Source: a virus
Virus record (IMG/VR): IMGVR_UViG_3300046535_002009
Coordinates: 46,061-110,060 of that record
DNA: 64,000 nt
Reading direction: 5' to 3' (one strand)
Numbering within the stretch: position 1 is the first letter of the stretch; every line of letters begins with the position of its first letter. The translations under genes and the position numbers were made by a program. The notes under the pieces were generated by a model. That model did not search any database. It had not been told where the DNA came from and worked only from the letters and a program-made list of their open reading frames with translations. Below are positions 1-64,000 of this stretch, one piece after another.

Positions 1-164
1 GGTCATGGTGGGCAGCGGAACCGGCACCGGTCTTCATCGCCGAGCCGGGCAGCTGGCTCGCCCGGACGATCCCCACCCTGCCCACGCTCGCACCGGCGCC
101 GCCCTGCGGCGTCGGCCACTCGCTGGCACCGCACCAGTCCGCCCCGGCCTGAGAAGGACCAGTC

Positions 165-428
165 ATGCCCACCACACCCGGGCCTGCGCAGGCCTCCCCC
201 CGCTGCGACTACTCCGACCTCCCCGTCGACAGCTGCGCCCACTGCCGCGGCAACCGGCTATTCCCCGAGGTCCGGCGCGTCCGCACCGGCGTCGTCGGCC
301 GACCCATCACTGCCCGCTTCCCGGGCCGCTGCGCCTGCGGCGAGGCCTACCCGCCCGGCACCACCATCCGATCGCTCGACGGCTCCTGGGTCGCCGACTG
401 CTGCGCGACCGAGGCGGACGAGACGTGA
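165..428 (+). CDS. Small Cys-rich hypothetical protein
   Basis: CAHC/CACG/CC motifs; GTGA coupling to the next gene. Confidence 0.6.
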   Translation: MPTTPGPAQASPRCDYSDLPVDSCAHCRGNRLFPEVRRVRTGVVGRPITARFPGRCACGEAYPPGTTIRSLDGSWVADCCATEADET

Positions 429-769
429 CCGCTTCCCACAACTACGGCCCTGGCTTCCGCGGTTGGGGACACGACTATGCCATCACCGAGGTGATCGACG
501 GCGGCCGCCAGCTGCGGGCCTGCGGCTGGGGCCCGCTCGGCGGCTCCCGGATCGCGGAGGGCGACTTCATTCTGCTGCAGGCCGGTACGACGGACACCCG
601 GTACCAGGTCGTCAGCGTCGAGTACGTCACCGACCCGGCGGACATGTGGTTCGCCGTCCTGAAGTTCGCACCCCGCTCCGGCCCGGCCGAGCCCTCGACC
701 GCCAGCTCGGCACTCGCCACCTCAGCCGTTCACCCCAGCCCAACATCGCAGCCAAGGAGTACCCCATGA
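425..769 (+). CDS. Hypothetical phage protein
   Basis: GTG start overlaps upstream stop; globular sequence WGHDYAITEV...DMWFA. Confidence 0.65.
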   Translation: MTASHNYGPGFRGWGHDYAITEVIDGGRQLRACGWGPLGGSRIAEGDFILLQAGTTDTRYQVVSVEYVTDPADMWFAVLKFAPRSGPAEPSTASSALATSAVHPSPTSQPRSTP

Positions 770-1059
770 GCGCCGCAACCACCGTCCTTCCCCAGCACGA
801 TGAGCTCCTCAGCCGTCTCACCGCGGTCGACAGCGAACCGCACATGGTGGAGCGGTTCTACCCGCACATCCTCACGTCTGCCGGACAGGAGAAGACCGGC
901 CTCGGCGTCGCGCTGGCGCTCACCCTTGCCGCCTCCGACTACACCGACGGCATGCCGCCGGTCCTGGCCCGTGTCGTCCTGCTCCGGCTGCCAAGTTTCG
1001 TGCGCGCCATCGTTGACGACCCCCAGGTCCAGGCCGAGGCCCTCGCTGGCCTTCGGTAG
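766..1059 (+). CDS. Hypothetical protein
   Basis: AAGGAG RBS, ATGA overlap. Confidence 0.7.
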   Translation: MSAATTVLPQHDELLSRLTAVDSEPHMVERFYPHILTSAGQEKTGLGVALALTLAASDYTDGMPPVLARVVLLRLPSFVRAIVDDPQVQAEALAGLR

Positions 1060-1120
1060 GTGCGACCTTCAGAAACACGACAGCCCAACCCGCGAGTAAC
1101 AACCAGTGGAGGAATTGATC

Positions 1121-1720
1121 ATGCACGACATTGCCGACCCCAACCGCCACCCCCACGCCGCACTGCTGCTCCTTGCCGAAGCCATGGGACCCGCCAGCCC
1201 GAGCGGCGCAATCGAGGCCCAGGAGAGGCGCGGCCAGCAGGACCTGGTCCGGTCCGAGCTCCTGCCCTCCGACCTGCGCGGGACAGAAGCCGCGTTCGAG
1301 GAGCTCGGCTTCATCCTCGGCGACGTCCAGGCCGACGACCCGCTGTTCCGCCAGGTGACCCTTCCGGCCGGCTGGGCCCGGGAAGCATCGGACCACGCTA
1401 TGTGGTCGTACATCATCGACCCGCTCGGTCGGCGCCGGGTCTCGATCTTCTACAAGGCCGTGTACTACGACCGGAGCGCGCACGCCGCGGTCGTCACGCT
1501 GCACAGCTACCTGACCAGCTGTGCGTGGGACAACCGCCTGCCGGTCCTGGACGACGCCTGGGCCACGCCCGCCGAGGTGCTCCAGATCGCCGAGGCTGGG
1601 CAGGAGGAGCAGGCTGCGGAAGCCGCACGCTGGTCAAAGCAGGGTGCGAAGGACCTCGCGCAGGAGGCCGCGGCGCGCTCCGCCACATACTCGCGGATCG
1701 CCGACACGGCACGCCAGTGA
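1121..1720 (+). CDS. Conserved phage hypothetical protein (LPAGW...SDHAMWS...IFYKA)
   Basis: GGAGG RBS; typical codon bias. Confidence 0.8.
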   Translation: MHDIADPNRHPHAALLLLAEAMGPASPSGAIEAQERRGQQDLVRSELLPSDLRGTEAAFEELGFILGDVQADDPLFRQVTLPAGWAREASDHAMWSYIIDPLGRRRVSIFYKAVYYDRSAHAAVVTLHSYLTSCAWDNRLPVLDDAWATPAEVLQIAEAGQEEQAAEAARWSKQGAKDLAQEAAARSATYSRIADTARQ

Positions 1721-2424
1721 GCACGGACGACGCCGCGCAGGAACTCGCCACGCTGCGCCGTCGCTTGGAGGTGATGGCCGCAGCCTGGGAGGAGCAGCTC
1801 CCTGAGACCGTCCAGACGGCGACGGTGGTCGAGGCGCTGCGCCTCACCGTCGCTCGCCCGGCCAGCCGCTCCGGTCTGGTTGCCGAGCAGCGAGTGCGCG
1901 CGTACCTCGCCGAGTTCCCGGACACCGCCAACCTCGGCCCCGAGATCGCATACGGCCCAGCCTGGAACACACCGGGCTGGCCCCACGACTTCTACCCACT
2001 GACCCGGGCAGACGTCGATGCCGTCCTGGCCGAGCTGGCCTCCACCCGCGCGGAGGCGGAGGTGCTGTACGAGGCCCGCTTGAACGAGCCCGTCCTTCGG
2101 CACTGCGTCTACCCGGGATGCCTCGCCGAGTTCGACATGGCCGCGGCCCTGGCTGGCCGGCCGACACGGCCCTCGTGGTCCGGGGATGGCTGGCTGACCG
2201 TCGGGCACCTCTTCGCGCACGTCTGCCCTGAGCACGCGCCGCTGCTCCGTACCGGCGACGGCCCAGGACCGCACCTGCCTCAGTGGGAGCGGGGCGAGGA
2301 GACCCGGCTCGTGTGCGCCTGCGCCTGGCGGTCCGGGCCCGTCCGGTGGCGTGGGTTCGGCATCGAGGCGTGGAAGGACCATCTCCTGGCGGTCGAACAG
2401 GGAGCAGCGCCGTGGCCGAGCTGA
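1717..2424 (+). CDS. Hypothetical protein with Cys/His-rich C-terminal half
   Basis: GTGA coupling; HCVYPGC, HVCPEH, CACAW motifs. Confidence 0.7.
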   Translation: MSTDDAAQELATLRRRLEVMAAAWEEQLPETVQTATVVEALRLTVARPASRSGLVAEQRVRAYLAEFPDTANLGPEIAYGPAWNTPGWPHDFYPLTRADVDAVLAELASTRAEAEVLYEARLNEPVLRHCVYPGCLAEFDMAAALAGRPTRPSWSGDGWLTVGHLFAHVCPEHAPLLRTGDGPGPHLPQWERGEETRLVCACAWRSGPVRWRGFGIEAWKDHLLAVEQGAAPWPS

Positions 2425-2618
2425 TCACCTGGTGCCGGATCATGCGCACCGGTCCGGCGTGCGCGGTCCCGTGCGACGACTGCCGGGCCACCAGCCGCCG
2501 CCTGGCCCTCGCCCAGCAGGCCGGCACCGTGAAGCCCTGGACTCTCGCGGACGCGATCGCCGAGCTCGACGGCACCGACCCTCGCCCCACCACCGACACC
2601 ACCGAAGGTGCGCCGTGA
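2412..2618 (+). CDS. Small hypothetical protein
   Basis: GGAG RBS, CxxC motif, coupled to the next gene. Confidence 0.5.
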   Translation: MAELITWCRIMRTGPACAVPCDDCRATSRRLALAQQAGTVKPWTLADAIAELDGTDPRPTTDTTEGAP

Positions 2619-2878
2619 CCATCCGCATGACCAAGCTGACCTGGCGAGTCCTGGCCGCGATCCACGCCCGGCCGGAGCCGACCTACGGCGGCGAGCTACG
2701 GGAGGAGACAGGCATCCAGTCCGGCACCCTGTACCCGCTCCTGGTCCGGCTGGAGGGAGCCGGCCTGCTGACCTCCCGGTGGGAGGAGCCCGCGGAGTAC
2801 GAGGCCTTCAGCCGGCCCCGCCGCCGCTACTACGCCCTCACCGAGGCTGGCCGGGCGGCCGCCGGGACGAAGGCCTGA
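2615..2878 (+). CDS. PadR-family transcriptional regulator
   Basis: GTLYPLLVRLEGAGLL...RPRRRYYALTEAG wHTH signature. Confidence 0.9.
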   Translation: MTIRMTKLTWRVLAAIHARPEPTYGGELREETGIQSGTLYPLLVRLEGAGLLTSRWEEPAEYEAFSRPRRRYYALTEAGRAAAGTKA

Positions 2879-3288
2879 TGTCGACGGGCCCGGTCGTGGC
2901 CTCTGGTGACGAACAGCTGCCCCTTGCGGACCCTCCCCGGCCGGCCGGGGCGGCGCGGCGAGTGGAGTGCCGCCGCTGCCACCGGGCACTGACCGACCCG
3001 GACTCCCGGCTGCGCCGCATCGGCCCGGACTGCGAGCACCTGATCGCGGCCGCGCGTCGGCACGACATCGACCAGGACCCGCTACCCGGGCTGGAGTGGC
3101 GCGATAGCCGGGACGCTTCATGCCCCCTGAGCTCTCTTGCCGCCCCTGAGGACCAGCTGTACAACGCCATGCTGGCCTGGGACGGGTCAGCGGCATTCAC
3201 AGAGACCTCCACCCGGGCCTCCCCGCCCTCCCGGAAGAGAGCGGGGCTCGCACTCAACGACTGGTCACTCGAAAGACTCGCTGGCTGA
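2878..3288 (+). CDS. DUF6011-like zinc-ribbon protein with C-terminal extension
   Basis: CRRCHRALTDPDSRLRRIGPDC motif. Confidence 0.7.
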   Translation: MSTGPVVASGDEQLPLADPPRPAGAARRVECRRCHRALTDPDSRLRRIGPDCEHLIAAARRHDIDQDPLPGLEWRDSRDASCPLSSLAAPEDQLYNAMLAWDGSAAFTETSTRASPPSRKRAGLALNDWSLERLAG

Positions 3289-3655
3289 TGTTTGCCTCGA
3301 CGAGAGTCGTCTCCCCCACCTGCGTCCAGTTCCGCCAATATGCCGCGCCGCCATGGTTCTCGCCCATGCACTGGCAGTCGCAGTCGTCGCCTTCCGCGTC
3401 GCGGCAACGGATATCGCATCTGCTGTTCGTCCGAAAGTCGATCGCCACCTCGACCACCCCGAAGCGATCTGCCAGGGCCTCGACTGTCGCGCGCATGTGC
3501 TGGCGCGAGATCTCCCAGCATTTCTCCGCCCCGTTCCAGTCCGGCCGCACCAGGCTGCCGAGGGTGCGGTGGATGAAGGCTCGGTTACCCACGGCGTACG
3601 GCATGCGGACCCGGATCCGCCCGGTGCCGACCGGCCGGTAAACCGTGGCAATCAC
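3254..3655 (-). CDS. Hypothetical protein with Cys-rich metal-binding motif (third gene of helicase operon)
   Basis: CDIRCRDAEGDDCDCQCMGENHG; 1-nt overlap with the upstream gene. Confidence 0.75.
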   Translation of the reverse strand: MIATVYRPVGTGRIRVRMPYAVGNRAFIHRTLGSLVRPDWNGAEKCWEISRQHMRATVEALADRFGVVEVAIDFRTNSRCDIRCRDAEGDDCDCQCMGENHGGAAYWRNWTQVGETTLVEANISQRVFRVTSR

Positions 3656-4239
3656 TAGGCCTCCTCGCTGAGAATGCGTACGAGGTCGACAATGGCCGCG
3701 CTAGACAGGTGCTTCCGCAGGACGCGCGCCGTGGCGTCAGTGTCCTCCACCGGCACGCTGACTGCTCGCCTCCGGAAGCCCGCCTGCACCATGGCGGCGT
3801 GCGCGGACAGGTGCCCCGCGAGGACCTCGGCATGCAGCTCGGGGGCGTCCTTGCGGAGGCGGCGAAGGGCCGAGGTCTGAGAGTTCCCGTCCGGCTGGGC
3901 AAGGTTGACATTGTCACCCTTGCTTCGGTCGCCCCCGTGCGGAGCCTGAAGGGCCTGGTCGAGCAGGTCGAGCGCCACCGGATCGTCCGCGACCACCCGC
4001 TGGACGAGCGCCACCGACGCCCCGAGCCCCTTCAGCGGCGGCGTGGTCACAAAGTCGGCGAAGCTCGCGTGCTCCACCAACTCGCCCCGCACGGTGACGA
4101 AGGACCGCCAGGACCCATCAGCGAGCAGCCGGCGCAGGAGCTCCGGAGCGTTCTCCAGCCCGCTCCCGCCCCGCTCCAGCGCAGAGGACAGCGCCTCAAC
4201 GAGGGTTCCCCGTGCGCGCCCCTCCTCCCGCGCGGTCAC
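3655..4239 (-). CDS. Hypothetical protein with HGGDRS motif and helical C-terminal domain (second gene of helicase operon)
   Basis: GTGA coupling to the helicase stop; ALRRLRKDAPELHAEVLAG...AGFR. Confidence 0.8.
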   Translation of the reverse strand: MTAREEGRARGTLVEALSSALERGGSGLENAPELLRRLLADGSWRSFVTVRGELVEHASFADFVTTPPLKGLGASVALVQRVVADDPVALDLLDQALQAPHGGDRSKGDNVNLAQPDGNSQTSALRRLRKDAPELHAEVLAGHLSAHAAMVQAGFRRRAVSVPVEDTDATARVLRKHLSSAAIVDLVRILSEEA

Positions 4240-6161
4240 TGAGCCTCCCGAAGCATCTGCTCCACGAATTCCAGTCCGCGCTGCAGCTGCTGGACGCTCG
4301 CGTCAGCGCGCTTCCGCACGCCCATGACCTGGTTCACCCGCCACTGCAGCTCCGGGTGCTCCAGCCCAAGCTTGAACACCGCGTGGCGCGAGCGCTTCGT
4401 CAGCTGGTCGGCCAAGGCCTTCCGCCTCTTGTGCAGGGGCTCGTCCGCGGCCCCGATCGCCACCCTGCTGCCCTGCGGCGGGATGGGCATCGGCACCGTG
4501 CCGACCTTGGTCAGCTCGCCGAGCTCCTCGCGGACGAGCTTGCGCATCGAGGCGAGCACGCTCGGCGGGAAGTCGTGCTTCTTAAGCAGTTCCTCCGCGC
4601 GCTCGTTCTCCTCCACGGTCCACTCGGTGCCGGCATGGATCGCGCCGTGGAACGTGGGCTGGGACGCGGCGAGGGGGATCCGGGCGAACAGGTCCAGCAT
4701 CTGTTGGCCGTTGCCGTCGCTCAGCTCGCGCTCGATCTCCTCCTCCTGGAGGTCGAGCTCGTGCCGGATCTCCTGCTCGATCTGCGCCGCCATGATCCGG
4801 AGGCCCGAGAGCGCTGGCGCGAACACCGTGGCGATCTGCTCGTCAGCCTTGCCTTGGCGCCGGACGAACCGGCCGACCGCCTGGCGGAAGAACATCTCCG
4901 TCTTCGTCTTCGTGGCGTACACCCCGAGGGCCAGGCGCGGGACGTCGACGCCTTCCGACACCATCCGGACAGCGACCAGCCAGCGCTGGCTGCCCTCGGA
5001 GAACCGGTCGATGCCGAGCTTCGCCTCGGGGCCGTCCTCGGAGAGCACCACGACGGGGTCCTCGCCGGTGATGTCCTTCAGTATCTTGGCGTAGGCCTTC
5101 GCCTGCGGGGCCCGGTAGGCGATGACCAGGCCGCCAGCCCGCGGCGCCTCCTCCCGCATCGCCGTGAGCGTGCTGTCCGCCTTCAGTAGCAGGCCCTTCA
5201 TCCAGCCCGTGGCCGGGTCCAGCGCGGTCTCCAGGACGGCGGACACGTCGCCGCGCTGCAGTTCGGCCGACAGGTTGGCGCTGGAGGTCACCGACCCGGA
5301 GTCCATCCACTTCATCTCGCCGTCGTAGAAGTGGAAGTCGACCTGGCGGCAGACGTCGTCCCGGATGGCCTGGCCATAGCTGTATGTGTAGTCAGCGATA
5401 GAGCGCGGCACTCCGTCGCTGTCCTTCTCATACCGCACGAAGGGGATCGGGTTGTTGTCCGACCGGAACGGCGTGCCGGACAGGGCCAGGCGGCGCGACG
5501 CCTCGGAGAAGGCGTGCTTGACCGCGGCACCCCACGCCTTCTCATCGCCGGCATGGTGGACCTCGTCGAGGATCACCAGGGTCTTCTGCTGGCAGCCGAG
5601 GCGGTGGAGGTCAGGCTGCGAGGCGACCTGGGCATAGGTGACGGCCGCGCCGCGGTAGTCCGCCGGGTTCTCCAGGCCGTCGCTGTTCTTCGTCGTGGGG
5701 TCGATCTCGAAGCCGCACTCGTGTGCGGCCGTCGCCCATTGCATCTTGAGGTGCTCGCTCGGCACGACGATGACGATGCGCCTGACCACCCCGCTGTCCA
5801 TCAAGTCGCTGGCTAGCCGGAGCGCGAACTTGGTCTTCCCGGCGCCCGGGGTGGCGACCACGAGGAAGTCCCTGGCATTGCGCGTGACATAGGTGGTCAG
5901 GGCAGCGCGCTGCCATTCGCGGGGGTCGGGGCCAGTCCATGCCATGTGCGTCGAGCCCTTCTTCAGGTTGCAGTCCGGGCAGAGCGCTTGCCCGTTGATC
6001 ACGTCAGTAGGGCCGCCGGCAGACCATGGGGTGATGTGGTCGCCGTGCCAGCCCGGGAGGAGCCGGGTCCCGCACTTCGTGCAGGTGCCACCCGAGGCGA
6101 GGTACATCGCCACGCGCTCGGAAGAGTTGAACCGGCGGCGGGTGGGGTCCGGAGTCACCAC
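4236..6161 (-). CDS. HNH endonuclease fused to SF2 DEAD/DEAH-box (type III Res-like) helicase
   Basis: N-terminal CTKC..DHITPWSAGG..N..ALCPDCN HNH; Walker A ATPGAGKT, DEVHH, SGTP, MVSEGVDVP, QAVGRFVR. Confidence 0.92.
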   Translation of the reverse strand: MVTPDPTRRRFNSSERVAMYLASGGTCTKCGTRLLPGWHGDHITPWSAGGPTDVINGQALCPDCNLKKGSTHMAWTGPDPREWQRAALTTYVTRNARDFLVVATPGAGKTKFALRLASDLMDSGVVRRIVIVVPSEHLKMQWATAAHECGFEIDPTTKNSDGLENPADYRGAAVTYAQVASQPDLHRLGCQQKTLVILDEVHHAGDEKAWGAAVKHAFSEASRRLALSGTPFRSDNNPIPFVRYEKDSDGVPRSIADYTYSYGQAIRDDVCRQVDFHFYDGEMKWMDSGSVTSSANLSAELQRGDVSAVLETALDPATGWMKGLLLKADSTLTAMREEAPRAGGLVIAYRAPQAKAYAKILKDITGEDPVVVLSEDGPEAKLGIDRFSEGSQRWLVAVRMVSEGVDVPRLALGVYATKTKTEMFFRQAVGRFVRRQGKADEQIATVFAPALSGLRIMAAQIEQEIRHELDLQEEEIERELSDGNGQQMLDLFARIPLAASQPTFHGAIHAGTEWTVEENERAEELLKKHDFPPSVLASMRKLVREELGELTKVGTVPMPIPPQGSRVAIGAADEPLHKRRKALADQLTKRSRHAVFKLGLEHPELQWRVNQVMGVRKRADASVQQLQRGLEFVEQMLREAQ

Positions 6162-6208
6162 GCGGTGGCGGTCGGCTGGCGGAGGGCGTTAGGTTGGGCC
6201 TGAGCCAT
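6155..6208 (-). CDS. Putative 17-aa leader peptide MAQAQPNALRQPTATAW
   Basis: GAGGAG RBS upstream; TGA overlaps the helicase GTG. Confidence 0.35.
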   Translation of the reverse strand: MAQAQPNALRQPTATAW

Positions 6209-6436
6209 GGGAGATCGCACTCCTCTGGTCGGCGCCCTCGGCGGGGATCGCGAGTTCCCGCCCGAGGGCATCACTGTGCCTGCACTGGTTCGCAGATGAA
6301 CCAGACAGAGAAACATTACTCCGAGTGGACGACAATCTGACTAGTTGTCACTCTGTGCCACATGCGCACTTGAGCGACTGAAGTGGTCGGCACTGAGTGT
6401 CGTATCGGGAAGTGATGCGGCGACACCCCGTATCCA

Positions 6437-6979
6437 TCAGGCGATGGCCTTCTCGTAGACCTTCGCCTGGTCTGGCGTCAGCAGATGGGAGACGCGGACG
6501 ACGACCGCGCCATGCTGGTAGATGTAGTCCGGCCTGATGAGCCCGCCGAGGGCCTGCTGCGCCCCGTCGACGTACTTGACCCAGACGGTGGCGTCGTCCG
6601 CGTTGGGGAAGACCTCGACGGTACCGCCGTAGGAGATGCTGTCACGCCGGTCCTTGGTGGCGTCCTCCTTGGCCTGGGGGCTGTCGGCGACGCGGGTGTC
6701 GTCGAACGCGGTCTTGCTCAGGTACTGGTGCGGGCGGCCGAGCCGGCCATTGGGGTCGCTGGTCGCGTCATAGGTGATGGTGAGCTTGACCGGCAGGCCC
6801 TTGGTGGTGAGCTGCCGGGTGATGCCGGCGGCGTCGGTGGCCTTGGCCGGCGGGGCCGGCGCGGGTGCTGCGCTGCTCTTGGCGGCGGCCGGCGTGCCGG
6901 TGCCCGCGGACATGGTGGTGCAGGCGGTGGAGGCTGCGAGGACGGCGGCGGCGAGGGTGAGGGTGGTGCGGACGCGCAT
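6437..6979 (-). CDS. Lipoprotein
   Basis: GGGGAG RBS, signal peptide with lipobox-like STAC, Ala/Pro linker, globular domain. Confidence 0.8.
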   Translation of the reverse strand: MRVRTTLTLAAAVLAASTACTTMSAGTGTPAAAKSSAAPAPAPPAKATDAAGITRQLTTKGLPVKLTITYDATSDPNGRLGRPHQYLSKTAFDDTRVADSPQAKEDATKDRRDSISYGGTVEVFPNADDATVWVKYVDGAQQALGGLIRPDYIYQHGAVVVRVSHLLTPDQAKVYEKAIA

Positions 6980-7074
6980 GGTCTCCCCTGAGTGGTTGTG
7001 AGGCGCCGACCGTATCGGTGTCGTCACACAGCGCGCACAGGCGTTGCCGAGTCGTGACCGCTGATGGTGGGCGT

Positions 7075-7782
7075 TCAGTACGCTGCGGCCCGCACGCCGT
7101 CCGGGATGCCGGCGGCGAGGATCCCGCCGTCGACCGCGGTGACGGTGCCGCGCTCGTCCGGGAGGAGAACCTCCAGCGTTCGGCCGGCACCCGGTGCTCC
7201 GCGGCCGGACGCCCGGATGTGGACCCGGCGGGACATGAGCTGGCCGTGGCCGTCGCCGAGCCCGGTGCACTCGCGGGCGGCCACGTCGAGCTGCAGGTGC
7301 GCGCCGGGCCAGGGGCCGGGGGTGAGGAGCACGGTGCCGTGCTGGCGCAGCCGGGCGCCGAGGCGGCTGGCCGTGGCCGGCGAGGGGCCGACCGGGCCCA
7401 GGAGGAGGATCTCGACCGCGGGGAGCAGCCCGGCGCAGACGTCGGGCCACTGGTCGCCAGGGGTGTCGGCGAGCAGGAGCCGGTCGAGGTCGATGCCGTA
7501 GCCGGCGGCCGCGGCCAGGCCGAGGTCGGGGAGGGCGACAGCGGCGGTCCAGACGTCGGGCCGGTGGACGGCGGGTCCGGCCGCGAGGGCGAGGAGCAGG
7601 CCGGGGTCGCGGACGACGGCGACAGTGCCGCGCTGGAGGCCGCCGTGCGGGAGGAGGGTCGCGAGTTCCGGCTGGACGGGCAGGGTCTGTGCGGCCTCGG
7701 CCCGGGCGCGGGCGGCCGGGGAGGTGGCTTCGAGGAGGTCGGTGAGGGCGGGGCGCTCGCGCGGCTCGGCGGGGGCGGTCAT
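7075..7782 (-). CDS. imuA: ImuA'-like (Rv3395c-type) RecA-fold protein
   Basis: LPVQPELATLLPHGGLQRGT, LPDLGLAAAAGYGIDLDRL, GLGDGHGQL...V..SGRG resemble actinobacterial ImuA'. Confidence 0.78.
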   Translation of the reverse strand: MTAPAEPRERPALTDLLEATSPAARARAEAAQTLPVQPELATLLPHGGLQRGTVAVVRDPGLLLALAAGPAVHRPDVWTAAVALPDLGLAAAAGYGIDLDRLLLADTPGDQWPDVCAGLLPAVEILLLGPVGPSPATASRLGARLRQHGTVLLTPGPWPGAHLQLDVAARECTGLGDGHGQLMSRRVHIRASGRGAPGAGRTLEVLLPDERGTVTAVDGGILAAGIPDGVRAAAY

Positions 7783-8129
7783 CGCTCGGCCCGGGCGTGG
7801 ACGGCGCCGGGGTCGGAGACCTGTGGCTGGACGGGCTGGAGGGCGACGCCCTTGTGGTGGACCCAGACCGGGTCGTCGTCGGGGCCGGTCTGGAGGCGGG
7901 CGGCCCAGTAGCCGGGCCCGAGCTGGCGCCAGCCGGTGAGGACGGTGGGGTGCCAGGTGCCGCCGCGGCGGACCCAAACGGCGAGGAGGTCATCGACGAT
8001 GTCGGAGTCGGCGGTGGCGAGTTCGGCTTCGGTGAGGGGCACGATGTCGCGCCAGTCCCGCGCCACGGCGTTGGTGGCGAACGGGCTGGGTGGGCGTGCG
8101 GGTCTCACGTGCTCAGGATGCAGCACCAT
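7779..8129 (-). CDS. Hypothetical protein coupled to imuA'
   Basis: ATGA overlap; SOS-like boxes directly upstream. Confidence 0.65.
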   Translation of the reverse strand: MVLHPEHVRPARPPSPFATNAVARDWRDIVPLTEAELATADSDIVDDLLAVWVRRGGTWHPTVLTGWRQLGPGYWAARLQTGPDDDPVWVHHKGVALQPVQPQVSDPGAVHARAER

Positions 8130-8138
8130 CGTTCGAAT

Positions 8139-8166
8139 TCGCAAACACGTTCGAATGACTATTCGG
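8139..8166. promoter_or_regulatory. Overlapping putative LexA (SOS) boxes
   Basis: TCGCAAACACGTTCGA (8139-8154) and TCGAATGACTATTCGG (8151-8166) vs actinobacterial consensus TCGAAC-N4-GTTCGA. Confidence 0.6.
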
Positions 8167-8365
8167 GGGTGTCGCCGACCCGGCGCCCCGGCGCCAGCTG
8201 CATGAAGAAGGCGAGCGCGTCGGGCGCGGCGGCGTGCATCGCCTGCTCCTCGGCCTCGGACTCACGCGGCCGGTCGTAGCACGGCCATGAGCACGACCCG
8301 TACGGAGTCCAGGGCACGGTCTGCCCGCATCCGTCGCAGGTCATCAGCGGAATCTCAAGGGCCAT
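8159..8365 (-). CDS. Small zinc-binding hypothetical protein
   Basis: GAGGGG RBS; CDGC...CSWPC. Confidence 0.55.
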   Translation of the reverse strand: MALEIPLMTCDGCGQTVPWTPYGSCSWPCYDRPRESEAEEQAMHAAAPDALAFFMQLAPGRRVGDTPE

Positions 8366-8543
8366 GTCGACCATCCCCTCGCACGGGTCGCCCTGCCACC
8401 GTACGCCCGCAACCCGCGGCGCAGCCCGGGCCGCCGCCAACCCCTCGTGTGACAAATCGTCATCGGATCTCCGGTTCCGCGCAGGGTGACAGTGCCGACG
8501 CGTACGGTGCCGGGCAGCAGACCCACGTCCCCGGGGGGACCGC

Positions 8544-10019
8544 ATGACGACCACCGAACAGAAGCCCGCGTCCACGGCCGTGCCGGCACCTGCCCGGCCG
8601 AGCTGGGCCAGGCTCGCCCCGCCGCCCGCGGCCCGCCGGTGGTGGCGGCCGGCGACCGCCCCCCACATCGCCCTCGCCTCGGCCTTCATGGCCGCCTACA
8701 CGCTGGTCTCGGCGCTGCGATACGCCCGCTTCGACTTCAGGTCGTGGGACCTGGCGATCTTCACCGAGGAGGTCAAGGCCTACGCCCACCTGCGGGTGCC
8801 GATCGTCCCGGTGAAGGGCGACGGCTTCAACGTCCTCGGCGACCACTTCAGCCCCATCACCGCCGCCATCGCCCCCCTCTTCCGGATCTGGCCCAGCGCC
8901 TTCCTGCTGCTCCTCGTCCAGGCCGCCCTGTTCGCCTGGTCCACCGGCGTCGTCTCCGACACGGCAGCCCGCCTCCTGGGCCGCTCCCGCGGCCTGTGCA
9001 TCGGCATCGGCTACGGCCTCTCCTTCGGCCTGCAGCGCGCCATCGACGTCGACTTCCACGAGGTCGCCTTCGCCGTGCCCCTGGTCGCGGTCGTCTGCCG
9101 GCAGCTGCTCGCGCGCCGCTGGCACCGCGCCGTGTGGTGGTCGCTCCCGCTGCTCCTGGTGAAGGAGGACCTCGGGATGACGGTCGCCGCCGTCGGCCTG
9201 CTCCTGCTCATCCAGGGCCGGCGCCGGGTGGCCGGCCCCGTCCTCATCGTGCTCGGGGCCACGGCCACGGTCGCGCTCGTGTGGTGGGTCGTCCCGCACT
9301 TCAACCCGACCAGCCAGTACGCCTACTGGGACCGCTACGGCGGCCGGCACCCCCACGTCTGGACCCTGCTCTGGGCCGCGGTGAAGCGCCTGCAGACGTG
9401 GACGACACTCGGCTGGACCCTCGGCATCACCGGCCTCCTCGCCGCCCGCTCCCCACTCCTGGCCCTCGCTGCGCCCACCCTGCTGTGGCGCCTCACCTCG
9501 ACGTACGACGCCTTCCGCGGCACGGGCTGGCAGTACTCGGCGGTCCTGATGCCGATCGCGTTCCTCGCCGCGGCCGACGCCGCGCTGCGCATCCGGTCCT
9601 CCCGCCGCGTGTGGTTGTGCCAGTTCTCCGACCGGACGGTGACCTCGCTGCCGGCCGTCGCCCTGGCCTGTATGGCCGGCATGACGTACGGCCTCGGCGG
9701 GCTCGCCCAGGCCAGCGCATGGTCGGGCGGGCACGTGGCCGAGGCCCGGCGGGCCGCTCTCGACCGGATCCCCGACGGCGCGACCGTGGAGGCGACGACG
9801 GACGTCCTGGCCGGCCTGGCCGGGCGGTCGGACGTCTACTGGTACGGCGGGTCGAAGATCCGGCCTCCGCAGTACATCGTCTTCGACAAGAACGACTGGG
9901 ACTCCGCGCCGCTCGGCGACCAGGCCGCGCACGTCGCGCAGGATCTGCACCCGGGCTCGACCTACCGGGTGGTGTTCAGCCGCGACAAGGTCACGGTCGT
10001 CCGGCTCCTGGCCGGCTGA
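8544..10019 (+). CDS. DUF2079-family polytopic membrane protein (probable GT-C glycosyltransferase)
   Basis: WDLAIF, LGDHFSPI, DFHEVAFAVPL, LLVKEDLG, WQYSA motifs; many TM segments. Confidence 0.85.
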   Translation: MTTTEQKPASTAVPAPARPSWARLAPPPAARRWWRPATAPHIALASAFMAAYTLVSALRYARFDFRSWDLAIFTEEVKAYAHLRVPIVPVKGDGFNVLGDHFSPITAAIAPLFRIWPSAFLLLLVQAALFAWSTGVVSDTAARLLGRSRGLCIGIGYGLSFGLQRAIDVDFHEVAFAVPLVAVVCRQLLARRWHRAVWWSLPLLLVKEDLGMTVAAVGLLLLIQGRRRVAGPVLIVLGATATVALVWWVVPHFNPTSQYAYWDRYGGRHPHVWTLLWAAVKRLQTWTTLGWTLGITGLLAARSPLLALAAPTLLWRLTSTYDAFRGTGWQYSAVLMPIAFLAAADAALRIRSSRRVWLCQFSDRTVTSLPAVALACMAGMTYGLGGLAQASAWSGGHVAEARRAALDRIPDGATVEATTDVLAGLAGRSDVYWYGGSKIRPPQYIVFDKNDWDSAPLGDQAAHVAQDLHPGSTYRVVFSRDKVTVVRLLAG

Positions 10020-10028
10020 CCGCGGTGG

Positions 10029-11375
10029 TCAGCCTGCCCGCTCCTCGCTGAGGATCTCGGAGTACCGGCCGTGGACGCCGAAGCCTCGCAGGAGCGGACC
10101 CACCATGCGGTTGACGACGCCGCCCGGCGCGGTGGCGAGTTCGGCCCGGGTGGCCGCGGTGGCCTGGTGGTAATCGTCGCGGTCGTATCGAGACGGGTAG
10201 CTCGTTCCCCAGGACTGCATCATCGAGTAGGGCACGCGTCCCTTGAGCCGGGACGCGCCGACGGCGAAGGACCAGGCTCCCTGGTGTCCGGTGATGTCGG
10301 CGACCTCCTCGACGACGGCAACGAGCCGTCGAGCGAGAGAGGGCGCAGCAGCGTCGAGGACGACCTGCTGCCCGCCTGCTCGGTCCATGTGGTCCGAGAA
10401 CCGGCTGAAGTACAGCCGGAGACCGCCGTCCTCGAACACCTGCAGCTCGACGACGTCCTCGTCCTCCGCCCGCTCGGGCTGCCAGATTCGGCCTTGCCCG
10501 AGGTTCGGCGTGGCCCTGGCGACGCCGCCGGAGCGCCGGAAGCTGTTGCTTGCGTGGAGCAGCTCCGGGTGCACTTCGTTGCCCTGGAGCACCTGGTTCA
10601 CCTCGGGGGTGTAGGACTTCTGGACCAGGTGCGCGAGCTTGAGGTTCCAGTCGGGTGCGCTGGTGAAGTCGAGCAGCATGTCTCGCCTCCCGGCGATGGG
10701 CTGCGCAACGAGGAACAGGTGTGACTGCTCGCCGATGTCGCCGAGGGGATCGCGCTTCATCTCGTCGCTGAGGATGGCCAGGACGTCCTCGTCCGTTGAG
10801 CGGCGTCGGGCGTGGAGGCGTGCGACGTCCGGGTCCCTGAGGATGTGCTTGGTCGTGTCGCCGCGCCCGTGGTACTTGCCGTCCACCATGTGCGGTGCCT
10901 GGGGGCTCATCGGCACGTGGACCACGAGGTACCCGTGGGAGGTGTCTGCGTTGCTGGGGATCGGCTTGATGACGACGCTGATCGGGGGGTCGGGTATCGA
11001 TCGGGCAACCTGGTCGACTCGCTCGGCGAGGCCCCCGAGGGGCTGCGGTGCGAGGCTGAAGGTGCGGGCGGACTTGTCCTCGTCGATGCCGATGAGCAGG
11101 GTGCCGCCCTCGTTGGCGAAGGAGGCGAGATCGCGTGCCAGCTCCCGGTTGTCGCTCTTGCTGGCCAGCTCCCGCTTCGCGTCGAGGTAGCTCGACTCCT
11201 CGATGAGCCCGCCGTCGATGGCGGCCTGCAGGTCGGCTTCGGTCTGGGGAGTCCAGCGGGGGTTGTCCGGGGAGAGGTAGATCGTGGTCAAGTGCACCTC
11301 GCGCTTCATGTCGCCGCTGCTGCGTCCTTGCAGCAGTGCGAGTATGCGCCGGAGGTCCGACAGATCGCGCTCCAA
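10029..11375 (-). CDS. Schlafen/AlbA_2-domain protein (start may be 11309)
   Basis: EESSYLDAKRE...LARDLASFANEGGTLLIGIDED...APH...YHGRG. Confidence 0.85.
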   Translation of the reverse strand: MERDLSDLRRILALLQGRSSGDMKREVHLTTIYLSPDNPRWTPQTEADLQAAIDGGLIEESSYLDAKRELASKSDNRELARDLASFANEGGTLLIGIDEDKSARTFSLAPQPLGGLAERVDQVARSIPDPPISVVIKPIPSNADTSHGYLVVHVPMSPQAPHMVDGKYHGRGDTTKHILRDPDVARLHARRRSTDEDVLAILSDEMKRDPLGDIGEQSHLFLVAQPIAGRRDMLLDFTSAPDWNLKLAHLVQKSYTPEVNQVLQGNEVHPELLHASNSFRRSGGVARATPNLGQGRIWQPERAEDEDVVELQVFEDGGLRLYFSRFSDHMDRAGGQQVVLDAAAPSLARRLVAVVEEVADITGHQGAWSFAVGASRLKGRVPYSMMQSWGTSYPSRYDRDDYHQATAATRAELATAPGGVVNRMVGPLLRGFGVHGRYSEILSEERAG

Positions 11376-11440
11376 TATCCGTACGGAACGCGTCCGAGGT
11401 CAGCCAGCCTCGGCGGCCGCGCGGCTTAATGCCCGCGGCG

Positions 11441-11686
11441 TCACGGCGCAGCATCAATCGGCGCCTGCTGCTCTTCTGGTGGCGTGCTCTCCTGCTTGGC
11501 GGCGGCCAGCAGCGCGGCCTCCAGCTGCTCAACGCGCTGCTGCAACTCGGCGCTGCGGCGGCGGGCTTGGCCGAGTTCGTTCTCGAGGGTGGTGCGGTCC
11601 TGTTCCGCGCGGTGGCAGCGGTCGGCGAGCTGCCGCTCGTACGCGCCCGGGCCGCCCGGCTGCGGCAGGTACATCGCGTTCGTCAT
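11441..11686 (-). CDS. Coiled-coil hypothetical protein
   Basis: GAGGAG RBS; heptad pattern. Confidence 0.65.
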   Translation of the reverse strand: MTNAMYLPQPGGPGAYERQLADRCHRAEQDRTTLENELGQARRRSAELQQRVEQLEAALLAAAKQESTPPEEQQAPIDAAP

Positions 11687-11880
11687 CTGTGGGCACTCCT
11701 CGAGGAGCGGGACTTCTTGGCGCGGGGCTGGACCCGCCCCCGGGGCGGATCGGCGGCCGGTGTGGGCGGGGCCGGGCGGCACTGGTTCTCGTCGAGGCAG
11801 CAGCAGTCGCCCCGGTCCCGGAAGCAGCAGACAGGCAGCGCGGGGTCGCAGGCACCCGGGTGGTCGTGGCGATGGCTCAT
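11683..11880 (-). CDS. Small Cys-rich hypothetical protein
   Basis: ATGA coupling on both sides; CC/CCC clusters. Confidence 0.5.
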   Translation of the reverse strand: MSHRHDHPGACDPALPVCCFRDRGDCCCLDENQCRPAPPTPAADPPRGRVQPRAKKSRSSRSAHR

Positions 11881-12137
11881 CCGGTCTGCGCCGCGTTGCA
11901 GTTCCCGCCGTCCGCGTAGCCCCAGGAGTGTCCGAGCGGGAGCTCCTCGTGGGGGCGGCCGCACCCGGGGCACAGCCAGGTGCCGGCCGCGTGCTGCGCC
12001 TCGGCCTGTCGGAACGCAGCCGTCTGCCGGAGCACGCTGTCCGACAGCGGGTCGCGCGGCTGTACATGCTCGTGATCCATCCCGGCCAGGAGGCAGCTGA
12101 GGATCGGGCAGCGTGCCCTCTGCGGGTACCCGCTCAA
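11877..12137 (-). CDS. Hypothetical protein (CPGC...H)
   Basis: GGAGG RBS, TTG start coupled to upstream stop. Confidence 0.55.
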   Translation of the reverse strand: MSGYPQRARCPILSCLLAGMDHEHVQPRDPLSDSVLRQTAAFRQAEAQHAAGTWLCPGCGRPHEELPLGHSWGYADGGNCNAAQTG

Positions 12138-12328
12138 GGCTGAGCCTCCTTCTTCTCGGCCGCGGCGGCGCGTCGGGACCGTGTGGCCGCAGCACCGCGC
12201 TGGCGGCGCAGCCGGCCAATGCCGGACCGTAGCGTCGCCGCTTCCTCGGGGGTGAGCTGGTAGAGCTCGGCCCGGTCGACGAGTCGGTCCACCGCGTCGT
12301 CGTCGGGCACGGGCTGGCGGCGGGTCAC
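12134..12328 (-). CDS. Hypothetical protein
   Basis: GTGA coupling. Confidence 0.55.
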   Translation of the reverse strand: MTRRQPVPDDDAVDRLVDRAELYQLTPEEAATLRSGIGRLRRQRGAAATRSRRAAAAEKKEAQP

Positions 12329-12486
12329 GGCGCGGCCGGGGCGGGCCTGGACGGCATCTCGTACAGGGCCTCGGTCGATTCCGGGTGCTGGATCTCGTCG
12401 ATGAGGTGGTCCTGCTCCGGGTTGCCGGTGTGCGGGAGCTCGGTGACAGCGCGGCTGTGGGCGTCGTCGTACTGCTGCTGGGTCAC
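12325..12486 (-). CDS. Hypothetical protein
   Basis: GAGG RBS, GTGA coupling. Confidence 0.5.
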   Translation of the reverse strand: MTQQQYDDAHSRAVTELPHTGNPEQDHLIDEIQHPESTEALYEMPSRPAPAAP

Positions 12487-12725
12487 GGAAGGGTCCTCTC
12501 GGTGGTCTGGGTGAAGGTCTGGGTCTGGCCGAGCGGGCCAAGCCAGGCGAGGAGGCTGACAAGGGTGTCGGCGTTGACGCCGACCAGGTCCTGACGAAGC
12601 TCGGCGAACAGGCTGGAGGCGACTCCGGTCTCCCGGGCGACGGCCCGCCAGGAGATCCCTCGCTGCTCCCGGCGGGTGTCGAGGGCCTGCCACAGGGCAC
12701 GCCGGTCCAGGCGGTGGCTCGTCAT
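12483..12725 (-). CDS. XRE-like HTH DNA-binding protein
   Basis: LDTRREQRGISWRAVARETGVASSLF. Confidence 0.8.
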   Translation of the reverse strand: MTSHRLDRRALWQALDTRREQRGISWRAVARETGVASSLFAELRQDLVGVNADTLVSLLAWLGPLGQTQTFTQTTERTLP

Positions 12726-13099
12726 ACCGGACGTCCGCTGGGGTGGGCGGCGCGGCGTCGGATGCGGCAGGCGCCTTCCCGTGAGCAGACCATGGTGGGC
12801 TCGGCATGGTGGCCGGGGTCGAGGCGCCGGAACTGGCTGATGCCGACGCGGCCGCAGCGGGCGCAGGTCCGCTCGTTGGCCTTCTCCGGGAGGTACTCGA
12901 TCGCGTAGGCGGGGTGGGTGGTGAGGATCCGGCGTTCGCCGTCGAGTTGGATCCGCAGGTGGCTTTCGTGGAAGCCGACGATCGTGCCGAGCTGACGGCC
13001 GGCGCGAGGGTTGCCGCTGTAGGCGACGCGCCGGTACCGCTCGACCAGCGGCAGGTTGTAGGTGGCCCTGATCCACGCGGCGGAGCTGGCGGCGCTCAC
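12722..13099 (-). CDS. Hypothetical phage protein with C-terminal zinc finger
   Basis: Coupled; GTIVG..HLRIQLDG..HP; CARC. Confidence 0.65.
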   Translation of the reverse strand: MSAASSAAWIRATYNLPLVERYRRVAYSGNPRAGRQLGTIVGFHESHLRIQLDGERRILTTHPAYAIEYLPEKANERTCARCGRVGISQFRRLDPGHHAEPTMVCSREGACRIRRRAAHPSGRPV

Positions 13100-13290
13100 C
13101 GGCGGACCCTCTCGCCCCGGCGGCTGGCGGCGTTGCGGACGGAGCGTTCGGCATCGCGCAGGACCGTGGTGCGCCACCACCAGGACCAGGCGGCAGCCAT
13201 CGCGCGCTCGGTGTGCCGGTCCGCGAGGTACAGCAGGCCGAGGAGCGCCCAGACCGCAACCGTCAGCAGGAGCAGCTCGGTGAGGGTCAC
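13096..13290 (-). CDS. Small membrane protein
   Basis: N-terminal TM helix; coupled. Confidence 0.55.
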   Translation of the reverse strand: MTLTELLLLTVAVWALLGLLYLADRHTERAMAAAWSWWWRTTVLRDAERSVRNAASRRGERVRR

Positions 13291-13394
13291 CGCTCGTCCT
13301 CGCGGGTTCCGACGCGGGCCGCGCCAAGGAGAACGGCCAGGGCGATGACGGCGAGCACGATAACGACGGCGACGCACAGGACGGCCTTGATCAT
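13287..13394 (-). CDS. 35-aa membrane peptide
   Basis: MIKAVLCVAVVIVLAVIALAVLL; coupled on both sides. Confidence 0.5.
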   Translation of the reverse strand: MIKAVLCVAVVIVLAVIALAVLLGAARVGTREDER

Positions 13395-14248
13395 GACGGG
13401 TTCACCTCGTAGGAGAGGACCAGGTCGGCGCCGTCCTGGGCCATGGTGACGACGGCCGGGTTGACGCCGTGGGCCGCCGCAGCCCGGGACGCGGTCCGGG
13501 TCAGCGCGGGGAAGTCCCGGACCGGGACGGGCAACGGCACGCGCAGCTGCACGGTGACCGTGTGCGGCGGGGCGTCCGGCTCGGCGTCGTCGCCGAGGTC
13601 CGGCGGCAGGTAGGTCCGGCCGCGGTTGTAGTGCGGGATCGGGTCCGGCATGGGGATCACCACGCGGGAGTCGCGGTCGAGTTCGTTGCCGTCCGCGTCG
13701 TAGAAGGTCGCCCGGTCCTGCTCGTGGCGCTCACGCCACGCGATCAGGTCGACCTCGGCCAGGCCGGCCGGCGCGGTCTCGCCGCCGTACCAGTCCTCGG
13801 TGATGCCCGCGGCGCGGAGCTCCGTCCCGTCCATCTCGCCGACGAGGACCTCCCGGCCGGCGATCACGTCGTAGGCCTCGGGCTGCGGCAGGTGCCGGTA
13901 GGCGGCCACCAGCTGCTCCAGGCACTCGACGAACTGGAGCTGCCAGTCGATCGGCATGGACTGGGCGAGAGTGCGGGGCACGACGAAGTGCGTGCTGTAG
14001 GAGAGGCCGGCGTGCGCGTGGACGGGCCCGTCCGTGTGGTTGCGCGGTGGCATGGTGGGTCCTCGGAGGGGCTGGGGTGGGCGGGAGCCGCTGGCGGTCT
14101 CGGGGAGCGCAGGCCGGCCAACGATCTGGCGCCGTGCCCGTTCAGCGGCTGCACGCAGCGCGTCGTTGGCCGTTCCGGGCGTGACCGAGTCCGCGAGCAG
14201 GTGGTCGAAGTGCTCCGGGCTGACCGTGGTCACCTCTGGGTCGGTCAC
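13391..14248 (-). CDS. Conserved phage hypothetical protein (true start may be ~14053)
   Basis: LSYSTHFVVPRTLAQSMP..WQ...DPIPHYNRGRT. Confidence 0.7.
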   Translation of the reverse strand: MTDPEVTTVSPEHFDHLLADSVTPGTANDALRAAAERARRQIVGRPALPETASGSRPPQPLRGPTMPPRNHTDGPVHAHAGLSYSTHFVVPRTLAQSMPIDWQLQFVECLEQLVAAYRHLPQPEAYDVIAGREVLVGEMDGTELRAAGITEDWYGGETAPAGLAEVDLIAWRERHEQDRATFYDADGNELDRDSRVVIPMPDPIPHYNRGRTYLPPDLGDDAEPDAPPHTVTVQLRVPLPVPVRDFPALTRTASRAAAAHGVNPAVVTMAQDGADLVLSYEVNPS

Positions 14249-14640
14249 GGCTGGGGTTCCTCGGGGAACAGCTCGGCCGCCCGGGCGTGCGGGCAGGTCG
14301 CCTCGGTGTAGAACCAGAAGTGCGCCTGGCAGTAGCCGTGATGGTCGTGCCGGCAGGGATCCGGGTCGCGCAGCTCATCGATAAGTTCGCGGAGTTGGTC
14401 GCCGTCCCAGACGACTCGGGTCCGGCCGTCGTGGCCGTGCACACGGATGGCGTCCTCGATCGAATTCCACAGCACGGTGGACGCCGTGCTGGTGCTCCAG
14501 CGCAGAGCGACGGTGCCGTCGGGAAACTGGATGCCGTGGGCGACGGGCCCGGTGCCGGAGACGCCAGTGACGTCCTCGTCGCGCTGGAGGGTGAACAGGC
14601 GGCCGGTGGGCCGGGGTTCAGTGGTGGGCTGGTCGGGCAT
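14245..14640 (-). CDS. Conserved phage hypothetical protein
   Basis: GGAG RBS; F.LQRDEDVTGVSGTG.VA.G.QFPDG...HGHDG.T. Confidence 0.75.
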   Translation of the reverse strand: MPDQPTTEPRPTGRLFTLQRDEDVTGVSGTGPVAHGIQFPDGTVALRWSTSTASTVLWNSIEDAIRVHGHDGRTRVVWDGDQLRELIDELRDPDPCRHDHHGYCQAHFWFYTEATCPHARAAELFPEEPQP

Positions 14641-14657
14641 GGGTGGTTCTCCCGGGG

Positions 14658-14891
14658 TCAAGCCGCAGCGGCGTTCAGGCCGCAGGCGGCGAGGAGTTCG
14701 TCGACCTCGTCGTCGCTGAGGTCGGGGCGGGTGATGTCGTCGAGGCCGTCGCCGATGCCGTTGGCGATCTGGCGCCATCGGTCGGCCTTGTCCGGGTCGC
14801 GTCGCTCGCAGCGGTCCGCGGCGGTCAAGAGGATGTCGACGAGGTCGGCGGCGTCGGCCGTGGTGTCGAGGTGAAGTTCGAGGCGGAGCAT
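14658..14891 (-). CDS. Hypothetical protein
   Basis: GGAGG RBS; helical acidic protein. Confidence 0.65.
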   Translation of the reverse strand: MLRLELHLDTTADAADLVDILLTAADRCERRDPDKADRWRQIANGIGDGLDDITRPDLSDDEVDELLAACGLNAAAA

Positions 14892-15016
14892 GGCGGCCTC
14901 CGGTGAGCGGGTGGGACGGCGCGGGCGGGCGGCCGGGGCCGGTGCGGAGGGCGCTCGAATCATCGTGCGCCTGATCCGCCGGAAGGCCCAGGGACGGATG
15001 CGCGTAGTAGCACCTA

Positions 15017-15077
15017 CGGGTGGCCAGCCGGGAAAGGTATCCGGCTGGCCACCCGGGTGTTCCGAAATTCGGACACC
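15017..15077. terminator. Tandem intergenic stem-loops
   Basis: 15-bp perfect inverted repeat CGGGTGGCCAGCCGG/CCGGCTGGCCACCCG followed by a second hairpin. Confidence 0.55.
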
Positions 15078-15085
15078 TGGGCCGG

Positions 15086-16093
15086 TCATGAACCGCCGTA
15101 GGCGCCGAGGACAGTGACGGGGACGACGCGGAACCCGGTGCTGCTCTCGCCGTTGTCGGCCTTGACCCACATGACCCAACGGTCGGGGTCCTCCTGGTCC
15201 TCGTACCAGGTGTAGTCGGTGCCGTCGCCGTGCTCGGCCCGGTGGTCGTCGCGGCAGTGCGCCTGGGCGTCCTCTCGGGCGGTGTAGGTGTCGAGCGGGA
15301 TCCCGCCGCGCTCGGCGCGCCATACGGTGACCGCGAGCCCGTCGACGTCGAGTCTCAGGGCGGCGGCGATGGTGGCCGCGAGCTTCGTCGCTTCGTCCTC
15401 GTCCATCGCGAGGACGATGGTCCGGCCGTCGAGGAGGCGCAGCGGCGCGTGCAGGGACGCTCCGAGCTCGGTCTCGGGCCACTGCAGCTCACCGGTCCAG
15501 CGAGCGGTCACCGGGGCGCTGACCGTGTCCGGGGCGGCCTGGCGCTGCGCCTGGTGGGCGAGCTGCCGGTGGAGGATGTCGACCTCGTTGAGGAGGTCGG
15601 CGATCGCGGCCTCGGCCAGGGAGTTGGCCACGTACTCCGGGACCTGCCCCGAGTAGAGGCGATCCAGGCGGGCGCGGGCGTTCGCCTCGGCCCGCTCGAT
15701 GAGTTCGGCCCGGGTGCGCCGCTCCCCCGTGTCGAGGCGGGCGCGCTCCTCGCGTAGCTTGTCGACGATCTCGCGCTCCATGGCGACGCTGAGTCGGGCC
15801 GTGTGCCGGCCGTGCGAGAGGTAGCCGACGAGGGTGTCCTTCTTCTGGTGGAAGTAGAAGCGCTTGCCCTCGTGGTCGGCGATGCGGTCCCAGGCGTTGC
15901 GCTGCTCGTCGGGAACGTCGCCGTGCCAGAACAGGTCGCGGTGGTGGTGCTCGCGGCGGGCGACGGCGCCGAGCGCCTCGCAGGCGGCCATCCAGTGCGC
16001 GGTGTCGACTGGGTGGCCGTCGGCCTGGAGCTGGGCGGCACGGGCGGCGAGGCCGGCCGGGGTGGGCAGGTACTCGGGGGCTTCGGTGTCCAT
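15086..16093 (-). CDS. Hypothetical protein
   Basis: 335-aa ORF with RBS and typical codon bias. Confidence 0.75.
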   Translation of the reverse strand: MDTEAPEYLPTPAGLAARAAQLQADGHPVDTAHWMAACEALGAVARREHHHRDLFWHGDVPDEQRNAWDRIADHEGKRFYFHQKKDTLVGYLSHGRHTARLSVAMEREIVDKLREERARLDTGERRTRAELIERAEANARARLDRLYSGQVPEYVANSLAEAAIADLLNEVDILHRQLAHQAQRQAAPDTVSAPVTARWTGELQWPETELGASLHAPLRLLDGRTIVLAMDEDEATKLAATIAAALRLDVDGLAVTVWRAERGGIPLDTYTAREDAQAHCRDDHRAEHGDGTDYTWYEDQEDPDRWVMWVKADNGESSTGFRVVPVTVLGAYGGS

Positions 16094-16166
16094 GGGTGGT
16101 GCCTTCCTGATGGGCCCGCCCCGGCGGGGTGCCGGGGCGGGCGGTGGCGGTGGTTCGCGTGGGTGG

Positions 16167-16412
16167 TCAGCCGGCGTGGGCCGTGCGGCCGGCTGCCTGG
16201 TTCCACTCGGCGAAGGCCTTCCTCTGCATGCCGGCCGAGTCGTACGCGGCCATGGCGGTTGCTGCTGCCGCAGCGAGGGTGGCGTGCACCTGTGCGGCGG
16301 CGATGAGCCGGTCCGCCTCCGGGTTGGTCCCCTCGTAGGTGGTCGCCTTGCTCGCGAATGCGAGCTGGACGAGCTGCTCAGCTTCGGAGTAGTGCTCGGG
16401 CCCGGTGGCCAT
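16167..16412 (-). CDS. Conserved actinophage hypothetical protein (TGPEHY.EAE...AQVHATLA)
   Basis: Recognisable motif; AAGGA RBS. Confidence 0.75.
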   Translation of the reverse strand: MATGPEHYSEAEQLVQLAFASKATTYEGTNPEADRLIAAAQVHATLAAAAATAMAAYDSAGMQRKAFAEWNQAAGRTAHAG

Positions 16413-16657
16413 CAGGTGTTGTCCTTCGGGGTGGTGAAGCGGGGCGGGGTGCCGGCGGCCGCCCGGAGGGCGTCGACTCGGGCGGCGAGCCGCAGGATGT
16501 GGAGGGCATTGCGGGTGAGTGCCTGAGCCGGGGCCTCGACGGGTTCGCGGCGGACGATCCCGGCGGCGAACTTCTGGGTCTGGCTGGCGACGGCCATCGC
16601 GGCGCGGGCGAGGTCGTTCTCGGCGCGCTCGACAGCCGCGGTCAGGTCGGTGCTCAC
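16412..16657 (-). CDS. Hypothetical protein
   Basis: Coupled on both sides. Confidence 0.6.
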   Translation of the reverse strand: MSTDLTAAVERAENDLARAAMAVASQTQKFAAGIVRREPVEAPAQALTRNALHILRLAARVDALRAAAGTPPRFTTPKDNT

Positions 16658-17169
16658 TCGGGCCGCCCGGTGTCCGGCGCCTCGGTGGTGGGGCGCAGCT
16701 GCGCCCAGGCGGCGAGGATGGCGGGCAGCGCCGGGCACCAGGCGCCGGTGTCCCACATGCCGGCGCGGTAGCTGCTGCTGGCGCAGTCCTTCGGCCAGAG
16801 ACCACACGCGCACTGGTCGTCGTGGTGATAGGCGTTGAGGGCCTGGTCTGCCACGTCGCCGAGGAACTCCAGCTCGGCGCGGGTGAGGACGACCGGGTCG
16901 GGCGGGGTGGGCTGGTAGCCGTCGATGTCGGTGCCGTCGGGGTGCTGGGCGTCGACGCCGCGAGGCGACCAGCGGAGCCGGTACTCGCCGAACGGGAAGT
17001 CCGCGGTGAGTTGCTGAAGGCCTGCCGGGCCGGTGATGCCGAGGAGCCGGCCGAGGCGGCAGCGGGGGTGGCACTCGTCGGGGTGGGTGAGGGTACGGCT
17101 GACGCCGTGGTCGCTGCTGATGGCGAACCGGTGCCAGGGCCCGGCCGTGAGGTGGTCGATGTCGATCAC
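16654..17169 (-). CDS. Hypothetical protein with His/Cys motifs
   Basis: Coupled; HPDECH..C, HHDDQCAC..WP..C. Confidence 0.65.
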   Translation of the reverse strand: MIDIDHLTAGPWHRFAISSDHGVSRTLTHPDECHPRCRLGRLLGITGPAGLQQLTADFPFGEYRLRWSPRGVDAQHPDGTDIDGYQPTPPDPVVLTRAELEFLGDVADQALNAYHHDDQCACGLWPKDCASSSYRAGMWDTGAWCPALPAILAAWAQLRPTTEAPDTGRPE

Positions 17170-17486
17170 AGGTCCCAGTCCTCCGGGAGGTTGGCCGCCA
17201 CCAGGTCGGTGACCCAGGCGGGATAGGTGTCGGGGTTCCACAGCTCGCGGGTGACGGCCGAGGCGGGAAGGCCGAGTTGGCCGGAGACGAGGCGACGGCG
17301 GCCGGAGACCTTCACCCGGGCCTGGCCCGGCCGGTAGGCAGGGGGCCGGTCCTCGGGACGCAGCCACCGGTAGGTGATCTCGACGGTCTCCGGCACGACC
17401 GTGGGCGAGTACGGGACCGGCAGGTCGGGCACGTCGGTCACCCGGAAGGTCAGCGTGCGGGTCTCCTCTGCCCGGGTGGCGCTCAC
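17166..17486 (-). CDS. Hypothetical protein, paralog A
   Basis: C-terminus PAWVTDLVAANLPEDW. Confidence 0.65.
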   Translation of the reverse strand: MSATRAEETRTLTFRVTDVPDLPVPYSPTVVPETVEITYRWLRPEDRPPAYRPGQARVKVSGRRRLVSGQLGLPASAVTRELWNPDTYPAWVTDLVAANLPEDWDL

Positions 17487-17806
17487 GCGGTCCACCACGC
17501 CGGGAGGTTGTCCTTGACAAGGTCGCCGATCCAGGCTGGCCGCTCGTCCCGGGGGACGGTGGACCAGACCTCGACGCTGTCGCCGAGAGGGCTGACAGTG
17601 CCGTCCGGGTCGCGGTAGTTGCCGCGGACGTGCACCTCGATCAGCCGCGTGACGGCGTAGGCCTCGTGCTGCGAGTACCGGATGGTGATCCGGTTCGGGA
17701 CGATGCGGTCGCGGCCGGAGGTGACGTCGGGGGCGCCGTTCGGCAGGTCGAGGAGGAGGCGCTGCTCCTCGCTGCGGGGGACGGTGGCGACGGTTGCGGT
17801 GGTCAT
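17483..17806 (-). CDS. Hypothetical protein, paralog B
   Basis: C-terminus PAWIGDLVKDNLPAWW. Confidence 0.65.
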   Translation of the reverse strand: MTTATVATVPRSEEQRLLLDLPNGAPDVTSGRDRIVPNRITIRYSQHEAYAVTRLIEVHVRGNYRDPDGTVSPLGDSVEVWSTVPRDERPAWIGDLVKDNLPAWWTA

Positions 17807-17860
17807 CGTGTGTCTCTCGGGTCGGGCCGGGCCGCCCATTGCGGGGCGGCCCGGCGGCGG

Positions 17861-18466
17861 TCAGAGCGCGTTGTAGGCCTGGATGCGGGCGATGTCCCGG
17901 CCGGGCAGGGCGGTGGCGGGGTCGTGCGGGTCCATGCGGGCGGTGCCGCAGGCGGCGCAGGAGACGGCGCCTCGGGGCGTGGCGTCCCACCAGTTGTGGT
18001 CGTCGTAGGGTTCGCCGGTCGGGCACTTCTCGGCGGCCCAGCGGCGGTGCATGAGCTCGCGGCAGGGCTCGCAGATGACGGCGATCTCGCAACTGCCCTT
18101 CTTCCAGAGGCGGAAGTACGGGACGCCGTTGGCGAGTTCGGTGGGGCAGGTGGCGCAGCGGTCGGGCAGCGGCAGGGGCTCGCGGGGGGTCTGGTGCCAG
18201 AGGTGGACCGGGACGCCGTTGAGGGTGAAGTCCGCGCTCATGTCGGCCGGGTTCGGGTAGCTGACCTCGGCGGCCAGGACGATGCGGAGCTGGTGGCCGA
18301 TGTGGTCGGGGTCCGGGTGCTCAGGGTCGAGGGTGACGGAGATCTGCCAGCCGTCGTCGGAGCGCTGCATCTCGTAGTGGATCAGCTGCTCCGGGTCGAG
18401 GCAGTCGATCTCGTGGTCGAGGATGCGGGCGAGGACGTCGGCGGCCGCGGTGAGGTTCGCGGGCAA
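17861..18466 (-). CDS. Hypothetical protein with multiple CxxC motifs
   Basis: GGAG RBS plus TTG start; CATC, CEPC, CAAC. Confidence 0.65.
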   Translation of the reverse strand: MPANLTAAADVLARILDHEIDCLDPEQLIHYEMQRSDDGWQISVTLDPEHPDPDHIGHQLRIVLAAEVSYPNPADMSADFTLNGVPVHLWHQTPREPLPLPDRCATCPTELANGVPYFRLWKKGSCEIAVICEPCRELMHRRWAAEKCPTGEPYDDHNWWDATPRGAVSCAACGTARMDPHDPATALPGRDIARIQAYNAL

Positions 18467-18479
18467 CTGGGGCTCCAGG

Positions 18480-18767
18480 TCAGTGGTAGGCGTACGCGCG
18501 CCGCTCGGCGGCGTCGTCGTGGTCGGCGTAGGTGGTGCGGCAGTCGCCGCAGTACAGGTCGTCGTTGAGGCCCGGCCGCAGCTCGTCCTCGTCGTCGTGT
18601 CCGCAGGCGACGCAGGCCGGCGGGGCCAGGTGGAGCTCCGCCTCGATCCAGATGCGGGTGACGGCGCAGGAGGCATCGCGCGTGATGTGCTGCCCGCGCG
18701 CGGCGCGACCGTGCTGGGCTTCGGCGTTCAGGACCGCGGTGCTCAGGGCCCTTCGGGGCGGGTACAT
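18480..18767 (-). CDS. Zinc-finger hypothetical protein
   Basis: GGAG RBS; CVAC...CGDC. Confidence 0.6.
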   Translation of the reverse strand: MYPPRRALSTAVLNAEAQHGRAARGQHITRDASCAVTRIWIEAELHLAPPACVACGHDDEDELRPGLNDDLYCGDCRTTYADHDDAAERRAYAYH

Positions 18768-18867
18768 CGGGGCTCCGATCTGGTGCTGGTGGCGGTGGTT
18801 GGTGCCCGCCGCGGCGTTGCACGCGCGGCGCCGGCGGTCCGGGGGGCGGGTCCGGTCGGGCTGGGTG

Positions 18868-19551
18868 TCAGTCGAGGTCGACGACCAGGGCGGTGGCGTT
18901 GTCGGCGCGCTCTCCGCCGAGGCGGATGGCGGTGCGCACGATGAGGGAGGCGGTGTCCGCTGCCTGGCCGCGGCGGTAGTCGGCGAGGTTGTGCCCGTGG
19001 TCTTCGATGGGCTCGTAGGCGCCGTCGGAGGCGAGGAGGAGACGGCCGCGGGCAGGTACGACGGCGAGGCCGACAGGGCTGTCCGCTGCCGGGTATCCGA
19101 TGCAGGAGGTGACGATGTTGCGGGTGTACCGGCCGGGCTCAAGGCCCATGTCGAGGAGCTGTTGGCGCCGATTGTGGTCCGTGGTGAGGCGCAGCGCGGG
19201 GCCGGCCTCCGGGAGGAGGTAGGCGCGGACGTCACCGGACCAGGCGACGGTGAGGGTGCCGTTGTCGACGGTGGCGACGGCGGCGCAGGCGGAGGGGAGT
19301 TGGTTGAACTGCCCGGCCTGATCCTGTGCGGCCTCGGCGCGGGCCCGGGCGGTGGCGAGGGCGTACTCCGCGCCGTGGTGGGTCGCCTCACGGGCGACCC
19401 GGCTGGCCGTGAGGCGGGTCCAGCGGCGCACCTGCGGGTTGGAGCCGATGCCGTCGAGGAGGACGAAAGCCGGCATGCCCGTGAGGTTGACGCGGGCGGC
19501 GTCGCATTGGTGGCTGCGGCTACCGGTGAACTGGAGGATGGCGGGGAGCAT
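18868..19551 (-). CDS. PP2C/PPM-family Ser/Thr protein phosphatase
   Basis: R..QCD, LLDGIG, WSGDVRAY, LTTDHN, LLLASDG, DNAT metal-binding motifs; AAGGAG RBS. Confidence 0.88.
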   Translation of the reverse strand: MLPAILQFTGSRSHQCDAARVNLTGMPAFVLLDGIGSNPQVRRWTRLTASRVAREATHHGAEYALATARARAEAAQDQAGQFNQLPSACAAVATVDNGTLTVAWSGDVRAYLLPEAGPALRLTTDHNRRQQLLDMGLEPGRYTRNIVTSCIGYPAADSPVGLAVVPARGRLLLASDGAYEPIEDHGHNLADYRRGQAADTASLIVRTAIRLGGERADNATALVVDLD

Positions 19552-19756
19552 GCGCGGGTCTCCTTCGGGATCGGGTGGTGCGGTCCAGCGGCCGGGGTGG
19601 TCACGGCCGCCGGGCCCGGCTGGGGGTCCCCGGCCGGGGCCCAGGGGGTGGCTCCGACCGGGGAGTGCTGCGGCGTTGCGCAGCGGGGTGGCGCCCCAGG
19701 GGGTGGGCGCCGGGCCCGGCGGGCCGGGGGATGCCCGCCGGGGGTCTGTGGGCCCG

Positions 19757-20152
19757 TCAGGCCGCCTCCGGGAAGAGGACGAGGGCGACGGGGCGGGTGG
19801 CCTTGTAGGTGCGCAGGCCCTGGATGAGGGCCTTGTCGTCGGGGGCGTAGACGTAGACGTGGATCCACCGGCCGGTGGTGTGGTGCTGGACCCAGGCCTT
19901 GAGGGGGTCGCGGCCGTGGGTGGCGCGGTAGGCCTTGACGACGTGGCGGCCATACCACGACTGCTTGCCGTCGGGGAGCTCGATGAAGAGGCGGTCGAGC
20001 ATCTCGCTGGTGCGGATGAGCCAGCCGATCTCCAGGGCCTCGTTGAGGGCGGCGCCGTTGAGGATCCGGCAGTAGGCCGCGCGGGGCATCTGGACGGCGG
20101 CGCGGATCGCGGTGGTGGTCCGGCTGATGAACTTGCGGACGGTCGCCTTCAC
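19757..20152 (-). CDS. Basic hypothetical protein, possibly DNA-binding
   Basis: AAGGGGG RBS; SWYGRHVVKAYRATHGRDP...VYVY. Confidence 0.7.
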   Translation of the reverse strand: MKATVRKFISRTTTAIRAAVQMPRAAYCRILNGAALNEALEIGWLIRTSEMLDRLFIELPDGKQSWYGRHVVKAYRATHGRDPLKAWVQHHTTGRWIHVYVYAPDDKALIQGLRTYKATRPVALVLFPEAA

Positions 20153-20192
20153 GGTTGCCCCCCTTGGATGTTAGGTGGGCCCCTCGCCCTCC

Positions 20193-20300
20193 TTGTAGCT
20201 ACGAAACTACGCCTCTCGTAGCTACAAAGCAAGAGGGTTCGTCGAAATTTCGTAGCTACAACAGCGGGACGGTGGGATTGCCCGGTCGTAGCTACGACCG
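20193..20300. promoter_or_regulatory. Four GTAGCTAC palindromic operators in a divergent promoter region
   Basis: Copies at 20195, 20218, 20252 and 20288; the last is within the 18-bp palindrome CGGTCGTAGCTACGACCG between TTGCCC (-35) and TACCGT (-10). Confidence 0.8.
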
Positions 20301-20313
20301 TTACCGTTCGCCC

Positions 20314-20544
20314 ATGGCAGACGACGACTACGACAAGCCCCGACAGTTCCGCGCACCGGACGACGAGTGGGTGCCCTTCGAAGCCGCGACGAAGGCCGTC
20401 CACCCCAGCGGACGCAGCCCCCGTGCGGGCGTGCTCCGCGAGTTCATGCGCTGGTACATGCGCCGTCCCGGCGCCAAACTCCCCACGCGCCCGGACGCCG
20501 GCCCATGGTCTGTCCCCGCCGACGAAGCCACCGCCGCCGGCTGA
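20314..20544 (+). CDS. Probable ribbon-helix-helix regulator (leaderless)
   Basis: PRQFRAPDDEW..F...RAGVLREFMRWY; TACCGT 6 nt before ATG. Confidence 0.72.
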   Translation: MADDDYDKPRQFRAPDDEWVPFEAATKAVHPSGRSPRAGVLREFMRWYMRRPGAKLPTRPDAGPWSVPADEATAAG

Positions 20545-20606
20545 CACGGCCAACCCCACCCGCCGCCGGCCCGCTGCGCCGCGCGGCGCTTCGTGCTGCC
20601 CGCCCG

Positions 20607-20849
20607 TCACGGCCGCTCCCCCACCCACTGGTACGCCCAGTCCGCGCCGGCTGCCGACAGGGCCTCCGCCCGCCGGTACACGCCGCGCCGCAGCGGCAGC
20701 GGCTCGCCGACCTCGGCCTGGAGGAAGTCGTTCACCGAGGGCGGGATCGCCACGAGGAACTCGTACGGTGGGAACACCGGGTCGCCGGGGAGCACCAGGA
20801 GCAGGCCGTCCTGCGGGCCGCCGTACAGCTCGATCCGTACACCGCTCAC
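20607..20849 (-). CDS. Hypothetical protein (ELYGGPQDG)
   Basis: Coupled; common small phage protein motif. Confidence 0.6.
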   Translation of the reverse strand: MSGVRIELYGGPQDGLLLVLPGDPVFPPYEFLVAIPPSVNDFLQAEVGEPLPLRRGVYRRAEALSAAGADWAYQWVGERP

Positions 20850-21331
20850 AGCTGGATCACCTCCACCGGGATGCTGGCCGCCGCTGCGAGGCGCGCGCAC
20901 CCGCGGGTGCCGTACGAGCGCTGCCACGGGAAGGCGAGCATCCGGTGCGCACCGGCAGCGACCATCGCCGCGTTGCGCCGCGGGCCCGCCCCGGGGCAGT
21001 AGTCCGGCAGCCGACCGGGGTGGTGAACATCCCCGGGCCGCTTCACCCGGCGGTGCGGTCGCCGAGGACACGACGGGGCGCAGCTGTCCCAGTCGGCCGG
21101 CCACGGCTCCGCCGACACGAGGAAGCCGTAGCCCTGCAGTTCCCGGGCCCAGCGGTCCGCGTACCGGTCCGCGCCTTCCGGGCAGTCGCCGTGCACGACC
21201 ACCAGGTGGCCGCCACGCGGCAGCGCCTTCCACTTCGCGACCAGGTGCCTTCGCACCTCGCACTCCAGCGACCATGGCAGCTCCCGGCCGCCGGCCACCA
21301 ACAGGCGCCAGATCGGCGCGACGCTGTTCAC
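20846..21331 (-). CDS. YspA/SLOG-family (DUF2493-like) protein
   Basis: LLVAGGR, VVHGDCPEGAD, PADW, AGPRRNAAMV, LAFP..S.GT. Confidence 0.82.
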   Translation of the reverse strand: MNSVAPIWRLLVAGGRELPWSLECEVRRHLVAKWKALPRGGHLVVVHGDCPEGADRYADRWARELQGYGFLVSAEPWPADWDSCAPSCPRRPHRRVKRPGDVHHPGRLPDYCPGAGPRRNAAMVAAGAHRMLAFPWQRSYGTRGCARLAAAASIPVEVIQL

Positions 21332-21564
21332 TCCGGGTCCTGCGGGTCGTAGATCCGGGTCGGGCCCGCGGGCCCTTCCATGTGCCGCTCGCAGACCGGC
21401 AGCCACTCCCCCAGGTCGCGATACAGGCGCCAGCCGACGGCCGGCCTGCTGCACCCGCCGCCGTCGCAGGACTGCCCGTGCGTCGGCTCATTCGGAGCGG
21501 CCGGTCGGAGGCGGACGGGTCGGTGCCGAGCAGCGCCAGGCCGTCGTGCCGGACGCCCGCTCAT
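21328..21564 (-). CDS. Small Cys/His hypothetical protein
   Basis: Coupled; CDGGGC...CERH. Confidence 0.55.
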   Translation of the reverse strand: MSGRPARRPGAARHRPVRLRPAAPNEPTHGQSCDGGGCSRPAVGWRLYRDLGEWLPVCERHMEGPAGPTRIYDPQDPE

Positions 21565-21899
21565 GCCTGGGCCCCGCAGGTCCTGCAGGCGAACCCGGCC
21601 GGCGGGTCGTCCTCACACACTCGGCAGCTCGGTGCTCCGAGCAGGACGGCCGGCTCGACGCCGAGGACCGCCGCGAGTCCGCACAGCACGTCGACGCTCA
21701 TCGCCACATGGGCGCCGCTGCCGGACCGGCCGGTCTCCAGCCGGGTGAGGTGCTGCGTCGACATCGGCATCCCGAGCGCGGTCAGCTCTTGCGCGACGTC
21801 CGCCGCGGTCCGGCCGGCCCGGCGCCGCAGCCGCCGCACGTTTCGGCCGGCGAGCCGGGACGCCGCGGTGCCGCTCTCGGTCTTCCGGTGCCCGCTCAC
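21561..21899 (-). CDS. XRE-family HTH protein with C-terminal zinc ribbon
   Basis: NVRRLRRRAG.TAADVA...LTRLETG; CRVC...CRTC. Confidence 0.8.
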   Translation of the reverse strand: MSGHRKTESGTAASRLAGRNVRRLRRRAGRTAADVAQELTALGMPMSTQHLTRLETGRSGSGAHVAMSVDVLCGLAAVLGVEPAVLLGAPSCRVCEDDPPAGFACRTCGAQA

Positions 21900-22168
21900 C
21901 GCTGCGCCCCGGGCCAGGTCTCGTCCATGCGGGCTGCGAGGCGCCGCGCGGCGTTCGGTGTCGCGCCGTCCTTCAGCCGCCACGCCGTGTGGTCGCGTGT
22001 CCGTTCGCCCGCGCGTAGTTCCCGGCTGAGCTTCACCACGACCTCCGAGACGGCGTACACCGTCGCGTCCGGCGCGTGGACCTCGGCCCACTCCAGGAGC
22101 ACGTCACGCATCGCCCGCTCCCGCTCGCTCAGCTGCCAGGGGAGCCGGTTCGGCCGCTGCTCGGTCAT
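21896..22168 (-). CDS. Hypothetical protein
   Basis: Coupled on both sides. Confidence 0.55.
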   Translation of the reverse strand: MTEQRPNRLPWQLSERERAMRDVLLEWAEVHAPDATVYAVSEVVVKLSRELRAGERTRDHTAWRLKDGATPNAARRLAARMDETWPGAQR

Positions 22169-22542
22169 GCCTCGTCTCCCTCGGCCGGCTCCAGGCGGCG
22201 GGCGATCCGGTACGGCAGGCGCAGCCCGGCCCGCGCGAACTCCTCGGCCAGGAGGCGGAGGTACTCGCCGCGGTGGGCGTCGGTGAGGCGCTCGATGGCA
22301 CGCTGGCCGGCCTCGGCCTGGAGGTTGCGCCGGGTCCGGTGCTCGCGGGCGCTGCGCTGGCTCTGCGGGGCCCGGGTGGGCCGGGTGCGCTTGTGCGTGA
22401 GGTGGTAGGCGCCGCAGCTGCAGACGTACACCTGGAGGCGGCGGTCGGGGTCCTGCCGGAGCTGGGACCGGATGGACTCGTAGGCGGCCCCACGGTGGGC
22501 GTAGGCGCGCTTGTCTGGGGTCGGGCAGAGGCGGGTGGGCAT
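22165..22542 (-). CDS. Zinc-binding hypothetical protein
   Basis: CPTPDKRAY...VYVCSCGAYHLT. Confidence 0.7.
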   Translation of the reverse strand: MPTRLCPTPDKRAYAHRGAAYESIRSQLRQDPDRRLQVYVCSCGAYHLTHKRTRPTRAPQSQRSAREHRTRRNLQAEAGQRAIERLTDAHRGEYLRLLAEEFARAGLRLPYRIARRLEPAEGDEA

Positions 22543-22622
22543 CGGCAGTCCTGGCGGTGTCGTCGGGGCTCTGTGCGGCCGTGTGCAGGCTCGGCGCGGC
22601 TCGTGTTGTGGGGCGGCTCGGT

Positions 22623-22853
22623 TCAGGTGCGTCGGCGCTGCGTGTCGGGCAGGGCGGGCGGGAGGTCGGCGGCTTCGTAGCGGGTGGCGTGGGCCTTGCT
22701 AAGAAGCTGGCCGGAGGGCCGGTGGCAGGGCTTGCCGGGGGCGGCTCCGCAGTGCTGGCAGGCGATGTGGAGGACGGGGTCTCGGTGGCGGCGGAGGGCG
22801 TCGCGGAGGGACGGGGGGCAGGGCTCGCCTTGGCCTGGGCGTTGGGGGTTCAC
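22623..22853 (-). CDS. Phage zinc-finger protein
   Basis: CQHCGAAPGKPC...H.TR. Confidence 0.65.
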   Translation of the reverse strand: MNPQRPGQGEPCPPSLRDALRRHRDPVLHIACQHCGAAPGKPCHRPSGQLLSKAHATRYEAADLPPALPDTQRRRT

Positions 22854-23497
22854 GGGGTGGTGTCTTCCTCGGCGGTGGTGTTGCCGGCTCGGGCCTTGGC
22901 GAGGTCGGTGCGGCTGGGGTGGGGGTCGGCGTGTTTGCGTGGGGGTTTGCCTGGGCGGCCGCTGGTGCAGGAGCGGCCGGGTAGGGCGTGGCACTTGGGG
23001 CAGCCGACGGCGAAGGGGTTGGCGACGCCGGGGACTTGGGGCGGGGGTGGTGCTTCGCCGATGGCGGCGAGGGCGGCTTGGAGGCGGCGGCCCTGGGGGC
23101 CTGCTTCGAGTTCGAGCGGGCGCCGGTTCGCCGGGTTGAGCTGGTGGGCTGGGGGGACGGGGCGGCCGTCGCCGGCGGCGGCAAGGAGCCTGCGGAGGTT
23201 GCGGATGCCCTCGATGGGGGTCTCGTCCGGGTTGCCGGCGTACTGGAGGTTCGCGCGGTCGATGCGCGGTGCGCGTGCCTCGGCGCGGATCTGCCGGACG
23301 TGGAAGGGGAGGATCCAGCGGCGTCCGTCGAGGTCGCCTCGCCGGGTGTAGTAGATCGTGACGGCGGCGAGGGCGTCCTCGTCGAGGGGGATGTCGTGCA
23401 GGGCTGCGGCCCAGGCTTCTGCGGCGGCCTTCGACGGCATGCGGTTGTCGAAGGCGGCGGCTCTGGCCAGGAGGTCGAGTGCCTCGTCTCGGTTCAC
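22850..23497 (-). CDS. Putative helicase-loader-like replication protein with C-terminal zinc finger
   Basis: Follows the initiator; LLARAAAFDNR...AWAAAL; CPKCHALPGRSC..H. Confidence 0.65.
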   Translation of the reverse strand: MNRDEALDLLARAAAFDNRMPSKAAAEAWAAALHDIPLDEDALAAVTIYYTRRGDLDGRRWILPFHVRQIRAEARAPRIDRANLQYAGNPDETPIEGIRNLRRLLAAAGDGRPVPPAHQLNPANRRPLELEAGPQGRRLQAALAAIGEAPPPPQVPGVANPFAVGCPKCHALPGRSCTSGRPGKPPRKHADPHPSRTDLAKARAGNTTAEEDTTP

Positions 23498-24564
23498 GCG
23501 GGGTACTCCTCGTGGTCGCTCTTGAGGGCGAGCCAGCCGGCGACCCGGTCGTCGGTGGTGCTGTAGGCGGGGCGCTGCTGGCTGGGCTGGCGTCCGGCGG
23601 CGAGGCGTAGCTGGTCGTACTTCTCGCGGAGCTTGGGCATCGAGAGGACGTTGCCGCGCCAGAAGTCGTCTGCCTGGCACCAGCGGATCGCGTTGCACAG
23701 CTGCTCGGGGGTACGGCCGTCGATGTCGATGGCGCGGCGGGCGGCGTCGCGCCAGGCCTGCGTGATGCGGGGCCGCTTGGAGCCGTTGGCCTCGATGAGG
23801 TCGGCGAGGAGCGTGCACGCTTCTTCGACGTCGGGCCGGAGCGGCTCCGGGGTGCGCGTGGCGACGGCGTGGTTCGGACGAGGGTTCTTCCCTGCTCCCT
23901 GCTCCCTGCTCCCTGCTCCCTGATCAGGAGTGAGGATCTCGGGAACCTCTCCGGAGACCTTCGTGAGGGTTTCACGAGGTTCTCCGTAGGCGCCGTGACC
24001 TGCGCTGTTGTCGCGCTGTGGGGTCGGGGTGGGGGTCGCGGTGGGGAGTTGGAAGATCGTGGCGCCTGCACCGTGCCCGTGGTCCTCCGAGGGGTTTCCG
24101 GAGGGTGCCGGGGAGGTCCCGGAGAGGGCCGTGTCGATCTTCGTGAAGGCCTCCGGAGGATTTCGGGAGGGCTTCTGTGGGCGCTCCGGGTTCTTCGTGC
24201 GCCATTCGGCGAACTCTCCAGGTTCGTCGTGAGGGCAGGGCGGGATCTTCGGCTTCGCGGGGTGCTGCGGGCGCTGGTGCTCGGTCCAGTTCGGGCAGTG
24301 CAGGAAGCGCCGGCCGTCGACGTCGTAGCGGCACACGGAGCCGCTGTCGGCCATGAGGTCAAGCCAGGTGTCGACGTCCTCGGCCTGGATGCCGCGGTCT
24401 CTGGGGAAGCAGTCCGCGGCGATCAGGAGCCCGTCGTCGACGCCGCGGCCGTGGTCGTCGAGGTAGCCCCAGAGCAGAACGAAGAAGTAGCGGACGGGCA
24501 TGGGCCACGCGGAGACCGTGAGGGAGGTGCGCAGCTCGGGCTTGATCGCACGGATGCGGGCCAT
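23494..24564 (-). CDS. Phage replication initiator (replisome organizer)
   Basis: MARIRAIKPE..LW.YLDDHGRG N-terminus; WCQADDFWRGNVLSMPKLREKYDQL C-terminal domain. Confidence 0.85.
   Translation of the reverse strand: MARIRAIKPELRTSLTVSAWPMPVRYFFVLLWGYLDDHGRGVDDGLLIAADCFPRDRGIQAEDVDTWLDLMADSGSVCRYDVDGRRFLHCPNWTEHQRPQHPAKPKIPPCPHDEPGEFAEWRTKNPERPQKPSRNPPEAFTKIDTALSGTSPAPSGNPSEDHGHGAGATIFQLPTATPTPTPQRDNSAGHGAYGEPRETLTKVSGEVPEILTPDQGAGSREQGAGKNPRPNHAVATRTPEPLRPDVEEACTLLADLIEANGSKRPRITQAWRDAARRAIDIDGRTPEQLCNAIRWCQADDFWRGNVLSMPKLREKYDQLRLAAGRQPSQQRPAYSTTDDRVAGWLALKSDHEEYPA
23890..24180. repeat. Putative replication origin: 11-bp iterons plus (CCCTGCT)x4
   Basis: 11-bp-periodic YYTCSKGAG units at 23946-23989 and 24137-24180, more near 24081-24126; heptamer tandem at 23890-23924. 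Confidence 0.65.
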
Positions 24565-24634
24565 CAGGTGGTGGTCCTTCGGGTCGTGGGGCGGGAATGC
24601 GTGCCCGGGCGGTGGTGTGCCGCCCCGGGGCGGG

Positions 24635-24763
24635 TCAGCTGGTGCGGCGAGCGCGGGCGCGGCAGCGCGCGATGTCAGCGCTGGTGAGCGGGCGGCGGGT
24701 CCGGCCGCCGCGTAGGCAGTAGAGGCGGCGCAGGGCGCTCCGGCTGGGCCAGGCGTGGGTCAT
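24635..24763 (-). CDS. Small basic hypothetical protein
   Basis: ATGA coupling. Confidence 0.35.
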   Translation of the reverse strand: MTHAWPSRSALRRLYCLRGGRTRRPLTSADIARCRARARRTS

Positions 24764-25032
24764 CGCCCGGCGCAACGAGGGTCGTTGGGGACGACGGCGA
24801 CTGCCCCGTACGGGCTGTTGCCGTGGTACGTGGTGTAGACGCGGTTCGGGCCGTCGCACTTGGAGGCGACGTTGTTGAAGCCGTCGGGCATGGTGACGAC
24901 GTCCGCGGGCTGGTTGTTCATCCCGGCCCGGGGGGCGTCCTTGAACGGCTCGGTGGCCTTGTCCATGCAGCCGGTAAGGGTCAGGGCGAGGACGGCGATT
25001 CCTGCGGCGGCGAGGGCTCTGGTGGTGCGCAT
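24760..25032 (-). CDS. Small lipoprotein
   Basis: AAGGA RBS; lipobox LTGC; MPDGFNNVASKC. Confidence 0.8.
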   Translation of the reverse strand: MRTTRALAAAGIAVLALTLTGCMDKATEPFKDAPRAGMNNQPADVVTMPDGFNNVASKCDGPNRVYTTYHGNSPYGAVAVVPNDPRCAGR

Positions 25033-25091
25033 GTGGCGTTCCTTCGGGGAAGGCACGGTCGGCGTCCGACCGGGCCGGATGACTGGGTGGG

Positions 25092-25340
25092 TCAGCGTTT
25101 GGTGGGCGGCCCGTAGGGGCTCTGCCAGGCCGGCCGGTCGGTTCGGCGGGCGGGCTTGCCATTGGTGTCGAGCAGGCCTGCGGTCTTGAGGGCTTCGAGG
25201 TGCGCGGTCAGCTGACGGGCTGCGGCCTGCACCGCGGGGAGAAGCGCCTGGGCGAACTCTGTGATCGCGGCGCTGAGAGCTGCTCCTGCACGGAGCAGCG
25301 CCTCGCGTTCGGCGTCGGTGAGGGCGCTGGGCGTGTTCAC
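25092..25340 (-). CDS. Hypothetical protein (RPAWQSPYGP)
   Basis: Coupled. Confidence 0.6.
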   Translation of the reverse strand: MNTPSALTDAEREALLRAGAALSAAITEFAQALLPAVQAAARQLTAHLEALKTAGLLDTNGKPARRTDRPAWQSPYGPPTKR

Positions 25341-25492
25341 CGCAGTGTCTTCTCGGTGCGGTCGGCTGCCTGGCCGGTGCAGCAGGCGCGGGCGCAGCGG
25401 CCGCGGTCGGCCCAGGCCCGGGCGATGCGGCAGACGGCGATGGTTGCGCAGATCGTGACGACGACCAGCAGGTTGGCGAGGTACTCGTTCAT
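25337..25492 (-). CDS. Small membrane protein
   Basis: MNEYLANLLVVVTICATIAVC; RBS. Confidence 0.5.
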   Translation of the reverse strand: MNEYLANLLVVVTICATIAVCRIARAWADRGRCARACCTGQAADRTEKTLR

Positions 25493-25543
25493 CGGGATCC
25501 TTCCGGTGGGGCCCGGCCGGGGTGTCCGGCCGGGCGGGGCTGG

Positions 25544-26038
25544 CTAGTTGGTGGTGGGTACGGGCGCGAGGACACGCTTGCGGCGGCGGGGCCGGGTGGC
25601 GAGGTGGTGCGCGGCCATCCAGACGGCGCTGGGGGCGAGGGACGCGACGATGCCGATCACGGTGTTGACGGGGCCGTGGCCCGCGGCGTTGGCGAGCAGC
25701 GCGCCACTGGGGGCGAGGAGGGCGCCGGCGAAGCTGATCGGTCCCATCACGGTGAACGCGAGGTCGAGGGCGACGCCGAGGTTGGCCCAGCCGGTCCGGA
25801 CGTCGACCGGGTCGACCTTCTTGAAGTCGTCCATCGCCATGTCGGCGACGCTGCGGCGGGTGATCAGGGAGGCGCCGGCGAAGAGGAGGACTGCCAGGAC
25901 CAGCAGGTAGGCCAGGTACGTCAGCTGGTGGACGACGAGGGCCAGGAGGATGATCGCGCCTTCGGCGAGCATGGCGCGGTGCAGCGGGCGGCACCAGCGG
26001 TGGGGGCAGCTACGGGTCGGGGTGTGCGGCTTGCGCAT
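25544..26038 (-). CDS. Membrane protein (about 4 TM)
   Basis: GGGAG RBS; hydrophobic segments. Confidence 0.7.
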   Translation of the reverse strand: MRKPHTPTRSCPHRWCRPLHRAMLAEGAIILLALVVHQLTYLAYLLVLAVLLFAGASLITRRSVADMAMDDFKKVDPVDVRTGWANLGVALDLAFTVMGPISFAGALLAPSGALLANAAGHGPVNTVIGIVASLAPSAVWMAAHHLATRPRRRKRVLAPVPTTN

Positions 26039-26053
26039 GGAGAACTCCCGCTT

Positions 26054-26194
26054 TCAGAGAAGGTCGTCGAGGATGAAGTCGCCGAACCAGACGAGGACGG
26101 CGGCGACGGCCGCCCAGTGGGGGCTGCCGGTGGCGGCCCATGTGATGAGCCCGGCGAGGGCGGCGCCTGCTGTGCCAGCGAGGAAGCGAGTCAC
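26054..26194 (-). CDS. Small 2-TM protein
   Basis: Coupled to the vWA gene. Confidence 0.55.
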   Translation of the reverse strand: MTRFLAGTAGAALAGLITWAATGSPHWAAVAAVLVWFGDFILDDLL

Positions 26195-26928
26195 CGGACG
26201 ATCCCGGCCGCCCGGGCTGCGGCGAGCCAGGTCGGGTATTCGGCGAGGAGCCGGTCGTAGAGGTCGGCGTCGGTCATGCGGCGGGGGTTGCGGCCGACGG
26301 CGAAGAAGCCAGCGTTGTCGACGGTGCGGCCGCGCATGGTGTCGAGGCCGCGGAGGAACGCGAACTCGCCTGATTCCTGGGGGCCGAAGCCGATGAACTG
26401 CCAGAAGATCGGCAGGTTGCTGGCCTCGCGGAGTACGAGCTGGGTGTCGGCGGCGTCGGTGCAGGCCCCGTCGGTCTGGAAGATGACGAACGCGGGCGTG
26501 GTGCTTCCGCGGTGGGCGTCCATGACCTTGCGCATGGCGGGCGCGTAGCGGGTGCCGCCCCAGGTGATGCCGCCGGTGCGGCGGAGGTTGTCGACGGCTC
26601 CGCGGTGGGAGCCGATTCTGACCTCCATCGGGTCGTAGGCGCGGCTCTGGAAGAACACGACGGGGACGGTGCCGTCGTCGTCGAGGTTTGCGGCCAGGCC
26701 GAGGCTCTGCTCGGCGAGGTGCTGAACGTCGCCGGCGGCGTAGTGGTCGTCCATGGAGCCGGAGTGGTCCAGGACGAGGTAGACGTCGGCGTGTTCGGTG
26801 TTGAGGCCGCGCTTGGTAAGGGAGACGCCGGCGGCCTTGACGAGGCTGACGAGCTCGGGGGCGTGGTCCTGGATGGTGTCGGGGGTGATCGGGGTGGGGC
26901 TGGCGGTCTTGCGGCTGAACAGGCCCAT
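26191..26928 (-). CDS. vWA-TerF-like domain protein
   Basis: MIDAS DHSGSM, LDDDG, GGT.YAP, FQTDG, PIFWQFIGFG, DNAGFF. Confidence 0.88.
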   Translation of the reverse strand: MGLFSRKTASPTPITPDTIQDHAPELVSLVKAAGVSLTKRGLNTEHADVYLVLDHSGSMDDHYAAGDVQHLAEQSLGLAANLDDDGTVPVVFFQSRAYDPMEVRIGSHRGAVDNLRRTGGITWGGTRYAPAMRKVMDAHRGSTTPAFVIFQTDGACTDAADTQLVLREASNLPIFWQFIGFGPQESGEFAFLRGLDTMRGRTVDNAGFFAVGRNPRRMTDADLYDRLLAEYPTWLAAARAAGIVR

Positions 26929-26954
26929 GGCGGGGTGTCCTTCGGTGGGGAGGG

Positions 26955-27839
26955 TCACGCGGCGCGTGTGCGTCGGCGGAGTTTGCGCTCGCGGGCCGCG
27001 TCGCGGACGGCGCGGCGGCAGCGCGGGCACGTCGGTGTGCCGATCTGGGTGTGGTCGTAGTAGCCGCCGGGGGTGCCGCAGCGGGCGGTCCAGTCCGGGG
27101 CGGCGGCGGGGTCGTCGATGGTGTCGTCGTCCCAGGCGAGGGGGACGGCCCAGGCGTGGCGGGCGGCGATGGCAAGGGCACCGGTGCGGTCGCGGGTGCG
27201 GACGCCGTGTTCCGCGGGGTCTGCGGCCCACAGCCGGTCGTACAGCTCGTGGACGAGCCGGGCCCGGCTGGAGGTGACACGGGGTCGGCGGCCGTGGGCG
27301 AGGTGCCACAGCTCTTCGCCGTGGGTTCCGCCGAGCCGGGCGAGGACGCGGATGGGCCAGCCGGAGGCGACGAGCGCCTGGACGCGCCGTCGGGAGCCGG
27401 TGCCGTCGACGACGGCTCGGCCGCCGGGCGGCACGCGGGGGATGGCGACGGAGCGGACGGCCCGGGCGTTCTCCTCCCGCATGCGGACCGAGGGCCGTTG
27501 GGCGCCGGCGCGAACGAGGAGTCGGCGCACGACCTTCTCGCTGACGGCGGCCTGCGCTGCGATCTGCTGGTAGGTCATGCCGGCGCGGACGAGGGCCTGC
27601 GCGTGGAGGCGGACGGGCTCCGCGGAAACGTAGGGCTGCCAACGGCCGTAAGCGACCTGGCGGCGCTTGGTGGCGGACCACGCGGTGGAAGCGAGCGTGC
27701 AGCGGCGGCAGCGGCAGCCGTGGTGGGTGTAGGTGGAGTGGCGACCGTGGGTGAGCTGTTCGGTGGGGTTTCCGCCGGTGACGGTGAGGGTGGAGTTGTC
27801 GGTCACTGCGGTCGCCTCTCGGTGGTGCGGGTGGTTCAT
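26955..27839 (-). CDS. HTH paralog 1 (zinc finger + HTH + shared domain + zinc finger)
   Basis: HG..STY.HHGCRCRRC; GSRRRVQALVASGW; WAVPLAWDDDTIDDPAA. Confidence 0.85.
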   Translation of the reverse strand: MNHPHHREATAVTDNSTLTVTGGNPTEQLTHGRHSTYTHHGCRCRRCTLASTAWSATKRRQVAYGRWQPYVSAEPVRLHAQALVRAGMTYQQIAAQAAVSEKVVRRLLVRAGAQRPSVRMREENARAVRSVAIPRVPPGGRAVVDGTGSRRRVQALVASGWPIRVLARLGGTHGEELWHLAHGRRPRVTSSRARLVHELYDRLWAADPAEHGVRTRDRTGALAIAARHAWAVPLAWDDDTIDDPAAAPDWTARCGTPGGYYDHTQIGTPTCPRCRRAVRDAARERKLRRRTRAA

Positions 27840-29116
27840 GCAGCAGCTGCGGTTGTGCGCGTCTCAACGGAGCGGCACCGGGCGCAGAGCGGGGTGCCGG
27901 TGAGCCGGTGGAGTGCCGGTCCGCGTGGTCGGCCGCAGTGGCCGGTGGAGTCGGGGCTGGCTGCGGGGTCGTCGATGGTGTCGTCGTCCCACGCGAGGGG
28001 GACGGCCCACTCGGCCCGGGTGGCCCGGTCGCGGGCGAGGGCCGCGCGGTCGGCGGGCACGCCGTGCCGGGTCGGGTCCTGGTCCCAGAGGCGGTTGTAG
28101 AGCGCGGCCACCGATTCGTTGGAGGTGAATGCCGGGTTGTCGCCCAGGAGGTTGGTGCGCAACTCGCTCGGCGGGCAGCCGAGGCGGGCGGCGAGGTGCG
28201 GGATCGGCCAGCCGCCGAGGACCAGGGCCTGCAGGCGCCGCTGGGAGCCGATCGCGGAGAGCGTGCGCGACGGCCGCTCGGGCTCGGGCTGGCCTGGCCG
28301 GACCGCCATGAGCTTCTGGGCGTTGGAGGCCCGGAGCTGCTTGGCGGGTTGCCGGCCGGAGCACGGACGGCCGTAGATGAGGTACTCGACGGTGCCGTGG
28401 CTGACGCCGGCGGCGCGCGCGATGGCCTTCGCGCTCATGCCGCCGGAGCGAAGGAGTTCGACGTGGGCGCGCGCCGGTTGTGCGTCGACCATCGTGGGGC
28501 GGCGCGTCTGTGCGGCAGCGGCGGGGGCGGCCGTCCTCAGTGGGGCGGGCTCTGCGGAGGCGGAGCGGCGTGACTCCTGGTCACGGGTGGACCGGCAGAC
28601 CTCGCAGTACCGGACGGTTCCGTCGTCGCGGAAGCGGCCGTGGACGGCCAGGTCGTGGCCGTGCTTGCAGCGTTCGACCCGGCGGCGGATGCCGCGGACC
28701 TCTGCGAGGACCTGGCGGCACTTGTGCCGGGTCTCGAAGTCGTCCATGTGGTCGGGGGAGATGCAGGCGCGGTCACCGCAGCCGGGCCGTGTGACGCCGG
28801 TGGGCCAGCGGCCGTGCCTGATCTTGAAAGCGACACGGCGGGCCGTGTACTCGCGGCCGGCATGCCGCAGAATTGGGCTGTTGTCGGCGTTCGTGGTGGG
28901 ACCGGCCCAGTACCGGTGGCCGTCCGGCCCTTCCTCACAGAGCGCCCACCACGCCGCTTCGAGGGTCGTAGTGGTGCGGTGGCTGACGGGCAGGCCCATG
29001 TCGGCGCGGAGCGCTGCCACCGACGTGGCGTGGGTGCGCAGATGGCGGGCAACGGACCGGTTCGACCATCCGGCCGCGATCAACTCTCGGGCCTGCTCGG
29101 CCTTCTGCGCCTTCAC
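27836..29116 (-). CDS. HTH paralog 2 (HTH + degenerate HNH + zinc finger + shared domain)
   Basis: CGDRACISPDHM, CKHGH..CEVC; GSQRRLQALVLGGW; WAVPLAWDDDTIDDPAA. Confidence 0.85.
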   Translation of the reverse strand: MKAQKAEQARELIAAGWSNRSVARHLRTHATSVAALRADMGLPVSHRTTTTLEAAWWALCEEGPDGHRYWAGPTTNADNSPILRHAGREYTARRVAFKIRHGRWPTGVTRPGCGDRACISPDHMDDFETRHKCRQVLAEVRGIRRRVERCKHGHDLAVHGRFRDDGTVRYCEVCRSTRDQESRRSASAEPAPLRTAAPAAAAQTRRPTMVDAQPARAHVELLRSGGMSAKAIARAAGVSHGTVEYLIYGRPCSGRQPAKQLRASNAQKLMAVRPGQPEPERPSRTLSAIGSQRRLQALVLGGWPIPHLAARLGCPPSELRTNLLGDNPAFTSNESVAALYNRLWDQDPTRHGVPADRAALARDRATRAEWAVPLAWDDDTIDDPAASPDSTGHCGRPRGPALHRLTGTPLCARCRSVETRTTAAAA

Positions 29117-29913
29117 TCCTGTGCTCCCTTCCAGCTGGCGGCCTTCCAGCGCTCGATGGTTCGTTCGGCGACGCCGACGCGCGCGCCGATGGCGGCCGAG
29201 GTGAGTCCGCGGCGGTGGAGGCGGCGTGCCTCCGCGATCCGCTCCGCGCGGGTGGTGCCCTCCTCCGCGGGCACCTCGGCCGGGTCGGGCTCGGCGGTGT
29301 CCGGACGGGCAGCCGGGTCGTCGATGTCGGCGCCCCACGCCAGGGGCCCGTGCCATCCGGCTCTGGCGGCCTTCATGCGGGACCGGGTCGAGGGTCCAGG
29401 TACCAGCGCCCACTGCCGGTAGAGGGCTGTGATTGCCCGCGCGGTGTCGATGTGGACCCGGGGGTTCGGGCGCTGGTTGGGGATGCCGTTGGTGATGCGG
29501 CTGATCGACGTCTCGTCGATGGGCAGCCGGCTGGCCAGCAGCGGGCGGGTGTAGCCGAAGGCGATGAGCGCCCGGAGGCGGCGTTGACTGCCGGTGGCGT
29601 CGACGAAGAACGTGACTGGCGTGTTGGGGAGTTGTGCCTGCTCGATGCGGCGGGCAACGCTCCGGTGAGTGGTGGGGTTCTCGTTGTTGGCCAGCTCGGT
29701 GATCTGCGAACGTGCGACGCCGGTCGCTTCGGCGATGGCGCTGACGGTGTGGCCGGCGTCGACCCAGGTCCGCACGCGTTCGACGGTGGGGCCAGCAGGG
29801 ATGCGCCGCTTGCCCTCCTTCGAGGTCCTGTATCGCCATGACTTGCAGTAGCGGCGGTTGTACTCCCGAGACCGGCCGGTGGCAGGGGCGGGCGCCTGCT
29901 CCAGGACGGTCAT
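29113..29913 (-). CDS. HTH paralog 3 (HTH + shared domain + C-terminal HTH)
   Basis: GSQRRLRALIAFGY; WHGPLAWGADIDDPAA; IGARVGVAERTIERW. Confidence 0.85.
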   Translation of the reverse strand: MTVLEQAPAPATGRSREYNRRYCKSWRYRTSKEGKRRIPAGPTVERVRTWVDAGHTVSAIAEATGVARSQITELANNENPTTHRSVARRIEQAQLPNTPVTFFVDATGSQRRLRALIAFGYTRPLLASRLPIDETSISRITNGIPNQRPNPRVHIDTARAITALYRQWALVPGPSTRSRMKAARAGWHGPLAWGADIDDPAARPDTAEPDPAEVPAEEGTTRAERIAEARRLHRRGLTSAAIGARVGVAERTIERWKAASWKGAQE

Positions 29914-30677
29914 GCTGCCGTCCCCTCGCGGCCGGAGCCGGCGGCGCGCGGCCCAGCGGCCGGGTCGTCGATGTCCGACCCCCAGGCGGAGGGCGGCAGC
30001 CACCCGCGCTGGGCCGCCCGCTCCCGCGTGCGGGAGGAGGGGCCCGGGATGTCGGTCCACTGCTCGTACAGGTCCCGGATCTCGGCTGCCCGGGCGATGT
30101 TGACGAGCGTGGTGAACCCGGTCGCGTACCGGCTGATAGCCCCGGGGTTCGTGCCGAGGGCCGCGGCGATGGACTCCAGCGGATACCCGACGGCCTGGAG
30201 CGCCTGGATACGGCGACGGCTGCCGACGGCGCTGATGTGACCCGACCCTTCCACGACCGGCGGATTCGGCTCGGCGCCGGCCACGGGCCGTGCGATCGCC
30301 GTCAGTTCGATGACTCCGCTGGCCATCGCCAGCGCGACGGCGTGCGCCCGGCAGGTCGCTCCGCTCACCTGGTAGAAGCGGTGCAGGTGGGACTTGATCG
30401 TGTTCTCGGTCAGGCCCATCTGCCGGGCGATCTGGGCGTTGGAGAGGCCGTTCGCGGCGCCCGTGAGGATCAGCCGCTGCTGGTGTGAGGCCTCCCCGGA
30501 GCGCAGGCGGCAGGAGGCCTCCGGGCCGAGGTCCGGCTTCGCGGCCCGGATCACCGCAGCGCTCAGGATGTCGGCGTGCCGGACGGTGATCGGCAGGTCG
30601 TGGGTGTCGGCGGCCTTCAGCATCGCGCCGTGGATCCGGCGCTGCATGAGGCCGTAGCCGCGGGGCGCCGGGATCAT
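29910..30677 (-). CDS. HTH paralog 4 (LuxR HTH + shared domain)
   Basis: GLSNAQIARQMGLTENTIKSHL; GSRRRIQALQAVGY; WLPPSAWGSDIDDPAA. Confidence 0.85.
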   Translation of the reverse strand: MIPAPRGYGLMQRRIHGAMLKAADTHDLPITVRHADILSAAVIRAAKPDLGPEASCRLRSGEASHQQRLILTGAANGLSNAQIARQMGLTENTIKSHLHRFYQVSGATCRAHAVALAMASGVIELTAIARPVAGAEPNPPVVEGSGHISAVGSRRRIQALQAVGYPLESIAAALGTNPGAISRYATGFTTLVNIARAAEIRDLYEQWTDIPGPSSRTRERAAQRGWLPPSAWGSDIDDPAAGPRAAGSGREGTAA

Positions 30678-31231
30678 GCCGTCACCTCAGGGATGTCGGG
30701 CCACACGGCGCGCTCGATGGCGACTCGGTTGACCTGCGGTACGACGGTCAGGGGCTGACCCAGCCAGTCGAGTCCGGCTGCCATGAGCGCGACGGCGTCG
30801 GCACGGTTGTCGTTGCCTGCCGTCTCGAACTGCGGCCAGCGGCGGGCGACGGCGTCGATGACGGCTCCCTTGTCGCCGCTGCCCTTGCCGCAGGCGTACT
30901 GGGCGCGCTGCCGCGGGTCCATGAGTCCGATCGGGACACCGTCGTCGCTCAGCGCGTCGTAGAGCGCCCACCAGAGCCAGCCGCGCTCGTGGGCGCCGCC
31001 GGCCGAGCGTGACAGGGCCGCGGTCTCCATGACGACCAGGCGCGGGTGTCCGACCGCGAGGAGGATCTCGTCCCGGACGTTGCGCATCGCGGTACGCCGC
31101 AAGCCGTGGGGGATCTTGGTGATGGGGTTCTTCTTGTCGGTGTACCCGATGGTCCTCGTCCAGCCGCTGGAGGAGGCCAGGCCGGTCGCGGTGAGGGACG
31201 GGTCGAGTCCGACGACGGTGAGGGCCTCCAT
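30674..31231 (-). CDS. RuvC-like Holliday junction resolvase
   Basis: VVGLDPSLTATG, VVME, GKGSGDK, NRADA. Confidence 0.85.
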   Translation of the reverse strand: MEALTVVGLDPSLTATGLASSSGWTRTIGYTDKKNPITKIPHGLRRTAMRNVRDEILLAVGHPRLVVMETAALSRSAGGAHERGWLWWALYDALSDDGVPIGLMDPRQRAQYACGKGSGDKGAVIDAVARRWPQFETAGNDNRADAVALMAAGLDWLGQPLTVVPQVNRVAIERAVWPDIPEVTA

Positions 31232-31626
31232 CAGGCACCGCCGACGAGGGAGAGGTGCCGGCCTTCGGCGGCGGTCCAGCTGCGAGGCGGCTCGTTCGCC
31301 GGGGCGTGGACGACCTTGATCACGGGGATCTCGATGGTCTCGGCCCGGGACCGGTCGAGCGCGCGCAGCGTCGCGGCCAGCTCGTCGGCGAGCTGCCTGT
31401 GGGCGATACGCACCTGGTTGTTGTCGAGGCGGACGTCGAGGAGCTGCCGGAACTGGCTCTCGATGAGCTGATCGGCGCCGGCCAGGCGGTCACGCAGGAC
31501 GCGGCAGTCGGCCCGGGCGGCGTCGCGTTCGACGGTGAGCTGGGCAATGCGGTCGTCGGCACGGTGCCGGCCGCAGGATGCGTAGGGGTTGAGCAGGCGC
31601 CGGAGCGCGGCAGGGAGCTTCATCAC
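31231..31626 (-). CDS. Coiled-coil hypothetical protein
   Basis: Coupled. Confidence 0.6.
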   Translation of the reverse strand: MMKLPAALRRLLNPYASCGRHRADDRIAQLTVERDAARADCRVLRDRLAGADQLIESQFRQLLDVRLDNNQVRIAHRQLADELAATLRALDRSRAETIEIPVIKVVHAPANEPPRSWTAAEGRHLSLVGGA

Positions 31627-31832
31627 GGGTTCCTGGTGGTGGAGCAGTGGTGGCAGGTCATGGCCCCGTTCCGGTGCAGGAAGTGGGGCTGTTCACCGGG
31701 GCAGGTGCCGGTGCAGGGCGCGAAGGCCGAGGCGAGGGGCCAGCCGGGGGCGACCGGCCTCAGGCCGTGCGCCCGCTGTGGGAGGGCCGCCGCGGTGAGC
31801 AGCGCGGCGGCCAGCGCCCGGACGGTGGTCAT
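31623..31832 (-). CDS. Small zinc-ribbon hypothetical protein
   Basis: Coupled; C..C..H..CHHC. Confidence 0.55.
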   Translation of the reverse strand: MTTVRALAAALLTAAALPQRAHGLRPVAPGWPLASAFAPCTGTCPGEQPHFLHRNGAMTCHHCSTTRNP

Positions 31833-32341
31833 GCGGCGGCTGTGAGCGGCGCGAAGTCGGCGTCGATGTTGGCCTGCTGGAGGAGGTGGACCTTCTCCTC
31901 CAGCTGCGCGGAGTGCTCGCGCTCCCGGCGGAGCTCGGCGGCGAGCCGGACGCTCTCCGGGGTCGGCTGGGCCGGCCGTACCGCGCGGTCCGCGCAGTCC
32001 TCGCGGTCGTCGATGATGCGCTGCAGGGCGGCGGCCGTGCTGGCCAGGCGGACGATCTCGGCCCGGTACCGGGCGCAGGCCCGGGCGAGCCGGCCGATGC
32101 GGTGCCCGTACCCGGCGGCCTTGTTCCGCAACTCGTCGACGTCGTACGACGCGAGGACCTTCTTGGTGATGAGGGAGCGGGCGTTGTCCCGCTCGTCCGT
32201 CACCTGGTTGATCCTGCGGGTGAGCTGTCGCCCGAGGGACCGGGCGGTGTCCCGCTCCTCGGTGACCTCTGTCAACCGGTCGCTGAGACGCGCGCAGCGG
32301 TCCTCCAGCTCGGCGATGCGGCGGCGGTGCTTTCCGAACAT
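31829..32341 (-). CDS. Coiled-coil hypothetical protein
   Basis: GGAGG RBS; internal repeat VTEERDTARS/VTDERDNARS. Confidence 0.7.
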   Translation of the reverse strand: MFGKHRRRIAELEDRCARLSDRLTEVTEERDTARSLGRQLTRRINQVTDERDNARSLITKKVLASYDVDELRNKAAGYGHRIGRLARACARYRAEIVRLASTAAALQRIIDDREDCADRAVRPAQPTPESVRLAAELRREREHSAQLEEKVHLLQQANIDADFAPLTAAA

Positions 32342-32351
32342 GGGAGCCTCC

Positions 32352-32609
32352 TCAGGCAGCAAGATCGGTGGGGGTGGACAGGTCGGCCGTGAAGGCGAGC
32401 AGGCCACGCTGCATCGCGATGGCGACGGCGTGCGGGGTGGTCCTGGCTCCCAGGCGGCGGCGCATGGTTCCTGCCTGGGTGCGGACGGTCTGGTGCGACA
32501 CGCGGTGGAGTGCTGCGACCTGGCGGAGGGTGAAGCCCTCGGCGAGGCCGTGGAGTACCCGCATCTCGGCGACGGACAGCTCACCGGGCGGGATCGGGTA
32601 CGTGCTCAC
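32352..32609 (-). CDS. Stand-alone LuxR-type HTH protein
   Basis: LSVAEMRVLHGLAEG...TVRT...RRLGA..HAVAIA. Confidence 0.8.
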   Translation of the reverse strand: MSTYPIPPGELSVAEMRVLHGLAEGFTLRQVAALHRVSHQTVRTQAGTMRRRLGARTTPHAVAIAMQRGLLAFTADLSTPTDLAA

Positions 32610-33448
32610 GCTGCCGTCTTCTCTTCCTCGGCCGGGACGAGTGGCCAGCGGCCGTCGATCACGGCGTGGGGGTCGCGGCTGGCGCCGGCCTTCGGGCTGC
32701 GCAGGTAGGCCTCGAAGGACGTGGCCTGTTCGATGGCCCAGTGGACCTGCCGGGCGTGCAGCTCCTCGGCGGTGATGCCGCCGACCTCGTCGAACTGCTC
32801 GCTTCGCTCGGCCCGGACGAAGTCGGGGCGCTGGATGCGGGGCTTGGACCCGATGGCGCCGATCTTCCAGGCGATCTGCCAGGCCTTCAGCGCGTCGTAC
32901 TCGGCGCCGTGGGCGGCTTCCTCGTCCCAGGGGAGGTCGTAGACCGCGGCGAGGGTGCGGAGTTGGCGGGCGCCCTGCTCCTTGGAGACCCGCTTGCGGT
33001 ACGGCAGGACGTGCTTGTCGAGGACCATCGTGTCGACGACCGGGCCGAGGGTGCGGCCGAGGGTCTCGACGAGGCCGGCGCCGGTGTGCCGCCTGGCCTC
33101 GTGGTTGAGGAGGTTGAGGTCGTAGCTGCCGATGTTGTGGCCGACCAGGACGATGCCGGAGCGGACGGCGTCGAGGACGGCGGTCACGATCTGGGGTACG
33201 GCTTCGTCGGCGGGGGTTCCGTGCTCGGCGAGGTAGAAGCCGGTGAGGCCGTGGACGGCGGCCGCCGCGTCGGGCATGGGCACGCCCGGGTTGACGGTCC
33301 AGGTGTGCTTCGCCGGGGGCTGGTTGCCGCCGATGAGGATGAGCGCGGCCTGGGCGATCCGGTCCTTGGTGACGTCGGTGCCGGTCGTCTCAAGGTCGAA
33401 GGCGGCCATGCGTCGGGTGTGCCAGGCGGCGGGTCGGTAGGTGTTCAC
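32606..33448 (-). CDS. DnaQ-like DEDDh 3'-5' exonuclease
   Basis: FDLETTG, GHN..YD, VDT..LD, AHGAEYD. Confidence 0.92.
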   Translation of the reverse strand: MNTYRPAAWHTRRMAAFDLETTGTDVTKDRIAQAALILIGGNQPPAKHTWTVNPGVPMPDAAAAVHGLTGFYLAEHGTPADEAVPQIVTAVLDAVRSGIVLVGHNIGSYDLNLLNHEARRHTGAGLVETLGRTLGPVVDTMVLDKHVLPYRKRVSKEQGARQLRTLAAVYDLPWDEEAAHGAEYDALKAWQIAWKIGAIGSKPRIQRPDFVRAERSEQFDEVGGITAEELHARQVHWAIEQATSFEAYLRSPKAGASRDPHAVIDGRWPLVPAEEEKTAA

Positions 33449-33515
33449 GGGGCCCCCCTTTCGGTGGAGGGTCGGGCGGGGCCGCCGCCGCGCGGCGGGG
33501 CGGCGGCCCCGAAGT

Positions 33516-33617
33516 TCAGCGGGGCGGGTGGTGCTTTCCGAGGAGGAGAGCGGCGAGGGATACGGCGGCCCAAGCGACGACGAGCGCCCAGAACACGGTC
33601 ACGGCGGTGTCGATCAC
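33516..33617 (-). CDS. 33-aa membrane peptide
   Basis: GTGA coupling; single TM. Confidence 0.45.
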   Translation of the reverse strand: MIDTAVTVFWALVVAWAAVSLAALLLGKHHPPR

Positions 33618-34630
33618 TCGGCACCGTCCGGCTCTTCGGTCGGCCAGTCCTCGTCGTGCTCCTCGATGACCTCGGCGTCGATCGCGCCGTCGGCGTCGGG
33701 CTCCGGCTCCCCCGCGGCGGGCTTGCCCCGACGCTCGGACTCGGCCTTAACCTCGGCGGCTCGGCGCTTCAGCAGCTCCTTCAGCTCCGGAGTGAGGTCG
33801 CGGTTGCGGTCGGCCAGGCGCCAGGTGTCCTGGACGTCCTCGACGTGGAGGGCAGCGGCGGCCAGGGCCACGTAGTCGGGCCGGGCGGCCTCCAGGGCGA
33901 GCCGGGGCGCAGCCGAGGGGTTGAGGGCGATCTCGGTGGGGATCGGCCCGGACAGGGCCTGGCGCGGGGTCAGGCCGCGTACCTCCACGACCACGACCGG
34001 GAAGTGCTTCGTCTTGCCCTCGGCGACCCGCATCCGGGGCTCGATCCGCATCGTCACCGGGACGAGGCCGCGACCGCCGGTCCCGGCGAGGACCATGTCG
34101 ACGGTCCCGGCCATCTCACTCGCGGCGTAGAACGAGTGGGTCTCGCAGAGCCAGGTACCCAGGCCCGGGACGTCCGGCAGGACGACGGAGATCCGGGTGG
34201 TCGCCGAGCACACGGTGCCCTTGGGCCGCAGGTGCCAGTCCTCGCCGCACTCGGCGGCGCAGAGGCACGGCCTGCGACTGATCAGCTCGGTCTCGCCGTT
34301 GCACCGCCGCTGGCAACCGCCCTTGGTCCAGAGCTCGTTGTACTGGGACAGCGGGTCGCCCGGGGGCAGGAGCGCATCGACCTGCTCGGCGTTGGTGATG
34401 AGCCGCCACTGCTCGGGCCCGTTGCCCTGCGGCTGCCAGCGGGTCACCTTGCCGCCCCACAGCTCGGCGGCGACGTGGAGCTTCTCGTCGGTATGGCTGG
34501 TCAGGACCCAGGTCTTCGACTTGACCGGGACGGGCCGCTTGCCCGGGTCCTTGTGCGGCACGGACCACCCGGTCCGCATCTTGCCGAGGGTGACGGCCCG
34601 GCGCTGCGTGTTGAGGATCCGGCCGCCCAT
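33614..34630 (-). CDS. Gp3-like recombination directionality factor family protein
   Basis: LGKMRTG, ELWGG, YNELW..GGCQRRCNG, C..TTRI, LG.W..THSFYAA; acidic tail. Confidence 0.65.
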   Translation of the reverse strand: MGGRILNTQRRAVTLGKMRTGWSVPHKDPGKRPVPVKSKTWVLTSHTDEKLHVAAELWGGKVTRWQPQGNGPEQWRLITNAEQVDALLPPGDPLSQYNELWTKGGCQRRCNGETELISRRPCLCAAECGEDWHLRPKGTVCSATTRISVVLPDVPGLGTWLCETHSFYAASEMAGTVDMVLAGTGGRGLVPVTMRIEPRMRVAEGKTKHFPVVVVEVRGLTPRQALSGPIPTEIALNPSAAPRLALEAARPDYVALAAAALHVEDVQDTWRLADRNRDLTPELKELLKRRAAEVKAESERRGKPAAGEPEPDADGAIDAEVIEEHDEDWPTEEPDGAE

Positions 34631-35463
34631 CACGCCGCCTTCAGGAAGTCGGGCTCCGCGGCCTCGGGAGGCAGCAGCGCGGGGTGCGAGCCGGGGAGTT
34701 CGTGGAGCCACTGGGTGGTGACCAGGGCGCCGCGGAAGGCCCGCCAGGCGGCCTTGTCACCGGGCATGTCGACGAGCGCGTGCGAGCGCTGGCGCAGGTT
34801 GAGGATGCCGGTGCGCTGGATTGCGGGGACCGGCTCGGAGGTGTCGTCCGGGAGGATCACGACCTCGCAGAAGCGCAGCGCCGCGAGCTGCATCGCGAAC
34901 TCCGGGTAGACGCTCTTGGCGGGCCGGGTGGAGCTGGTCTTGAAGTCGATCAGCCACAACTCCCGGCGGCCGCCCGGGCCGGTCGGCAGCCAGATCATGA
35001 GGTCGGCGGTGCCCGCGTAGCCCAGGGTCCGGTGCATGCAGGTGATCTCGGTGGAGACGACGTCGCGGGTGATGTCGACACCCCACGCGGTCATCCACTT
35101 CACGAGCTGCCGGGCGTACGACTCCACCTCCGGGTCGGCCGGGTGGGGCGTGCCGAGCATGATCGCCTGCGCCCTGAGGTGGACGCGGCTGCCCAGGTCG
35201 GCAGCCCGCTCGCGGACGTCGCGGTGGACCTGCTTGATCTCCCGGACGAGCTCGGCCCGATCGGTGATCGCCCGGCGGGCGACCATGATGCGGCGCTCCA
35301 GCATCCACTCGATCGTCTCCCGGACCGCCCAGGGCATCAGCGCGTGGTGCTTGGAGACGGAGGAGTCGATCACGTTGGTGACGCTGACGAGGTCGGGGCC
35401 GCCGGCCGGGTCGGAGTAGTACCGGCCGTTCTCGGTGTCGCGGGCGAGCCTGGGATCGGTCAC
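34630..35463 (-). CDS. PD-(D/E)XK (RecE/Cas4-like) exonuclease
   Basis: SVTNVI, G.RVH, E..C, YAGTAD..IDFKT, QLAAL. Confidence 0.85.
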   Translation of the reverse strand: MTDPRLARDTENGRYYSDPAGGPDLVSVTNVIDSSVSKHHALMPWAVRETIEWMLERRIMVARRAITDRAELVREIKQVHRDVRERAADLGSRVHLRAQAIMLGTPHPADPEVESYARQLVKWMTAWGVDITRDVVSTEITCMHRTLGYAGTADLMIWLPTGPGGRRELWLIDFKTSSTRPAKSVYPEFAMQLAALRFCEVVILPDDTSEPVPAIQRTGILNLRQRSHALVDMPGDKAAWRAFRGALVTTQWLHELPGSHPALLPPEAAEPDFLKAA

Positions 35464-35651
35464 AGGTCTACCGCCCCGTTCTTCTGCAGCGGCAGGTAGC
35501 GCAGCGGCTGGACGCCGTCGAGCGGGGCCGCGAAGGCGCGGTTGGACCGACGGGCCTGGCGTCGGTCGCGGAGTTCGCAGACCACCGCGGCGATCCCGGC
35601 GAGGCCGAGGATCAGCACGCCGGCGATCAGCAGGCGGGTGTTGTCGTTCAT
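35460..35651 (-). CDS. Small membrane protein
   Basis: TM helix; coupled. Confidence 0.6.
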   Translation of the reverse strand: MNDNTRLLIAGVLILGLAGIAAVVCELRDRRQARRSNRAFAAPLDGVQPLRYLPLQKNGAVDL

Positions 35652-35989
35652 GCGGCCACGGCCTCGGTCGTCACGAGCCCGGGATAGACGGCGGCGTCGG
35701 AAGAGAGCCGGAGGTCAAGCGGGACGTCCATCCAGCTGGCGCGCAGGTGCACCTGGACGCGCGGTCCGTTGGCGCCCTGGATCCGCAGGCGGTCAACCGT
35801 GACGGCGCCGATGCGCCGCTCGAACCAGGCGATCGCCTCGCGGGCGTCGTCCTCGGCGGTGGTGCCGAGCAGGCCCTCGAAGTTGGGGTCGACGTGCCAG
35901 GTGAGGCGCGGTGCGCCGGGGAGCTGCAGGAGTGCCACGAGGGCCAGGGCCTGACTCGTGTCGGTGCGGTGAGTAGAGTTGGCGGGCAT
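35648..35989 (-). CDS. Hypothetical protein
   Basis: GGAGG RBS. Confidence 0.65.
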   Translation of the reverse strand: MPANSTHRTDTSQALALVALLQLPGAPRLTWHVDPNFEGLLGTTAEDDAREAIAWFERRIGAVTVDRLRIQGANGPRVQVHLRASWMDVPLDLRLSSDAAVYPGLVTTEAVAA

Positions 35990-36074
35990 GGCCTGCCTCC
36001 CTGTGTGAACGGTCGGGTGTGGTGGGCCGGGGCCGTCCCCCTGGTTGCGAGCCGGGGACGGCCCACTTCGGGCC

Positions 36075-36263
36075 CTATGCCGCCGTGAGCTGGGCGGTCT
36101 GTCGTGCGGTGCGCTTGGCCATCACTCGCTCCATCGCGGGGGCGAGGACGGTGCGGAGTTCGGCGAGGAGTTCGGGCGTGGGCGGCGGAGCTGCTGCAAC
36201 TGCGCAGCGAATTTCGGCCACAGTCGCTTCGCCGAGTAGGGCGAGTCGCTGAGCCCTCGTCAC
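36075..36263 (-). CDS. Small hypothetical protein after Cro
   Basis: GTGA coupling; AAAPPPTPE. Confidence 0.6.
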   Translation of the reverse strand: MTRAQRLALLGEATVAEIRCAVAAAPPPTPELLAELRTVLAPAMERVMAKRTARQTAQLTAA

Positions 36264-36475
36264 TTCGCTTCTGCCGATGCGTAGTAGTCGTCCAGCTTCT
36301 GCTTGTACGCGTCGGCGATCTTTCGGACGGTGGCCGTCGTGGGCTCGGTCTTGCCCCGCAGAAGGCGGCTGACGTGCCCACGATTAAGGCCGGTGCGTCG
36401 GGCGATGAGGGTTGCGCTGGTGTCACCCGCACCCTTGGTGGTGTCCCGGAAGAGGGCGCTGTCGAAGTCGGACAT
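36260..36475 (-). CDS. Cro-like HTH regulator
   Basis: IARRTGLNRGHVSRLLRGKTEPT; GGAGGTGA RBS; divergent from the repressor. Confidence 0.85.
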   Translation of the reverse strand: MSDFDSALFRDTTKGAGDTSATLIARRTGLNRGHVSRLLRGKTEPTTATVRKIADAYKQKLDDYYASAEAK

Positions 36476-36506
36476 AGGTCACCTCCCTGGGCGTTGCCCC
36501 AGTGAC

Positions 36507-36701
36507 TGCTGGTGTCTGACAGGAACCATAGCCCAAACTGCTGCGCTTTGACAGCAACCCGGAAATGGAGATTCCCGCAGGTCGACACGCCAGGACATGC
36601 GACACCTGCGGTATCGACGACATAGCCGGATCCGCATGCACGTGCACGGCGGCTGACCTGTACTGTTGCTAGCTGACAGCAGCGCACCCCGGCGCTAACC
36701 T
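36507..36701. promoter_or_regulatory. Genetic switch region with three 18-bp operators
   Basis: TGCTGGTGTCTGACAGGA (36507), TGCTGCGCTTTGACAGCA (36539), TGTTGCTAGCTGACAGCA (36664); CTGACA-N17-TAACCT before the repressor ATG. Confidence 0.7.
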
Positions 36702-36708
36702 CCGAGCC

Positions 36709-37167
36709 ATGGACGGTGCCCACCGCATGGAACCAGGACCCCAGGCCCTCGCCGACTACGTGCGCGAACACGCGCCGGCGGCCGGCTACACGCTCACCGA
36801 GTGGGGCGAGCCGGCACGCCTTGCCCGCGACTCCGGCATGGACACTGGCACCCTGACGCGCATCCTCAAAGGTGAACGCGTCCCGCGCCCCGCACAGCTC
36901 TGGCCGCTGAGCCAGGCACTCGGCCGGCCCTTCATGGAGGTCATGGTCGTATCCGGAACAGTTCCCCCCGAATCGGTCGCGCATATGCCACAACCCGCAG
37001 TAGCATCAACGCCTATCACTGCTGATGCTCTGGCAGATGAGTGGGGCGTCCACGCCGAAGGCGACCGCGCATACATCGCGGAGACCCTCAAGCGCCTGCG
37101 CGAACACGCCAAGTCCCAGAAGGCCCGACAGAAGCCGGAGCACGGGAGCAGCGCCGCGAACGGATAA
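36709..37167 (+). CDS. Immunity repressor (XRE HTH)
   Basis: ARLARDSGMDTGTLTRILKGERVP; lies between integrase and Cro. Confidence 0.8.
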   Translation: MDGAHRMEPGPQALADYVREHAPAAGYTLTEWGEPARLARDSGMDTGTLTRILKGERVPRPAQLWPLSQALGRPFMEVMVVSGTVPPESVAHMPQPAVASTPITADALADEWGVHAEGDRAYIAETLKRLREHAKSQKARQKPEHGSSAANG

Positions 37168-37180
37168 CTGGGGGCCGCCC

Positions 37181-37720
37181 GTGAAGAAGTACCGCTCCGC
37201 CATCGCTATTGCCGCCGCTGCTGTGGCCGGCATGCTGCTGACGGCCGAGGCCCCCATCGTGGGCGGCGCCATCCTCGGCGCCGCCGCGACCGCCATCGTC
37301 ACGCTCGCCCTCCAACTTCGGCAGGCCGACGCCCGCCGCACGGAGTACACCGCGCGCGAGGCAGCCCTGCGCGCCAGCGAACAGCGCGTGGCCGCCGACG
37401 ACTTCCGCCTCCGCATCGCCCTCCGCGAGCAGGAAGCTCTCCGTAGGCGCTACGACGCCGGACTGGGCACCCTCGTCTCCCAGCGCGAGCGTCTGCGACT
37501 CAACATGGAGGAGCGCCTCGTCTCGGAGATGGCAGCCGTCAACGCCCGGCACGCCCACGAGCTGGCCCGCGCGAAGGCCGACGCGTTCGAGGACGGCGCC
37601 ATGGCCGTCATCTACGACCGGCTCGGCGCCCCCATCGCCCCCGTCGACACCCCGGCAGTCAGCGCCGACGTGATCCCCCTCGCCGGCCGCCGCCCGGCCG
37701 CCGCCACGCCTTCACGCTGA
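37181..37720 (+). CDS. Membrane-anchored coiled-coil protein co-oriented with the repressor
   Basis: Two N-terminal hydrophobic helices. Confidence 0.65.
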   Translation: MKKYRSAIAIAAAAVAGMLLTAEAPIVGGAILGAAATAIVTLALQLRQADARRTEYTAREAALRASEQRVAADDFRLRIALREQEALRRRYDAGLGTLVSQRERLRLNMEERLVSEMAAVNARHAHELARAKADAFEDGAMAVIYDRLGAPIAPVDTPAVSADVIPLAGRRPAAATPSR

Positions 37721-37721
37721 C

Positions 37722-39254
37722 CTACGTCGCGACGGGCTCCAGGACCTTGGGCCACTCCTCGAACCCAGGCTGCCCGAAGAAGATCAGGTTCACCCGGGGC
37801 CCAACCGGCTGGCCGTGACCCTTCCTCAACGCCGGCAAGACCTCGACCCGCAGGACCTTGCGGATGACGTGGCGCTTCTGCTCAAGGACGAGCTCCTCCT
37901 CGTCGTTCCACATCTCGTCCAGCGCATCCGGATCCATCCCGATGAGACGGTCCAGCAGCGGGTCACCCACCGACAGAAGCCCCTTCACGATGGCCTCGGA
38001 CGCCCGGGCCAGCGGGATCAGCCGCTGCTCCAGCTCGGCGAGCGAGGCGACGGTCAGGCCGGGCAGGCCGGTCACCGGGTCGAACTCGGTCGCCCGCGCC
38101 CGCGCGTCTCGGAGCTGCTCGGTGATCGCCTTCAGCTTGGCCCGCTCCCGTTCCAGTTCACCGCTCGACGCCTGTCGGCGCATCGCCGCGGCTGCCTTCT
38201 CGGAGGACAGCCACTGCAGCAGGGCCTCCTCGACGTAGGCCTCCAGGAGCTGCTTCATGATGGACAAGTGCTCCACGCGGCACCGGTAGAGCGCGCCACG
38301 GCGGTACTTGGGCTGTGCCAGCCGCACCGTCATCGTGCTGTTGCGGATGTCCACGTCGGCACGGCAGAGCGAGCAGAGCGCGATCCCGGACAGCAGGTGC
38401 TCGACGCCGGTCGTGTGGGTCGTCCTGCGGTCCGGGTCGTCGAGCATCCGCTGGACACGCCAGAAGACGTCCTCGTCGACGAGCCCCTTCCAGGCAGCCG
38501 GATACTCGGTGTCGTGGTGGACTCGGATCCCGATGTACGCCCTGTTCTGCAGGATCGCGCGGATGCCCTGGTCCGTCATCAGCGGGCGGCGGGGCAGCAT
38601 GAAGGCGACGAGGCGCTTGATGGAGATCTTCTGGTCCGCCATGTTGAACAGCTTGACGAGTACGGGCGCTTCGTCCGGGTGGGCGACCTGCCCGAGAAGT
38701 TCGCCAGTGTCCGGGTCATAGACCCGCTTGAAGCCGAAAGGCGGGGTGCCGGTCATCCAGCCCCGCTGGGCGCTGAGGCGTGCGGTCCGGACGTTGCGGG
38801 CGATGATCGTGTCGCCCTCGCCCTCGGACTCCACGGCGTCCCGGGCGGTCTCGCGCCGGTCGGATGCCTTGGTGAGGTCGTAGACCCGGCCGTCGTAGCA
38901 CCAGAGGACGCCGGTCTCCATGCACAGCGCGCGGAGCCTCACGTACCCGTCGAGCGTGCGGTTCGTGCGGGACCTCTCGGCGTACACGATCACGTCGATT
39001 TTGCCCGCGCGGACGTCTTCGACCATACGCTCGTACTCGTCACGGACCTTCGTGGCGCGACTGCTTGCCGAACGGTCGCGGTCCTCGTAGAAGTCGACAA
39101 TCTCCCAGCCGCGCTCGTTGCACTCGGCGCGGCACTCGGCGAACTGGTCCTTGATGGATCGTCCGCGGTAGCGCGGGTCTCGAGATGCCCGACCATACAC
39201 AGCGGCCCGCAGCGGGCGAGTCGCCTGCGCGGGCACCGAGTACAGGTAGTTCAT
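37722..39254 (-). CDS. int: Large serine recombinase (integrase)
   Basis: YGRAS catalytic motif, S..DQ, SR..R, PFGF recombinase domain, LLSGIALCSLC zinc ribbon, coiled coil. Confidence 0.95.
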   Translation of the reverse strand: MNYLYSVPAQATRPLRAAVYGRASRDPRYRGRSIKDQFAECRAECNERGWEIVDFYEDRDRSASSRATKVRDEYERMVEDVRAGKIDVIVYAERSRTNRTLDGYVRLRALCMETGVLWCYDGRVYDLTKASDRRETARDAVESEGEGDTIIARNVRTARLSAQRGWMTGTPPFGFKRVYDPDTGELLGQVAHPDEAPVLVKLFNMADQKISIKRLVAFMLPRRPLMTDQGIRAILQNRAYIGIRVHHDTEYPAAWKGLVDEDVFWRVQRMLDDPDRRTTHTTGVEHLLSGIALCSLCRADVDIRNSTMTVRLAQPKYRRGALYRCRVEHLSIMKQLLEAYVEEALLQWLSSEKAAAAMRRQASSGELERERAKLKAITEQLRDARARATEFDPVTGLPGLTVASLAELEQRLIPLARASEAIVKGLLSVGDPLLDRLIGMDPDALDEMWNDEEELVLEQKRHVIRKVLRVEVLPALRKGHGQPVGPRVNLIFFGQPGFEEWPKVLEPVAT

Positions 39255-39287
39255 GGCCAGTCAGCATAGGGGGCTACCCCTGACAGC

Positions 39288-39339
39288 AATACCCCTCTTT
39301 AACAAATCTGCGTGCGCCGCTTTTGGAAAAGGGGGTATT
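39288..39339. other. Putative intact attP
   Basis: 52-bp imperfect inverted repeat (14/19 arm match) centred on gcg-TG-cgc, immediately 5' of int. Confidence 0.7.
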
Positions 39340-39381
39340 TAAACGTGCAGGTCAGGTCGATAGGGCGCGGTACGCAGCACA

Positions 39382-39415
39382 AAGGGCCGTTCACCTGGCG
39401 GGGTGAACGGCCCTT
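39382..39415. terminator. Intrinsic terminator-like hairpin
   Basis: Perfect 14-bp stem AAGGGCCGTTCACC/GGTGAACGGCCCTT. Confidence 0.75.
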
Positions 39416-39425
39416 CGGGCACCGG

Positions 39426-39833
39426 TCAGGTCGTGCCGGTGGAGCACACGAAGATCATGACGGCCAGCGATCCGCACAGCCGGTTGACGAGTTCGCCGAG
39501 CTGCGCATGGGAGGCCTGGACGAGGTCCACGCTCTCGGACCAGTCGAGCTCGTCGAGCTGCTTGCGCGGTGCACAGCCGGACAGCCTGATCATGTCGGCC
39601 AGGGCCCCACGGAGGCGCTCGACCAGATGGATCAGATCCCCATCGTCCGCGGAGTGGAGGTCGGTCCTTTCGGCCTCGCGGAGGTCGGCTCGCGCCATGG
39701 CGATCCGCTCGACGGCGAAGTCCGGGCGCGGGAAGGTCGGGCGTTCTGTGGTCACCGGGCTGAAGGGCTGGAAGCCGACGGGGGAGGCGAGCGCGGCCGA
39801 GCCGCGCTGAGGGAACGGCAGAGGATTCGTCAT
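39426..39833 (-). CDS. Hypothetical protein with duplicated helical motif
   Basis: GGAG RBS; DL..A....L..LV.RL.G.LA.MI occurs twice. Confidence 0.65.
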   Translation of the reverse strand: MTNPLPFPQRGSAALASPVGFQPFSPVTTERPTFPRPDFAVERIAMARADLREAERTDLHSADDGDLIHLVERLRGALADMIRLSGCAPRKQLDELDWSESVDLVQASHAQLGELVNRLCGSLAVMIFVCSTGTT

Positions 39834-39852
39834 TCGGACTCTCCGTCCCCGA

Positions 39853-39898
39853 CGGCCGGACCGTTGCAGGTGCGCTTACGCGCCTGGCGGCCCGGCCG
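39853..39898 (-). terminator. Long stem-loop between the peptide gene and the downstream gene
   Basis: CGGCCGG...CAGGTGCG-CTTA-CGCGCCTG...CCGGCCG. Confidence 0.5.
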
Positions 39899-39909
39899 AC
39901 GTGCTGGGG

Positions 39910-40089
39910 TCAGCCGCCCCAGTTCGTGTCCATCGGCTGGTACGGAGTCGTGTCCGTGTCGCCCGGAGTGGGCACGGCGATCTTCACGGTCGGCGAACTT
40001 GCGGAGCTCAGCTCCTCGGCCTGCGCGGCGGCGGCCGGCAGGGCAATCAGCGCGGCTGCAGCGAGCAGCACGCTTGCGGTCTTCTTCAT
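39910..40089 (-). CDS. 59-aa secreted peptide precursor MKKTASVLLAAAALIALPAAAAQA-EELSSASSPTVKIAVPTPGDTDTTPYQPMDTNWGG
   Basis: Hand-translated; AGAGGAG RBS; Sec signal with AQA cleavage site; TTGACA upstream at 40166-40171. Confidence 0.85.
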   Translation of the reverse strand: MKKTASVLLAAAALIALPAAAAQAEELSSASSPTVKIAVPTPGDTDTTPYQPMDTNWGG

Positions 40090-40356
40090 GATTCTCCTCT
40101 GTGTTCCCTCCGGTGCCGCTGGGGCGGCACTGGGTGGTCATAGGACATGTGGCGACGCGCGCCCGTGTCAACATCCGCCCCGTTTCGGTTGAGTGACAGA
40201 CTGCCGATGCCTTCGCGCGGAAGGCGTGGGGCCCGGTCCGACGTGGTTGATGGTTCATCCACCCGCTCCGCAACGATCGCGCACGGATAGTTGCCGGACA
40301 AGACGATCTGTGGTGCATTTATCTGCGACTGCATAAAGACGCAGAAGGGCTGAAGA

Positions 40357-41322
40357 GTGAGCGACCTTGGTGTCGTGCCGGCGAGCGCGGTGATCCCTGA
40401 CGATGCACGGGAGTTGTACGCCCGGATGGCTGGCTTGGGGGAGCAGCCCGGGCCCGATGACGACGCATCGCTGCATCTGCTGCTCAGCCTTGGCCTGGTC
40501 CGGCAGGACGTCAGCGAGGGCTACCTGCTCGTCGATCCGCAGTACGTGGGCGCTCGCTGGGAGGGCTCGTTCTACACCAGCGCGGCACGGATGCTGGAGC
40601 AGGCGGCGACCGTCTCCGAGGCGCTTCGCCCCCTTCGGCATGCGTTCGACAATCGTTCGTCCGAGTCTGCCGGCCTGATCGAGTACCACCGGGGGTCGGA
40701 GGCCATCAACTGGCGGGTGGGGCAGGTACTCGGAGGCTGTTCGAGTGAGCTGCTGGTGTGCCAGCCCGGTGGTCCGCGGCGGCCGGAGATCCTCCAGGAG
40801 ACCGCACAGCGGGACCTGGAGACGCTGAACCGTGGCGTGGCGATGAAGACGATCTACCACGACCACGCGCGAGCTGGCGCGTCCATCGACGACTGGGTCA
40901 AGGTCATGACCGACGCCGGGGCGGAGATCCGGACCCTCGACGAGAAGTTCGAGCGGATGTTCATCATCGACCGGCGGATCGCGGTCGTCCCGGGGGACGA
41001 CATCCTCACGACGAGCTCGGACGCAGTCGCCTACATCGTGAACGACAGTGGGGTGGCACGGTTCCTGGCCCGCCAGTTCGAGCGGGACTGGAACCGTGCC
41101 CGCGCTTGGAGCGAGACGGCGAAGGCGGAGGTGTCGCTGACCGGTCGGCAGGCCGCCGTCCTGCGAGGGCTCGCGGCGGGTGACGGCCAGCAGCTCATTG
41201 CCCGCCGCCTGAAGATCAGCCAGCGGACGATGGCTGACACGATCTCCGAGCTGAAGGCGCTGTACAACGTCACGTCGCTGTTCCAGCTTGCGTGCAGCTG
41301 GACCTCGGCGGGTGGCGTGTAG
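40357..41322 (+). CDS. Transcriptional regulator: TrmB-like wHTH + PLD-like sensor domain + LuxR HTH
   Basis: LLSLGLV; ELLVCQPGGPR..L..RGVAMKTIY...RMFIIDRRIAVVP..FERDW; LTGRQAAVLRGLAAG..IARRLKISQRT. Confidence 0.85.
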   Translation: MSDLGVVPASAVIPDDARELYARMAGLGEQPGPDDDASLHLLLSLGLVRQDVSEGYLLVDPQYVGARWEGSFYTSAARMLEQAATVSEALRPLRHAFDNRSSESAGLIEYHRGSEAINWRVGQVLGGCSSELLVCQPGGPRRPEILQETAQRDLETLNRGVAMKTIYHDHARAGASIDDWVKVMTDAGAEIRTLDEKFERMFIIDRRIAVVPGDDILTTSSDAVAYIVNDSGVARFLARQFERDWNRARAWSETAKAEVSLTGRQAAVLRGLAAGDGQQLIARRLKISQRTMADTISELKALYNVTSLFQLACSWTSAGGV

Positions 41323-41324
41323 CG

Positions 41325-41537
41325 TCAGCTCTCCCCGCCTCCTCTCAGGGCCGCGGCCAGCCGATGGGCTGTCTCGGCAGTCGCGGAGCCGAGGTTCACC
41401 AGGGAGAAGTCGGACATGATTCCGATCATGTCCACGCCCAGCGACGGCAGGATGATGCCCTGCTCCCTGAGCGCCTCTCGCAGATCCTCGACTGCGTCCT
41501 GGGCTTCCTTCCATGCATCCGGTACCGACTCAGCCAC
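41325..41537 (-). CDS. Small Streptomyces-type protein (GIxLPSL family), copy 1
   Basis: LREALREQGIILPSLGVD...LVNLG..TAHRLAAAL. Confidence 0.75.
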   Translation of the reverse strand: MAESVPDAWKEAQDAVEDLREALREQGIILPSLGVDMIGIMSDFSLVNLGSATAETAHRLAAALRGGGES

Positions 41538-41593
41538 GTCGTTGCTTCTCTCTGTACTTGGCCTGGATACATCGCATACCCAGGCTGATTGAT

Positions 41594-41610
41594 TTACCAC
41601 GCGGTGGTAA
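41594..41610. promoter_or_regulatory. Palindromic operator between divergent genes
   Basis: TTACCAC-GCG-GTGGTAA. Confidence 0.5.
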
Positions 41611-41646
41611 GGACTGAAAGGGGTTATGGGCCCTAGTCGTGGAGGG

Positions 41647-41886
41647 GTGCCCACCGATGATCTTCCCGACTACGTCCGACATCACCGCTGGCTGCTCGGC
41701 AGCCGACTGCGCCAGACGCGCCTAGAACAGGAGTTGACCCAGGAGGACCTGGCCCGCATGACCGGCGTGGACAGCAAGACCATCAGCCGGACCGAGAACG
41801 GGCACCACAACGTGGGGATCGATCTGGTCGCACGGCTGGCGCATGCCCTCGGCGTTCCGAGCTGGACGCTGTTCGAGGAACGCTGA
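41647..41886 (+). CDS. XRE-family HTH regulator
   Basis: LRQTRLEQELTQEDLARMTGVDSKTISRTENG. Confidence 0.88.
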   Translation: MPTDDLPDYVRHHRWLLGSRLRQTRLEQELTQEDLARMTGVDSKTISRTENGHHNVGIDLVARLAHALGVPSWTLFEER

Positions 41887-41908
41887 CCCAGGGCCGGTTG
41901 GCTACCGG

Positions 41909-42115
41909 CTAGCTTGCGGGCCGGAGAGCCTCGGCCAGGAGGTGGATTTCGCGCGCGACCGCGCGCCCCAGGTCGACCATCCACTCCCCCGGTCGCGCCC
42001 TGGACGGACGCACCTCCAGGGACGGTAGGACGATCCCATGTTCAGACAAGGCGGACTTCAGCTCACGGAGCGCACGTTCGGCCTCCACCTTGCTGGTCGG
42101 CTCGTCGGCGGTCAC
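41909..42115 (-). CDS. Small GIxLPSL family protein, copy 2
   Basis: LKSALSEHGIVLPSLEV...MVDLG...LAEAL. Confidence 0.7.
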   Translation of the reverse strand: MTADEPTSKVEAERALRELKSALSEHGIVLPSLEVRPSRARPGEWMVDLGRAVAREIHLLAEALRPAS

Positions 42116-42336
42116 CGGCGGATCTGCCTGTTCCGGTAGGCCTCGTCGAACGAGTCCCAGACCACGAGGTGGCCGTCCTCGGCGTACGGATGGCCGTCGG
42201 GCTGAAGGACGTACCAGCCGCGACCCGGTCCTCTGTAGGGCTCGACGCCCTGGCCCTCGATCTTCTCGGGCAGCACCGGGGCCGGCACGGGCTGGCAGAG
42301 GCGTCGGCTGTCGGTGCGTCGAGGCTCGATCATCAC
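42112..42336 (-). CDS. Hypothetical protein
   Basis: Coupled; HLVVWDSF. Confidence 0.5.
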   Translation of the reverse strand: MMIEPRRTDSRRLCQPVPAPVLPEKIEGQGVEPYRGPGRGWYVLQPDGHPYAEDGHLVVWDSFDEAYRNRQIRR

Positions 42337-42566
42337 AGGCCACCGTCCCGGCCCGCCGTGGCTGCGGCGCGGCGGGCGACGAGGCAGCGGGTGCAGGTCA
42401 CGGTCTCCCAGTCGTGCGCGACGCCGCACACGCCGGGCGTGGAGACGACGCCGTCCGGGTGGAGCGGCGGGTCGGCGTCACCGCAGTGAAAGCACGCCCG
42501 GCCGTGGAGGCGCGCGGGGCTGATGTCCTCGTCGACCAGCGGCAAGGAACGGTCGGTATCTGTCAC
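42333..42566 (-). CDS. Small zinc-finger protein
   Basis: GRACFHCG...CTRC; inverted repeat GTGCTACAG-C-CTGTGGCAC upstream (42599-42617). Confidence 0.6.
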   Translation of the reverse strand: MTDTDRSLPLVDEDISPARLHGRACFHCGDADPPLHPDGVVSTPGVCGVAHDWETVTCTRCLVARRAAATAGRDGGL

Positions 42567-42622
42567 ACCGTCATCGTCCCCGGGTGGAACAAGCAGAAGT
42601 GCTACAGCCTGTGGCACATCGG

Positions 42623-43807
42623 TCAGACAGCTTTCGCCCAGCGGGCGAAGGCGAGGAGCCGCTCGTCGCGGCCACGGTCGAGTCGGACCATCGTGGCCAG
42701 CTCTGCCCGTACCTGGCCGTGCTCACGGACGTGCTGGGGCGCGATCGCCCGGGCGGCCTGGAGGGAGTCGAGGGCGTGGCCGGGCCGCCCGAGCTGCATC
42801 TGGGCTCGGCCCAGGTCGATGTAGTAGTGGCTGCGCCGCTCGGCGCCGAGGCTCGGAGGCGGGGCCCAGGAGCGGGCGGCGGCGACGGCGCCTAGGAGGT
42901 CCTGCGGCTCTCCGAGTTCCACGGCGACCGACAGGCGGTGAATCTCGACGGAGTGGGGGCCCACCGCGGTGCCGTCGTAGAGACGCTCCGGAAACGTCCG
43001 GGCCAGCGTGCCGGCCTCGGTCAGGTGGGCGCGCGCGGTGTCTGCGTCTCGCATGCGGCCGGCGACGACGGCGGCTCGCATGTGCAGCGCGGCCGCGGCT
43101 GCGGCGAGGGGACCGGTGCGAGGGGAAGGCATCCGGTCGGCGGCGGCCTGAAGAGCGCGCAGGCCGGGGGCGAGCTGGCCGCTGGCGAAGAACACCTCCG
43201 TCCTGACGTATGCGGCGGCGGCGGCCAGCGCGGGGTCCTCGGCGATGGAGGAAGCCCAGCGCATCAGCTCGACGAGCCTTCCCGACAGGTCCCGGTATCC
43301 GTGCTTGTAGGCGACGGCGTCCGCGCTGCGGACCGCGAGCGCTAGCAGGTGCGCGGCCCGTTGACGGTCGGCGCCGGCGGCCTGGTCGACGGCGCGGAAC
43401 AGCTCGGCCAGGAGCGGCGCGATCGTCTCTGCAAGCTGGCCGTAGCGGGAGTTGACCCGGTCGTCTGTGGCCGCATGGACGGCGGCTGCGAGCTGGGCGA
43501 GGGGCCGGACAGGGCCGTCGTCCGGCAGGTCGTAGGCGGCGATCACGGACTGGAGGCCGGGGATTGCGAGGTGCACTCGGCTCTCGGTGCGGCCGGGGCC
43601 GCCGAGGAGTTCGTCCGCCGTGGTCTTGAGGTGGCGAGCGAGCGCGTCCAGCACGCTGTCGCTCGGGGACCGCTCGCCGTCCTCGACCTTGCGGATCATG
43701 CTGGTCGAGACGCCGGATCGCTCCTCCAGCGCCCGGCGGCTCAGACCGCACGCGCTCCGGGCGGCCTTGATGCGCAGTCCGACTTCGGTGGCGATACGAC
43801 CGGGCAT
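42623..43807 (-). CDS. XRE HTH regulator with TPR-like helical C-terminal domain
   Basis: RIKAARSACGLSRRALEERSGVSTSMIRKVEDGER; Ala/Leu-rich helical repeats, ERRSHYYIDLGRA. Confidence 0.88.
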   Translation of the reverse strand: MPGRIATEVGLRIKAARSACGLSRRALEERSGVSTSMIRKVEDGERSPSDSVLDALARHLKTTADELLGGPGRTESRVHLAIPGLQSVIAAYDLPDDGPVRPLAQLAAAVHAATDDRVNSRYGQLAETIAPLLAELFRAVDQAAGADRQRAAHLLALAVRSADAVAYKHGYRDLSGRLVELMRWASSIAEDPALAAAAAYVRTEVFFASGQLAPGLRALQAAADRMPSPRTGPLAAAAAALHMRAAVVAGRMRDADTARAHLTEAGTLARTFPERLYDGTAVGPHSVEIHRLSVAVELGEPQDLLGAVAAARSWAPPPSLGAERRSHYYIDLGRAQMQLGRPGHALDSLQAARAIAPQHVREHGQVRAELATMVRLDRGRDERLLAFARWAKAV

Positions 43808-43818
43808 GGGCGAGGGCT

Positions 43819-43876
43819 CCGTTCCGTGCGACACCACGACGGTACCGGCGGGCCCGGACGTGGTGTGCCGGAACGG
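43819..43876. promoter_or_regulatory. Inverted repeat flanking a -10 TACCGT upstream of the XRE-TPR gene
   Basis: CCGTTCCG..ACACCACG / CGTGGTGT..CGGAACGG. Confidence 0.5.
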
Positions 43877-43910
43877 CCCGGCGGCTCGGGAGTGCCCAGG
43901 CGGCGGCTGG

Positions 43911-44555
43911 TCACTGGGCTGAGGTGATCACCTCTGCGAGGTCGTGCAGCGAGTTGACACGCCAGTCGGCGGCCGCCGCCTCCGAGCTGTCCGCCCATAG
44001 GTGCCCGAGTGGCCCGCGGCGCAGGTGGGCCGCGCGCATGCCGGCGGCCAGTGCGGGGTGGATGTCGTTCGCCGGGTGGTCGCCGACGTAGAGGATCTCG
44101 TGGCGCTGGCCCGGTGCCCAGTCGGCGACCCGGTCGAAGAACTCCGGCGACGGCTTGGCTACTCCCCACTCGGCAGAGGTGACGATGCCGTCCGCGGGTA
44201 GGTTCATTGCGCGCAGCAGGTTCCCGGCCCGGTGGTTCTGGTTGCCGGCGATGCCTACCCAGACGCCGATGTCGCGCAGCCGTTGTAGGGCCGGTCGGAC
44301 GTCGGGGTAGAGGTCGGTCCGGTCGAGGAACTCGTCCTGGCCTGCTGCCCGGCGTGCCTCCCACTCTTCGGCCACGTCGCACCCGGGCTTGATGATGCGG
44401 ATTGCGTCCGCGTTGTCGCGGCCCTGGGCGACGACCGCGCCCACGAGGGCGGACATGGTGTGTGCGGGGACGCCGAGCCAGCGGGCCCAGTCAGCCCAGT
44501 AGCGGGCGTCGCTGACGAGGGTTTCCCCGATGTCGAGGACCACGGATTTGATCAC
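43911..44555 (-). CDS. HAD-superfamily hydrolase
   Basis: VLDIGETL, GN, KP, YVGDHPAND motifs. Confidence 0.88.
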   Translation of the reverse strand: MIKSVVLDIGETLVSDARYWADWARWLGVPAHTMSALVGAVVAQGRDNADAIRIIKPGCDVAEEWEARRAAGQDEFLDRTDLYPDVRPALQRLRDIGVWVGIAGNQNHRAGNLLRAMNLPADGIVTSAEWGVAKPSPEFFDRVADWAPGQRHEILYVGDHPANDIHPALAAGMRAAHLRRGPLGHLWADSSEAAAADWRVNSLHDLAEVITSAQ

Positions 44556-44616
44556 GCGGCGAGCCTACCCAGGTGTCGGCAGCGGATGCCTTCCCGGTCG
44601 CTCGTAGGATGGCGAG

Positions 44617-44856
44617 ATGCCTGGACCTGCTGCCCTTCCTCTGCCTGATGACCTGGTCGCCCTTGGCCGTACGCGTCGGGCTGCTGAGCTCGCAATGGAG
44701 GCTGCGGCCCGCGACGGCGGGGACGTCGAGGCGGCTCGGCAGGCCTTCGTCGAGGCTGGCTTGGCGGTCCGCGCGCATCCGATCTGGCAGGAAGCGCGAC
44801 GCGCTGGTTGCCACCACCAGACCGCTCAGGCGCTCACGGATGCCGTGCGGGACTGA
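44617..44856 (+). CDS. Hypothetical protein
   Basis: LPDDLVAL...VRAHPIW. Confidence 0.55.
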   Translation: MPGPAALPLPDDLVALGRTRRAAELAMEAAARDGGDVEAARQAFVEAGLAVRAHPIWQEARRAGCHHQTAQALTDAVRD

Positions 44857-44868
44857 GACGTCCAGGAC

Positions 44869-45426
44869 CTATTTGCGGTTCTTCACCGCGGGGGTGGGGG
44901 TGGCCTGGCTGCACTGGTACTGCGGAGCCGTGGGGTCGAAGGGGTCGGCGCGGGTGCAGCTGTAGGTCTGGCCGCCGGTGGTGAACGTCCAGCTGTAGGG
45001 CGGCTGGCCGGCGGTGCCGGGCGGTCCTTGTGGCCCGGGTGAGCCGTCGGCGCCGGGGCTTCCTGCCGGGCCGGGGAGGGTGGAGTTGGTGCCGTCGCGG
45101 CCAGCGGGGCCGCTGGGTCCGGTCGGGCCGGTCGGTCCTGGGATCGGGGTGGGGGTGGGTGCGTCGCGGCCGGCCGGGCCCTGGGGTCCCTCCGGTCCCT
45201 GGGGGCCGGTGAGTCCGGCGTCGCCGCGGCTGCCGGGCGGGCCGGCGACGGGGGATGCGCCGAGTTGCTGGACCTGGCGGGCGAGGCCGTCGCGGGCCTC
45301 GTTGGCGGAGCGGAGGTCGGCGGACAGCTGGACGGTCTGGACGGCAAGCCATGCCATGAAGATCAGCATCAGCACCGCGGTGAAGAGGGCCACGGTCTCG
45401 GCCCGGGCCGGGAATCGGCGGTTCAT
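44869..45426 (-). CDS. Membrane-anchored collagen-like protein (lysis module)
   Basis: N-terminal TM, coiled coil, Gly-X-Y repeats, C-terminal Cys pair. Confidence 0.82.
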
Positions 45427-45776
45427 GAGGCGGTCACCGCCCAGATCGCGACGGCTGCGGAGAGCAGCGCCAGGAGGACGGGGACGACCATCTGGTAGAG
45501 GCGGGCCTGGCGTTCGCGTTCGCGGCGTGCTGCCTCGGCGAGCTTGTACGCCTCGAAGGCGTCCTCCAGGACCTTGATGTCGGAGCGGGCGGCCTGGAGG
45601 TCGCGGGTCAGGTCGGTGATCCGCTGGTCGGTGTGGGCGGACTGGAGGGTGTAGACGTCGGTGGACACGACGCGGTCGAGGCGGGCGTTGATCCCCTGGA
45701 TCATGCCCTGGAGGTCAGCGCGCAACGCCCCCACCATGCGTCCGAGCTCTCCCACCGTCAGGTCGTCGTCGGCCAC
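45423..45776 (-). CDS. Coiled-coil protein with C-terminal TM (lysis accessory)
   Basis: GGAG RBS; position after the holin. Confidence 0.75.
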
Positions 45777-45871
45777 TTCTCTCCACCTCCGTCCGTGGTC
45801 GCTGTTCCGGGTCTCGACATGGAGCCGCGCCGGCCGGGCCGGTGCTCGGCGCCGGTCGGCGCGGCAGTCAT

Positions 45872-46270
45872 TCACTCGCTCCGGGTGTAGGTGACGGCGG
45901 CCGGTGCGGGCGGTGCGACCGGGGCGGTGATCTGGGTGCGGGTGTACAGGGCTGCGGCGATGGCCACGGCGGACATGACGAGGGCCTGCAGGTCGGCGCT
46001 CCAGTGGAGGCCGTATCCGACGGCCAGGGCGATGGCTGCCTGGAAGAGGCCGAGGACGGCGGCGATGCCACCGTCGTGGGCGATGCGGGCGATGATGACG
46101 CCGATGATCGCCGCGGCGAAGGCGTTGATCGCGGACTGCTGGTCGACGGTGACGTGTGCGCCGAACGCGACGGCGAGCTTGACGATGACGGCGACGAGGG
46201 CGAGGTAGGCGGCGGGTTCGCGGCCGAGGATGGTGGTGACGGGGTTGCGGTCGGGGGTGGTGGTGCCCAT
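45872..46270 (-). CDS. Holin
   Basis: ILGREPA; 4 TM; RTQITAP; follows the endolysin. Confidence 0.8.
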   Translation of the reverse strand: MGTTTPDRNPVTTILGREPAAYLALVAVIVKLAVAFGAHVTVDQQSAINAFAAAIIGVIIARIAHDGGIAAVLGLFQAAIALAVGYGLHWSADLQALVMSAVAIAAALYTRTQITAPVAPPAPAAVTYTRSE

Positions 46271-46284
46271 GGCGGGGGTGCTCC

Positions 46285-47172
46285 TCAGCGGGTGCGGGGC
46301 TTGGTCTTGGTCATGGCCCAGGTGCGGGCGCCGAGCTTGCCGTCGACATCGCCGACGCTGTAGCCCTGCGCGTTGCACTCGGTCTGGAATGCGCGGCAGA
46401 CGGCCTCGGACTTGGGGCCGTAGTCGCCGTCGACGGTGATGGTCCAGCCGCGCCAGGCCATGTAGGCCTGCCACATGCGGACGCGGTCGCTCGCGGTGAA
46501 GTTGACGATGAGGTGGCCGTCGTAGGTGGCGTAGGCCGGCGCCGGTGTGCTCGGCGGCGGGGCGGGTGTCGGCGGTGCCGGGGTGGGCGCGGCGGCGAAC
46601 AGGGGCGGCATGGGGCCGGGGTCGGTGTGGTCGTTCTCGGGCACCTGCGAGTGGCCGTAGTGGCCGCTGCGGGTGGACCAGACCGTGGCGTCGCGGTGCG
46701 CGGTCCAGGTGGGCTCGCCCATGGGCCAGACGTCCGGGACGCCCCAGGACCGGAGCCAGGCCATGATCTTGTCGAGGCCGGCGCTGGGGGTGTCGCGGAG
46801 GGTGGGGTAGACCCGGCCGTCGACCCGGCAGTACGGGAAGAACAGGCTCTCGATCTGGATGCAGACGTTGCCCTTGCGGTTGGTCTCCACCCCGCCGGGG
46901 GCGTTGACCACGGACTTGCTGCGGGAGGTCGCGGCGAAGTACTGCACGGTGCGGCCGGTGAACGGGTCCCACAGCAGGTGGGGAGCGGCGCCGGCGCCGT
47001 CGCTGGCGAAGTAGCGGGCGAGGGTGTCGAAGGGCAGCAGGTCGGCCGGTGCGGCCGCGGTGGCGTTGCGGTCCCAGGTGATGTGCCAGATCGTGCGGGA
47101 GCCGCCGTCTCCGGCCATGGGGGCGTCGTCGAGTTGGCGGCGCTCGGCGCCGGGCAGGTAGAGGTCGGCCAT
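46285..47172 (-). CDS. Endolysin: N-acetylmuramoyl-L-alanine amidase + peptidoglycan-binding domain
   Basis: WHITW, IQIE, GHSQVPENDHTDPG; VDGDYGPKS/VDGKLGARTW. Confidence 0.9.
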   Translation of the reverse strand: MADLYLPGAERRQLDDAPMAGDGGSRTIWHITWDRNATAAAPADLLPFDTLARYFASDGAGAAPHLLWDPFTGRTVQYFAATSRSKSVVNAPGGVETNRKGNVCIQIESLFFPYCRVDGRVYPTLRDTPSAGLDKIMAWLRSWGVPDVWPMGEPTWTAHRDATVWSTRSGHYGHSQVPENDHTDPGPMPPLFAAAPTPAPPTPAPPPSTPAPAYATYDGHLIVNFTASDRVRMWQAYMAWRGWTITVDGDYGPKSEAVCRAFQTECNAQGYSVGDVDGKLGARTWAMTKTKPRTR

Positions 47173-48068
47173 CAGATGCCCTTCCGGGTGCGCCAGGTGT
47201 CCATGGCGGCGAGGAGGTCGTGGTCGGCGTCCTGCGGGGCAGGGACGGGGACCGGGGTGGGCGGCGCCGGCGCGGCCCAGGTGAAGGCGGTGACGTCGCC
47301 CTCCTCGGAGAGGAGCGTCTGCAGGTCGGTGCCTGTCAGGTAGCCGCGGCCCTCAAGCCCCCAGCCGGTGCCCCAGGAGTTGGTGATCCAGAAGCCGTCG
47401 GTGGTGGCGTCCCAGCGGGGGATCTCGACCTCGTGTCCGCCGGCCAGGCCGGACGACTTCACGATGGGGATCCGGCCGTCGGCGTCGGTCGACTCCATGG
47501 AGGTGTACCAGTGGACGCCGATGATGATCGGGCCGGCCTGCAGGGCGGAGCGGGCGGCGGCCAGGCTGAACGCATGGCTGTACTTGGTGATCAGGCCGAG
47601 GGCCTGGAGGGCCTTGCCCGCGCCCACGCCGTTGGAGCCGGTGTCGGTCGGAGGGAAGGTGCCGGGGTAGCCGTCGAGGATCGTCTCCAGGCTGTACAGG
47701 CGCAGGGCGAAGGCCTCGTCGAGCTGGTAGGTCCCGGCGGTGAACAGGCCGTGAGAGTTGGCGGCCCCGGCCTCGGTGATGGTGACGGTGGTGGCGGCGG
47801 TGCGACCGGCGCTGTCGGTGCCCAGCGCGCCGACTGCCGCGTTCGCGGTGCAGCTGCCGACCTGGCCTTGGTCCAGCACGGGGATGCGTCGGGTCCAGTC
47901 CACGGACTGGAGCGCGGACTTGGGCAGGACGCCGACGGTGAACGCGAGGGAGCGGGGGTCGTGGCGGGCGTGCCGGCCGTAGGTGCGGATCGAACGGGGG
48001 CGTGCCGCCTCCACGCTCGTGTCGGCGGTTGTCCGCCCGGTGGCGGGATCGTGCTCGGGCTGGGCCAT
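47172..48068 (-). CDS. Papain-like (C1) cysteine peptidase
   Basis: VDW, DQGQVGSCTAN, GGHEV, NSWGTGWG..G. Confidence 0.88.
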   Translation of the reverse strand: MAQPEHDPATGRTTADTSVEAARPRSIRTYGRHARHDPRSLAFTVGVLPKSALQSVDWTRRIPVLDQGQVGSCTANAAVGALGTDSAGRTAATTVTITEAGAANSHGLFTAGTYQLDEAFALRLYSLETILDGYPGTFPPTDTGSNGVGAGKALQALGLITKYSHAFSLAAARSALQAGPIIIGVHWYTSMESTDADGRIPIVKSSGLAGGHEVEIPRWDATTDGFWITNSWGTGWGLEGRGYLTGTDLQTLLSEEGDVTAFTWAAPAPPTPVPVPAPQDADHDLLAAMDTWRTRKGI

Positions 48069-48304
48069 GTGGGCTCCTGTGGAGGGAGGTGGTCAGCGCG
48101 GGCCCGATGCAGGTCAGAGCGCCTTTCCGTGACCCTCCATCCCGGACCGGCACTGCCTTCCCGCACCGGGCCCGCATCGCCACAGTCACCACCGGCCCCA
48201 CTGACACCGCGACGCCCGCCACCGCCCTGACCTGCGTTTACAGGACAAACCGGACCGGAACCTAGGGTCTGGCCCGCGACCGGGTACTCCGAGGGCCCGC
48301 CGCA

Positions 48305-48360
48305 CGGTGGGGCCTCGCTTCGCAGGCGCGGGCCCCACCGCCGCCTGCGAACCGCCTGCG
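48305..48360 (+). promoter_or_regulatory. Interleaved inverted repeats (pseudoknot/switch-like leader)
   Basis: A 48305-14 pairs with A' 48331-40; B 48319-28 pairs with B' 48342-51; second B' copy at 48353-60. Confidence 0.45.
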
Positions 48361-48378
48361 TGAACAGGAGTGCCGGGC

Positions 48379-49386
48379 ATGCCGCCCTTCGAGCCGCCCC
48401 TCCTTGACGCCTTCGGCATGAAGGCCGACTCCTCCGGCTGCGGCGTCATCCGCATCGAGCTGCCGATGGACGCCCTGAAGGGCGAGGGCTACGCGACCGC
48501 CTACGCCGAGGGCGCCCACAACAAGCTCCGCACCCGGGTCCTGATCGGCCAGCGGGTCTGCAACGACACCGCTTCGCCGGGCTGGCAGGACATGGCCCGG
48601 GCCGCGAACCGGCCCAAGCTCGTCTTCGAGCTCGATGACGACCTGTGGAACATCGACAGCAGCAACGTGATCGCTCACCGCTACTTCGGCGACCCGGCCG
48701 TCCGCAGCCGCCTGGAGGCGAACATCCGGGTCGCGGACGAGGTGACCGTCACCATGGAGCCCCTGGCCGACCTGGTGCGTCCGCTCAACCCGAACGTCCG
48801 CGTCATCCCGAACTACCTGCCCTCGTGGCTTCTGGAGCACGATCGGCCGCGGTCGGCGGAGGGCACGGTGACGGTCGGCTGGGCGGGCTCGACGACGCAC
48901 CTGATGGACGTGCAGGAGCTCGGCGGCCACCTGCGGCAGGTCATGGCCCGCAACCGTCACGTCGAGCTGCACCTGATCGGCTCGGACTACCGCAAGGCGA
49001 TGGGTGCCGGCACGCAGGACCGGGTCCGGTTCAGCGGCTGGTCCGCGTCACCCGCGGACTACTGGCGGGCCGTCGACTTCGACGTCATGCTCGCGCCACT
49101 GCGCGCCCACCAGTTCAACGCCAGCAAGAGCCCGCTGCGCCCGCTGGAGGCGGCGTTCCTCGGCATCCCCGTGATCGCCTCCGACTACGGCCCCTACGGC
49201 GCGTTCGTCCGCCACGGGCAGACCGGCTTCCTTGTGCGTCGCGACCACGAGTGGGGCCGGTACCTGCGCGACCTCGTCAACGACCCGGCGATGCGGGCCG
49301 AGATGGGCGCCGCAGCCCGCCGCCAGGCCGCGGACTGGACGATCGAGGGCAACCTCGACGCGTGGCGGAAGGTGCTCGCGCCGTGA
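48379..49386 (+). CDS. GT-B (GT4-like) glycosyltransferase
   Basis: SGCG.IRI..P, FELDDDLW, VIPNYL, GWAGS.TH..D, FNASKS.LR.LE...G.PVIAS. Confidence 0.85.
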   Translation: MPPFEPPLLDAFGMKADSSGCGVIRIELPMDALKGEGYATAYAEGAHNKLRTRVLIGQRVCNDTASPGWQDMARAANRPKLVFELDDDLWNIDSSNVIAHRYFGDPAVRSRLEANIRVADEVTVTMEPLADLVRPLNPNVRVIPNYLPSWLLEHDRPRSAEGTVTVGWAGSTTHLMDVQELGGHLRQVMARNRHVELHLIGSDYRKAMGAGTQDRVRFSGWSASPADYWRAVDFDVMLAPLRAHQFNASKSPLRPLEAAFLGIPVIASDYGPYGAFVRHGQTGFLVRRDHEWGRYLRDLVNDPAMRAEMGAAARRQAADWTIEGNLDAWRKVLAP

Positions 49387-49781
49387 CCGCGGGGACAGCC
49401 ATCGGCATCCTTCTCGCCCACCTGGCCGGCGACTACCTCCTGCAGTCGCACTGGATGGCGACGGAGAAGACCAGCCGCTGGTGGCCGGCCGCGGCACATG
49501 CCGCCACGTACGGCCTTCCGTACCTGGCGGTCACCCGCTCGCCCGCGGCTCTTGCGGTCATCGTCATCACCCACGCCGTGATCGACCGGTACCGCCTGGC
49601 CCGGCACGTGTGCTGGGCAAAGAACCTCGTCGGGCCGGCGCGGCACCGGCGGCCGTGGGCCGACTGCTCGGCCACCGGCTACCCGCCCGAGGCTCCGGCC
49701 TGGCTCGCCGTCTGGCTGCTCATCGTCGCGGACAACTCCATCCACCTGCTCATCAACACGGCCGCCGTGGCCTGGCTGTGA
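49383..49781 (+). CDS. DUF3307-like membrane protein
   Basis: HLAGDYLLQ, H..ID, DNSIH. Confidence 0.75.
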   Translation: MTAGTAIGILLAHLAGDYLLQSHWMATEKTSRWWPAAAHAATYGLPYLAVTRSPAALAVIVITHAVIDRYRLARHVCWAKNLVGPARHRRPWADCSATGYPPEAPAWLAVWLLIVADNSIHLLINTAAVAWL

Positions 49782-49787
49782 GGACCC

Positions 49788-50501
49788 ATGTCTGACCTCT
49801 GCATCGTCGTTCCGACCCGCGGCCGCCCGGGCAACCTTCGCGAGCTCTGGGCGGCATTCCGCGAGACCTGCACCAGCCGTACCATGCTGCTGGCCTACGC
49901 CGACGAGGACGACCCGGAGCTGCCCGGCTACCGCGCCCTGGCCGAGGAGGTCCAGGCGGCCGGGCCAGCGCCCGGCCCGGAGTTCTTCCTCGTGATCGGC
50001 GCGCGGCTTCGGCTGGGCCCGACCCTCAACCTGGCCGTGAAACACTGGGCTTGGTCGTGGCCGCGCATGGGCTTCATGGGCGACGACCACCGGCCGCGGA
50101 CCGGCGGCTGGGACACGCGGTACGTCGAGGCCCTGGACGAGCTCGGGACCGGCCTGGTCTACGGCAACGACCTGATCCAGGGCCCGAACCTGCCGACCCA
50201 GGCAGCGATGACCTCGGACATCCTCCTGGCCACCGGGCACATGGTCCCGCCCGGCCTGATCCACCTCTACGCCGACAACGCGTGGCTGGCCCTCGGTCAA
50301 GCCCTCGGCGCCATCACCTACCTGCCCGACGTCATCGTCGAGCACTGCCACCCGATCGCCGGCCGGGCCGCGTGGGACGCCGGCTACGCCGAGGCCAACG
50401 ACGACGCCCGGTCCGACGCCGACCGGGCGGTCTTCGAGCAGTGGCGGGCGAACGACCTCACCGACTGGGTCCGAAAGATCAGGGAGTACCCCCGTGGCTG
50501 A
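49788..50501 (+). CDS. GT-A (GT2-like) glycosyltransferase
   Basis: IVVPTRGRP, FMGDD, HLYAD, IVEHCH. Confidence 0.8.
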   Translation: MSDLCIVVPTRGRPGNLRELWAAFRETCTSRTMLLAYADEDDPELPGYRALAEEVQAAGPAPGPEFFLVIGARLRLGPTLNLAVKHWAWSWPRMGFMGDDHRPRTGGWDTRYVEALDELGTGLVYGNDLIQGPNLPTQAAMTSDILLATGHMVPPGLIHLYADNAWLALGQALGAITYLPDVIVEHCHPIAGRAAWDAGYAEANDDARSDADRAVFEQWRANDLTDWVRKIREYPRG

Positions 50502-50649
50502 CGACAAGCAGGCCGCCGCCGAACAGGCCATCCGAGACTTCGACTTCTGGGACTACGGGCTCAACGAGGTTGACCCGGGGGGCGAGTACGCCGAGTGGGT
50601 CACCCCGCTCGCCGCTGCGGTGGTCAAGGCGATCGAGGGCGCGGCATGA
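50494..50649 (+). CDS. Small acidic hypothetical protein
   Basis: GGGAG RBS; coupled. Confidence 0.5.
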   Translation: MADDKQAAAEQAIRDFDFWDYGLNEVDPGGEYAEWVTPLAAAVVKAIEGAA

Positions 50650-51281
50650 CGGAGCACCGGCTCTTCGACGGCGACGTCCCGCACGTCTCCACCGCCGAGT
50701 TCCACGCTGGCCGCGAGCGGGCCCCGCACCTGGAGCAAGCCGTTCACCGACCCCGTCTGGAGATGGCCGCCTCGCTGGTGCGCCAGGCACTGGACCTCAT
50801 CCCATCGAACTGGCCGCACAGCAGGGACCCAGAGGCGAGCCCCTGGCCCGGGGTCTCCGACCTCGGCTGCGGCGACGGCGGGCTTCTCTCACTCCTGCCC
50901 GGCTCGCCTACCGCCACGTGCTGGGGCTACGACTTCCAGCCTTCGAACAAGGCCGGATGGGCCGAGCGCCAGGTGCTCGCCAAGCAGCGAGACGTCTTCG
51001 GAGCCGACCGAGACAAGGTCCACCTCGGCACCATTTCCGTCTGCACCGAGGTGCTCGAACACCTCGCTGACCCCCACGAGGTCGTGCGGTGGATTGGGAG
51101 CCGATCCCGGTTCCTTGTCGCGTCATCCCCATGGAACGAGACCCCCGAGTCCCACGACGAGTGCCACGCCTGGGCGTGGGACCACGACGGCTACCGCGCC
51201 CTCATCGAACAGGGCGGATACCGCGTGCTGGCCCACGAGACCGTCGGCCAGTTCCAGCTCATCCTCGGGGAGCACCCGTGA
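50646..51281 (+). CDS. Class I SAM-dependent methyltransferase
   Basis: DLGCGDGG, TEVLEHLADP. Confidence 0.85.
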   Translation: MTEHRLFDGDVPHVSTAEFHAGRERAPHLEQAVHRPRLEMAASLVRQALDLIPSNWPHSRDPEASPWPGVSDLGCGDGGLLSLLPGSPTATCWGYDFQPSNKAGWAERQVLAKQRDVFGADRDKVHLGTISVCTEVLEHLADPHEVVRWIGSRSRFLVASSPWNETPESHDECHAWAWDHDGYRALIEQGGYRVLAHETVGQFQLILGEHP

Positions 51282-52360
51282 ACCTGCGTCTGCACGTGAT
51301 CGACCACGAGACGCAGGACGGCCACGAGGCCGGCACCCTGCTGAACCGCTCCTTCTACCTCAACGACGTACCGAGGCTGATCCTCCTGTGCCGGCTGCTC
51401 GGGCACCGGGGCGTGGTCGACGGCTACGGCTCCGGGACGGACGGGCGCCAGGCGCGCTGGGTGGCCTGCCACCGGTGCGGTGTCCGGCCGCAGCCCCAGG
51501 GCGATCTGGACCCGACGCAGTGGCAGCTCGGCCAGCGCTACCGCGGGCCGTTCGTTCCAGCTGTCCCGCCGACGCCGCCGAAGACCCTGGCCTCCGCCGT
51601 CAGGTACATCGCGCCCAAGGTGGCGGGCCCGTGGCCGGTCCACCCGACGACCGAGATCAGCGGCCAGCTCGTCATCGGGCGTGGCACGTTCCGCAGCCTC
51701 GGGGTGGAGCTCAAGGTCGGCAATGACAGCAGCGAGAACGCCCTCGCGTGCAGCCTTCGGCTTGGCCGGCTCGGGGCCCTGTACCTGAGCTTCGGCAGTC
51801 TCGGCCGCCGGGTGCAGCGGCGCCTCAACTCCGGGACGTACGAGTCTCGGGTGATCGAGGTCAGCGTCCACGACGGCCGTCTGGGGTGGAAGGTGTGGGC
51901 GCCCCGGGACTCGTGGACCAGGGGCACCCCGCGGTGGATGGACGGCAGTACGGCTCTCGACCCGCGGGACCGGTGGCTAGGCCCGGTGCGGTACTCGTAC
52001 GAGGACGTCGGCCCGAAGCGTCCCGGCCGGGTGGTCATGCCCGAAGGCGACGCGCACGAGGTCACCTTGCAGCTTCAGCAGCAGCGCAAGGGCCGTCGGC
52101 GCGGCCGGCCGGTCGAGTCCTGGACCGTCGACTGGAGCGGCAAGATCCCGTTCCGGGACGGGTCATGGAAGGGCGACGACGTCCTCGGCTCCGGCGTCGA
52201 GGTGTCCGCGGCCGCTGTCGACAGCGGCCGGTGGCCGCAGGAGGCATGCGCTCGGATCGCCGCCGACGTGGCCCGGGACCGGGCCCGCTACCGCTGGCAC
52301 GGCGAGTCGACCTTCCCCCAGCCCGACCCCGACGCGGACTTCGACGTGGAGGTCTCCTGA
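51278..52360 (+). CDS. Hypothetical protein (360 aa)
   Basis: Coupled on both sides; CRLLGH...CHRC. Confidence 0.75.
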   Translation: MNLRLHVIDHETQDGHEAGTLLNRSFYLNDVPRLILLCRLLGHRGVVDGYGSGTDGRQARWVACHRCGVRPQPQGDLDPTQWQLGQRYRGPFVPAVPPTPPKTLASAVRYIAPKVAGPWPVHPTTEISGQLVIGRGTFRSLGVELKVGNDSSENALACSLRLGRLGALYLSFGSLGRRVQRRLNSGTYESRVIEVSVHDGRLGWKVWAPRDSWTRGTPRWMDGSTALDPRDRWLGPVRYSYEDVGPKRPGRVVMPEGDAHEVTLQLQQQRKGRRRGRPVESWTVDWSGKIPFRDGSWKGDDVLGSGVEVSAAAVDSGRWPQEACARIAADVARDRARYRWHGESTFPQPDPDADFDVEVS

Positions 52361-53241
52361 TGCGCGTACTCCTCACCGGCTCCGGCGGGTTCATCGGCCG
52401 GCACCTGCACCGAGAGCTTGACCGGCGCGGGCACACCGTGACGACGTGCGACCTACGGGCCGCGCACCTCGGCGACGCCCTCGACCTGTTCCGCACGCAC
52501 CGCGTCCGATACGACCTCGCGATCCACTGCGCCGCCGTCGTCGGCGGCCGCGCGAGCATCGACGGCTCACCGCTCGGCGTCGGCACGAACCTCGCGCTCG
52601 ACGCGTGGTTCATGCGCTGGCTCGCCGCGACGAAGACCCGCCGGGCGGTCTACTACTCCAGCTCCGCCGCGTACCCGGTCGCGCTGCAGGGCGAGAACAG
52701 CGGCCACAGCCTGGCCGAGAGCGACATCGACCTCGCACTGCCGGGCCGGCCGGACCAGACGTACGGGCTGGCCAAGCTCACCGGCGAGCAGTTGGTCCCC
52801 TACGTCGAGGCCGAAGGCGGCCGCGTCCACGTGCTGCGCCCCATGTCCGGGTACGGCGCGGACCAGTCCCCCGTCTACCCGTTCCCGGCGTTCATCGGGC
52901 GGGCGCTGCGCAGGGACGACCCGTTCGAGATCTGGGGGTCCGGCCGGCAGGTGCGGGACTGGATCCACATCGACGATGTGGTCGGGGCGACGCTGGCCGC
53001 GGTCGAGCAGGACGTGCGCGGGCCGGTCAACCTGGGCACCGGCCGGCCGACGAGCTTCAACGAGCTGGCGGAGCTGGTGTGCCGGGAGGCCGGGTACCGG
53101 CCGGAGTTCAGGCACCGCCTGGACGCCCCCGACGGCGTCCAGTACCGGGTCGCCGACCCGAGCCGGCTGCTCGGCTTCTACACGCCGCAGGTGAGCCTGG
53201 AGGAAGGCGTGCGACGGGCGCTGGAGGCCGGCCGTGGCTGA
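52360..53241 (+). CDS. NAD-dependent nucleotide-sugar epimerase/dehydratase
   Basis: TGSGGFIG, SSSAAY, YGLAK, RDWIHIDD, NLGTG. Confidence 0.92.
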   Translation: MRVLLTGSGGFIGRHLHRELDRRGHTVTTCDLRAAHLGDALDLFRTHRVRYDLAIHCAAVVGGRASIDGSPLGVGTNLALDAWFMRWLAATKTRRAVYYSSSAAYPVALQGENSGHSLAESDIDLALPGRPDQTYGLAKLTGEQLVPYVEAEGGRVHVLRPMSGYGADQSPVYPFPAFIGRALRRDDPFEIWGSGRQVRDWIHIDDVVGATLAAVEQDVRGPVNLGTGRPTSFNELAELVCREAGYRPEFRHRLDAPDGVQYRVADPSRLLGFYTPQVSLEEGVRRALEAGRG

Positions 53242-53830
53242 CCCGGGAATCACCGTCGTCATCCCGACGCACACCGCGCGGGTCCGCAACGGCATGGCCA
53301 AGCGGGCCGTGGGCTCCGTACTCGGCCAGACGCTGCCTGCGGCCTCGCTCGTCGTCGAGCACGACCTCGCCAGGGCCGGTGCCGCGGCGACAAGGGACCG
53401 CGGGCTGAGGAAGGTCACCACCGAGTGGACCGCATTCCTCGACAGCGACGACCAGCTGCGGCCCGAGCACCTGGCCGAGCTCGCGGCCTGCGCCAACGAG
53501 AATGGCGCCGACTACTGCTACAGCTGGTACCTGCCCGTGGGGTTCGGGTCAGACCCGCTGCCGCACTTCGGGAAGGCCTTCGACCCGGCGCACCCGACGC
53601 AGACCACCATTACCGTGCTGGTGCGCACGGAGCTGGCGCAGGCGGTGGGTTTCCGGGAGCCGCTGCCCGGGGCGCTGATCGGCGGCGAGCGGTACGGCGA
53701 GGACTTCCAGTTCACCGTGGAGTGCGTCGCAGCCGGTGGCCGCATCGTGCACCTGCCGAAGCGCACGTGGCTGTGGAACTGCCACGGCGCCAACACGTCC
53801 GGCCAGCCCGGCCGCGGCGACGCAGCCTGA
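53234..53830 (+). CDS. GT2-family glycosyltransferase
   Basis: ITVVIPT, FLDSDD, GED. Confidence 0.85.
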   Translation: MADPGITVVIPTHTARVRNGMAKRAVGSVLGQTLPAASLVVEHDLARAGAAATRDRGLRKVTTEWTAFLDSDDQLRPEHLAELAACANENGADYCYSWYLPVGFGSDPLPHFGKAFDPAHPTQTTITVLVRTELAQAVGFREPLPGALIGGERYGEDFQFTVECVAAGGRIVHLPKRTWLWNCHGANTSGQPGRGDAA

Positions 53831-53844
53831 TCGAGGAGACGAGC

Positions 53845-54048
53845 ATGGCAACCGTGAGCAACGAGCGGGCGCTGGCGGAGTACCAGCGCCGCATCGGGAC
53901 CCTCTACAACGAGATCGTCATGCGGGACGTGGCGATCTCGGAGCTTGAGGAGCGATGCCAGGCAGCCGAGAGCGAGGCCGCCCAGCTTCGCTCCGGCCAG
54001 GCGGACAACTGCCCGCGGGACCTGGCGGAGGGGCCACAGGGCGGGTAG
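53845..54048 (+). CDS. Small coiled-coil protein
   Basis: GAGGAG RBS. Confidence 0.6.
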   Translation: MATVSNERALAEYQRRIGTLYNEIVMRDVAISELEERCQAAESEAAQLRSGQADNCPRDLAEGPQGG

Positions 54049-54051
54049 CTC

Positions 54052-55113
54052 CTACGCGATGCGGTGAAGTCGCATGTAGCTGTTCGCGTACATGATCGTC
54101 GCGGTGGCGTTGCTCGCCTGCTGGGCCCAGGTGTATTTGAAGGTGCCGGCCGTCCCCGAGGTGACGAGCAGGCCGGACAACCGGCCCGTCATCTTCTTGG
54201 CGTTGTTCGTCACGCCGCCGAGGATGAAGGCGAACGAGCCGATGGACTGTGCGTCGGTGATGACCGGGCTGCTGGTGCCCGTCTGCGTGCCATCCTGTCC
54301 AGCGATGTTCCAGTCGAATGTGGCGCCAGCCGGGCCGAGGAACCCGAGCTTCAGATCCACGGCTGGGTCCGCGCCGTAGATCAGGAGACCGTCTACGGCG
54401 TAGACGGCATTCGCAACGACGCTGAAGGTCAGGTGCGTGTCGTCGGTCTGCGCGGTGGAGTTCGCGATGGACTGGTTGGCTGTCTTGCGGGCGGTGAGCC
54501 ACTGACCGAGGCCGGCGACGCTGAGGTCTCCGCCGATGGTGGTGGAGCCGGTGACGGCAAGGGTGGATCCGACGACGAACGAGTCGTCGGTCTTCAACTG
54601 GTCGACGCCACCGCGGTAGAGGCCGGTGTCACGGGCACCGCTGCCGGAGCCCCAGTCGATGCGGCCGTCGGCGCGGATGGCGACGCGGGCGAAGGTGTCG
54701 CCTGTGACCCTCGCGCCGTAGGAGAGAGCGGTTGCGGCGGCGTGCTCGGTGGCGATCGCCAGGTTGGTGTTGCCGCCGACGAACGTGTTGACGACTCGGA
54801 TGGTGCTGGCGTCAGCGGCGCGGCTGCACCAGATCTGGCCGCCGTACGTGGCGGAGTTGTTCGGGTACTCGACCCAGCCGCCGGACGCCGGCGCGGTGCC
54901 GTTGTGGACGTATGAGCGGTAGGCGTTGTCGGACTCCAGGATGTGCTGGCCGCCGTACGGCGTGGAGGGCCTGGTGCTGGAGGTGACGATGCGGGAGCCC
55001 ATCGCCTGGTCGATGAGGTCGTAGTTGTTGAGCAGGTCCGTGACGACGTTGACCAGCTCGGAGCCGTCGGCGGCGCTCTTGTAGAGGCCGAGTCGGGTGG
55101 TGGTGGTGGACAT
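54052..55113 (-). CDS. Minor tail / tail fiber protein
   Basis: TTRLGLYK, TSSTRPSTPY, WGSGSGARDT.LYR, WAQ..S; beta-rich. Confidence 0.8.
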   Translation of the reverse strand: MSTTTTRLGLYKSAADGSELVNVVTDLLNNYDLIDQAMGSRIVTSSTRPSTPYGGQHILESDNAYRSYVHNGTAPASGGWVEYPNNSATYGGQIWCSRAADASTIRVVNTFVGGNTNLAIATEHAAATALSYGARVTGDTFARVAIRADGRIDWGSGSGARDTGLYRGGVDQLKTDDSFVVGSTLAVTGSTTIGGDLSVAGLGQWLTARKTANQSIANSTAQTDDTHLTFSVVANAVYAVDGLLIYGADPAVDLKLGFLGPAGATFDWNIAGQDGTQTGTSSPVITDAQSIGSFAFILGGVTNNAKKMTGRLSGLLVTSGTAGTFKYTWAQQASNATATIMYANSYMRLHRIA

Positions 55114-55598
55114 CAGCTGGCCTCGTTCGACTCTCGGTGGCGGCGGGCTGCGGAACCATCAAGGGGCGGCTGGCGGTGCCGCCGTGCACCGCCGTTGACG
55201 ATGGCGTGGATCTCCCGGATCCGGTCCGGGTGAGTGGTGTGGCGGCGGATGATGTCCAGCGGGTCAGCTGTCCTGGCATTCTGCGGGTGCTGGTGGATGA
55301 CCACCCGGGACTTCGCATCGGTGACGCGAGCCAGATGGACGGCTCGGGCCTGGCTTCGTGTCTCGGTTGTCGGGTTGGCGGCTGTCGTGATGAAGGGCTC
55401 GTGGAGCACGACGTCGAGGATGGTGTCGACGTCCTCGGGGTCGAGGCCGAGTTCGGCTGCGCGCCAGACGATGGTGTCGGCGGGGAAGGCGTAGCCGTGG
55501 AGGAGCCCGTCGTCGCGGCGCAGGTGTACCCGGAAGTACGACGCGCCGCCGCTCTGGATTTCGTGGACTTCCTCGATCGTGAATGACTGGGGGGACAT
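55113..55598 (-). CDS. Tail-module hypothetical protein
   Basis: WRAAELGLDP..LDVVLHEP; AAGGAG RBS. Confidence 0.7.
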   Translation of the reverse strand: MSPQSFTIEEVHEIQSGGASYFRVHLRRDDGLLHGYAFPADTIVWRAAELGLDPEDVDTILDVVLHEPFITTAANPTTETRSQARAVHLARVTDAKSRVVIHQHPQNARTADPLDIIRRHTTHPDRIREIHAIVNGGARRHRQPPLDGSAARRHRESNEAS

Positions 55599-55610
55599 CG
55601 GGGCTACTCC

Positions 55611-58406
55611 TTAGACGCGGAAGACCCAGAAGGCGGCGGAGCTTCCAGCGGACGTTGCGCTGCTGAAGCTGAGGGTGAAGCCGGTGCTGTTGGTCCCGGT
55701 GACCTGGCAGGTCTTGAGGGTGCCGGTGTCGGTGAGCGTGGCGACGGGCGCCATGGTGGAGGCCATGGTCGGGCCGTAGCCGAAGCTGAAGTTGGCGAAT
55801 CCGCTGACGTCCTGGAAGCCCGTGAAGATGGCGTCTCGTGAGTCTGCGGTGACGTAGTTGTTCCACTTGCCGCGCATGGTCAGGCGCTCGTTGGAGGCGA
55901 CCGAGATGAACGGGTTGATCACGCCGTCGGTGCAACCGATCGAGGAGACAGAGTTGTTCAGGTTGACGTAGCCGCCGAGAGTCGTCTGGTCGGAGGCCTT
56001 GATCTGTGCCAGCTGGATGTTGTTGTCGGTCATGTATAGCCGCTGGAACATGCTGTTCCCGCCGGCTGTGAAGGAGCCTGAGTTCAGGCCGAGGGCGAGG
56101 TCGGTGCCGCTGAAGCTGAGGCCGTTGAGGTAGCCGTAGTTGGTGCCGCTGCTCGCGTAGAAGCGGATCTCGGGCAGCAGGGTGGCGGTCGGGTTGATCT
56201 CGATGCGGCGGCCGGCAGTGCCGGACCTCAGCTGTCCGATGATGCTGACCGATCCGTCGGCCGCGGCGATGTCCACGGTCTGGGTGCCGGAGGCGTCGTA
56301 GGTCTGCAGGCCCGCTGAGTTGAGCTCGACACGGGCGCCGGTGTCGGCCGTTTTGATGCGGGCGCCGACGACCCAGTCCGCGTTGATGGTGCCGGCGGTG
56401 ACCTTGGAGACGGTCAGGTCGGAGATGTGGGCGTCGTCGATGAGCTGAGCGGTGGCGGAGGCGGCGTCGCTGGGCGCGGACTTGTTGCCAGCGATGTCCA
56501 CCGCGACCACGCGGACGTAGCGGGCTGTGGTCTCCTCGACCTGCACGGTGGCGACGACGGGGATCTTCGCCTGGATCATGCCGGCAGTCGCGGACACCTT
56601 GCCCTTCAGCGTGCTGGTCGACGGCGTGAAGTAGGGCTCGTACTCGACGTGGATCTCCAGGTGGTGGAGGTCCGATTCGAGGTTGAAGGTGCCGCCGGTG
56701 GCCTTGCCCAGGGTGTGGGTGATCTGCAGGGCAATCCGACTGCCGGCGACGGCCGGCGGCGCGGGGGTGCTCGGCGGGATGTTGTCGGCGGTAGCCACGA
56801 ACGTGGTGGTCGCGGACCAGGGCCCGGCGTTGCCGGCCTTGTCGACGGCCCGGATCTGGACGTCGTAGCCGATGCCCGGGGAGAGGTCCTGGAGCTGGAC
56901 GGTGGTGCTGCCCCAGCCTACGTAGACGGTGAGCCACTGCCCGGTGGGGGCGGCGAAGGGCTGCCGCCACTGCTGGAGGTCCATCCACCGGACCTGGGAG
57001 AGCTGCGCCCAGGTCGCCGGGTAGATGAGGTCGGTGTCAACGGCGTAGCGGATCTCGTAGTGGTCGCCGTCGAGGATGCTGGAGCCGTCGGAGTTGTTGG
57101 GGGCGGTCCAGTTGACGATGACGCGGCTGCGGGTGAAGCCCTTGCCGTCGAGGTACGCGCTGCCGGTGAAGGGGGTGACGAGGGTGGGAGTGCCCGGGAT
57201 GGTTGAGTCGGAGGTGGGGCGGGAGCCGATCGGCTCGGCCCCGGAGTTGGCGAACTGCCGGTCGAAGGCTCCGACGGTGACGCTGGTGGTGCCGGTGTCC
57301 TCGAACTTGACGTAGTCGGTGACGTCCGTCCAGGTGCCGTTTCCGGCCCGGTAGGCGATGGTGTAGCCGGTGGTGATGGGCCAGGTGGTCTCGGTGACCT
57401 GGAGGGACATCGGGTTGATGCGCTGTCCGCGGAAGGTGACCTCGCGGACCGGGTCGTAGATGCCCTTGTCGGGGTCGTAGGCGTACACGTAGTCGCCCGG
57501 GCTGAAGGAGCCGTCGATGTCGTAGTCGGCGGTGGTCATGGTGAGCGCGGTGTGCGGGGTGATGTAGTCGGCGAGGGCGACGGCGGCGCGGATGTTCGCG
57601 TTGATCTGGGAGGTCCCGGACTCGGAGACCATGCGGGTCACGGCGAGCTGGTTGCCGTGGATGTCTTTGTAGGGGTTCTGGCCGGGGCCGAGGTTCGCCG
57701 AACCGGTGGCGGCCGAGATGCCGTTGCCCTCGGCGATGAGGACGACCCGGGTGCTGAAGTCCTCGACGTCGCGCGTCAGGTTGATCTGGCCGGGCAGGGC
57801 GATCAAGCTCATGTCCTGGCCGGCGCCGCGCTTGACAATGGCGCAGACGGGGTTGACGACGAAGAGGTTGCCGACGGGCCCGGCGTCGAGGGTGCCGTTG
57901 CCGTTGACTCTCCACGACGTTGGCGTGGTGGTGGAGAAGGTGTCGCAGACGTAGCCGATCGCCTTGCGGGGGGTCTGCCACTGGTGCTTGCCGGTGTAGG
58001 TGCCAGCGACCGGGTAGAGCGTGCCGACGGTGACAGCGCCGGACGCGGGCAGCAGGCCGGTGATCGCGGTGGCGAAGGACGCGGTGGCGAAGGTGGTGGC
58101 GTTCTCGATCACCGCGCCCTTGTCGTCCTCGTCGCCAAGCCAGAACGCCATGCCTGCGCCGCCGACGGTGACCTTGTCGCCCGGGGCCTTGGTGCGGCCG
58201 TCGTCGGCCCGCGCGGTGCTGCGGACGACGCCGACGTAGCGTGCGGCGGTGAGGAGGTTGTCGCCCGCGGTGCGGACGTCGACCCGGCCGGGGACGATCG
58301 CGACGTGGCCGAACTCGACGAGGGCGTCGAGGATGTCCTTCGGGCAGGTCGGGAGGAGTTCCACCTGCCAGGAGCCGAGCGCGGTGAGGACCTCGGTGAC
58401 GGACAT
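55611..58406 (-). CDS. Minor tail protein (tail tip/central fiber) with fibronectin III domains
   Basis: LSPGIGYDVQIRAVDKAGN FN3; ISDLTVSKVTAGTI; Thr/Gly-rich. Confidence 0.85.
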   Translation of the reverse strand: MSVTEVLTALGSWQVELLPTCPKDILDALVEFGHVAIVPGRVDVRTAGDNLLTAARYVGVVRSTARADDGRTKAPGDKVTVGGAGMAFWLGDEDDKGAVIENATTFATASFATAITGLLPASGAVTVGTLYPVAGTYTGKHQWQTPRKAIGYVCDTFSTTTPTSWRVNGNGTLDAGPVGNLFVVNPVCAIVKRGAGQDMSLIALPGQINLTRDVEDFSTRVVLIAEGNGISAATGSANLGPGQNPYKDIHGNQLAVTRMVSESGTSQINANIRAAVALADYITPHTALTMTTADYDIDGSFSPGDYVYAYDPDKGIYDPVREVTFRGQRINPMSLQVTETTWPITTGYTIAYRAGNGTWTDVTDYVKFEDTGTTSVTVGAFDRQFANSGAEPIGSRPTSDSTIPGTPTLVTPFTGSAYLDGKGFTRSRVIVNWTAPNNSDGSSILDGDHYEIRYAVDTDLIYPATWAQLSQVRWMDLQQWRQPFAAPTGQWLTVYVGWGSTTVQLQDLSPGIGYDVQIRAVDKAGNAGPWSATTTFVATADNIPPSTPAPPAVAGSRIALQITHTLGKATGGTFNLESDLHHLEIHVEYEPYFTPSTSTLKGKVSATAGMIQAKIPVVATVQVEETTARYVRVVAVDIAGNKSAPSDAASATAQLIDDAHISDLTVSKVTAGTINADWVVGARIKTADTGARVELNSAGLQTYDASGTQTVDIAAADGSVSIIGQLRSGTAGRRIEINPTATLLPEIRFYASSGTNYGYLNGLSFSGTDLALGLNSGSFTAGGNSMFQRLYMTDNNIQLAQIKASDQTTLGGYVNLNNSVSSIGCTDGVINPFISVASNERLTMRGKWNNYVTADSRDAIFTGFQDVSGFANFSFGYGPTMASTMAPVATLTDTGTLKTCQVTGTNSTGFTLSFSSATSAGSSAAFWVFRV

Positions 58407-59626
58407 CAGCGGCCCACCACATAGGTCAACTCGGGTAGAGCGCCGATGTACTGGTTGCGTAGGTCGACAGCGGTGTCGCCGGAGACCGCGGAGCCGCCGC
58501 CGGCGACGACACCGAGCCAGAAGTCGAGGGTGGCGGTGGTCGCCTTGGATACGCCGCCGTTGGCGTGGGCGGTGAAGGACTGGGCGGACCCGGCCGCGAA
58601 CCGGTTGCCGTCCGAGTCGTTGCCGGTGGCGACGACATACCCGGACGCGGCCGCCGAGGTGTTGGTCTCGCTGGTGCGCAGGTATACGGCGAGGGCGGAG
58701 GCGGCGCCGGACTGCAGGTAGCCCTCGACGACGCGGGAGCCGCGACGCAGGGTGAGGTCGAGGGTGGCGCGGCCGGGGTTGCGTGGTGCGGTGAGGCGCA
58801 GGACGCACTGCTCGGGGTCGTTGCGGAGGATGGTGGCGGAGTCCCAGGCGGCGACGCCCGAGCCTGCGACGGTGACGTTCCAGAGCTTGGAGTGCCAGGC
58901 GCCGCCGGTGTAGGCCTGGACGTCGATGACGCCGCCGGTGGCGGTCGGGGCGATGTTGACGAGGCCGTTGCCGAGGGTCCAGCCGGTCGCGGGCAGGGGC
59001 TGGTCGACGCCGTCGACCTCGAAGCCGGTGCCGGTGGCGGCGAGGGTGTCGTTGATGCGGACGCGGCCGGCGAGGTAGCTCGCCGGGTCGCAGCCCCAGC
59101 GGGGCGATGTGCCGGTGGGGACGTTGCGGTAGACGGTCATGGTGCCGTCGGCGGTGGCCCGGGTCATCAGGCTCGGGTTGGTGGCGCCGGTGTAGTACGT
59201 CGTGTGGCCGATCGGCGGGGCGTGCCAGGTCTCGCCGGGCAGGGAGAAGAAGTTGGACCGGACGATCCCGGTGAGCCTGCTCTGGAGGTCGATCTCGCCG
59301 ACGGCGCCGAGGCGGAGCAGGGAGACCTTCCAGGTGGACGTGACGAGGTCGCCGACGTACTCGCGCAGTGCGGCGGAACTGCCCCTCACGGCGTAGTAGC
59401 CGTTCCGCTCCGGCTTGTCGGTCCAGGTCACGGCGATCGGGGTGCCCTGCTCGATGGCGCGGATGTTGTCGTGTCGGGCGACGAGGACCGATCGGGTCAG
59501 GGGCGGTGTGGATTCCTGGCCGTCGAGGTCGAGGGTGTAGCCGTCGCTGCCGCTGCCTTCGGTGACGGTGAAGGTCTCGCGGAGGGCGGTCCGGCCGAGC
59601 TGGACGGTTCCCCAGGTGCCGGCCAT
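58406..59626 (-). CDS. Minor tail protein (distal tail-like)
   Basis: Directly follows the tape measure gene. Confidence 0.8.
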   Translation of the reverse strand: MAGTWGTVQLGRTALRETFTVTEGSGSDGYTLDLDGQESTPPLTRSVLVARHDNIRAIEQGTPIAVTWTDKPERNGYYAVRGSSAALREYVGDLVTSTWKVSLLRLGAVGEIDLQSRLTGIVRSNFFSLPGETWHAPPIGHTTYYTGATNPSLMTRATADGTMTVYRNVPTGTSPRWGCDPASYLAGRVRINDTLAATGTGFEVDGVDQPLPATGWTLGNGLVNIAPTATGGVIDVQAYTGGAWHSKLWNVTVAGSGVAAWDSATILRNDPEQCVLRLTAPRNPGRATLDLTLRRGSRVVEGYLQSGAASALAVYLRTSETNTSAAASGYVVATGNDSDGNRFAAGSAQSFTAHANGGVSKATTATLDFWLGVVAGGGSAVSGDTAVDLRNQYIGALPELTYVVGR

Positions 59627-62600
59627 CAGCGGGCCCTCCCTCGGTCATAGGCGCGCAGCGCCTCTTTGATCTCGCCGACCATGGCGTTGGCGGCGGCGGT
59701 CCGGTCTGCGGCTGAGGAGAGGTCCCAGGTGCCGGAGATGGTGAGGTTCTGGATGGTGACGGTGGATCCGGCCGCGACCGGGGTGGGGGCGGGCCCGAGG
59801 GCCTGGGCGCCGCCGGTCGTGGGTGCGCCGACGACGGCCCCGGGTGCGGTAAGGGACGGGGTGCCGAAGCCGATGGGCGTGGTGCCGATCTCGCCGGTGA
59901 TGCCCTGCAGTTGGGCCCGGAGGTCGGGTACGCGGGAGGCGATGCCGCCCATGAGGCCTTCGATGAGGAGCTGGCCGGCGGGGCCGAGGATGACGGCGTC
60001 CTTCTCGGCGGGGCCCTTCCAGTCGGGCAGCATGTTGGTGATGTTGGACAGGGCGCGGCGGAGGTCGCTGAGCTTGGACCAGATGCCGTCGATGAGGCCG
60101 GAGATGAGGCGGGAGCCGGCGTTCCACAGGGTGCGGCCGAGGTCGCCGAGAGCGCCGACGATCTTGGCGGGGAGGGTCACGAACTGGTCGATCAGCAAGT
60201 TGATCATTCCCTTGACGACCTGCTTTGCCGAGTCGAACGCGCCGCTGAAGTCCCCGTGGAGGAGCTGGGTGACCATGCGCAGCGCGGGCACCACGATCTG
60301 CTCGACGGTCTTCGCGAGCTCGCCGGCGAAGATGCTGGCGAGCTGGCCGACGAGCTTGATGACCGGCGTCAGGATCGACAGCAGCGGCGGCAGGACCTGA
60401 GCGAGGAGGTTGCCGAGCTGCACGATGACCGGCGCCAGGGCGACCATGATCTGCATGAAGGCGCCACTGAGCTGCTGCAGGGCGGGCTGGAGCGCGGCCA
60501 GGAGCTGGCTAAGGACGGGCAGCAGGGCTGTGTTCCAGGTCAGCCAGAGGTCCATCAGCGGCTGCATGATCACCGGCAGCTGGGCGAGGATCGGCGACAG
60601 GACGCTGGCGATCACCTGACCGAGCTGGGCGACGACGGGCGCGGCCGCCTGGAAGGCGCCGGCCAGGGCCTGGAAGATCGGGCTGATCGCGGGGCCGAGC
60701 TGGGCGATCAGGGTGCCGACGACGGGCAGGAGCGGCGAGACCGCGTTGAGCAGTGAGCCGACCGCCTTCGCCGCGGCGAGGAGGACGGGGCCGAGCGCGG
60801 CGATGATCGGCTGCAGGGCCGCGCCGAGGTTGCTGATGAGCATCTGGACCGGCGGGGCCAAGGCGCTGATGACGGGGCCGAGTTCCTTCAGGGCCATACC
60901 GACCAGCGGGGCGACGGTCGTGGCGAGCTTCTGGAAGGTGGCGAAGAGCGCGGTGAGAGCGCCCTGGACCTCGGGGCTGGCGGTGACCTTGCGCAGCTCG
61001 GCGAAGACCGAGCCGAGCATGCCGAGGGCGTCGCCGCCGGCGGCGCCCGCGGCCTTGAGGACGTTGCCGACGGTGCCGAGGATGTCGCCCAGGAGCTTGC
61101 CGAACTGGCCGACGACGTTGAGCGCGGCGTTGATGGTGTTGGTGAGGCCGCCGCTGGCGAAGGAGTCGCCGAGCTTCTTCCCGAAGGACCCGACCACGTC
61201 CGCGATCAGCTGGGTGACGCGGCCGAAGGCGGGGCCGGCGGCGGCGGTGAGCTGGCCGAACATGGTGATGATCTGCGAGGGGACCTTCTCCAGCGGGGCG
61301 AGTCCGGCCGTGATGCCAGAGAACGCCTGGCGCAGGGTGCCGGTCTTGGAGAGGTTGCCGATCGCGTCGAGGGCGTTCACGGCGACGCGGTTGAGGACCT
61401 CGGCGGTGCCCACGAGTCCGGTGCGCAGGTCGGGGAGGACCTGGTGCGCGACACCGGTCAGCCGGTCGCCCAGGCCCTTGAACAGGGTCTGCTGGACGTC
61501 GAGCTTGAGGGCGTCCCAGGCGGGCTTGAGTGCGATGACGGCGTTGACGAACTCGCGGGCGGCCGGGGCGAGCTTGGCAATCGCGGACGCTGCTCCGCCT
61601 GCCGCGCCGCCGGTCGACTTCATGGCGTCGGCGACGGCCTGCTGCGCCTGCGCGACGCGGATCGCGCCGTCCTCGGCGGCCTCGGCCTGCGAGATGCGGG
61701 CCTCAGAGAGCGCCTGCTCCTTGTCGAGGACGCCTTGCTGTGCGTCGGCGACGCCCTGGACGGCCTGCTGGACCTTCTCGTTGCCGTCGACGCCGGCCTT
61801 GGCGGCGGCGTCGGCCTCGTCCTTGAGGCGCTGCTGCGCGATCTCCTGCTCTTTGAGGTGCTGGACGGCCTGGTCGTAGGCCAGCTGCGCCTGCTGCTTC
61901 TGCAGGTCCGTGGCAGTCGGGTCGGCGAGGGTCTTGTCGAGGTCGGCCTTGGCCTGGTCGACGTCGAGGATCGCCTGGCGGTGGTCGAGTTCGCCGTCGA
62001 CGAGCTGCTGCTGGTAGTCCTCCAGCTGCTGCTGGGCCTCCTTGCGCGCCTTGATGAGGTCGAGCTGGGCCTGCTTCTCGGTGCGCTGGGCGTCGGTGAG
62101 GTCGCGCTCGGCCGCGGCGACGGCCTGGACGGCGTGCCGGTTGGAGTCGGCGGTGTCACGGATCGCGATCTTCAGTGCGGTCTGGGCGTCGGCGAGGGCG
62201 TGGGTGGCTGCGCCCGCGGCGGAGGCGCCACCGGTGGCTGGGGCGAACGCCTGCTTGAAGGCGCCGCCGATTCCGCCGAGGCCGAGCTTCAGCGCGCCGA
62301 AGACCGCGACGAGGGAGCCGAGGGCGGGCGCGGCGATCGCGGCCGCCGGGGCCATGGCGATGATCGCCTGCCCGAGGGAGACGAGCGTGGGGACTGCCGA
62401 GAGGCCGGCGGAGACGAGGGCGGTCATGCGGCCGCCGAGGAGGCTGATTCCGCCGGAGGCGCTGGAGGCGCTGCTGCCGACGCGGCCGATCGATCCGGCC
62501 ACGCCGCCGAGGCCGGGCGCGTCGACGTCGATGCGTACGCGCCGGTTGCGCGCGAGGGCGTCGAGCCTGGCCCGGGTGCCGCCGTCGACGAGATTTGTGC

Positions 62601-63216
62601 GGATGTCGATGGTCTGGTCGCGGGTCAGGCGTTCCAGCTGCCGGAGGTAGGTGGCTTCCTGGATGCGGGGATTGACGGTGACGAACTGGTCGCGGGTGAG
62701 CCGGTCGAGCTGCCGCAGGAACAGGTCGATGTTCCCCATCACCGGGGTGATGGTGATCTTCTGGTCGCGGGTCAGCCGGTCGAGCTGCCGGAGGTAGATG
62801 TCGGTCTGGATCTCCGGGGTGACCTTGACCTTCAGCTTGTTGCCGAGCGCGCTGATCTGGGCCCGGGCCGAGGAGTCGTCGACCTCGGCCTTGAGCTTGA
62901 TCGTGCGCGGCTTGGTGAGGTTCTCCAGGCGCTGGCGGGCGGCGGCGTCGTCGTCGAGGGTGACCTTCAGCCCGACCGTGGCGGCCCGGCCCAGGTCCCG
63001 CAGCCGCTGTTTGGCGACGGTGTCGTCGAGGGCGGCGTTCAGGGTGACGGATTGCGTGCGTACGAGCGCCCGCAGCTGGGTGCGGGCCGCGGCGTCGTCG
63101 AGCTTGACCAGGGCGGAGATGTCGAGCTTCTCGCCCTTCAGCTTGGCGAGGGACGCGTCGTACTTCGCCCGGTCCATGGAGACCTCGACGAAGCCCTCGG
63201 CCACACGGAACGACAT
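59626..63216 (-). CDS. Tape measure protein
   Basis: 1196 aa, Ala/Gly/Leu helical repeats, KGP..D..L..AG..I..GL C-terminal motif. Confidence 0.93.
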   Translation of the reverse strand: MSFRVAEGFVEVSMDRAKYDASLAKLKGEKLDISALVKLDDAAARTQLRALVRTQSVTLNAALDDTVAKQRLRDLGRAATVGLKVTLDDDAAARQRLENLTKPRTIKLKAEVDDSSARAQISALGNKLKVKVTPEIQTDIYLRQLDRLTRDQKITITPVMGNIDLFLRQLDRLTRDQFVTVNPRIQEATYLRQLERLTRDQTIDIRTNLVDGGTRARLDALARNRRVRIDVDAPGLGGVAGSIGRVGSSASSASGGISLLGGRMTALVSAGLSAVPTLVSLGQAIIAMAPAAAIAAPALGSLVAVFGALKLGLGGIGGAFKQAFAPATGGASAAGAATHALADAQTALKIAIRDTADSNRHAVQAVAAAERDLTDAQRTEKQAQLDLIKARKEAQQQLEDYQQQLVDGELDHRQAILDVDQAKADLDKTLADPTATDLQKQQAQLAYDQAVQHLKEQEIAQQRLKDEADAAAKAGVDGNEKVQQAVQGVADAQQGVLDKEQALSEARISQAEAAEDGAIRVAQAQQAVADAMKSTGGAAGGAASAIAKLAPAAREFVNAVIALKPAWDALKLDVQQTLFKGLGDRLTGVAHQVLPDLRTGLVGTAEVLNRVAVNALDAIGNLSKTGTLRQAFSGITAGLAPLEKVPSQIITMFGQLTAAAGPAFGRVTQLIADVVGSFGKKLGDSFASGGLTNTINAALNVVGQFGKLLGDILGTVGNVLKAAGAAGGDALGMLGSVFAELRKVTASPEVQGALTALFATFQKLATTVAPLVGMALKELGPVISALAPPVQMLISNLGAALQPIIAALGPVLLAAAKAVGSLLNAVSPLLPVVGTLIAQLGPAISPIFQALAGAFQAAAPVVAQLGQVIASVLSPILAQLPVIMQPLMDLWLTWNTALLPVLSQLLAALQPALQQLSGAFMQIMVALAPVIVQLGNLLAQVLPPLLSILTPVIKLVGQLASIFAGELAKTVEQIVVPALRMVTQLLHGDFSGAFDSAKQVVKGMINLLIDQFVTLPAKIVGALGDLGRTLWNAGSRLISGLIDGIWSKLSDLRRALSNITNMLPDWKGPAEKDAVILGPAGQLLIEGLMGGIASRVPDLRAQLQGITGEIGTTPIGFGTPSLTAPGAVVGAPTTGGAQALGPAPTPVAAGSTVTIQNLTISGTWDLSSAADRTAAANAMVGEIKEALRAYDRGRAR

Positions 63217-63229
63217 CTGTCCTCACCTC

Positions 63230-63583
63230 CTACTCGGTTGCGCGGGTCATGCTCACGACGCCCGGGAACGACAGCCGCAGCTGCGCGAGTTCGACGTGCT
63301 CGGTGTCCGCCGGGCCCGCGGGCGCCTGGCCGGGCCGGGCGGCGGCCGCCGGCCGTTCCTCGGCCTCGGTCTGGGCGATGCGGGCGGCGATGACCCCGTC
63401 GAACGCCGCGAGCCGCTGGGCGAACTGGACGTACCGACGCCCGTCGATCTCCCGCTCCTCCAGGTCGATCCCGTAGATCGCGAGGAAATCTGCATCGAGG
63501 TCGTCGCGGTGGTCGAGGATCCAGCCGACCTGGGCGCACCGCTCCCGCACCGGCGCGGTCCAGCTCAGCTCCGGTCTTTTCCC
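63230..63583 (-). CDS. Tail assembly chaperone frameshift extension (GT-like)
   Basis: -1 frame open from the slippery site; WILDHRDDLDADFL.IYGID. Confidence 0.8.
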   Translation of the reverse strand, partial: GKRPELSWTAPVRERCAQVGWILDHRDDLDADFLAIYGIDLEEREIDGRRYVQFAQRLAAFDGVIAARIAQTEAEERPAAAARPGQAPAGPADTEHVELAQLRLSFPGVVSMTRATE

Positions 63584-63933
63584 TGTTCGGCCGGACCGGC
63601 GACGTGCGCGACCGCCGCACGCATCACCTGCTCGAACTGCTCGTCATCGATGTCGCCGCTCTGCTCCAGCGCTTCGTAGGCCTCCGGGCCGAGGAGCCGC
63701 TCCAGCAGGCGCTGCGCCGCGAAGTCGTCGCCCTGGGTGCGCTGGAGGCGCAGGAACTCCAGGACGACGGTCTGCGGGACCTTGGCGGGCACGCGGTACT
63801 CGGTGTCGTCGATGTAGAACAGCGGCACGGTGTCCGCGGATCGGCTGGTCGTGATCCGGACCGGTTCGAACGACAGGTCGGTGTCGACGGGCCGGGGCCG
63901 GGTGGCGGTGCTGGTGCGCTTGCGCGGGGGCAT
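63565..63933 (-). CDS. Tail assembly chaperone (G-like)
   Basis: AGGAG RBS; LF.IDD.EY.VP; ends in G GGA AAA slippery site. Confidence 0.85.
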   Translation of the reverse strand: MPPRKRTSTATRPRPVDTDLSFEPVRITTSRSADTVPLFYIDDTEYRVPAKVPQTVVLEFLRLQRTQGDDFAAQRLLERLLGPEAYEALEQSGDIDDEQFEQVMRAAVAHVAGPAEQGKDRS

Positions 63934-64000
63934 GGCGGTCTCCTGGTGCGGGGTGGAGGGTCGGGGAGGGGCCCCGCGCCCGCGCGGCCGGGCCCCGGGG

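What the first reader, a model, noticed from the sequence alone, without database searches (positions are those of the whole stretch)
3254..6161. Three-gene HNH-SF2 helicase operon, candidate undescribed defence system
Seen: translationally coupled genes for an HNH-helicase fusion with intact motifs, a 194-aa protein with an HGGDRS motif and helical C-terminus, and a 133-aa protein with a CxxxC-x7-CxCxC-x4-H cluster. No methyltransferase is present. Established: nuclease-helicase combinations are common anti-phage effectors and prophage accessory loci are defence hotspots. Inference: a modification-dependent or abortive defence module that matches no named system I recognise.
Basis: partly seen in the sequence, partly recalled or inferred. 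Interest (0 to 1): 0.72.

Follow-up and report, generated by a model that had tools for sequence, protein, structure and literature searches.

The report
Phage HNH-helicase and partner genes
A 110-kb actinomycete phage carries a nuclease-helicase fusion gene that is almost always followed by one unnamed DNA-binding-type partner gene in related phages and prophages; the third gene of the reported "trio" is a local add-on, and the pair looks more like phage DNA replication/recombination machinery than a defence system, although defence is not excluded.

Summary
The three overlapping minus-strand genes are real: an HNH + SF2 helicase fusion (641 aa), a 194-aa protein and a 133-aa Cys/His-cluster protein. 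The window is part of a 110-kb IMG/VR phage record.

Only two of the three genes form a conserved unit. The helicase sits directly upstream of a P0002 homologue in 18 of 18 viral contigs (one copy is cut by an IS) and in about 30 non-redundant loci, including phage PIS 136 and two Streptomyces plasmids. P0003 joins the pair on one related contig only. It belongs to a separate large family (655 cluster representatives), some fused to EndoVII/HNH-type nuclease motifs.

PADLOC matches cover the helicase core only. The closest relatives are a cellular actinobacterial SF2 helicase (47-51% identity) and archaeal XPB. Where neighbours can be named, they are often replication or recombination genes: DnaB, a primase-helicase, DnaQ, RusA (also one P0002-RusA fusion), and a YqaJ-type nuclease plus Pol III alpha in PIS 136. 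Many homologues carry a QLxLF-like, possibly clamp-binding, motif.

Best reading (0.45): a phage helicase-nuclease that processes branched DNA, with a DNA-binding partner. A prophage defence or exclusion module remains possible (0.3). First readers noted the same pair on other DNA in this scan.

The parts
6162..6436 (-). Upstream intergenic region of lower G+C. It holds a GC-rich hairpin at 6234-6269, probably the terminator of the upstream lipoprotein gene. It also holds a 17-codon ORF (6155-6208) preceded by GAGGAG, whose TGA overlaps the helicase start.
   Evidence: No sigma-70-type promoter was found by the consensus scan.
4236..6161 (-). P0001, 641 aa: an HNH nuclease + SF2 (ResIII/DExH, XPB-like) helicase fusion with a family-specific C-terminal region.
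5937..6161 (-). HNH (beta-beta-alpha-Me) domain, residues 1-75: C27xxC30, D41-H42, N56, C61xxC64-N65.
   Evidence: Pfam PF01844 6e-11. phrog_1035 'endonuclease VII' 7e-6 and other HNH PHROGs. Conserved in 23 homologues.
4845..5921 (-). Helicase core, residues 81-439: Walker A K109, D199-E-V-H, SGTP, Q427xxGRxxR.
   Evidence: 47% identity to a cellular Streptomyces helicase.
4686..4706 (-). QQMLDLF, residues 486-492, in the acidic linker after the helicase core: a QLxLF-like, possibly beta-clamp-binding, motif.
   Evidence: 16 of 23 homologues have Q..[LMF].[FL] in the linker, at the same aligned place in the block printed, against 1.2 expected from shuffles. Consensus taken from PMC4549789. 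Clamp binding is inferred, not shown.
3655..4239 (-). P0002, 194 aa: the conserved partner. It has a helical N-domain (about residues 1-98), a variable linker that contains HGGDRS (nt 3922-3939), and a conserved C-terminal helical domain (residues about 118-156, nt 3772-3888) of HTH/ParB-like appearance.
   Evidence: 781 homologues and no Pfam domain. Alignment. Model pLDDT 81. Family mostly viral. Adjacent to the helicase in about 30 loci.
3254..3655 (-). P0003, 133 aa: a small alpha/beta domain plus a Cys4-5/His cluster (residues 80-101, nt 3353-3418). It is an optional third gene.

Best explanation
The conserved unit is two genes. The first encodes an ATP-driven SF2 (XPB/ResIII-type) DNA translocase fused to an HNH (EndoVII-like) nuclease. 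The second encodes an obligate partner, P0002, whose conserved C-terminal helical domain probably binds DNA.

I read the pair as part of the DNA replication/recombination toolkit of temperate actinomycete phages. The helicase would remodel or branch-migrate stalled forks and recombination intermediates on replicating phage DNA, and the fused HNH would cut them. That would combine in one protein what T4 does with UvsW and endonuclease VII. P0002 would target or regulate the enzyme. A QLxLF-like motif in the linker may tether it to the host sliding clamp.

In this phage lineage a third small Zn-cluster protein, P0003, has been coupled to the pair. Its family is elsewhere fused to EndoVII/HNH-type nucleases, so it probably acts as an extra DNA-binding or nuclease-accessory subunit.

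Shown: the gene structure, intact and conserved catalytic motifs, the strict helicase-P0002 linkage, the phage origin, and the neighbours. Inferred: the substrates, clamp binding, the roles of P0002 and P0003, and the biological role.
For: Linkage: the helicase lies directly upstream of a P0002 homologue in 18 of 18 viral contigs and in about 30 non-redundant loci. It also does so in phage PIS 136 and in two Streptomyces plasmids.

Phage origin: the family is mostly viral. The flanks include minor tail and endolysin genes.

Neighbours:
- DnaB is directly upstream on the closest relative's contig and within 5 kb in three other lineages.
- A Toprim+AAA_25 primase-helicase directly follows the pair in L067, and RusA lies 1.3 kb downstream in L068.
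- One protein fuses a P0002-like part to RusA.
- DnaQ is nearby in L057.
- In PIS 136 the pair lies between DnaB/DnaQ and a YqaJ-type nuclease, VRR-NUC and Pol III alpha.
- An ImuA'-like gene neighbours the helicase both here and in the distant locus L043.

Relatives: the closest are a cellular actinobacterial helicase at 47-51% identity and archaeal XPB, which works with the nuclease Bax1 (PMC7293015).

Motifs: a clamp-motif-like sequence is conserved in an otherwise variable linker.

This phage's inventory: in the 110-kb record P0001 is the only ResIII helicase. No RusA, VRR-NUC, Endonuclease_7, DnaB-like AAA_25, Pol A, Prim-Pol or YqaJ was detected.

P0003: 5 of the 150 best relatives are fused to a DHCHxHGWIRGxICxxCN nuclease motif.
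Against: There is no experiment on any member. About two thirds of the loci have only unnamed or regulatory neighbours.

In several prophages the pair is an isolated two-gene unit between opposite-strand genes. That is moron-like.

In this window it lies far from the Gp3-like/DnaQ-like early region, among a lipoprotein, a membrane protein, a Schlafen-like protein and a PadR regulator.

One viral copy is interrupted by an IS605-type element, so the helicase is dispensable at least in that element.

The pair is sporadic: 4 of 301 Streptomyces species genomes.

The clamp motif is short and degenerate, a subclade lacks it, and the homologues are related, so the shuffle test overstates significance.

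Fold searches did not identify the P0002 domains.
Confidence: 0.45

Rival explanations
1. A prophage-borne defence or superinfection-exclusion module. P0002 senses or marks foreign DNA, and the HNH-helicase translocates on it and degrades it, in the way nuclease-helicase effectors such as Hna, Nhi or type I/III restriction enzymes do. P0003 is a lineage-specific modulator.
For: The nuclease-helicase architecture fits. The best-scoring named models for the helicase N-lobe are PbeA (2.3e-26) and dnd_restrict_1 (9e-19). The pair is a lone unit flanked by opposite-strand genes in several prophages. In this window it has its own upstream region and lies among accessory genes: a lipoprotein, DUF2079 and Schlafen/AlbA_2. 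Its flanks are mosaic even between close relatives. P0003 homologues elsewhere sit between lysis and integrase genes. An unchecked first-reader note, e1-6017425, places a similar pair between a lysin gene and attP.
Against: The PADLOC and NCBIfam hits cover only the generic helicase core and fall far below the family cut-offs. P0002 and P0003 have no hits. No sensor, toxin, methylase or other defence hallmark recurs in 137 neighbour proteins. Replication and recombination neighbours recur instead. The closest homologue is a cellular housekeeping-type helicase.
Confidence: 0.3
2. A replication-initiation module. P0002 binds a specific site (an origin), the HNH nicks there, and the helicase unwinds to start rolling-circle or theta replication by host enzymes.
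For: The phage lacks a recognisable polymerase, primase or replicative helicase. P0002 has an HTH-like conserved C-domain. A P0002-like gene follows DnaB without the HNH-helicase in L027. DnaB or a primase-helicase is adjacent in several loci.
Against: No iteron-like repeats lie in or near the genes. HNH domains of this type are not known initiator nickases (my own knowledge). One copy is disrupted by an IS. Solo P0002-like genes occur in plainly cellular contexts.
Confidence: 0.1
3. A host-takeover or counter-defence tool. A clamp-tethered nuclease-helicase attacks host replication forks or host DNA, or competing elements, early in infection.
For: There is a clamp-motif-like sequence and a nuclease + translocase architecture. 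The phage carries other host-interaction and RNA-repair genes according to earlier unchecked notes.
Against: The same motif occurs in the cellular paralogue, which argues for an ordinary replisome or repair association. The element is temperate, with a serine integrase. No direct evidence exists.
Confidence: 0.1

Closest known systems
Archaeal XPB-Bax1 helicase-nuclease machine (PMC7293015, PMC7672443)
   Same: S. tokodaii XPBII is the best solved-structure sequence match to the helicase core (E 3e-11, residues 81-439). In both cases an SF2 3'-5'-type translocase works with a nuclease on branched or bubble DNA.
   Different: Here the nuclease is an HNH fused to the N-terminus, where XPB has its damage-recognition domain. 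There is no Bax1 homologue. The motif reads RSD where XPBII has RDD. The partner P0002 is unrelated to any XPB partner. P0003's N-domain resembles the XPB damage-recognition domain only weakly (Z about 4.1-4.3 over 52-58 residues).
Conserved cellular actinobacterial DEAD/DEAH (ResIII) helicase of about 560-600 aa, uncharacterised
   Same: 47-51% identity over the whole helicase core and the start of the linker, including a Q..L.F motif in the Streptomyces copy.
   Different: The cellular protein has no HNH, has a different C-terminus, has no P0002 next to it, and sits in housekeeping contexts.
T4 UvsW helicase plus endonuclease VII (my own knowledge)
   Same: A phage SF2 branch-migration helicase and a beta-beta-alpha-Me junction nuclease. 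P0001's HNH matches the PHROG 'endonuclease VII'. The UvsW N-domain appears among the weak fold matches of P0003 (Z 4.9).
   Different: No detectable sequence relationship to UvsW. Here the two activities are fused. The function is untested.
PbeA (PbeABCD) and the Dnd-associated restriction helicase TIGR04095
   Same: These are the best-scoring named defence models for the helicase N-lobe.
   Different: Only about 160 residues of the helicase core align. The scores are far below the curated cut-off (67.8 against 600 bits). No other Pbe or Dnd components and no phosphorothioation genes were seen.
Single-protein nuclease-helicase defences (Hna, Nhi) and ZRANB3-type HNH-translocases (my own knowledge)
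   Same: The general logic is the same: a translocase delivers a nuclease to DNA structures.
   Different: The helicase clades and domain order differ. No PADLOC match to such systems was found. Those proteins have no obligate P0002-type partner.

Membership tests
HNH endonuclease (PF01844) | Profile match over the curated cut-off, with the beta-beta-alpha-Me residues (D-H, N, N/H) and two CxxC pairs | tested here: met
   42.8 bits against a cut-off of 21.4. The residues are conserved in 23 homologues.
SF2 ResIII/DExH helicase (PF04851 + Helicase_C) | Motifs I, II, III and VI, plus a profile match | tested here: met
   ResIII scores 64.8 bits against 22.5. Helicase_C scores 21.1 bits, just under its cut-off of 23.5. 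The motifs are conserved.
XPB (ERCC3/Rad25) helicases | N-terminal damage-recognition domain on the helicase itself | tested here: not met
   The P0001 N-terminus is an HNH domain. The cellular paralogue starts directly at motif I.
XPB (ERCC3/Rad25) helicases | Helicase core related to XPB, with the RED motif | tested here: inconclusive
   XPBII is the best PDB hit at E 3e-11. RSD aligns with the RDD of XPBII. There is no hit to eukaryotic or A. fulgidus XPB, nor to TIGR00603.
PbeABCD / Dnd-linked restriction | Full-length PbeA-type protein plus partner genes | tested here: not met
   Only the helicase core aligns. P0002 and P0003 have no PADLOC hit. TIGR04095 scores 67.8 bits against a cut-off of 600.
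Any defence system in PADLOC-DB v2 | Specific model hits to all components | tested here: not met
ParB-type HTH DNA-binding domain (for the P0002 C-domain) | Profile or fold match to the ParB DNA-binding domain | tested here: inconclusive
   No Pfam hit. Only a weak Foldseek row to 6s6h (probability 0.10). The resemblance of ALRRLRKDxPxLHxxVLxGxLSxHAA to the ParB helix pattern is from my memory.
Beta-clamp-binding proteins | QLxLF-type motif that binds DnaN | tested here: inconclusive
   A motif-like sequence is conserved in 16 of 23 homologues. Binding cannot be tested here.
Holliday-junction resolvases (RusA, EndoVII) | Junction-specific cleavage | not testable with these tools
   Association only: RusA as a neighbour and as a fusion, and EndoVII-type fusions in the P0003 family.

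The most novel reading that the evidence does not exclude
The HNH-XPB-like helicase and its obligate partner P0002 form a new two-gene, phage-borne nuclease-helicase system of inter-element conflict (defence or exclusion). It may be tethered to the host sliding clamp so that it attacks replicating foreign DNA. P0003-type Zn-cluster proteins would be exchangeable nuclease adaptors.
Probability: 0.3. Interest if true: 0.7.

Novelty: new variant of a known kind. Interest (0 to 1): 0.45.

Why it matters
The work defines a strictly linked, widely spread but unnamed phage gene pair. P0002 has 781 homologues and no Pfam family. It also defines a separate large family of small Zn-cluster proteins (P0003) with no annotation.

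If the pair is a clamp-tethered branch-processing enzyme, it would show how large temperate actinophages that lack their own replisome manage forks and concatemers. If it is a defence module, it would be a new nuclease-helicase system in Streptomyces prophages.

Either way, the cellular paralogue, a conserved uncharacterised actinobacterial helicase, becomes easier to study.

Tried and rejected
I took contexts from the search for related loci, plasmid and phage records, and my own ORF calls. My ORF caller often truncates P0002.

Searches that gave nothing:
- P0002 and P0003 have no hit in Pfam, PADLOC or NCBIfam. P0002 has none in PHROGs; P0003 has only one marginal PHROG hit, phrog_6842.
- P0002 has no convincing fold match in the PDB (Foldseek E > 0.3; best VIA Z 6.1 on helical repeats) and no PDB sequence hit.
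- BFVD gave only uncharacterised phage proteins.
- A sigma-70 promoter/terminator scan found nothing useful.
- No iteron-like repeats were found.
- Three literature searches found no description of this pair.
- The upstream 180-aa and 235-aa proteins have no Pfam, PHROG or PDB hits.
- Only DnaQ, the helicase and P0002 are shared between PIS 136 and this phage.

Ideas rejected or downgraded:
- P0003 as a split XPB-type damage-recognition domain. Z is only about 4, eIF1/ACT-like folds score as well or better, and none of the 150 best relatives is long enough to be a helicase fusion (longest 411 aa). I keep this as a weak lead only.
- P0002 as homologous to the C-terminus of the cellular helicase. 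No similarity was found.
- HGGDRS as a functional motif. It is not conserved.
- The helicase as a bacterial XPB orthologue. The cellular paralogue lacks the damage-recognition domain.
Full report
**What is there**

The window is bases 46061-110060 of a 110,060-bp IMG/VR virus record estimated to be about 90% complete. It is a temperate actinomycete phage. It has a serine integrase at 37722-39254, a Gp3-like recombination directionality factor at 33614-34630 and a DnaQ-like exonuclease at 32606-33448.

- 4236-6161: P0001, 641 aa
- 3655-4239: P0002, 194 aa
- 3254-3655: P0003, 133 aa

Position-specific G+C supports all three frames. Codon bias is weaker for the two small genes. The junctions are GTGA and TAGTG overlaps, each preceded by a GGAGG-type site.

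Upstream lies a 275-nt stretch of lower G+C. It contains a GC-rich hairpin (6234-6269) and a 17-codon ORF whose stop overlaps the helicase start. Downstream, a plus-strand gene (2878-3288) is coupled to a PadR gene. It converges on the 3' end of P0003 and overlaps it by 35 nt.

**The three proteins**

P0001 is HNH (PF01844) followed by a ResIII/DExH SF2 helicase. Every catalytic motif is conserved in 23 homologues, whereas the last 190 or so residues vary.
- The best solved-structure hit is S. tokodaii XPBII, over the whole helicase core (E 3e-11).
- The closest relatives of all are cellular. Each of three actinomycete genomes that carry the phage-type gene also has a second gene of about 600 aa that is 42-51% identical over the helicase core. 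The Streptomyces copy I examined in detail (47% identity) lacks the HNH and begins directly at motif I.
- Similar genes lie on Mycobacterium and Tsukamurella records.
- PADLOC hits (PbeA and others) and NCBIfam hits (dnd_restrict_1) cover only about 160 residues of the helicase core and are far below the family cut-offs.

P0002 matches no profile library but has 781 homologues.
- Atlas clusters that resemble it are 69-81% viral. Uncharacterised proteins of uncultured phages share its predicted fold.
- The alignment shows a conserved N-domain, a variable linker, and a strongly conserved C-terminal block: ALRRLRKDAPELHAEVLAGxLSAHAAMVQAGFR.
- From memory, the C-terminal block resembles the helix pattern of ParB-type HTH domains. 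The tools gave only a faint hint of that, so DNA binding is an inference.

P0003 folds with confidence (pLDDT 87) into a small alpha/beta domain followed by the Cys/His cluster.
- Its fold matches are all weak: CASTOR/ACT, eIF1, MutS domain I, the XPB damage-recognition domain and the UvsW N-domain, with Z between 4 and 6.
- A profile search found 655 cluster representatives, mostly stand-alone proteins of 110-200 aa.
- Of the 150 best, 143 keep the cluster. Five are fused to a DHCHxHGWIRGxICxxCN motif of the EndoVII/HNH type; one of these matches the Hpy99I active site at E 0.007. Five carry a C-terminal membrane anchor.

**Is it a three-gene system?**

No. P0002 homologues were collected from genomes (41 loci) and from viral contigs (18 loci).
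- The HNH-helicase is directly upstream in 18 of 18 viral contigs. In one of them (L056) only its first 190 or so residues remain, because an IS605-type element has been inserted.
- It is also directly upstream in about 22 genome loci, making about 30 non-redundant pairs.
- The same holds in phage PIS 136 and in two Streptomyces plasmids, where the genes overlap by 1 or 4 nt.
- No other gene recurs in more than 6 loci.

P0003 follows the pair only on one IMG/VR contig, the one with the 86%-identical helicase. It is already missing next to an 89%-identical helicase in Kitasatospora. Three other viral contigs have P0003 homologues without the pair, beside tyrosine integrase and lysis genes.

Solo P0002-like genes exist in plainly cellular contexts in Nonomuraea and Actinocorallia.

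The pair is sporadic: 4 of 301 sampled Streptomyces species genomes.

**Context of the pair**

The loci are phage-derived. They include minor tail, endolysin, XRE and GntR regulator, serine recombinase, NUDIX and ligase genes.

Where function can be named near the pair, it is mostly DNA replication or recombination:
- DnaB is directly upstream on the closest relative's contig and within 5 kb in three more lineages.
- A Toprim+AAA_25 primase-helicase directly follows the pair in L067, and RusA lies 1.3 kb downstream in L068.
- One NCBI protein fuses a P0002-like part to RusA.
- DnaQ and DNA methylases flank the pair in L057.
- In PIS 136 the pair sits between DnaB/DnaQ and a YqaJ-type nuclease, VRR-NUC and Pol III alpha.
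- A distant HNH-helicase in Actinoplanes (25% identity) is followed by a split P0002-like pair and then a homologue of this window's ImuA'-like gene at 7075-7782.

Against this, several prophages carry the pair as a lone unit between opposite-strand genes.

In this window the cassette is inverted relative to its closest relative. It sits among accessory-looking genes: a lipoprotein with signal peptide and lipobox, a DUF2079 membrane protein, a Schlafen/AlbA_2 protein and a PadR regulator.

In the 110-kb record P0001 is the only ResIII helicase. No RusA, VRR-NUC, Endonuclease_7, DnaB-like AAA_25, Pol A, Prim-Pol or YqaJ was detected.

**A lead on mechanism**

An earlier unchecked note on a cellular relative prompted me to examine the acidic linker after the helicase core. 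Sixteen of 23 homologues have Q..[LMF].[FL] in the linker; in the alignment block printed it falls at the same aligned place. Here it reads QQMLDLF, and elsewhere QGMLDF, QLSLI or QGAFDF. Residue shuffles give 1.2 on average, and none of 1000 shuffles reaches 16. The Streptomyces cellular paralogue has QDELPF at the matching place.

This resembles the bacterial clamp-binding consensus QLxLF (PMC4549789). The sequences are related and the motif is degenerate, so it is only a lead. It would place the enzyme at clamp-loaded DNA, that is, at forks and repair sites.

**Reading**

I commit to a phage replication/recombination helicase-nuclease that works with a DNA-binding partner (0.45). The rivals are:
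- a prophage defence or exclusion module (0.3)
- an origin-nicking initiator (0.1)
- a host-takeover tool (0.1)

Nothing indicates modification dependence or abortive infection.

First readers of this scan have flagged the same helicase + partner pair on other DNA: e1-6075658, e1-3488491 and e1-6017425. These are repeats of the idea, not independent evidence.

Noticed in passing
window 2878-3288 (+): An uncalled 136-aa gene is coupled to the PadR gene by TGATG. It carries a CxxC...GPDC motif of the kind common in actinophage small proteins. Its 3' end overlaps the 3' end of P0003 by 35 nt in convergent orientation.
   Followed up: partly
window 6437-6979 (-): The gene directly upstream of the trio encodes a 180-aa lipoprotein (signal peptide and LAASTAC lipobox), followed by a GC-rich hairpin at 6234-6269. 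It is a candidate exclusion-type surface protein.
   Followed up: partly
window 7075-7782 (-) and L043:8389-9231: The ImuA'-like 235-aa gene of this window has a 37-39% identical homologue just downstream of a distant HNH-helicase (25% identity) in an Actinoplanes locus. There, P0002 seems to be replaced by a 216-aa gene plus a 79-aa gene that carries the P0002 C-domain.
   Followed up: partly
L056:4332-6855: On one IMG/VR contig an IS605/TnpB-type gene on the opposite strand interrupts the HNH-helicase. Only its first 190 or so residues remain upstream of an intact P0002 homologue.
   Followed up: partly
L018 and L032 (Streptomyces sp. NBC_01390 chromosome, about 16-32 kb from each end): The same helicase-P0002 pair is present in both terminal regions of a linear 11.3-Mb chromosome, presumably inside the terminal inverted repeats.
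   Followed up: no
P0003 family (proteins P0146-P0294): This is a large unnamed family: 655 representatives, 377 of them at E <= 1e-10. It consists of small Cys/His-cluster proteins. Recurrent forms are fused to an EndoVII/HNH-type motif (P0175, P0194, P0235, P0244, P0291) or end in a Pro-rich segment plus a membrane helix (P0223, P0230, P0232, P0171, P0183).
   Followed up: partly
G000 whole record (110 kb): No Pol A, Prim-Pol, DnaB/AAA_25, RusA, VRR-NUC, Endonuclease_7 or YqaJ was detected. This large temperate phage seems to rely on host replication enzymes, or on unrecognised ones.
   Followed up: partly
L046 (S. atratus NZ_CP108279.1, 99-kb circular 'plasmid'): This record carries the pair among many small hypothetical genes, a GntR gene and a TnpB gene. 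Its size and gene content suggest a phage-plasmid or an extrachromosomal prophage.
   Followed up: no
L052:222-2003 (-) and window 4686-4706: The conserved cellular actinobacterial helicase (about 590 aa, 47% identical) shares with the phage enzymes a Q..L.F motif, followed by a S/A-x-x-F-D-R-A-I block, in its acidic linker. This protein appears to be uncharacterised.
   Followed up: partly
window 6155-6208 (-): A 17-codon ORF (MAQAQPNALRQPTATAW) with a GAGGAG site ends in a TGA that overlaps the second codon of the helicase gene. It may be a coupling leader or it may be chance.
   Followed up: no

Follow-up and report, generated by a model that had tools for sequence, protein, structure and literature searches.

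The 64,000-nucleotide stretch of viral DNA analysed here (the window) carries, in divergent orientation, a gene for a small peptide precursor predicted to be secreted (59 aa, 39910-40089, minus strand) and a gene for a candidate receptor-regulator (321 aa, 40357-41322, plus strand). This pair is a phage copy of a two-gene module that forms a large and as yet unnamed family in actinobacteria, and we consider there to be about an even chance that it acts in peptide signalling. Equivalent pairs are present in more than a hundred actinobacterial chromosomes, plasmids and phages, and for this reason the module looks like an undescribed peptide-based cell-to-cell signalling system; no published description of such a peptide-regulator pair was found in the literature.

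The original prediction described a 59-aa open reading frame (ORF) with a strong ribosome-binding site, a Sec signal and a C-terminal MDTNWGG, and reading of the sequence finds all three in place. The ribosome-binding site (GAGGAG, 40094-40099, minus strand) lies 4 nt 5' of the ATG. The N-terminus consists of MKK, a hydrophobic core of approximately 18 residues and then AQA|EE, that is, the basic n-region, h-region and AxA site of a Sec (SPase I) pre-protein; it contains neither a lipobox nor a twin arginine (RR), and the signal peptide (residues 1-24, 40018-40089, minus strand) was assigned heuristically. A Pro/Thr/Ser-rich linker connects it to the C-terminus, where the final codons (39913-39930, minus strand) encode the proposed mature signal, DTNWGG (residues 54-59). 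The assignment as a gene draws on the ORF itself, its ribosome-binding site, its counterparts beside regulator homologues and its GC content at the three codon positions (0.63/0.59/0.86), which is like that of genuine genes in this window of 71.5% GC. When the whole 64 kb was scanned in six frames for a signal peptide combined with a terminal D..W motif, this was the only ORF recovered. The peptide has a weak PHROGs match (phrog_542, E 1.5e-4). Membership of the NCBIfam WGxxGxxG family (NF041742) was rejected, as the score is 17.1 bits against a cut-off of 35 and the peptide has the terminal WGG only.

Peptide genes of this kind adjoin regulator homologues, as had been predicted, and are almost absent from more distant flanks. 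Counting any signal-peptide ORF with a D..W motif within 700 bp of the regulator, approximately 71 of 84 homologue loci are paired (58 under a strict filter and a further 13 under a relaxed one); the paired ORFs are 38-120 aa in length, with one to six copies of D-x-x-W-x. All remaining flanks of these 84 loci hold three such ORFs, two of which resemble real peptides. A separate metagenome set, retrieved with alignment A2 as the query (a single-protein query found none), gave pairs at 30 of 33 testable loci (30 of 39 overall) and no distant matches; six of the nine loci without a pair have flanks of 334 bp or less. The Sec-type layout is seen, again by a heuristic, in more than 100 counterpart peptides, and the anticipated C-terminal D-x-x-W-G signature was recovered beside distant homologues, including that of Streptomyces phage Chymera.

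The regulator family comprises at least 1,610 clusters at 50% identity, with the closest homologue of the window's protein being 74% identical to it. Most members are chromosomal (Kitasatospora has a core site after dnaK-grpE-dnaJ-hspR and Nocardioides a site beside PEPCK), and plasmid members occur in 104 records of the Streptomyces group. Some regulator paralogues occur in tandem and have no peptide gene of their own. The conserved part of the precursors is confined to a penta- or hexapeptide, D-x-x-W-x(-G), represented in the window by DTNWGG. Multi-copy precursors carry two to six motifs joined by variable linkers; the first copy often follows the AxA cut immediately and the last runs up to the stop codon, so that the core can be bounded as D-x-x-W-x. 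Nocardioides-type members have the motif at the N-terminus of the mature part, with a tail behind it that often contains Cys pairs, so the active product may differ across the family.

Precursors with several cores and an invariant Trp also recall those of some RiPPs, and the small ORFs might accordingly encode precursors of a modified (e.g. Trp-modified) natural product, with the regulator controlling the pathway. We regard this as highly improbable: no conserved modifying enzyme lies beside the pair in the annotated chromosomal loci, the inspected plasmid records or the phages, and a Sec signal peptide takes the precursor away from cytoplasmic tailoring enzymes. More broadly, inspection of the annotated loci from Kitasatospora and Nocardioides (L017, L079) revealed no modifying enzyme, kinase or other common neighbour, and across the annotated loci the sole constant partner of the peptide is the regulator.

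Domain matches, profile searches, an AF2 model (pLDDT 87) and Foldseek together define the regulator as an N-terminal winged helix-turn-helix (wHTH, residues ~9-58), a long helix (61-98), a PLD-like domain (~105-250) and a C-terminal LuxR/GerE HTH (255-318). The GerE/LuxR HTH (PF00196) is matched at residues 260-313 with 28.4 bits (cut-off 23.5), and NarL and GerE chains match the HTH at E 9e-9 to 6e-8 in the profile search; NCBIfam matches are confined to the HTH and fall far under their cut-offs. Pfam places Regulator_TrmB at residues 108-253 (E 4e-4; 20.2 bits, slightly below the cut-off of 22.2). The top Foldseek match of the model is TrmBL2 (5bpd, E 2e-13), followed by the PLD nuclease Nuc and Zucchini, and the regulator-family profile matches TrmBL2 in the PDB over residues 28-247 (E 2e-6). 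The TrmBL2-type plan of an N-terminal wHTH, a coiled-coil helix and a PLD-like effector N-subdomain is thus present, with the GerE/LuxR HTH at 255-318 in place of the C-terminal beta-barrel that forms the TrmB sugar pocket. The protein is PLD-like by fold only: none of its five His residues is followed by x-K, and the HxK(x)4D catalytic motif is missing from the sequence. Pfam detects neither a TPR nor a LuxR autoinducer-binding (AHL) domain, and the model, consisting of wHTH, helix, alpha/beta PLD-like domain and HTH, contains no TPR superhelix. Pfam, Foldseek and sequence therefore agree with the architecture originally proposed, including the PLD-like middle domain without HxK, and with a candidate receptor outside the RRNPP group. 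PHROGs has no family for the regulator, and PADLOC returned no match for the regulator, the peptide or orf135 (described below), so none of them belongs to a known defence system.

The accompanying statement that TrmB-type middle domains are ligand sensors was too strong, since TrmBL2, the closest solved relative, has no sugar-binding C-terminal subdomain. TrmBL2 is a chromatin-like DNA binder with no known ligand, and we know of no PLD-like domain that binds a peptide. A complex prediction from the regulator alignment and pro-peptide residues 25-59 scored 0.02, a value obtained without controls that speaks neither for nor against binding. The regulator model has no signal peptide or membrane segment; if the regulator is the sensor, the peptide must therefore be re-imported.

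Regulators encoded at the orthologous position behind hspR in Kitasatospora have a mean identity of 58% (39-99%), as against 92% for the nearby DnaJ. Pairs of regulators that share a peptide motif are 87% identical and pairs with different motifs 57%, and the co-variation of peptide and regulator that had been predicted is present at this locus: the regulators diverge in parallel with the peptide motif (partial Mantel r 0.48, p 2e-4), with the highest value for the PLD-like domain (0.50). From same-motif to different-motif pairs, the substitution rate rises 3.4-fold in the PLD-like domain and approximately 2-fold in the HTH domains. This pattern resembles pherotype diversification. It could also stem from linkage alone, as adjacent genes are replaced together by recombination; moreover, receptor divergence needs no change of peptide, since the window and a prophage (L129) have the identical hexapeptide DTNWGG with regulators that are 51% identical and with the rest of the mature region unrelated.

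Adjacency and co-variation would be equally expected if the regulator simply controlled the peptide gene and the peptide acted outside the cell (on a membrane sensor, the envelope or competitors) and not as the regulator's ligand; the TrmBL2-like fold, too, has no known ligand. We consider this arrangement unlikely, as a regulator that contacts only DNA need not diversify its PLD-like domain in step with a five-residue motif (3.4-fold, against approximately 2-fold for the HTH), the annotated loci have no conserved kinase or membrane partner, and short cores in several copies are characteristic of diffusible signals.

The window belongs to a temperate Kitasatospora phage. Its integrase (510 aa, 37722-39254, minus strand) has the Resolvase (PF00239, E 1e-13) and Recombinase (PF07508, E 3e-7) domains of a large serine recombinase and is flanked on both sides by phage genes (tape measure, endolysin, exonuclease and replication initiator). 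Beyond int lies an immunity region, identified by domain and PHROGs matches, with a CI-like repressor (phrog_3949, 36709-37167, plus strand) and a Cro-like HTH protein (36260-36475, minus strand). Between the peptide gene and int, the predicted series of hairpin, small gene, terminator, candidate attP and integrase was located in full. The hairpin (39850-39901, minus strand; -50.3 kcal/mol, z -3.9) has no U-tract and may be an attenuator, a processing site or a stabiliser. It is followed by orf135 (39426-39833, minus strand), co-oriented with the peptide gene and a near-orphan (a single homologue was found, with 69% identity), which is a possible output gene of the module. An intrinsic terminator (39377-39420, minus strand; 19-bp stem, UUUGUG tail, -38 kcal/mol, z -5.5) then precedes an AT-rich imperfect palindrome (39288-39339), found in the inverted-repeat search, that is a candidate attP core for the serine integrase.

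The 267-bp divergent intergenic region (40090-40356) should hold both promoters and the operator or operators. It contains a small inverted repeat (40322-40345) and a conserved block, GCAAC-N15-GTTGC (40270-40294), that is common to the window and L129 and is a putative operator; CAACGATC is also common to the phage copy L083. The inverted-repeat searches yielded no operator common to all phage copies; the block at 40270-40294 is the only one shared with L129. A sigma-70 consensus scan of positions 39200-41700 identified no promoter, a result that is expected in a high-GC actinomycete and hence uninformative.

On the other side of the regulator lie orf109 (41325-41654, minus strand), whose C-terminal part recurs, by sequence comparison, in L082, L083, L129 and a paralogue within the window (orf144, 41909-42343), and a gene for a small XRE-family HTH protein identified by a domain match (86 aa, 41626-41886, plus strand). 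The small XRE gene is found 3' of the regulator in all phage and prophage copies examined. Phage and plasmid copies group in a single clade (98/96 support) with a divergent layout and the small XRE gene, and the order of divergent peptide and regulator genes followed by the XRE gene, beside int or cI-cro, is kept in the window, Chymera, L083 and L129. The peptide motifs of other mobile copies are DSNWGG in L083, DSSWGG (twice) in L084 and L131, and DPGWG (twice) in Chymera. The expectation that phage copies would lie beside integrase or immunity genes was thus borne out. The family is not phage-specific, its members being mostly chromosomal and others plasmid-borne.

A second candidate reader of the peptide is encoded 1.3 kb from the regulator: an XRE-HTH protein with a TPR region (phrog_5823, 42623-43837, minus strand) that has an RRNPP-like architecture and a HAD hydrolase (43911-44555) as cassette partner. 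Were this protein the receptor, the TrmB/LuxR-type protein would be an accessory regulator. Its HTH and TPR superhelix give PlcR-PapR as the top Foldseek match (E 7e-4), then ComR, PrgX and Rgg2, and VIA-align scores of Z 15-17 are obtained with phage phi3T Rap, RapH, NprR and AimR; generic TPR proteins, however, score equally or higher (Z 18-19). The protein is found in the window, Chymera, L083 and L131, but is missing from L129, L130 and all chromosomal peptide loci; the chromosomal flanks also lack the products of the window's int and small genes. Phage VWB, which has no regulator match and, in the 7.5 kb examined, no D..W peptide, also encodes it together with the HAD hydrolase. The closest Kitasatospora homologues of the XRE-TPR protein are 62-75% identical to it, a search gave 563 proteins at E <= 1e-10, and the protein does not show the diversification of the peptides. 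We therefore judge it very unlikely that this protein reads the phage peptide, and retain the TrmBL2-like regulator as the candidate receptor.

The working model for this regulator starts from export of the 59-aa precursor, which would be cut by signal peptidase after AQA24; extracellular proteases would then release the C-terminal DTNWGG, which would build up as infected or lysogenic cells become denser. Re-imported by a host oligopeptide permease, the hexapeptide would bind the PLD-like domain and alter DNA binding in the 267-bp divergent region; the bound regulator might also act at the neighbouring XRE genes. The peptide-regulator binding, the re-import and any effect on lysis-lysogeny are inferred. 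Given a position with the lysis genes on one side and attP-int-cI/cro on the other, the output of the module could bias lysogenisation or prophage induction in an arbitrium-like manner, a more speculative proposal that we hold to be possible but doubtful.

Genes adjacent to attP are often lysogenic-conversion cargo outside the lysis-lysogeny switch. The signalling pair may accordingly be real and its phage copy be such cargo, expressed from the prophage as a private quorum signal that acts on orf135 or on the behaviour of the host (e.g. lysogens recognising kin, development or superinfection) and not on the lysis-lysogeny decision. The module does lie at the attP-proximal end, the usual place of morons, and once integrated as part of a prophage it forms the outermost block of genes (the peptide gene of L131 abuts host sodN, and that of L084 is at the provirus boundary); the peptide operon has its own terminator, insulating it from int, and the majority of the family is found on chromosomes or plasmids, with no tie to lysogeny. 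Against this, synteny with int and cI-cro is kept in four phages, and the XRE gene is always attached in mobile copies, suggesting wiring into phage regulation. On balance, we rate the cargo role as a somewhat improbable account of the phage copy.

The proposed system, known here from sequence, resembles arbitrium (AimP-AimR-AimX of Bacillus SPbeta-like phages) in being encoded by a temperate phage, in its Sec-exported pro-peptide with a short C-terminal part (6 aa) as the would-be signal, in the cytoplasmic DNA-binding regulator next door, in the small gene 3' of the peptide gene, in the vicinity of lysogeny genes and in the different peptide "dialects" of different phages. It differs in its non-TPR receptor (TrmBL2-like wHTH, PLD-like domain and LuxR HTH), in its divergent rather than co-directional genes, in a motif (D-x-x-W-x) that is often multi-copy in relatives, in its Actinomycetota host and in belonging to a mainly chromosomal family. 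With the wider RRNPP group (Rap-Phr, PlcR-PapR, NprR-NprX, PrgX, Rgg-SHP) it would share the series of steps (export, processing and re-import) and the cytoplasmic location of the receptor, as well as two adjacent genes with homologous systems across chromosomes, plasmids and phages. As for RRNPP receptors and AimR, an adjacent exported pro-peptide is present and conserved, with a putative role as ligand; neither receptor nor peptide is homologous to those of RRNPP systems. The literature assigns RRNPP systems to Firmicutes, and small-molecule signals such as butyrolactones to Actinomycetota (PMC10075063).

ComQXPA of Bacillus likewise has a short Trp-containing pheromone and a hypervariable locus between conserved flanks in which signal and receptor co-diversify. 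ComX, however, receives an isoprenyl group from ComQ and is detected by a membrane kinase, ComP, whereas the annotated loci of the family described here have no modifying enzyme or kinase, and export would rely on a Sec signal. The archaeal TrmB/TrmBL2 proteins share the N-terminal wHTH, the long dimerisation helix and the PLD-like alpha/beta domain; the window's regulator is bacterial, lacks the TrmB sugar-binding beta-barrel, and has a fused C-terminal LuxR/GerE HTH and a secreted-peptide partner. VqmA-Phi of VP882 and the phage LuxR homologues offer a further parallel, in that a phage transcription factor with a LuxR-type HTH would couple a diffusible signal to phage decisions. Those proteins bind small molecules made by the host, whereas this phage encodes its own peptide and its regulator has no autoinducer-binding domain.

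If this is correct, arbitrium-like communication would be known for the first time from beyond the Firmicutes, and a cytoplasmic peptide receptor for the first time from outside the RRNPP group. Communication between phages would no longer be confined to Bacillus, and Actinomycetota (the Kitasatospora core genome, Nocardioides, plasmids and several phages) would gain a new signalling chemistry and receptor fold. The broadest form of the idea, a peptide quorum language of Actinomycetota in which D-x-x-W-x peptides are read by TrmBL2/PLD-like+LuxR receptors and private phage or plasmid dialects set lysis-lysogeny or transfer, is one that we advance tentatively, with less than even confidence. 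Synthetic pentapeptides would then offer a simple means of steering prophages and plasmids and possibly also the development or antibiotic production of industrial actinomycetes, and the system may bear on the old question of the extracellular peptides imported by Streptomyces BldK/Opp permeases.

A megablast search of positions 37000-42000 against phage records gave no match, and a search of sequencing runs listed no RNA data set containing the phage. The phage sequence is partly shared by four rhizosphere metagenome DNA runs, in short, low-depth pieces of which some are identical and others distantly alike.

The 59-aa ORF at 39910-40089(-) has a GAGGAG ribosome-binding site (RBS) 4 nt 5' of its ATG and a third-position GC of 0.86, comparable to that of adjoining genes. 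Its product begins with MKK, followed by a hydrophobic core, a predicted cleavage site between AQA and EE, and a Pro/Thr/Ser-rich mature part ending in MDTNWGG; the strong RBS, Sec signal, low-complexity spacer and MDTNWGG terminus of the original prediction are all present. Six-frame scanning of the whole 64-kb window turned up no other ORF with a signal peptide and a terminal D..W motif. A gap of 267 bp separates it from the divergent 321-aa regulator (40357-41322(+)), in which the GerE/LuxR HTH scores over the Pfam cut-off and Regulator_TrmB slightly under it. An AF2 model of the regulator (pLDDT 87) runs from a wHTH through a 38-residue helix and an alpha/beta domain to a four-helix HTH. 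Its top Foldseek match is TrmBL2 (E 2e-13), with Nuc and Zucchini, nucleases of the PLD fold, and TrmB after it. The family profile matches TrmBL2 at E 2e-6 and NarL/GerE at ~1e-8, and no HxK motif was found in the 321-aa sequence. These results agree with the predicted N-terminal wHTH, PLD-like middle domain lacking HxK and C-terminal LuxR HTH.

The only regulator match in the phage database is gp29 of Streptomyces phage Chymera (29% identity). The gene divergent from it encodes gp30, likewise 59 aa long, in which the signal peptide ends with AQA and DPGWG occurs both right after the cleavage site and at the C-terminus; beyond gp30 lie a small gene, int and the immunity repressor. Loci with regulator homologues were gathered from species-representative genomes (79) and IMG/VR (3). 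When flanks were scanned for signal-peptide ORFs alone, with no motif demanded, the regulator-adjacent ORF nearly always had D-x-x-W. With the motif required, a signal-peptide ORF lies ≤700 bp from the regulator at 58 of 84 loci, and relaxed start-codon and signal rules add 13 more, as anticipated for the flanks of regulator homologues; the rest of the flanks (~6.5 kb per locus) holds three such ORFs, two of which resemble genuine peptides. In a hold-out set of metagenome loci fetched with a different alignment, 30/39 have a peptide and no distant motif ORFs were found among the 39; of the nine loci without a peptide, six have a downstream flank of ≤334 bp. The regulator family comprises at least 1,610 cluster representatives at E ≤ 1e-30 (profile search of 1.84 billion cluster representatives), with homologues on 104 plasmids (Streptomyces 100, Kitasatospora 2, Actinacidiphila 1, Nonomuraea 1); the peptide is present on two of three plasmids inspected.

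D and W are the only invariant residues of the family peptides. Phage dialects include DTNWGG, DSNWGG, DSSWGG and DPGWG; Kitasatospora dialects include DISWT, DINWT, DIGWA, DTIWN, DFNWN, DVIWT, DSAWP and DYIWT, and Nocardioides and soil MAGs use D[ST][ST]WG plus a short tail. Many precursors contain 2-6 motif copies joined by unrelated linkers (PADY[IV]WT x6, ADLIWG x5, ADTVWT x3). In two-copy precursors, the first copy starts where signal peptidase is predicted to cut and the last runs up to the stop codon, so that the unit can be delimited as D-x-x-W-x(-G). The window peptide and its counterpart in L129, an integrated Kitasatospora prophage, have identical DTNWGG, with other mature-region residues unalignable and regulators 51% identical; judged from sequence, such a pattern fits a putative short signal released by processing and not a small protein that folds. 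In many soil Nocardioides/MAG members (L039, L049, L052, L066, L079, L081, L095, L098, L113, L116, L117, L122), the motif directly follows the cleavage site and precedes a Cys-pair tail (DSSWGCGGC..., DTSWGCGGYC..., DTTWGCPGC...), which may indicate that the signal has a cyclised or disulfide-bridged form.

One orthologous chromosomal site, at which dnaK-grpE-dnaJ-hspR is followed by the regulator and a convergent peptide gene, accounts for 43 Kitasatospora loci. In 41 of these, mean regulator identity is 58% (39-99%), compared with 92% (87-100%) for DnaJ, two genes away. Regulators are 87% identical in same-motif pairs and 57% in different-motif pairs, and regulator distance follows motif distance with DnaJ distance controlled (partial Mantel 0.48, p 2e-4, for pairs that are not phylogenetically independent), the PLD-like domain giving the highest value (0.50). 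Among regulator pairs ≥70% identical, the substitution rate is raised 3.4-fold in the PLD-like domain and ~2-fold in the HTH domains when the motif differs. The co-variation sought is seen, but since the two genes are adjacent, whole-locus replacement by recombination would yield an equal signal. The locus is a fast-evolving unit of the comQXP/agr kind; co-variation alone is not proof of binding. At this site in some Kitasatospora chromosomes (G005:C1:3993473-4001416 [L041/L068], G006:C2:779193-786434 [L012/L071], G004:C1:4467182-4471229 [L017]), the peptide-linked regulator is followed 3' by a tandem array of 2-6 more TrmB/LuxR paralogues, none with its own peptide gene, which could be 'orphan' receptors eavesdropping on other dialects; each of these genomes has a total of 5-17 members of the family.

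In a maximum-likelihood tree, a branch supported at 98/96 has 9/10 mobile copies (phages, prophages and one plasmid) together on one side, and the window groups with L082, then L083 (DSNWGG), then L129 (DTNWGG). All mobile-clade copies whose upstream flank is present have the divergent layout (L082 is cut at a contig end), and phage and prophage copies have a small XRE HTH gene 3' of the regulator. In the window, Chymera, L083 and L129, int and/or cI-cro adjoin the module, and in L131 and L084 the module lies at the prophage edge, whereas chromosomal versions are convergent and have none of the int, cI-cro or small XRE neighbours.

Downstream of the peptide gene, on its strand, are a stem-loop (-50 kcal/mol, no U-tract), which could set the relative expression of the genes on either side, orf135 (39426-39833(-)) and a canonical terminator. 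An AT-rich imperfect palindrome with 25-nt arms (39288-39339), in a window otherwise of 71.5% GC, is a plausible candidate attP core for the large serine recombinase that follows (37722-39254(-)); the predicted order of hairpin, small gene, terminator, attP and int is recovered, with attP as a candidate. A CI-like and Cro-like pair lies just past int. The output of the module may be lysis-lysogeny; its attP-proximal position fits a moron equally well. Since phage genes (tape measure, endolysin, exonuclease, replication initiator) lie to the left and right of attP-int, the record does not represent a prophage that had integrated via this site.

The D..W peptides might instead be read by an XRE-HTH + TPR protein (phrog_5823; 42623-43837(-)) common to the window, Chymera, L083 and L131. 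Its model (pLDDT 92) has PlcR-PapR as top Foldseek match, with other RRNPP receptors next, while VIA-align Z is 15-17 for Rap, NprR and AimR and higher for generic TPR proteins; as modelled, it is an RRNPP-like architecture (HTH plus TPR superhelix) in actinophages. It is a poor candidate, however: it is missing from every chromosomal peptide locus, 563 proteins match it at E ≤ 1e-10, those nearest to it in Kitasatospora share 62-75% identity with it, and it does not diversify. Furthermore, Streptomyces phage VWB carries it with its HAD partner (gp55-gp56, counterpart of the HAD hydrolase cassette at 42623-44555(-); regulator 47% identical) yet has no match to the TrmB/LuxR regulator and no D..W peptide in 7.5 kb around the cassette.

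The most parsimonious interpretation is a peptide-TrmB/LuxR signal-receptor pair that would share the logic of RRNPP/arbitrium systems but be built from unrelated parts. The precursor would be exported and cleaved after AQA, DTNWGG would be released by proteolysis and re-imported by a host oligopeptide permease, and its binding to the PLD-like domain would alter regulator binding at the divergent promoter region. A GCAAC-N15-GTTGC block (40270-40294), common to the window and L129, is a candidate operator. Full-text literature searches found no published description of the pair; Actinomycetota signals are typically small molecules according to a survey of RRNPP systems (PMC10075063).

The IMG/VR record, 110 kb long and listed as 'linear', ends with the 64 kb of the window, whose proteins have their nearest homologues in Kitasatospora. 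Four rhizosphere metagenome runs, one of which may be the sample of origin, contain short, low-depth pieces, some identical to 39300-41400. The products of orf109 (41325-41654(-)) and orf144 (41909-42343(-)), both adjoining XRE genes, are paralogous small proteins with a common C-terminal motif (...GI[IV]LPSL...) and no family match in Pfam, PHROG or PADLOC; the C-terminal part of these proteins is also found in L082 (twice), L083 and L129. The 185-aa product of 44869-45426(-), encoded between the lysis/tail genes and the HAD/XRE-TPR cassette, contains collagen-like G-x-y repeats (Pfam Collagen, E 3e-9) and probably serves in the tail fibre or as a decoration protein. Two large early-region proteins have an HNH endonuclease domain, fused to a helicase at 4236-6161(-) and to a domain of unknown function (phrog_1590) at 27836-29839(-).
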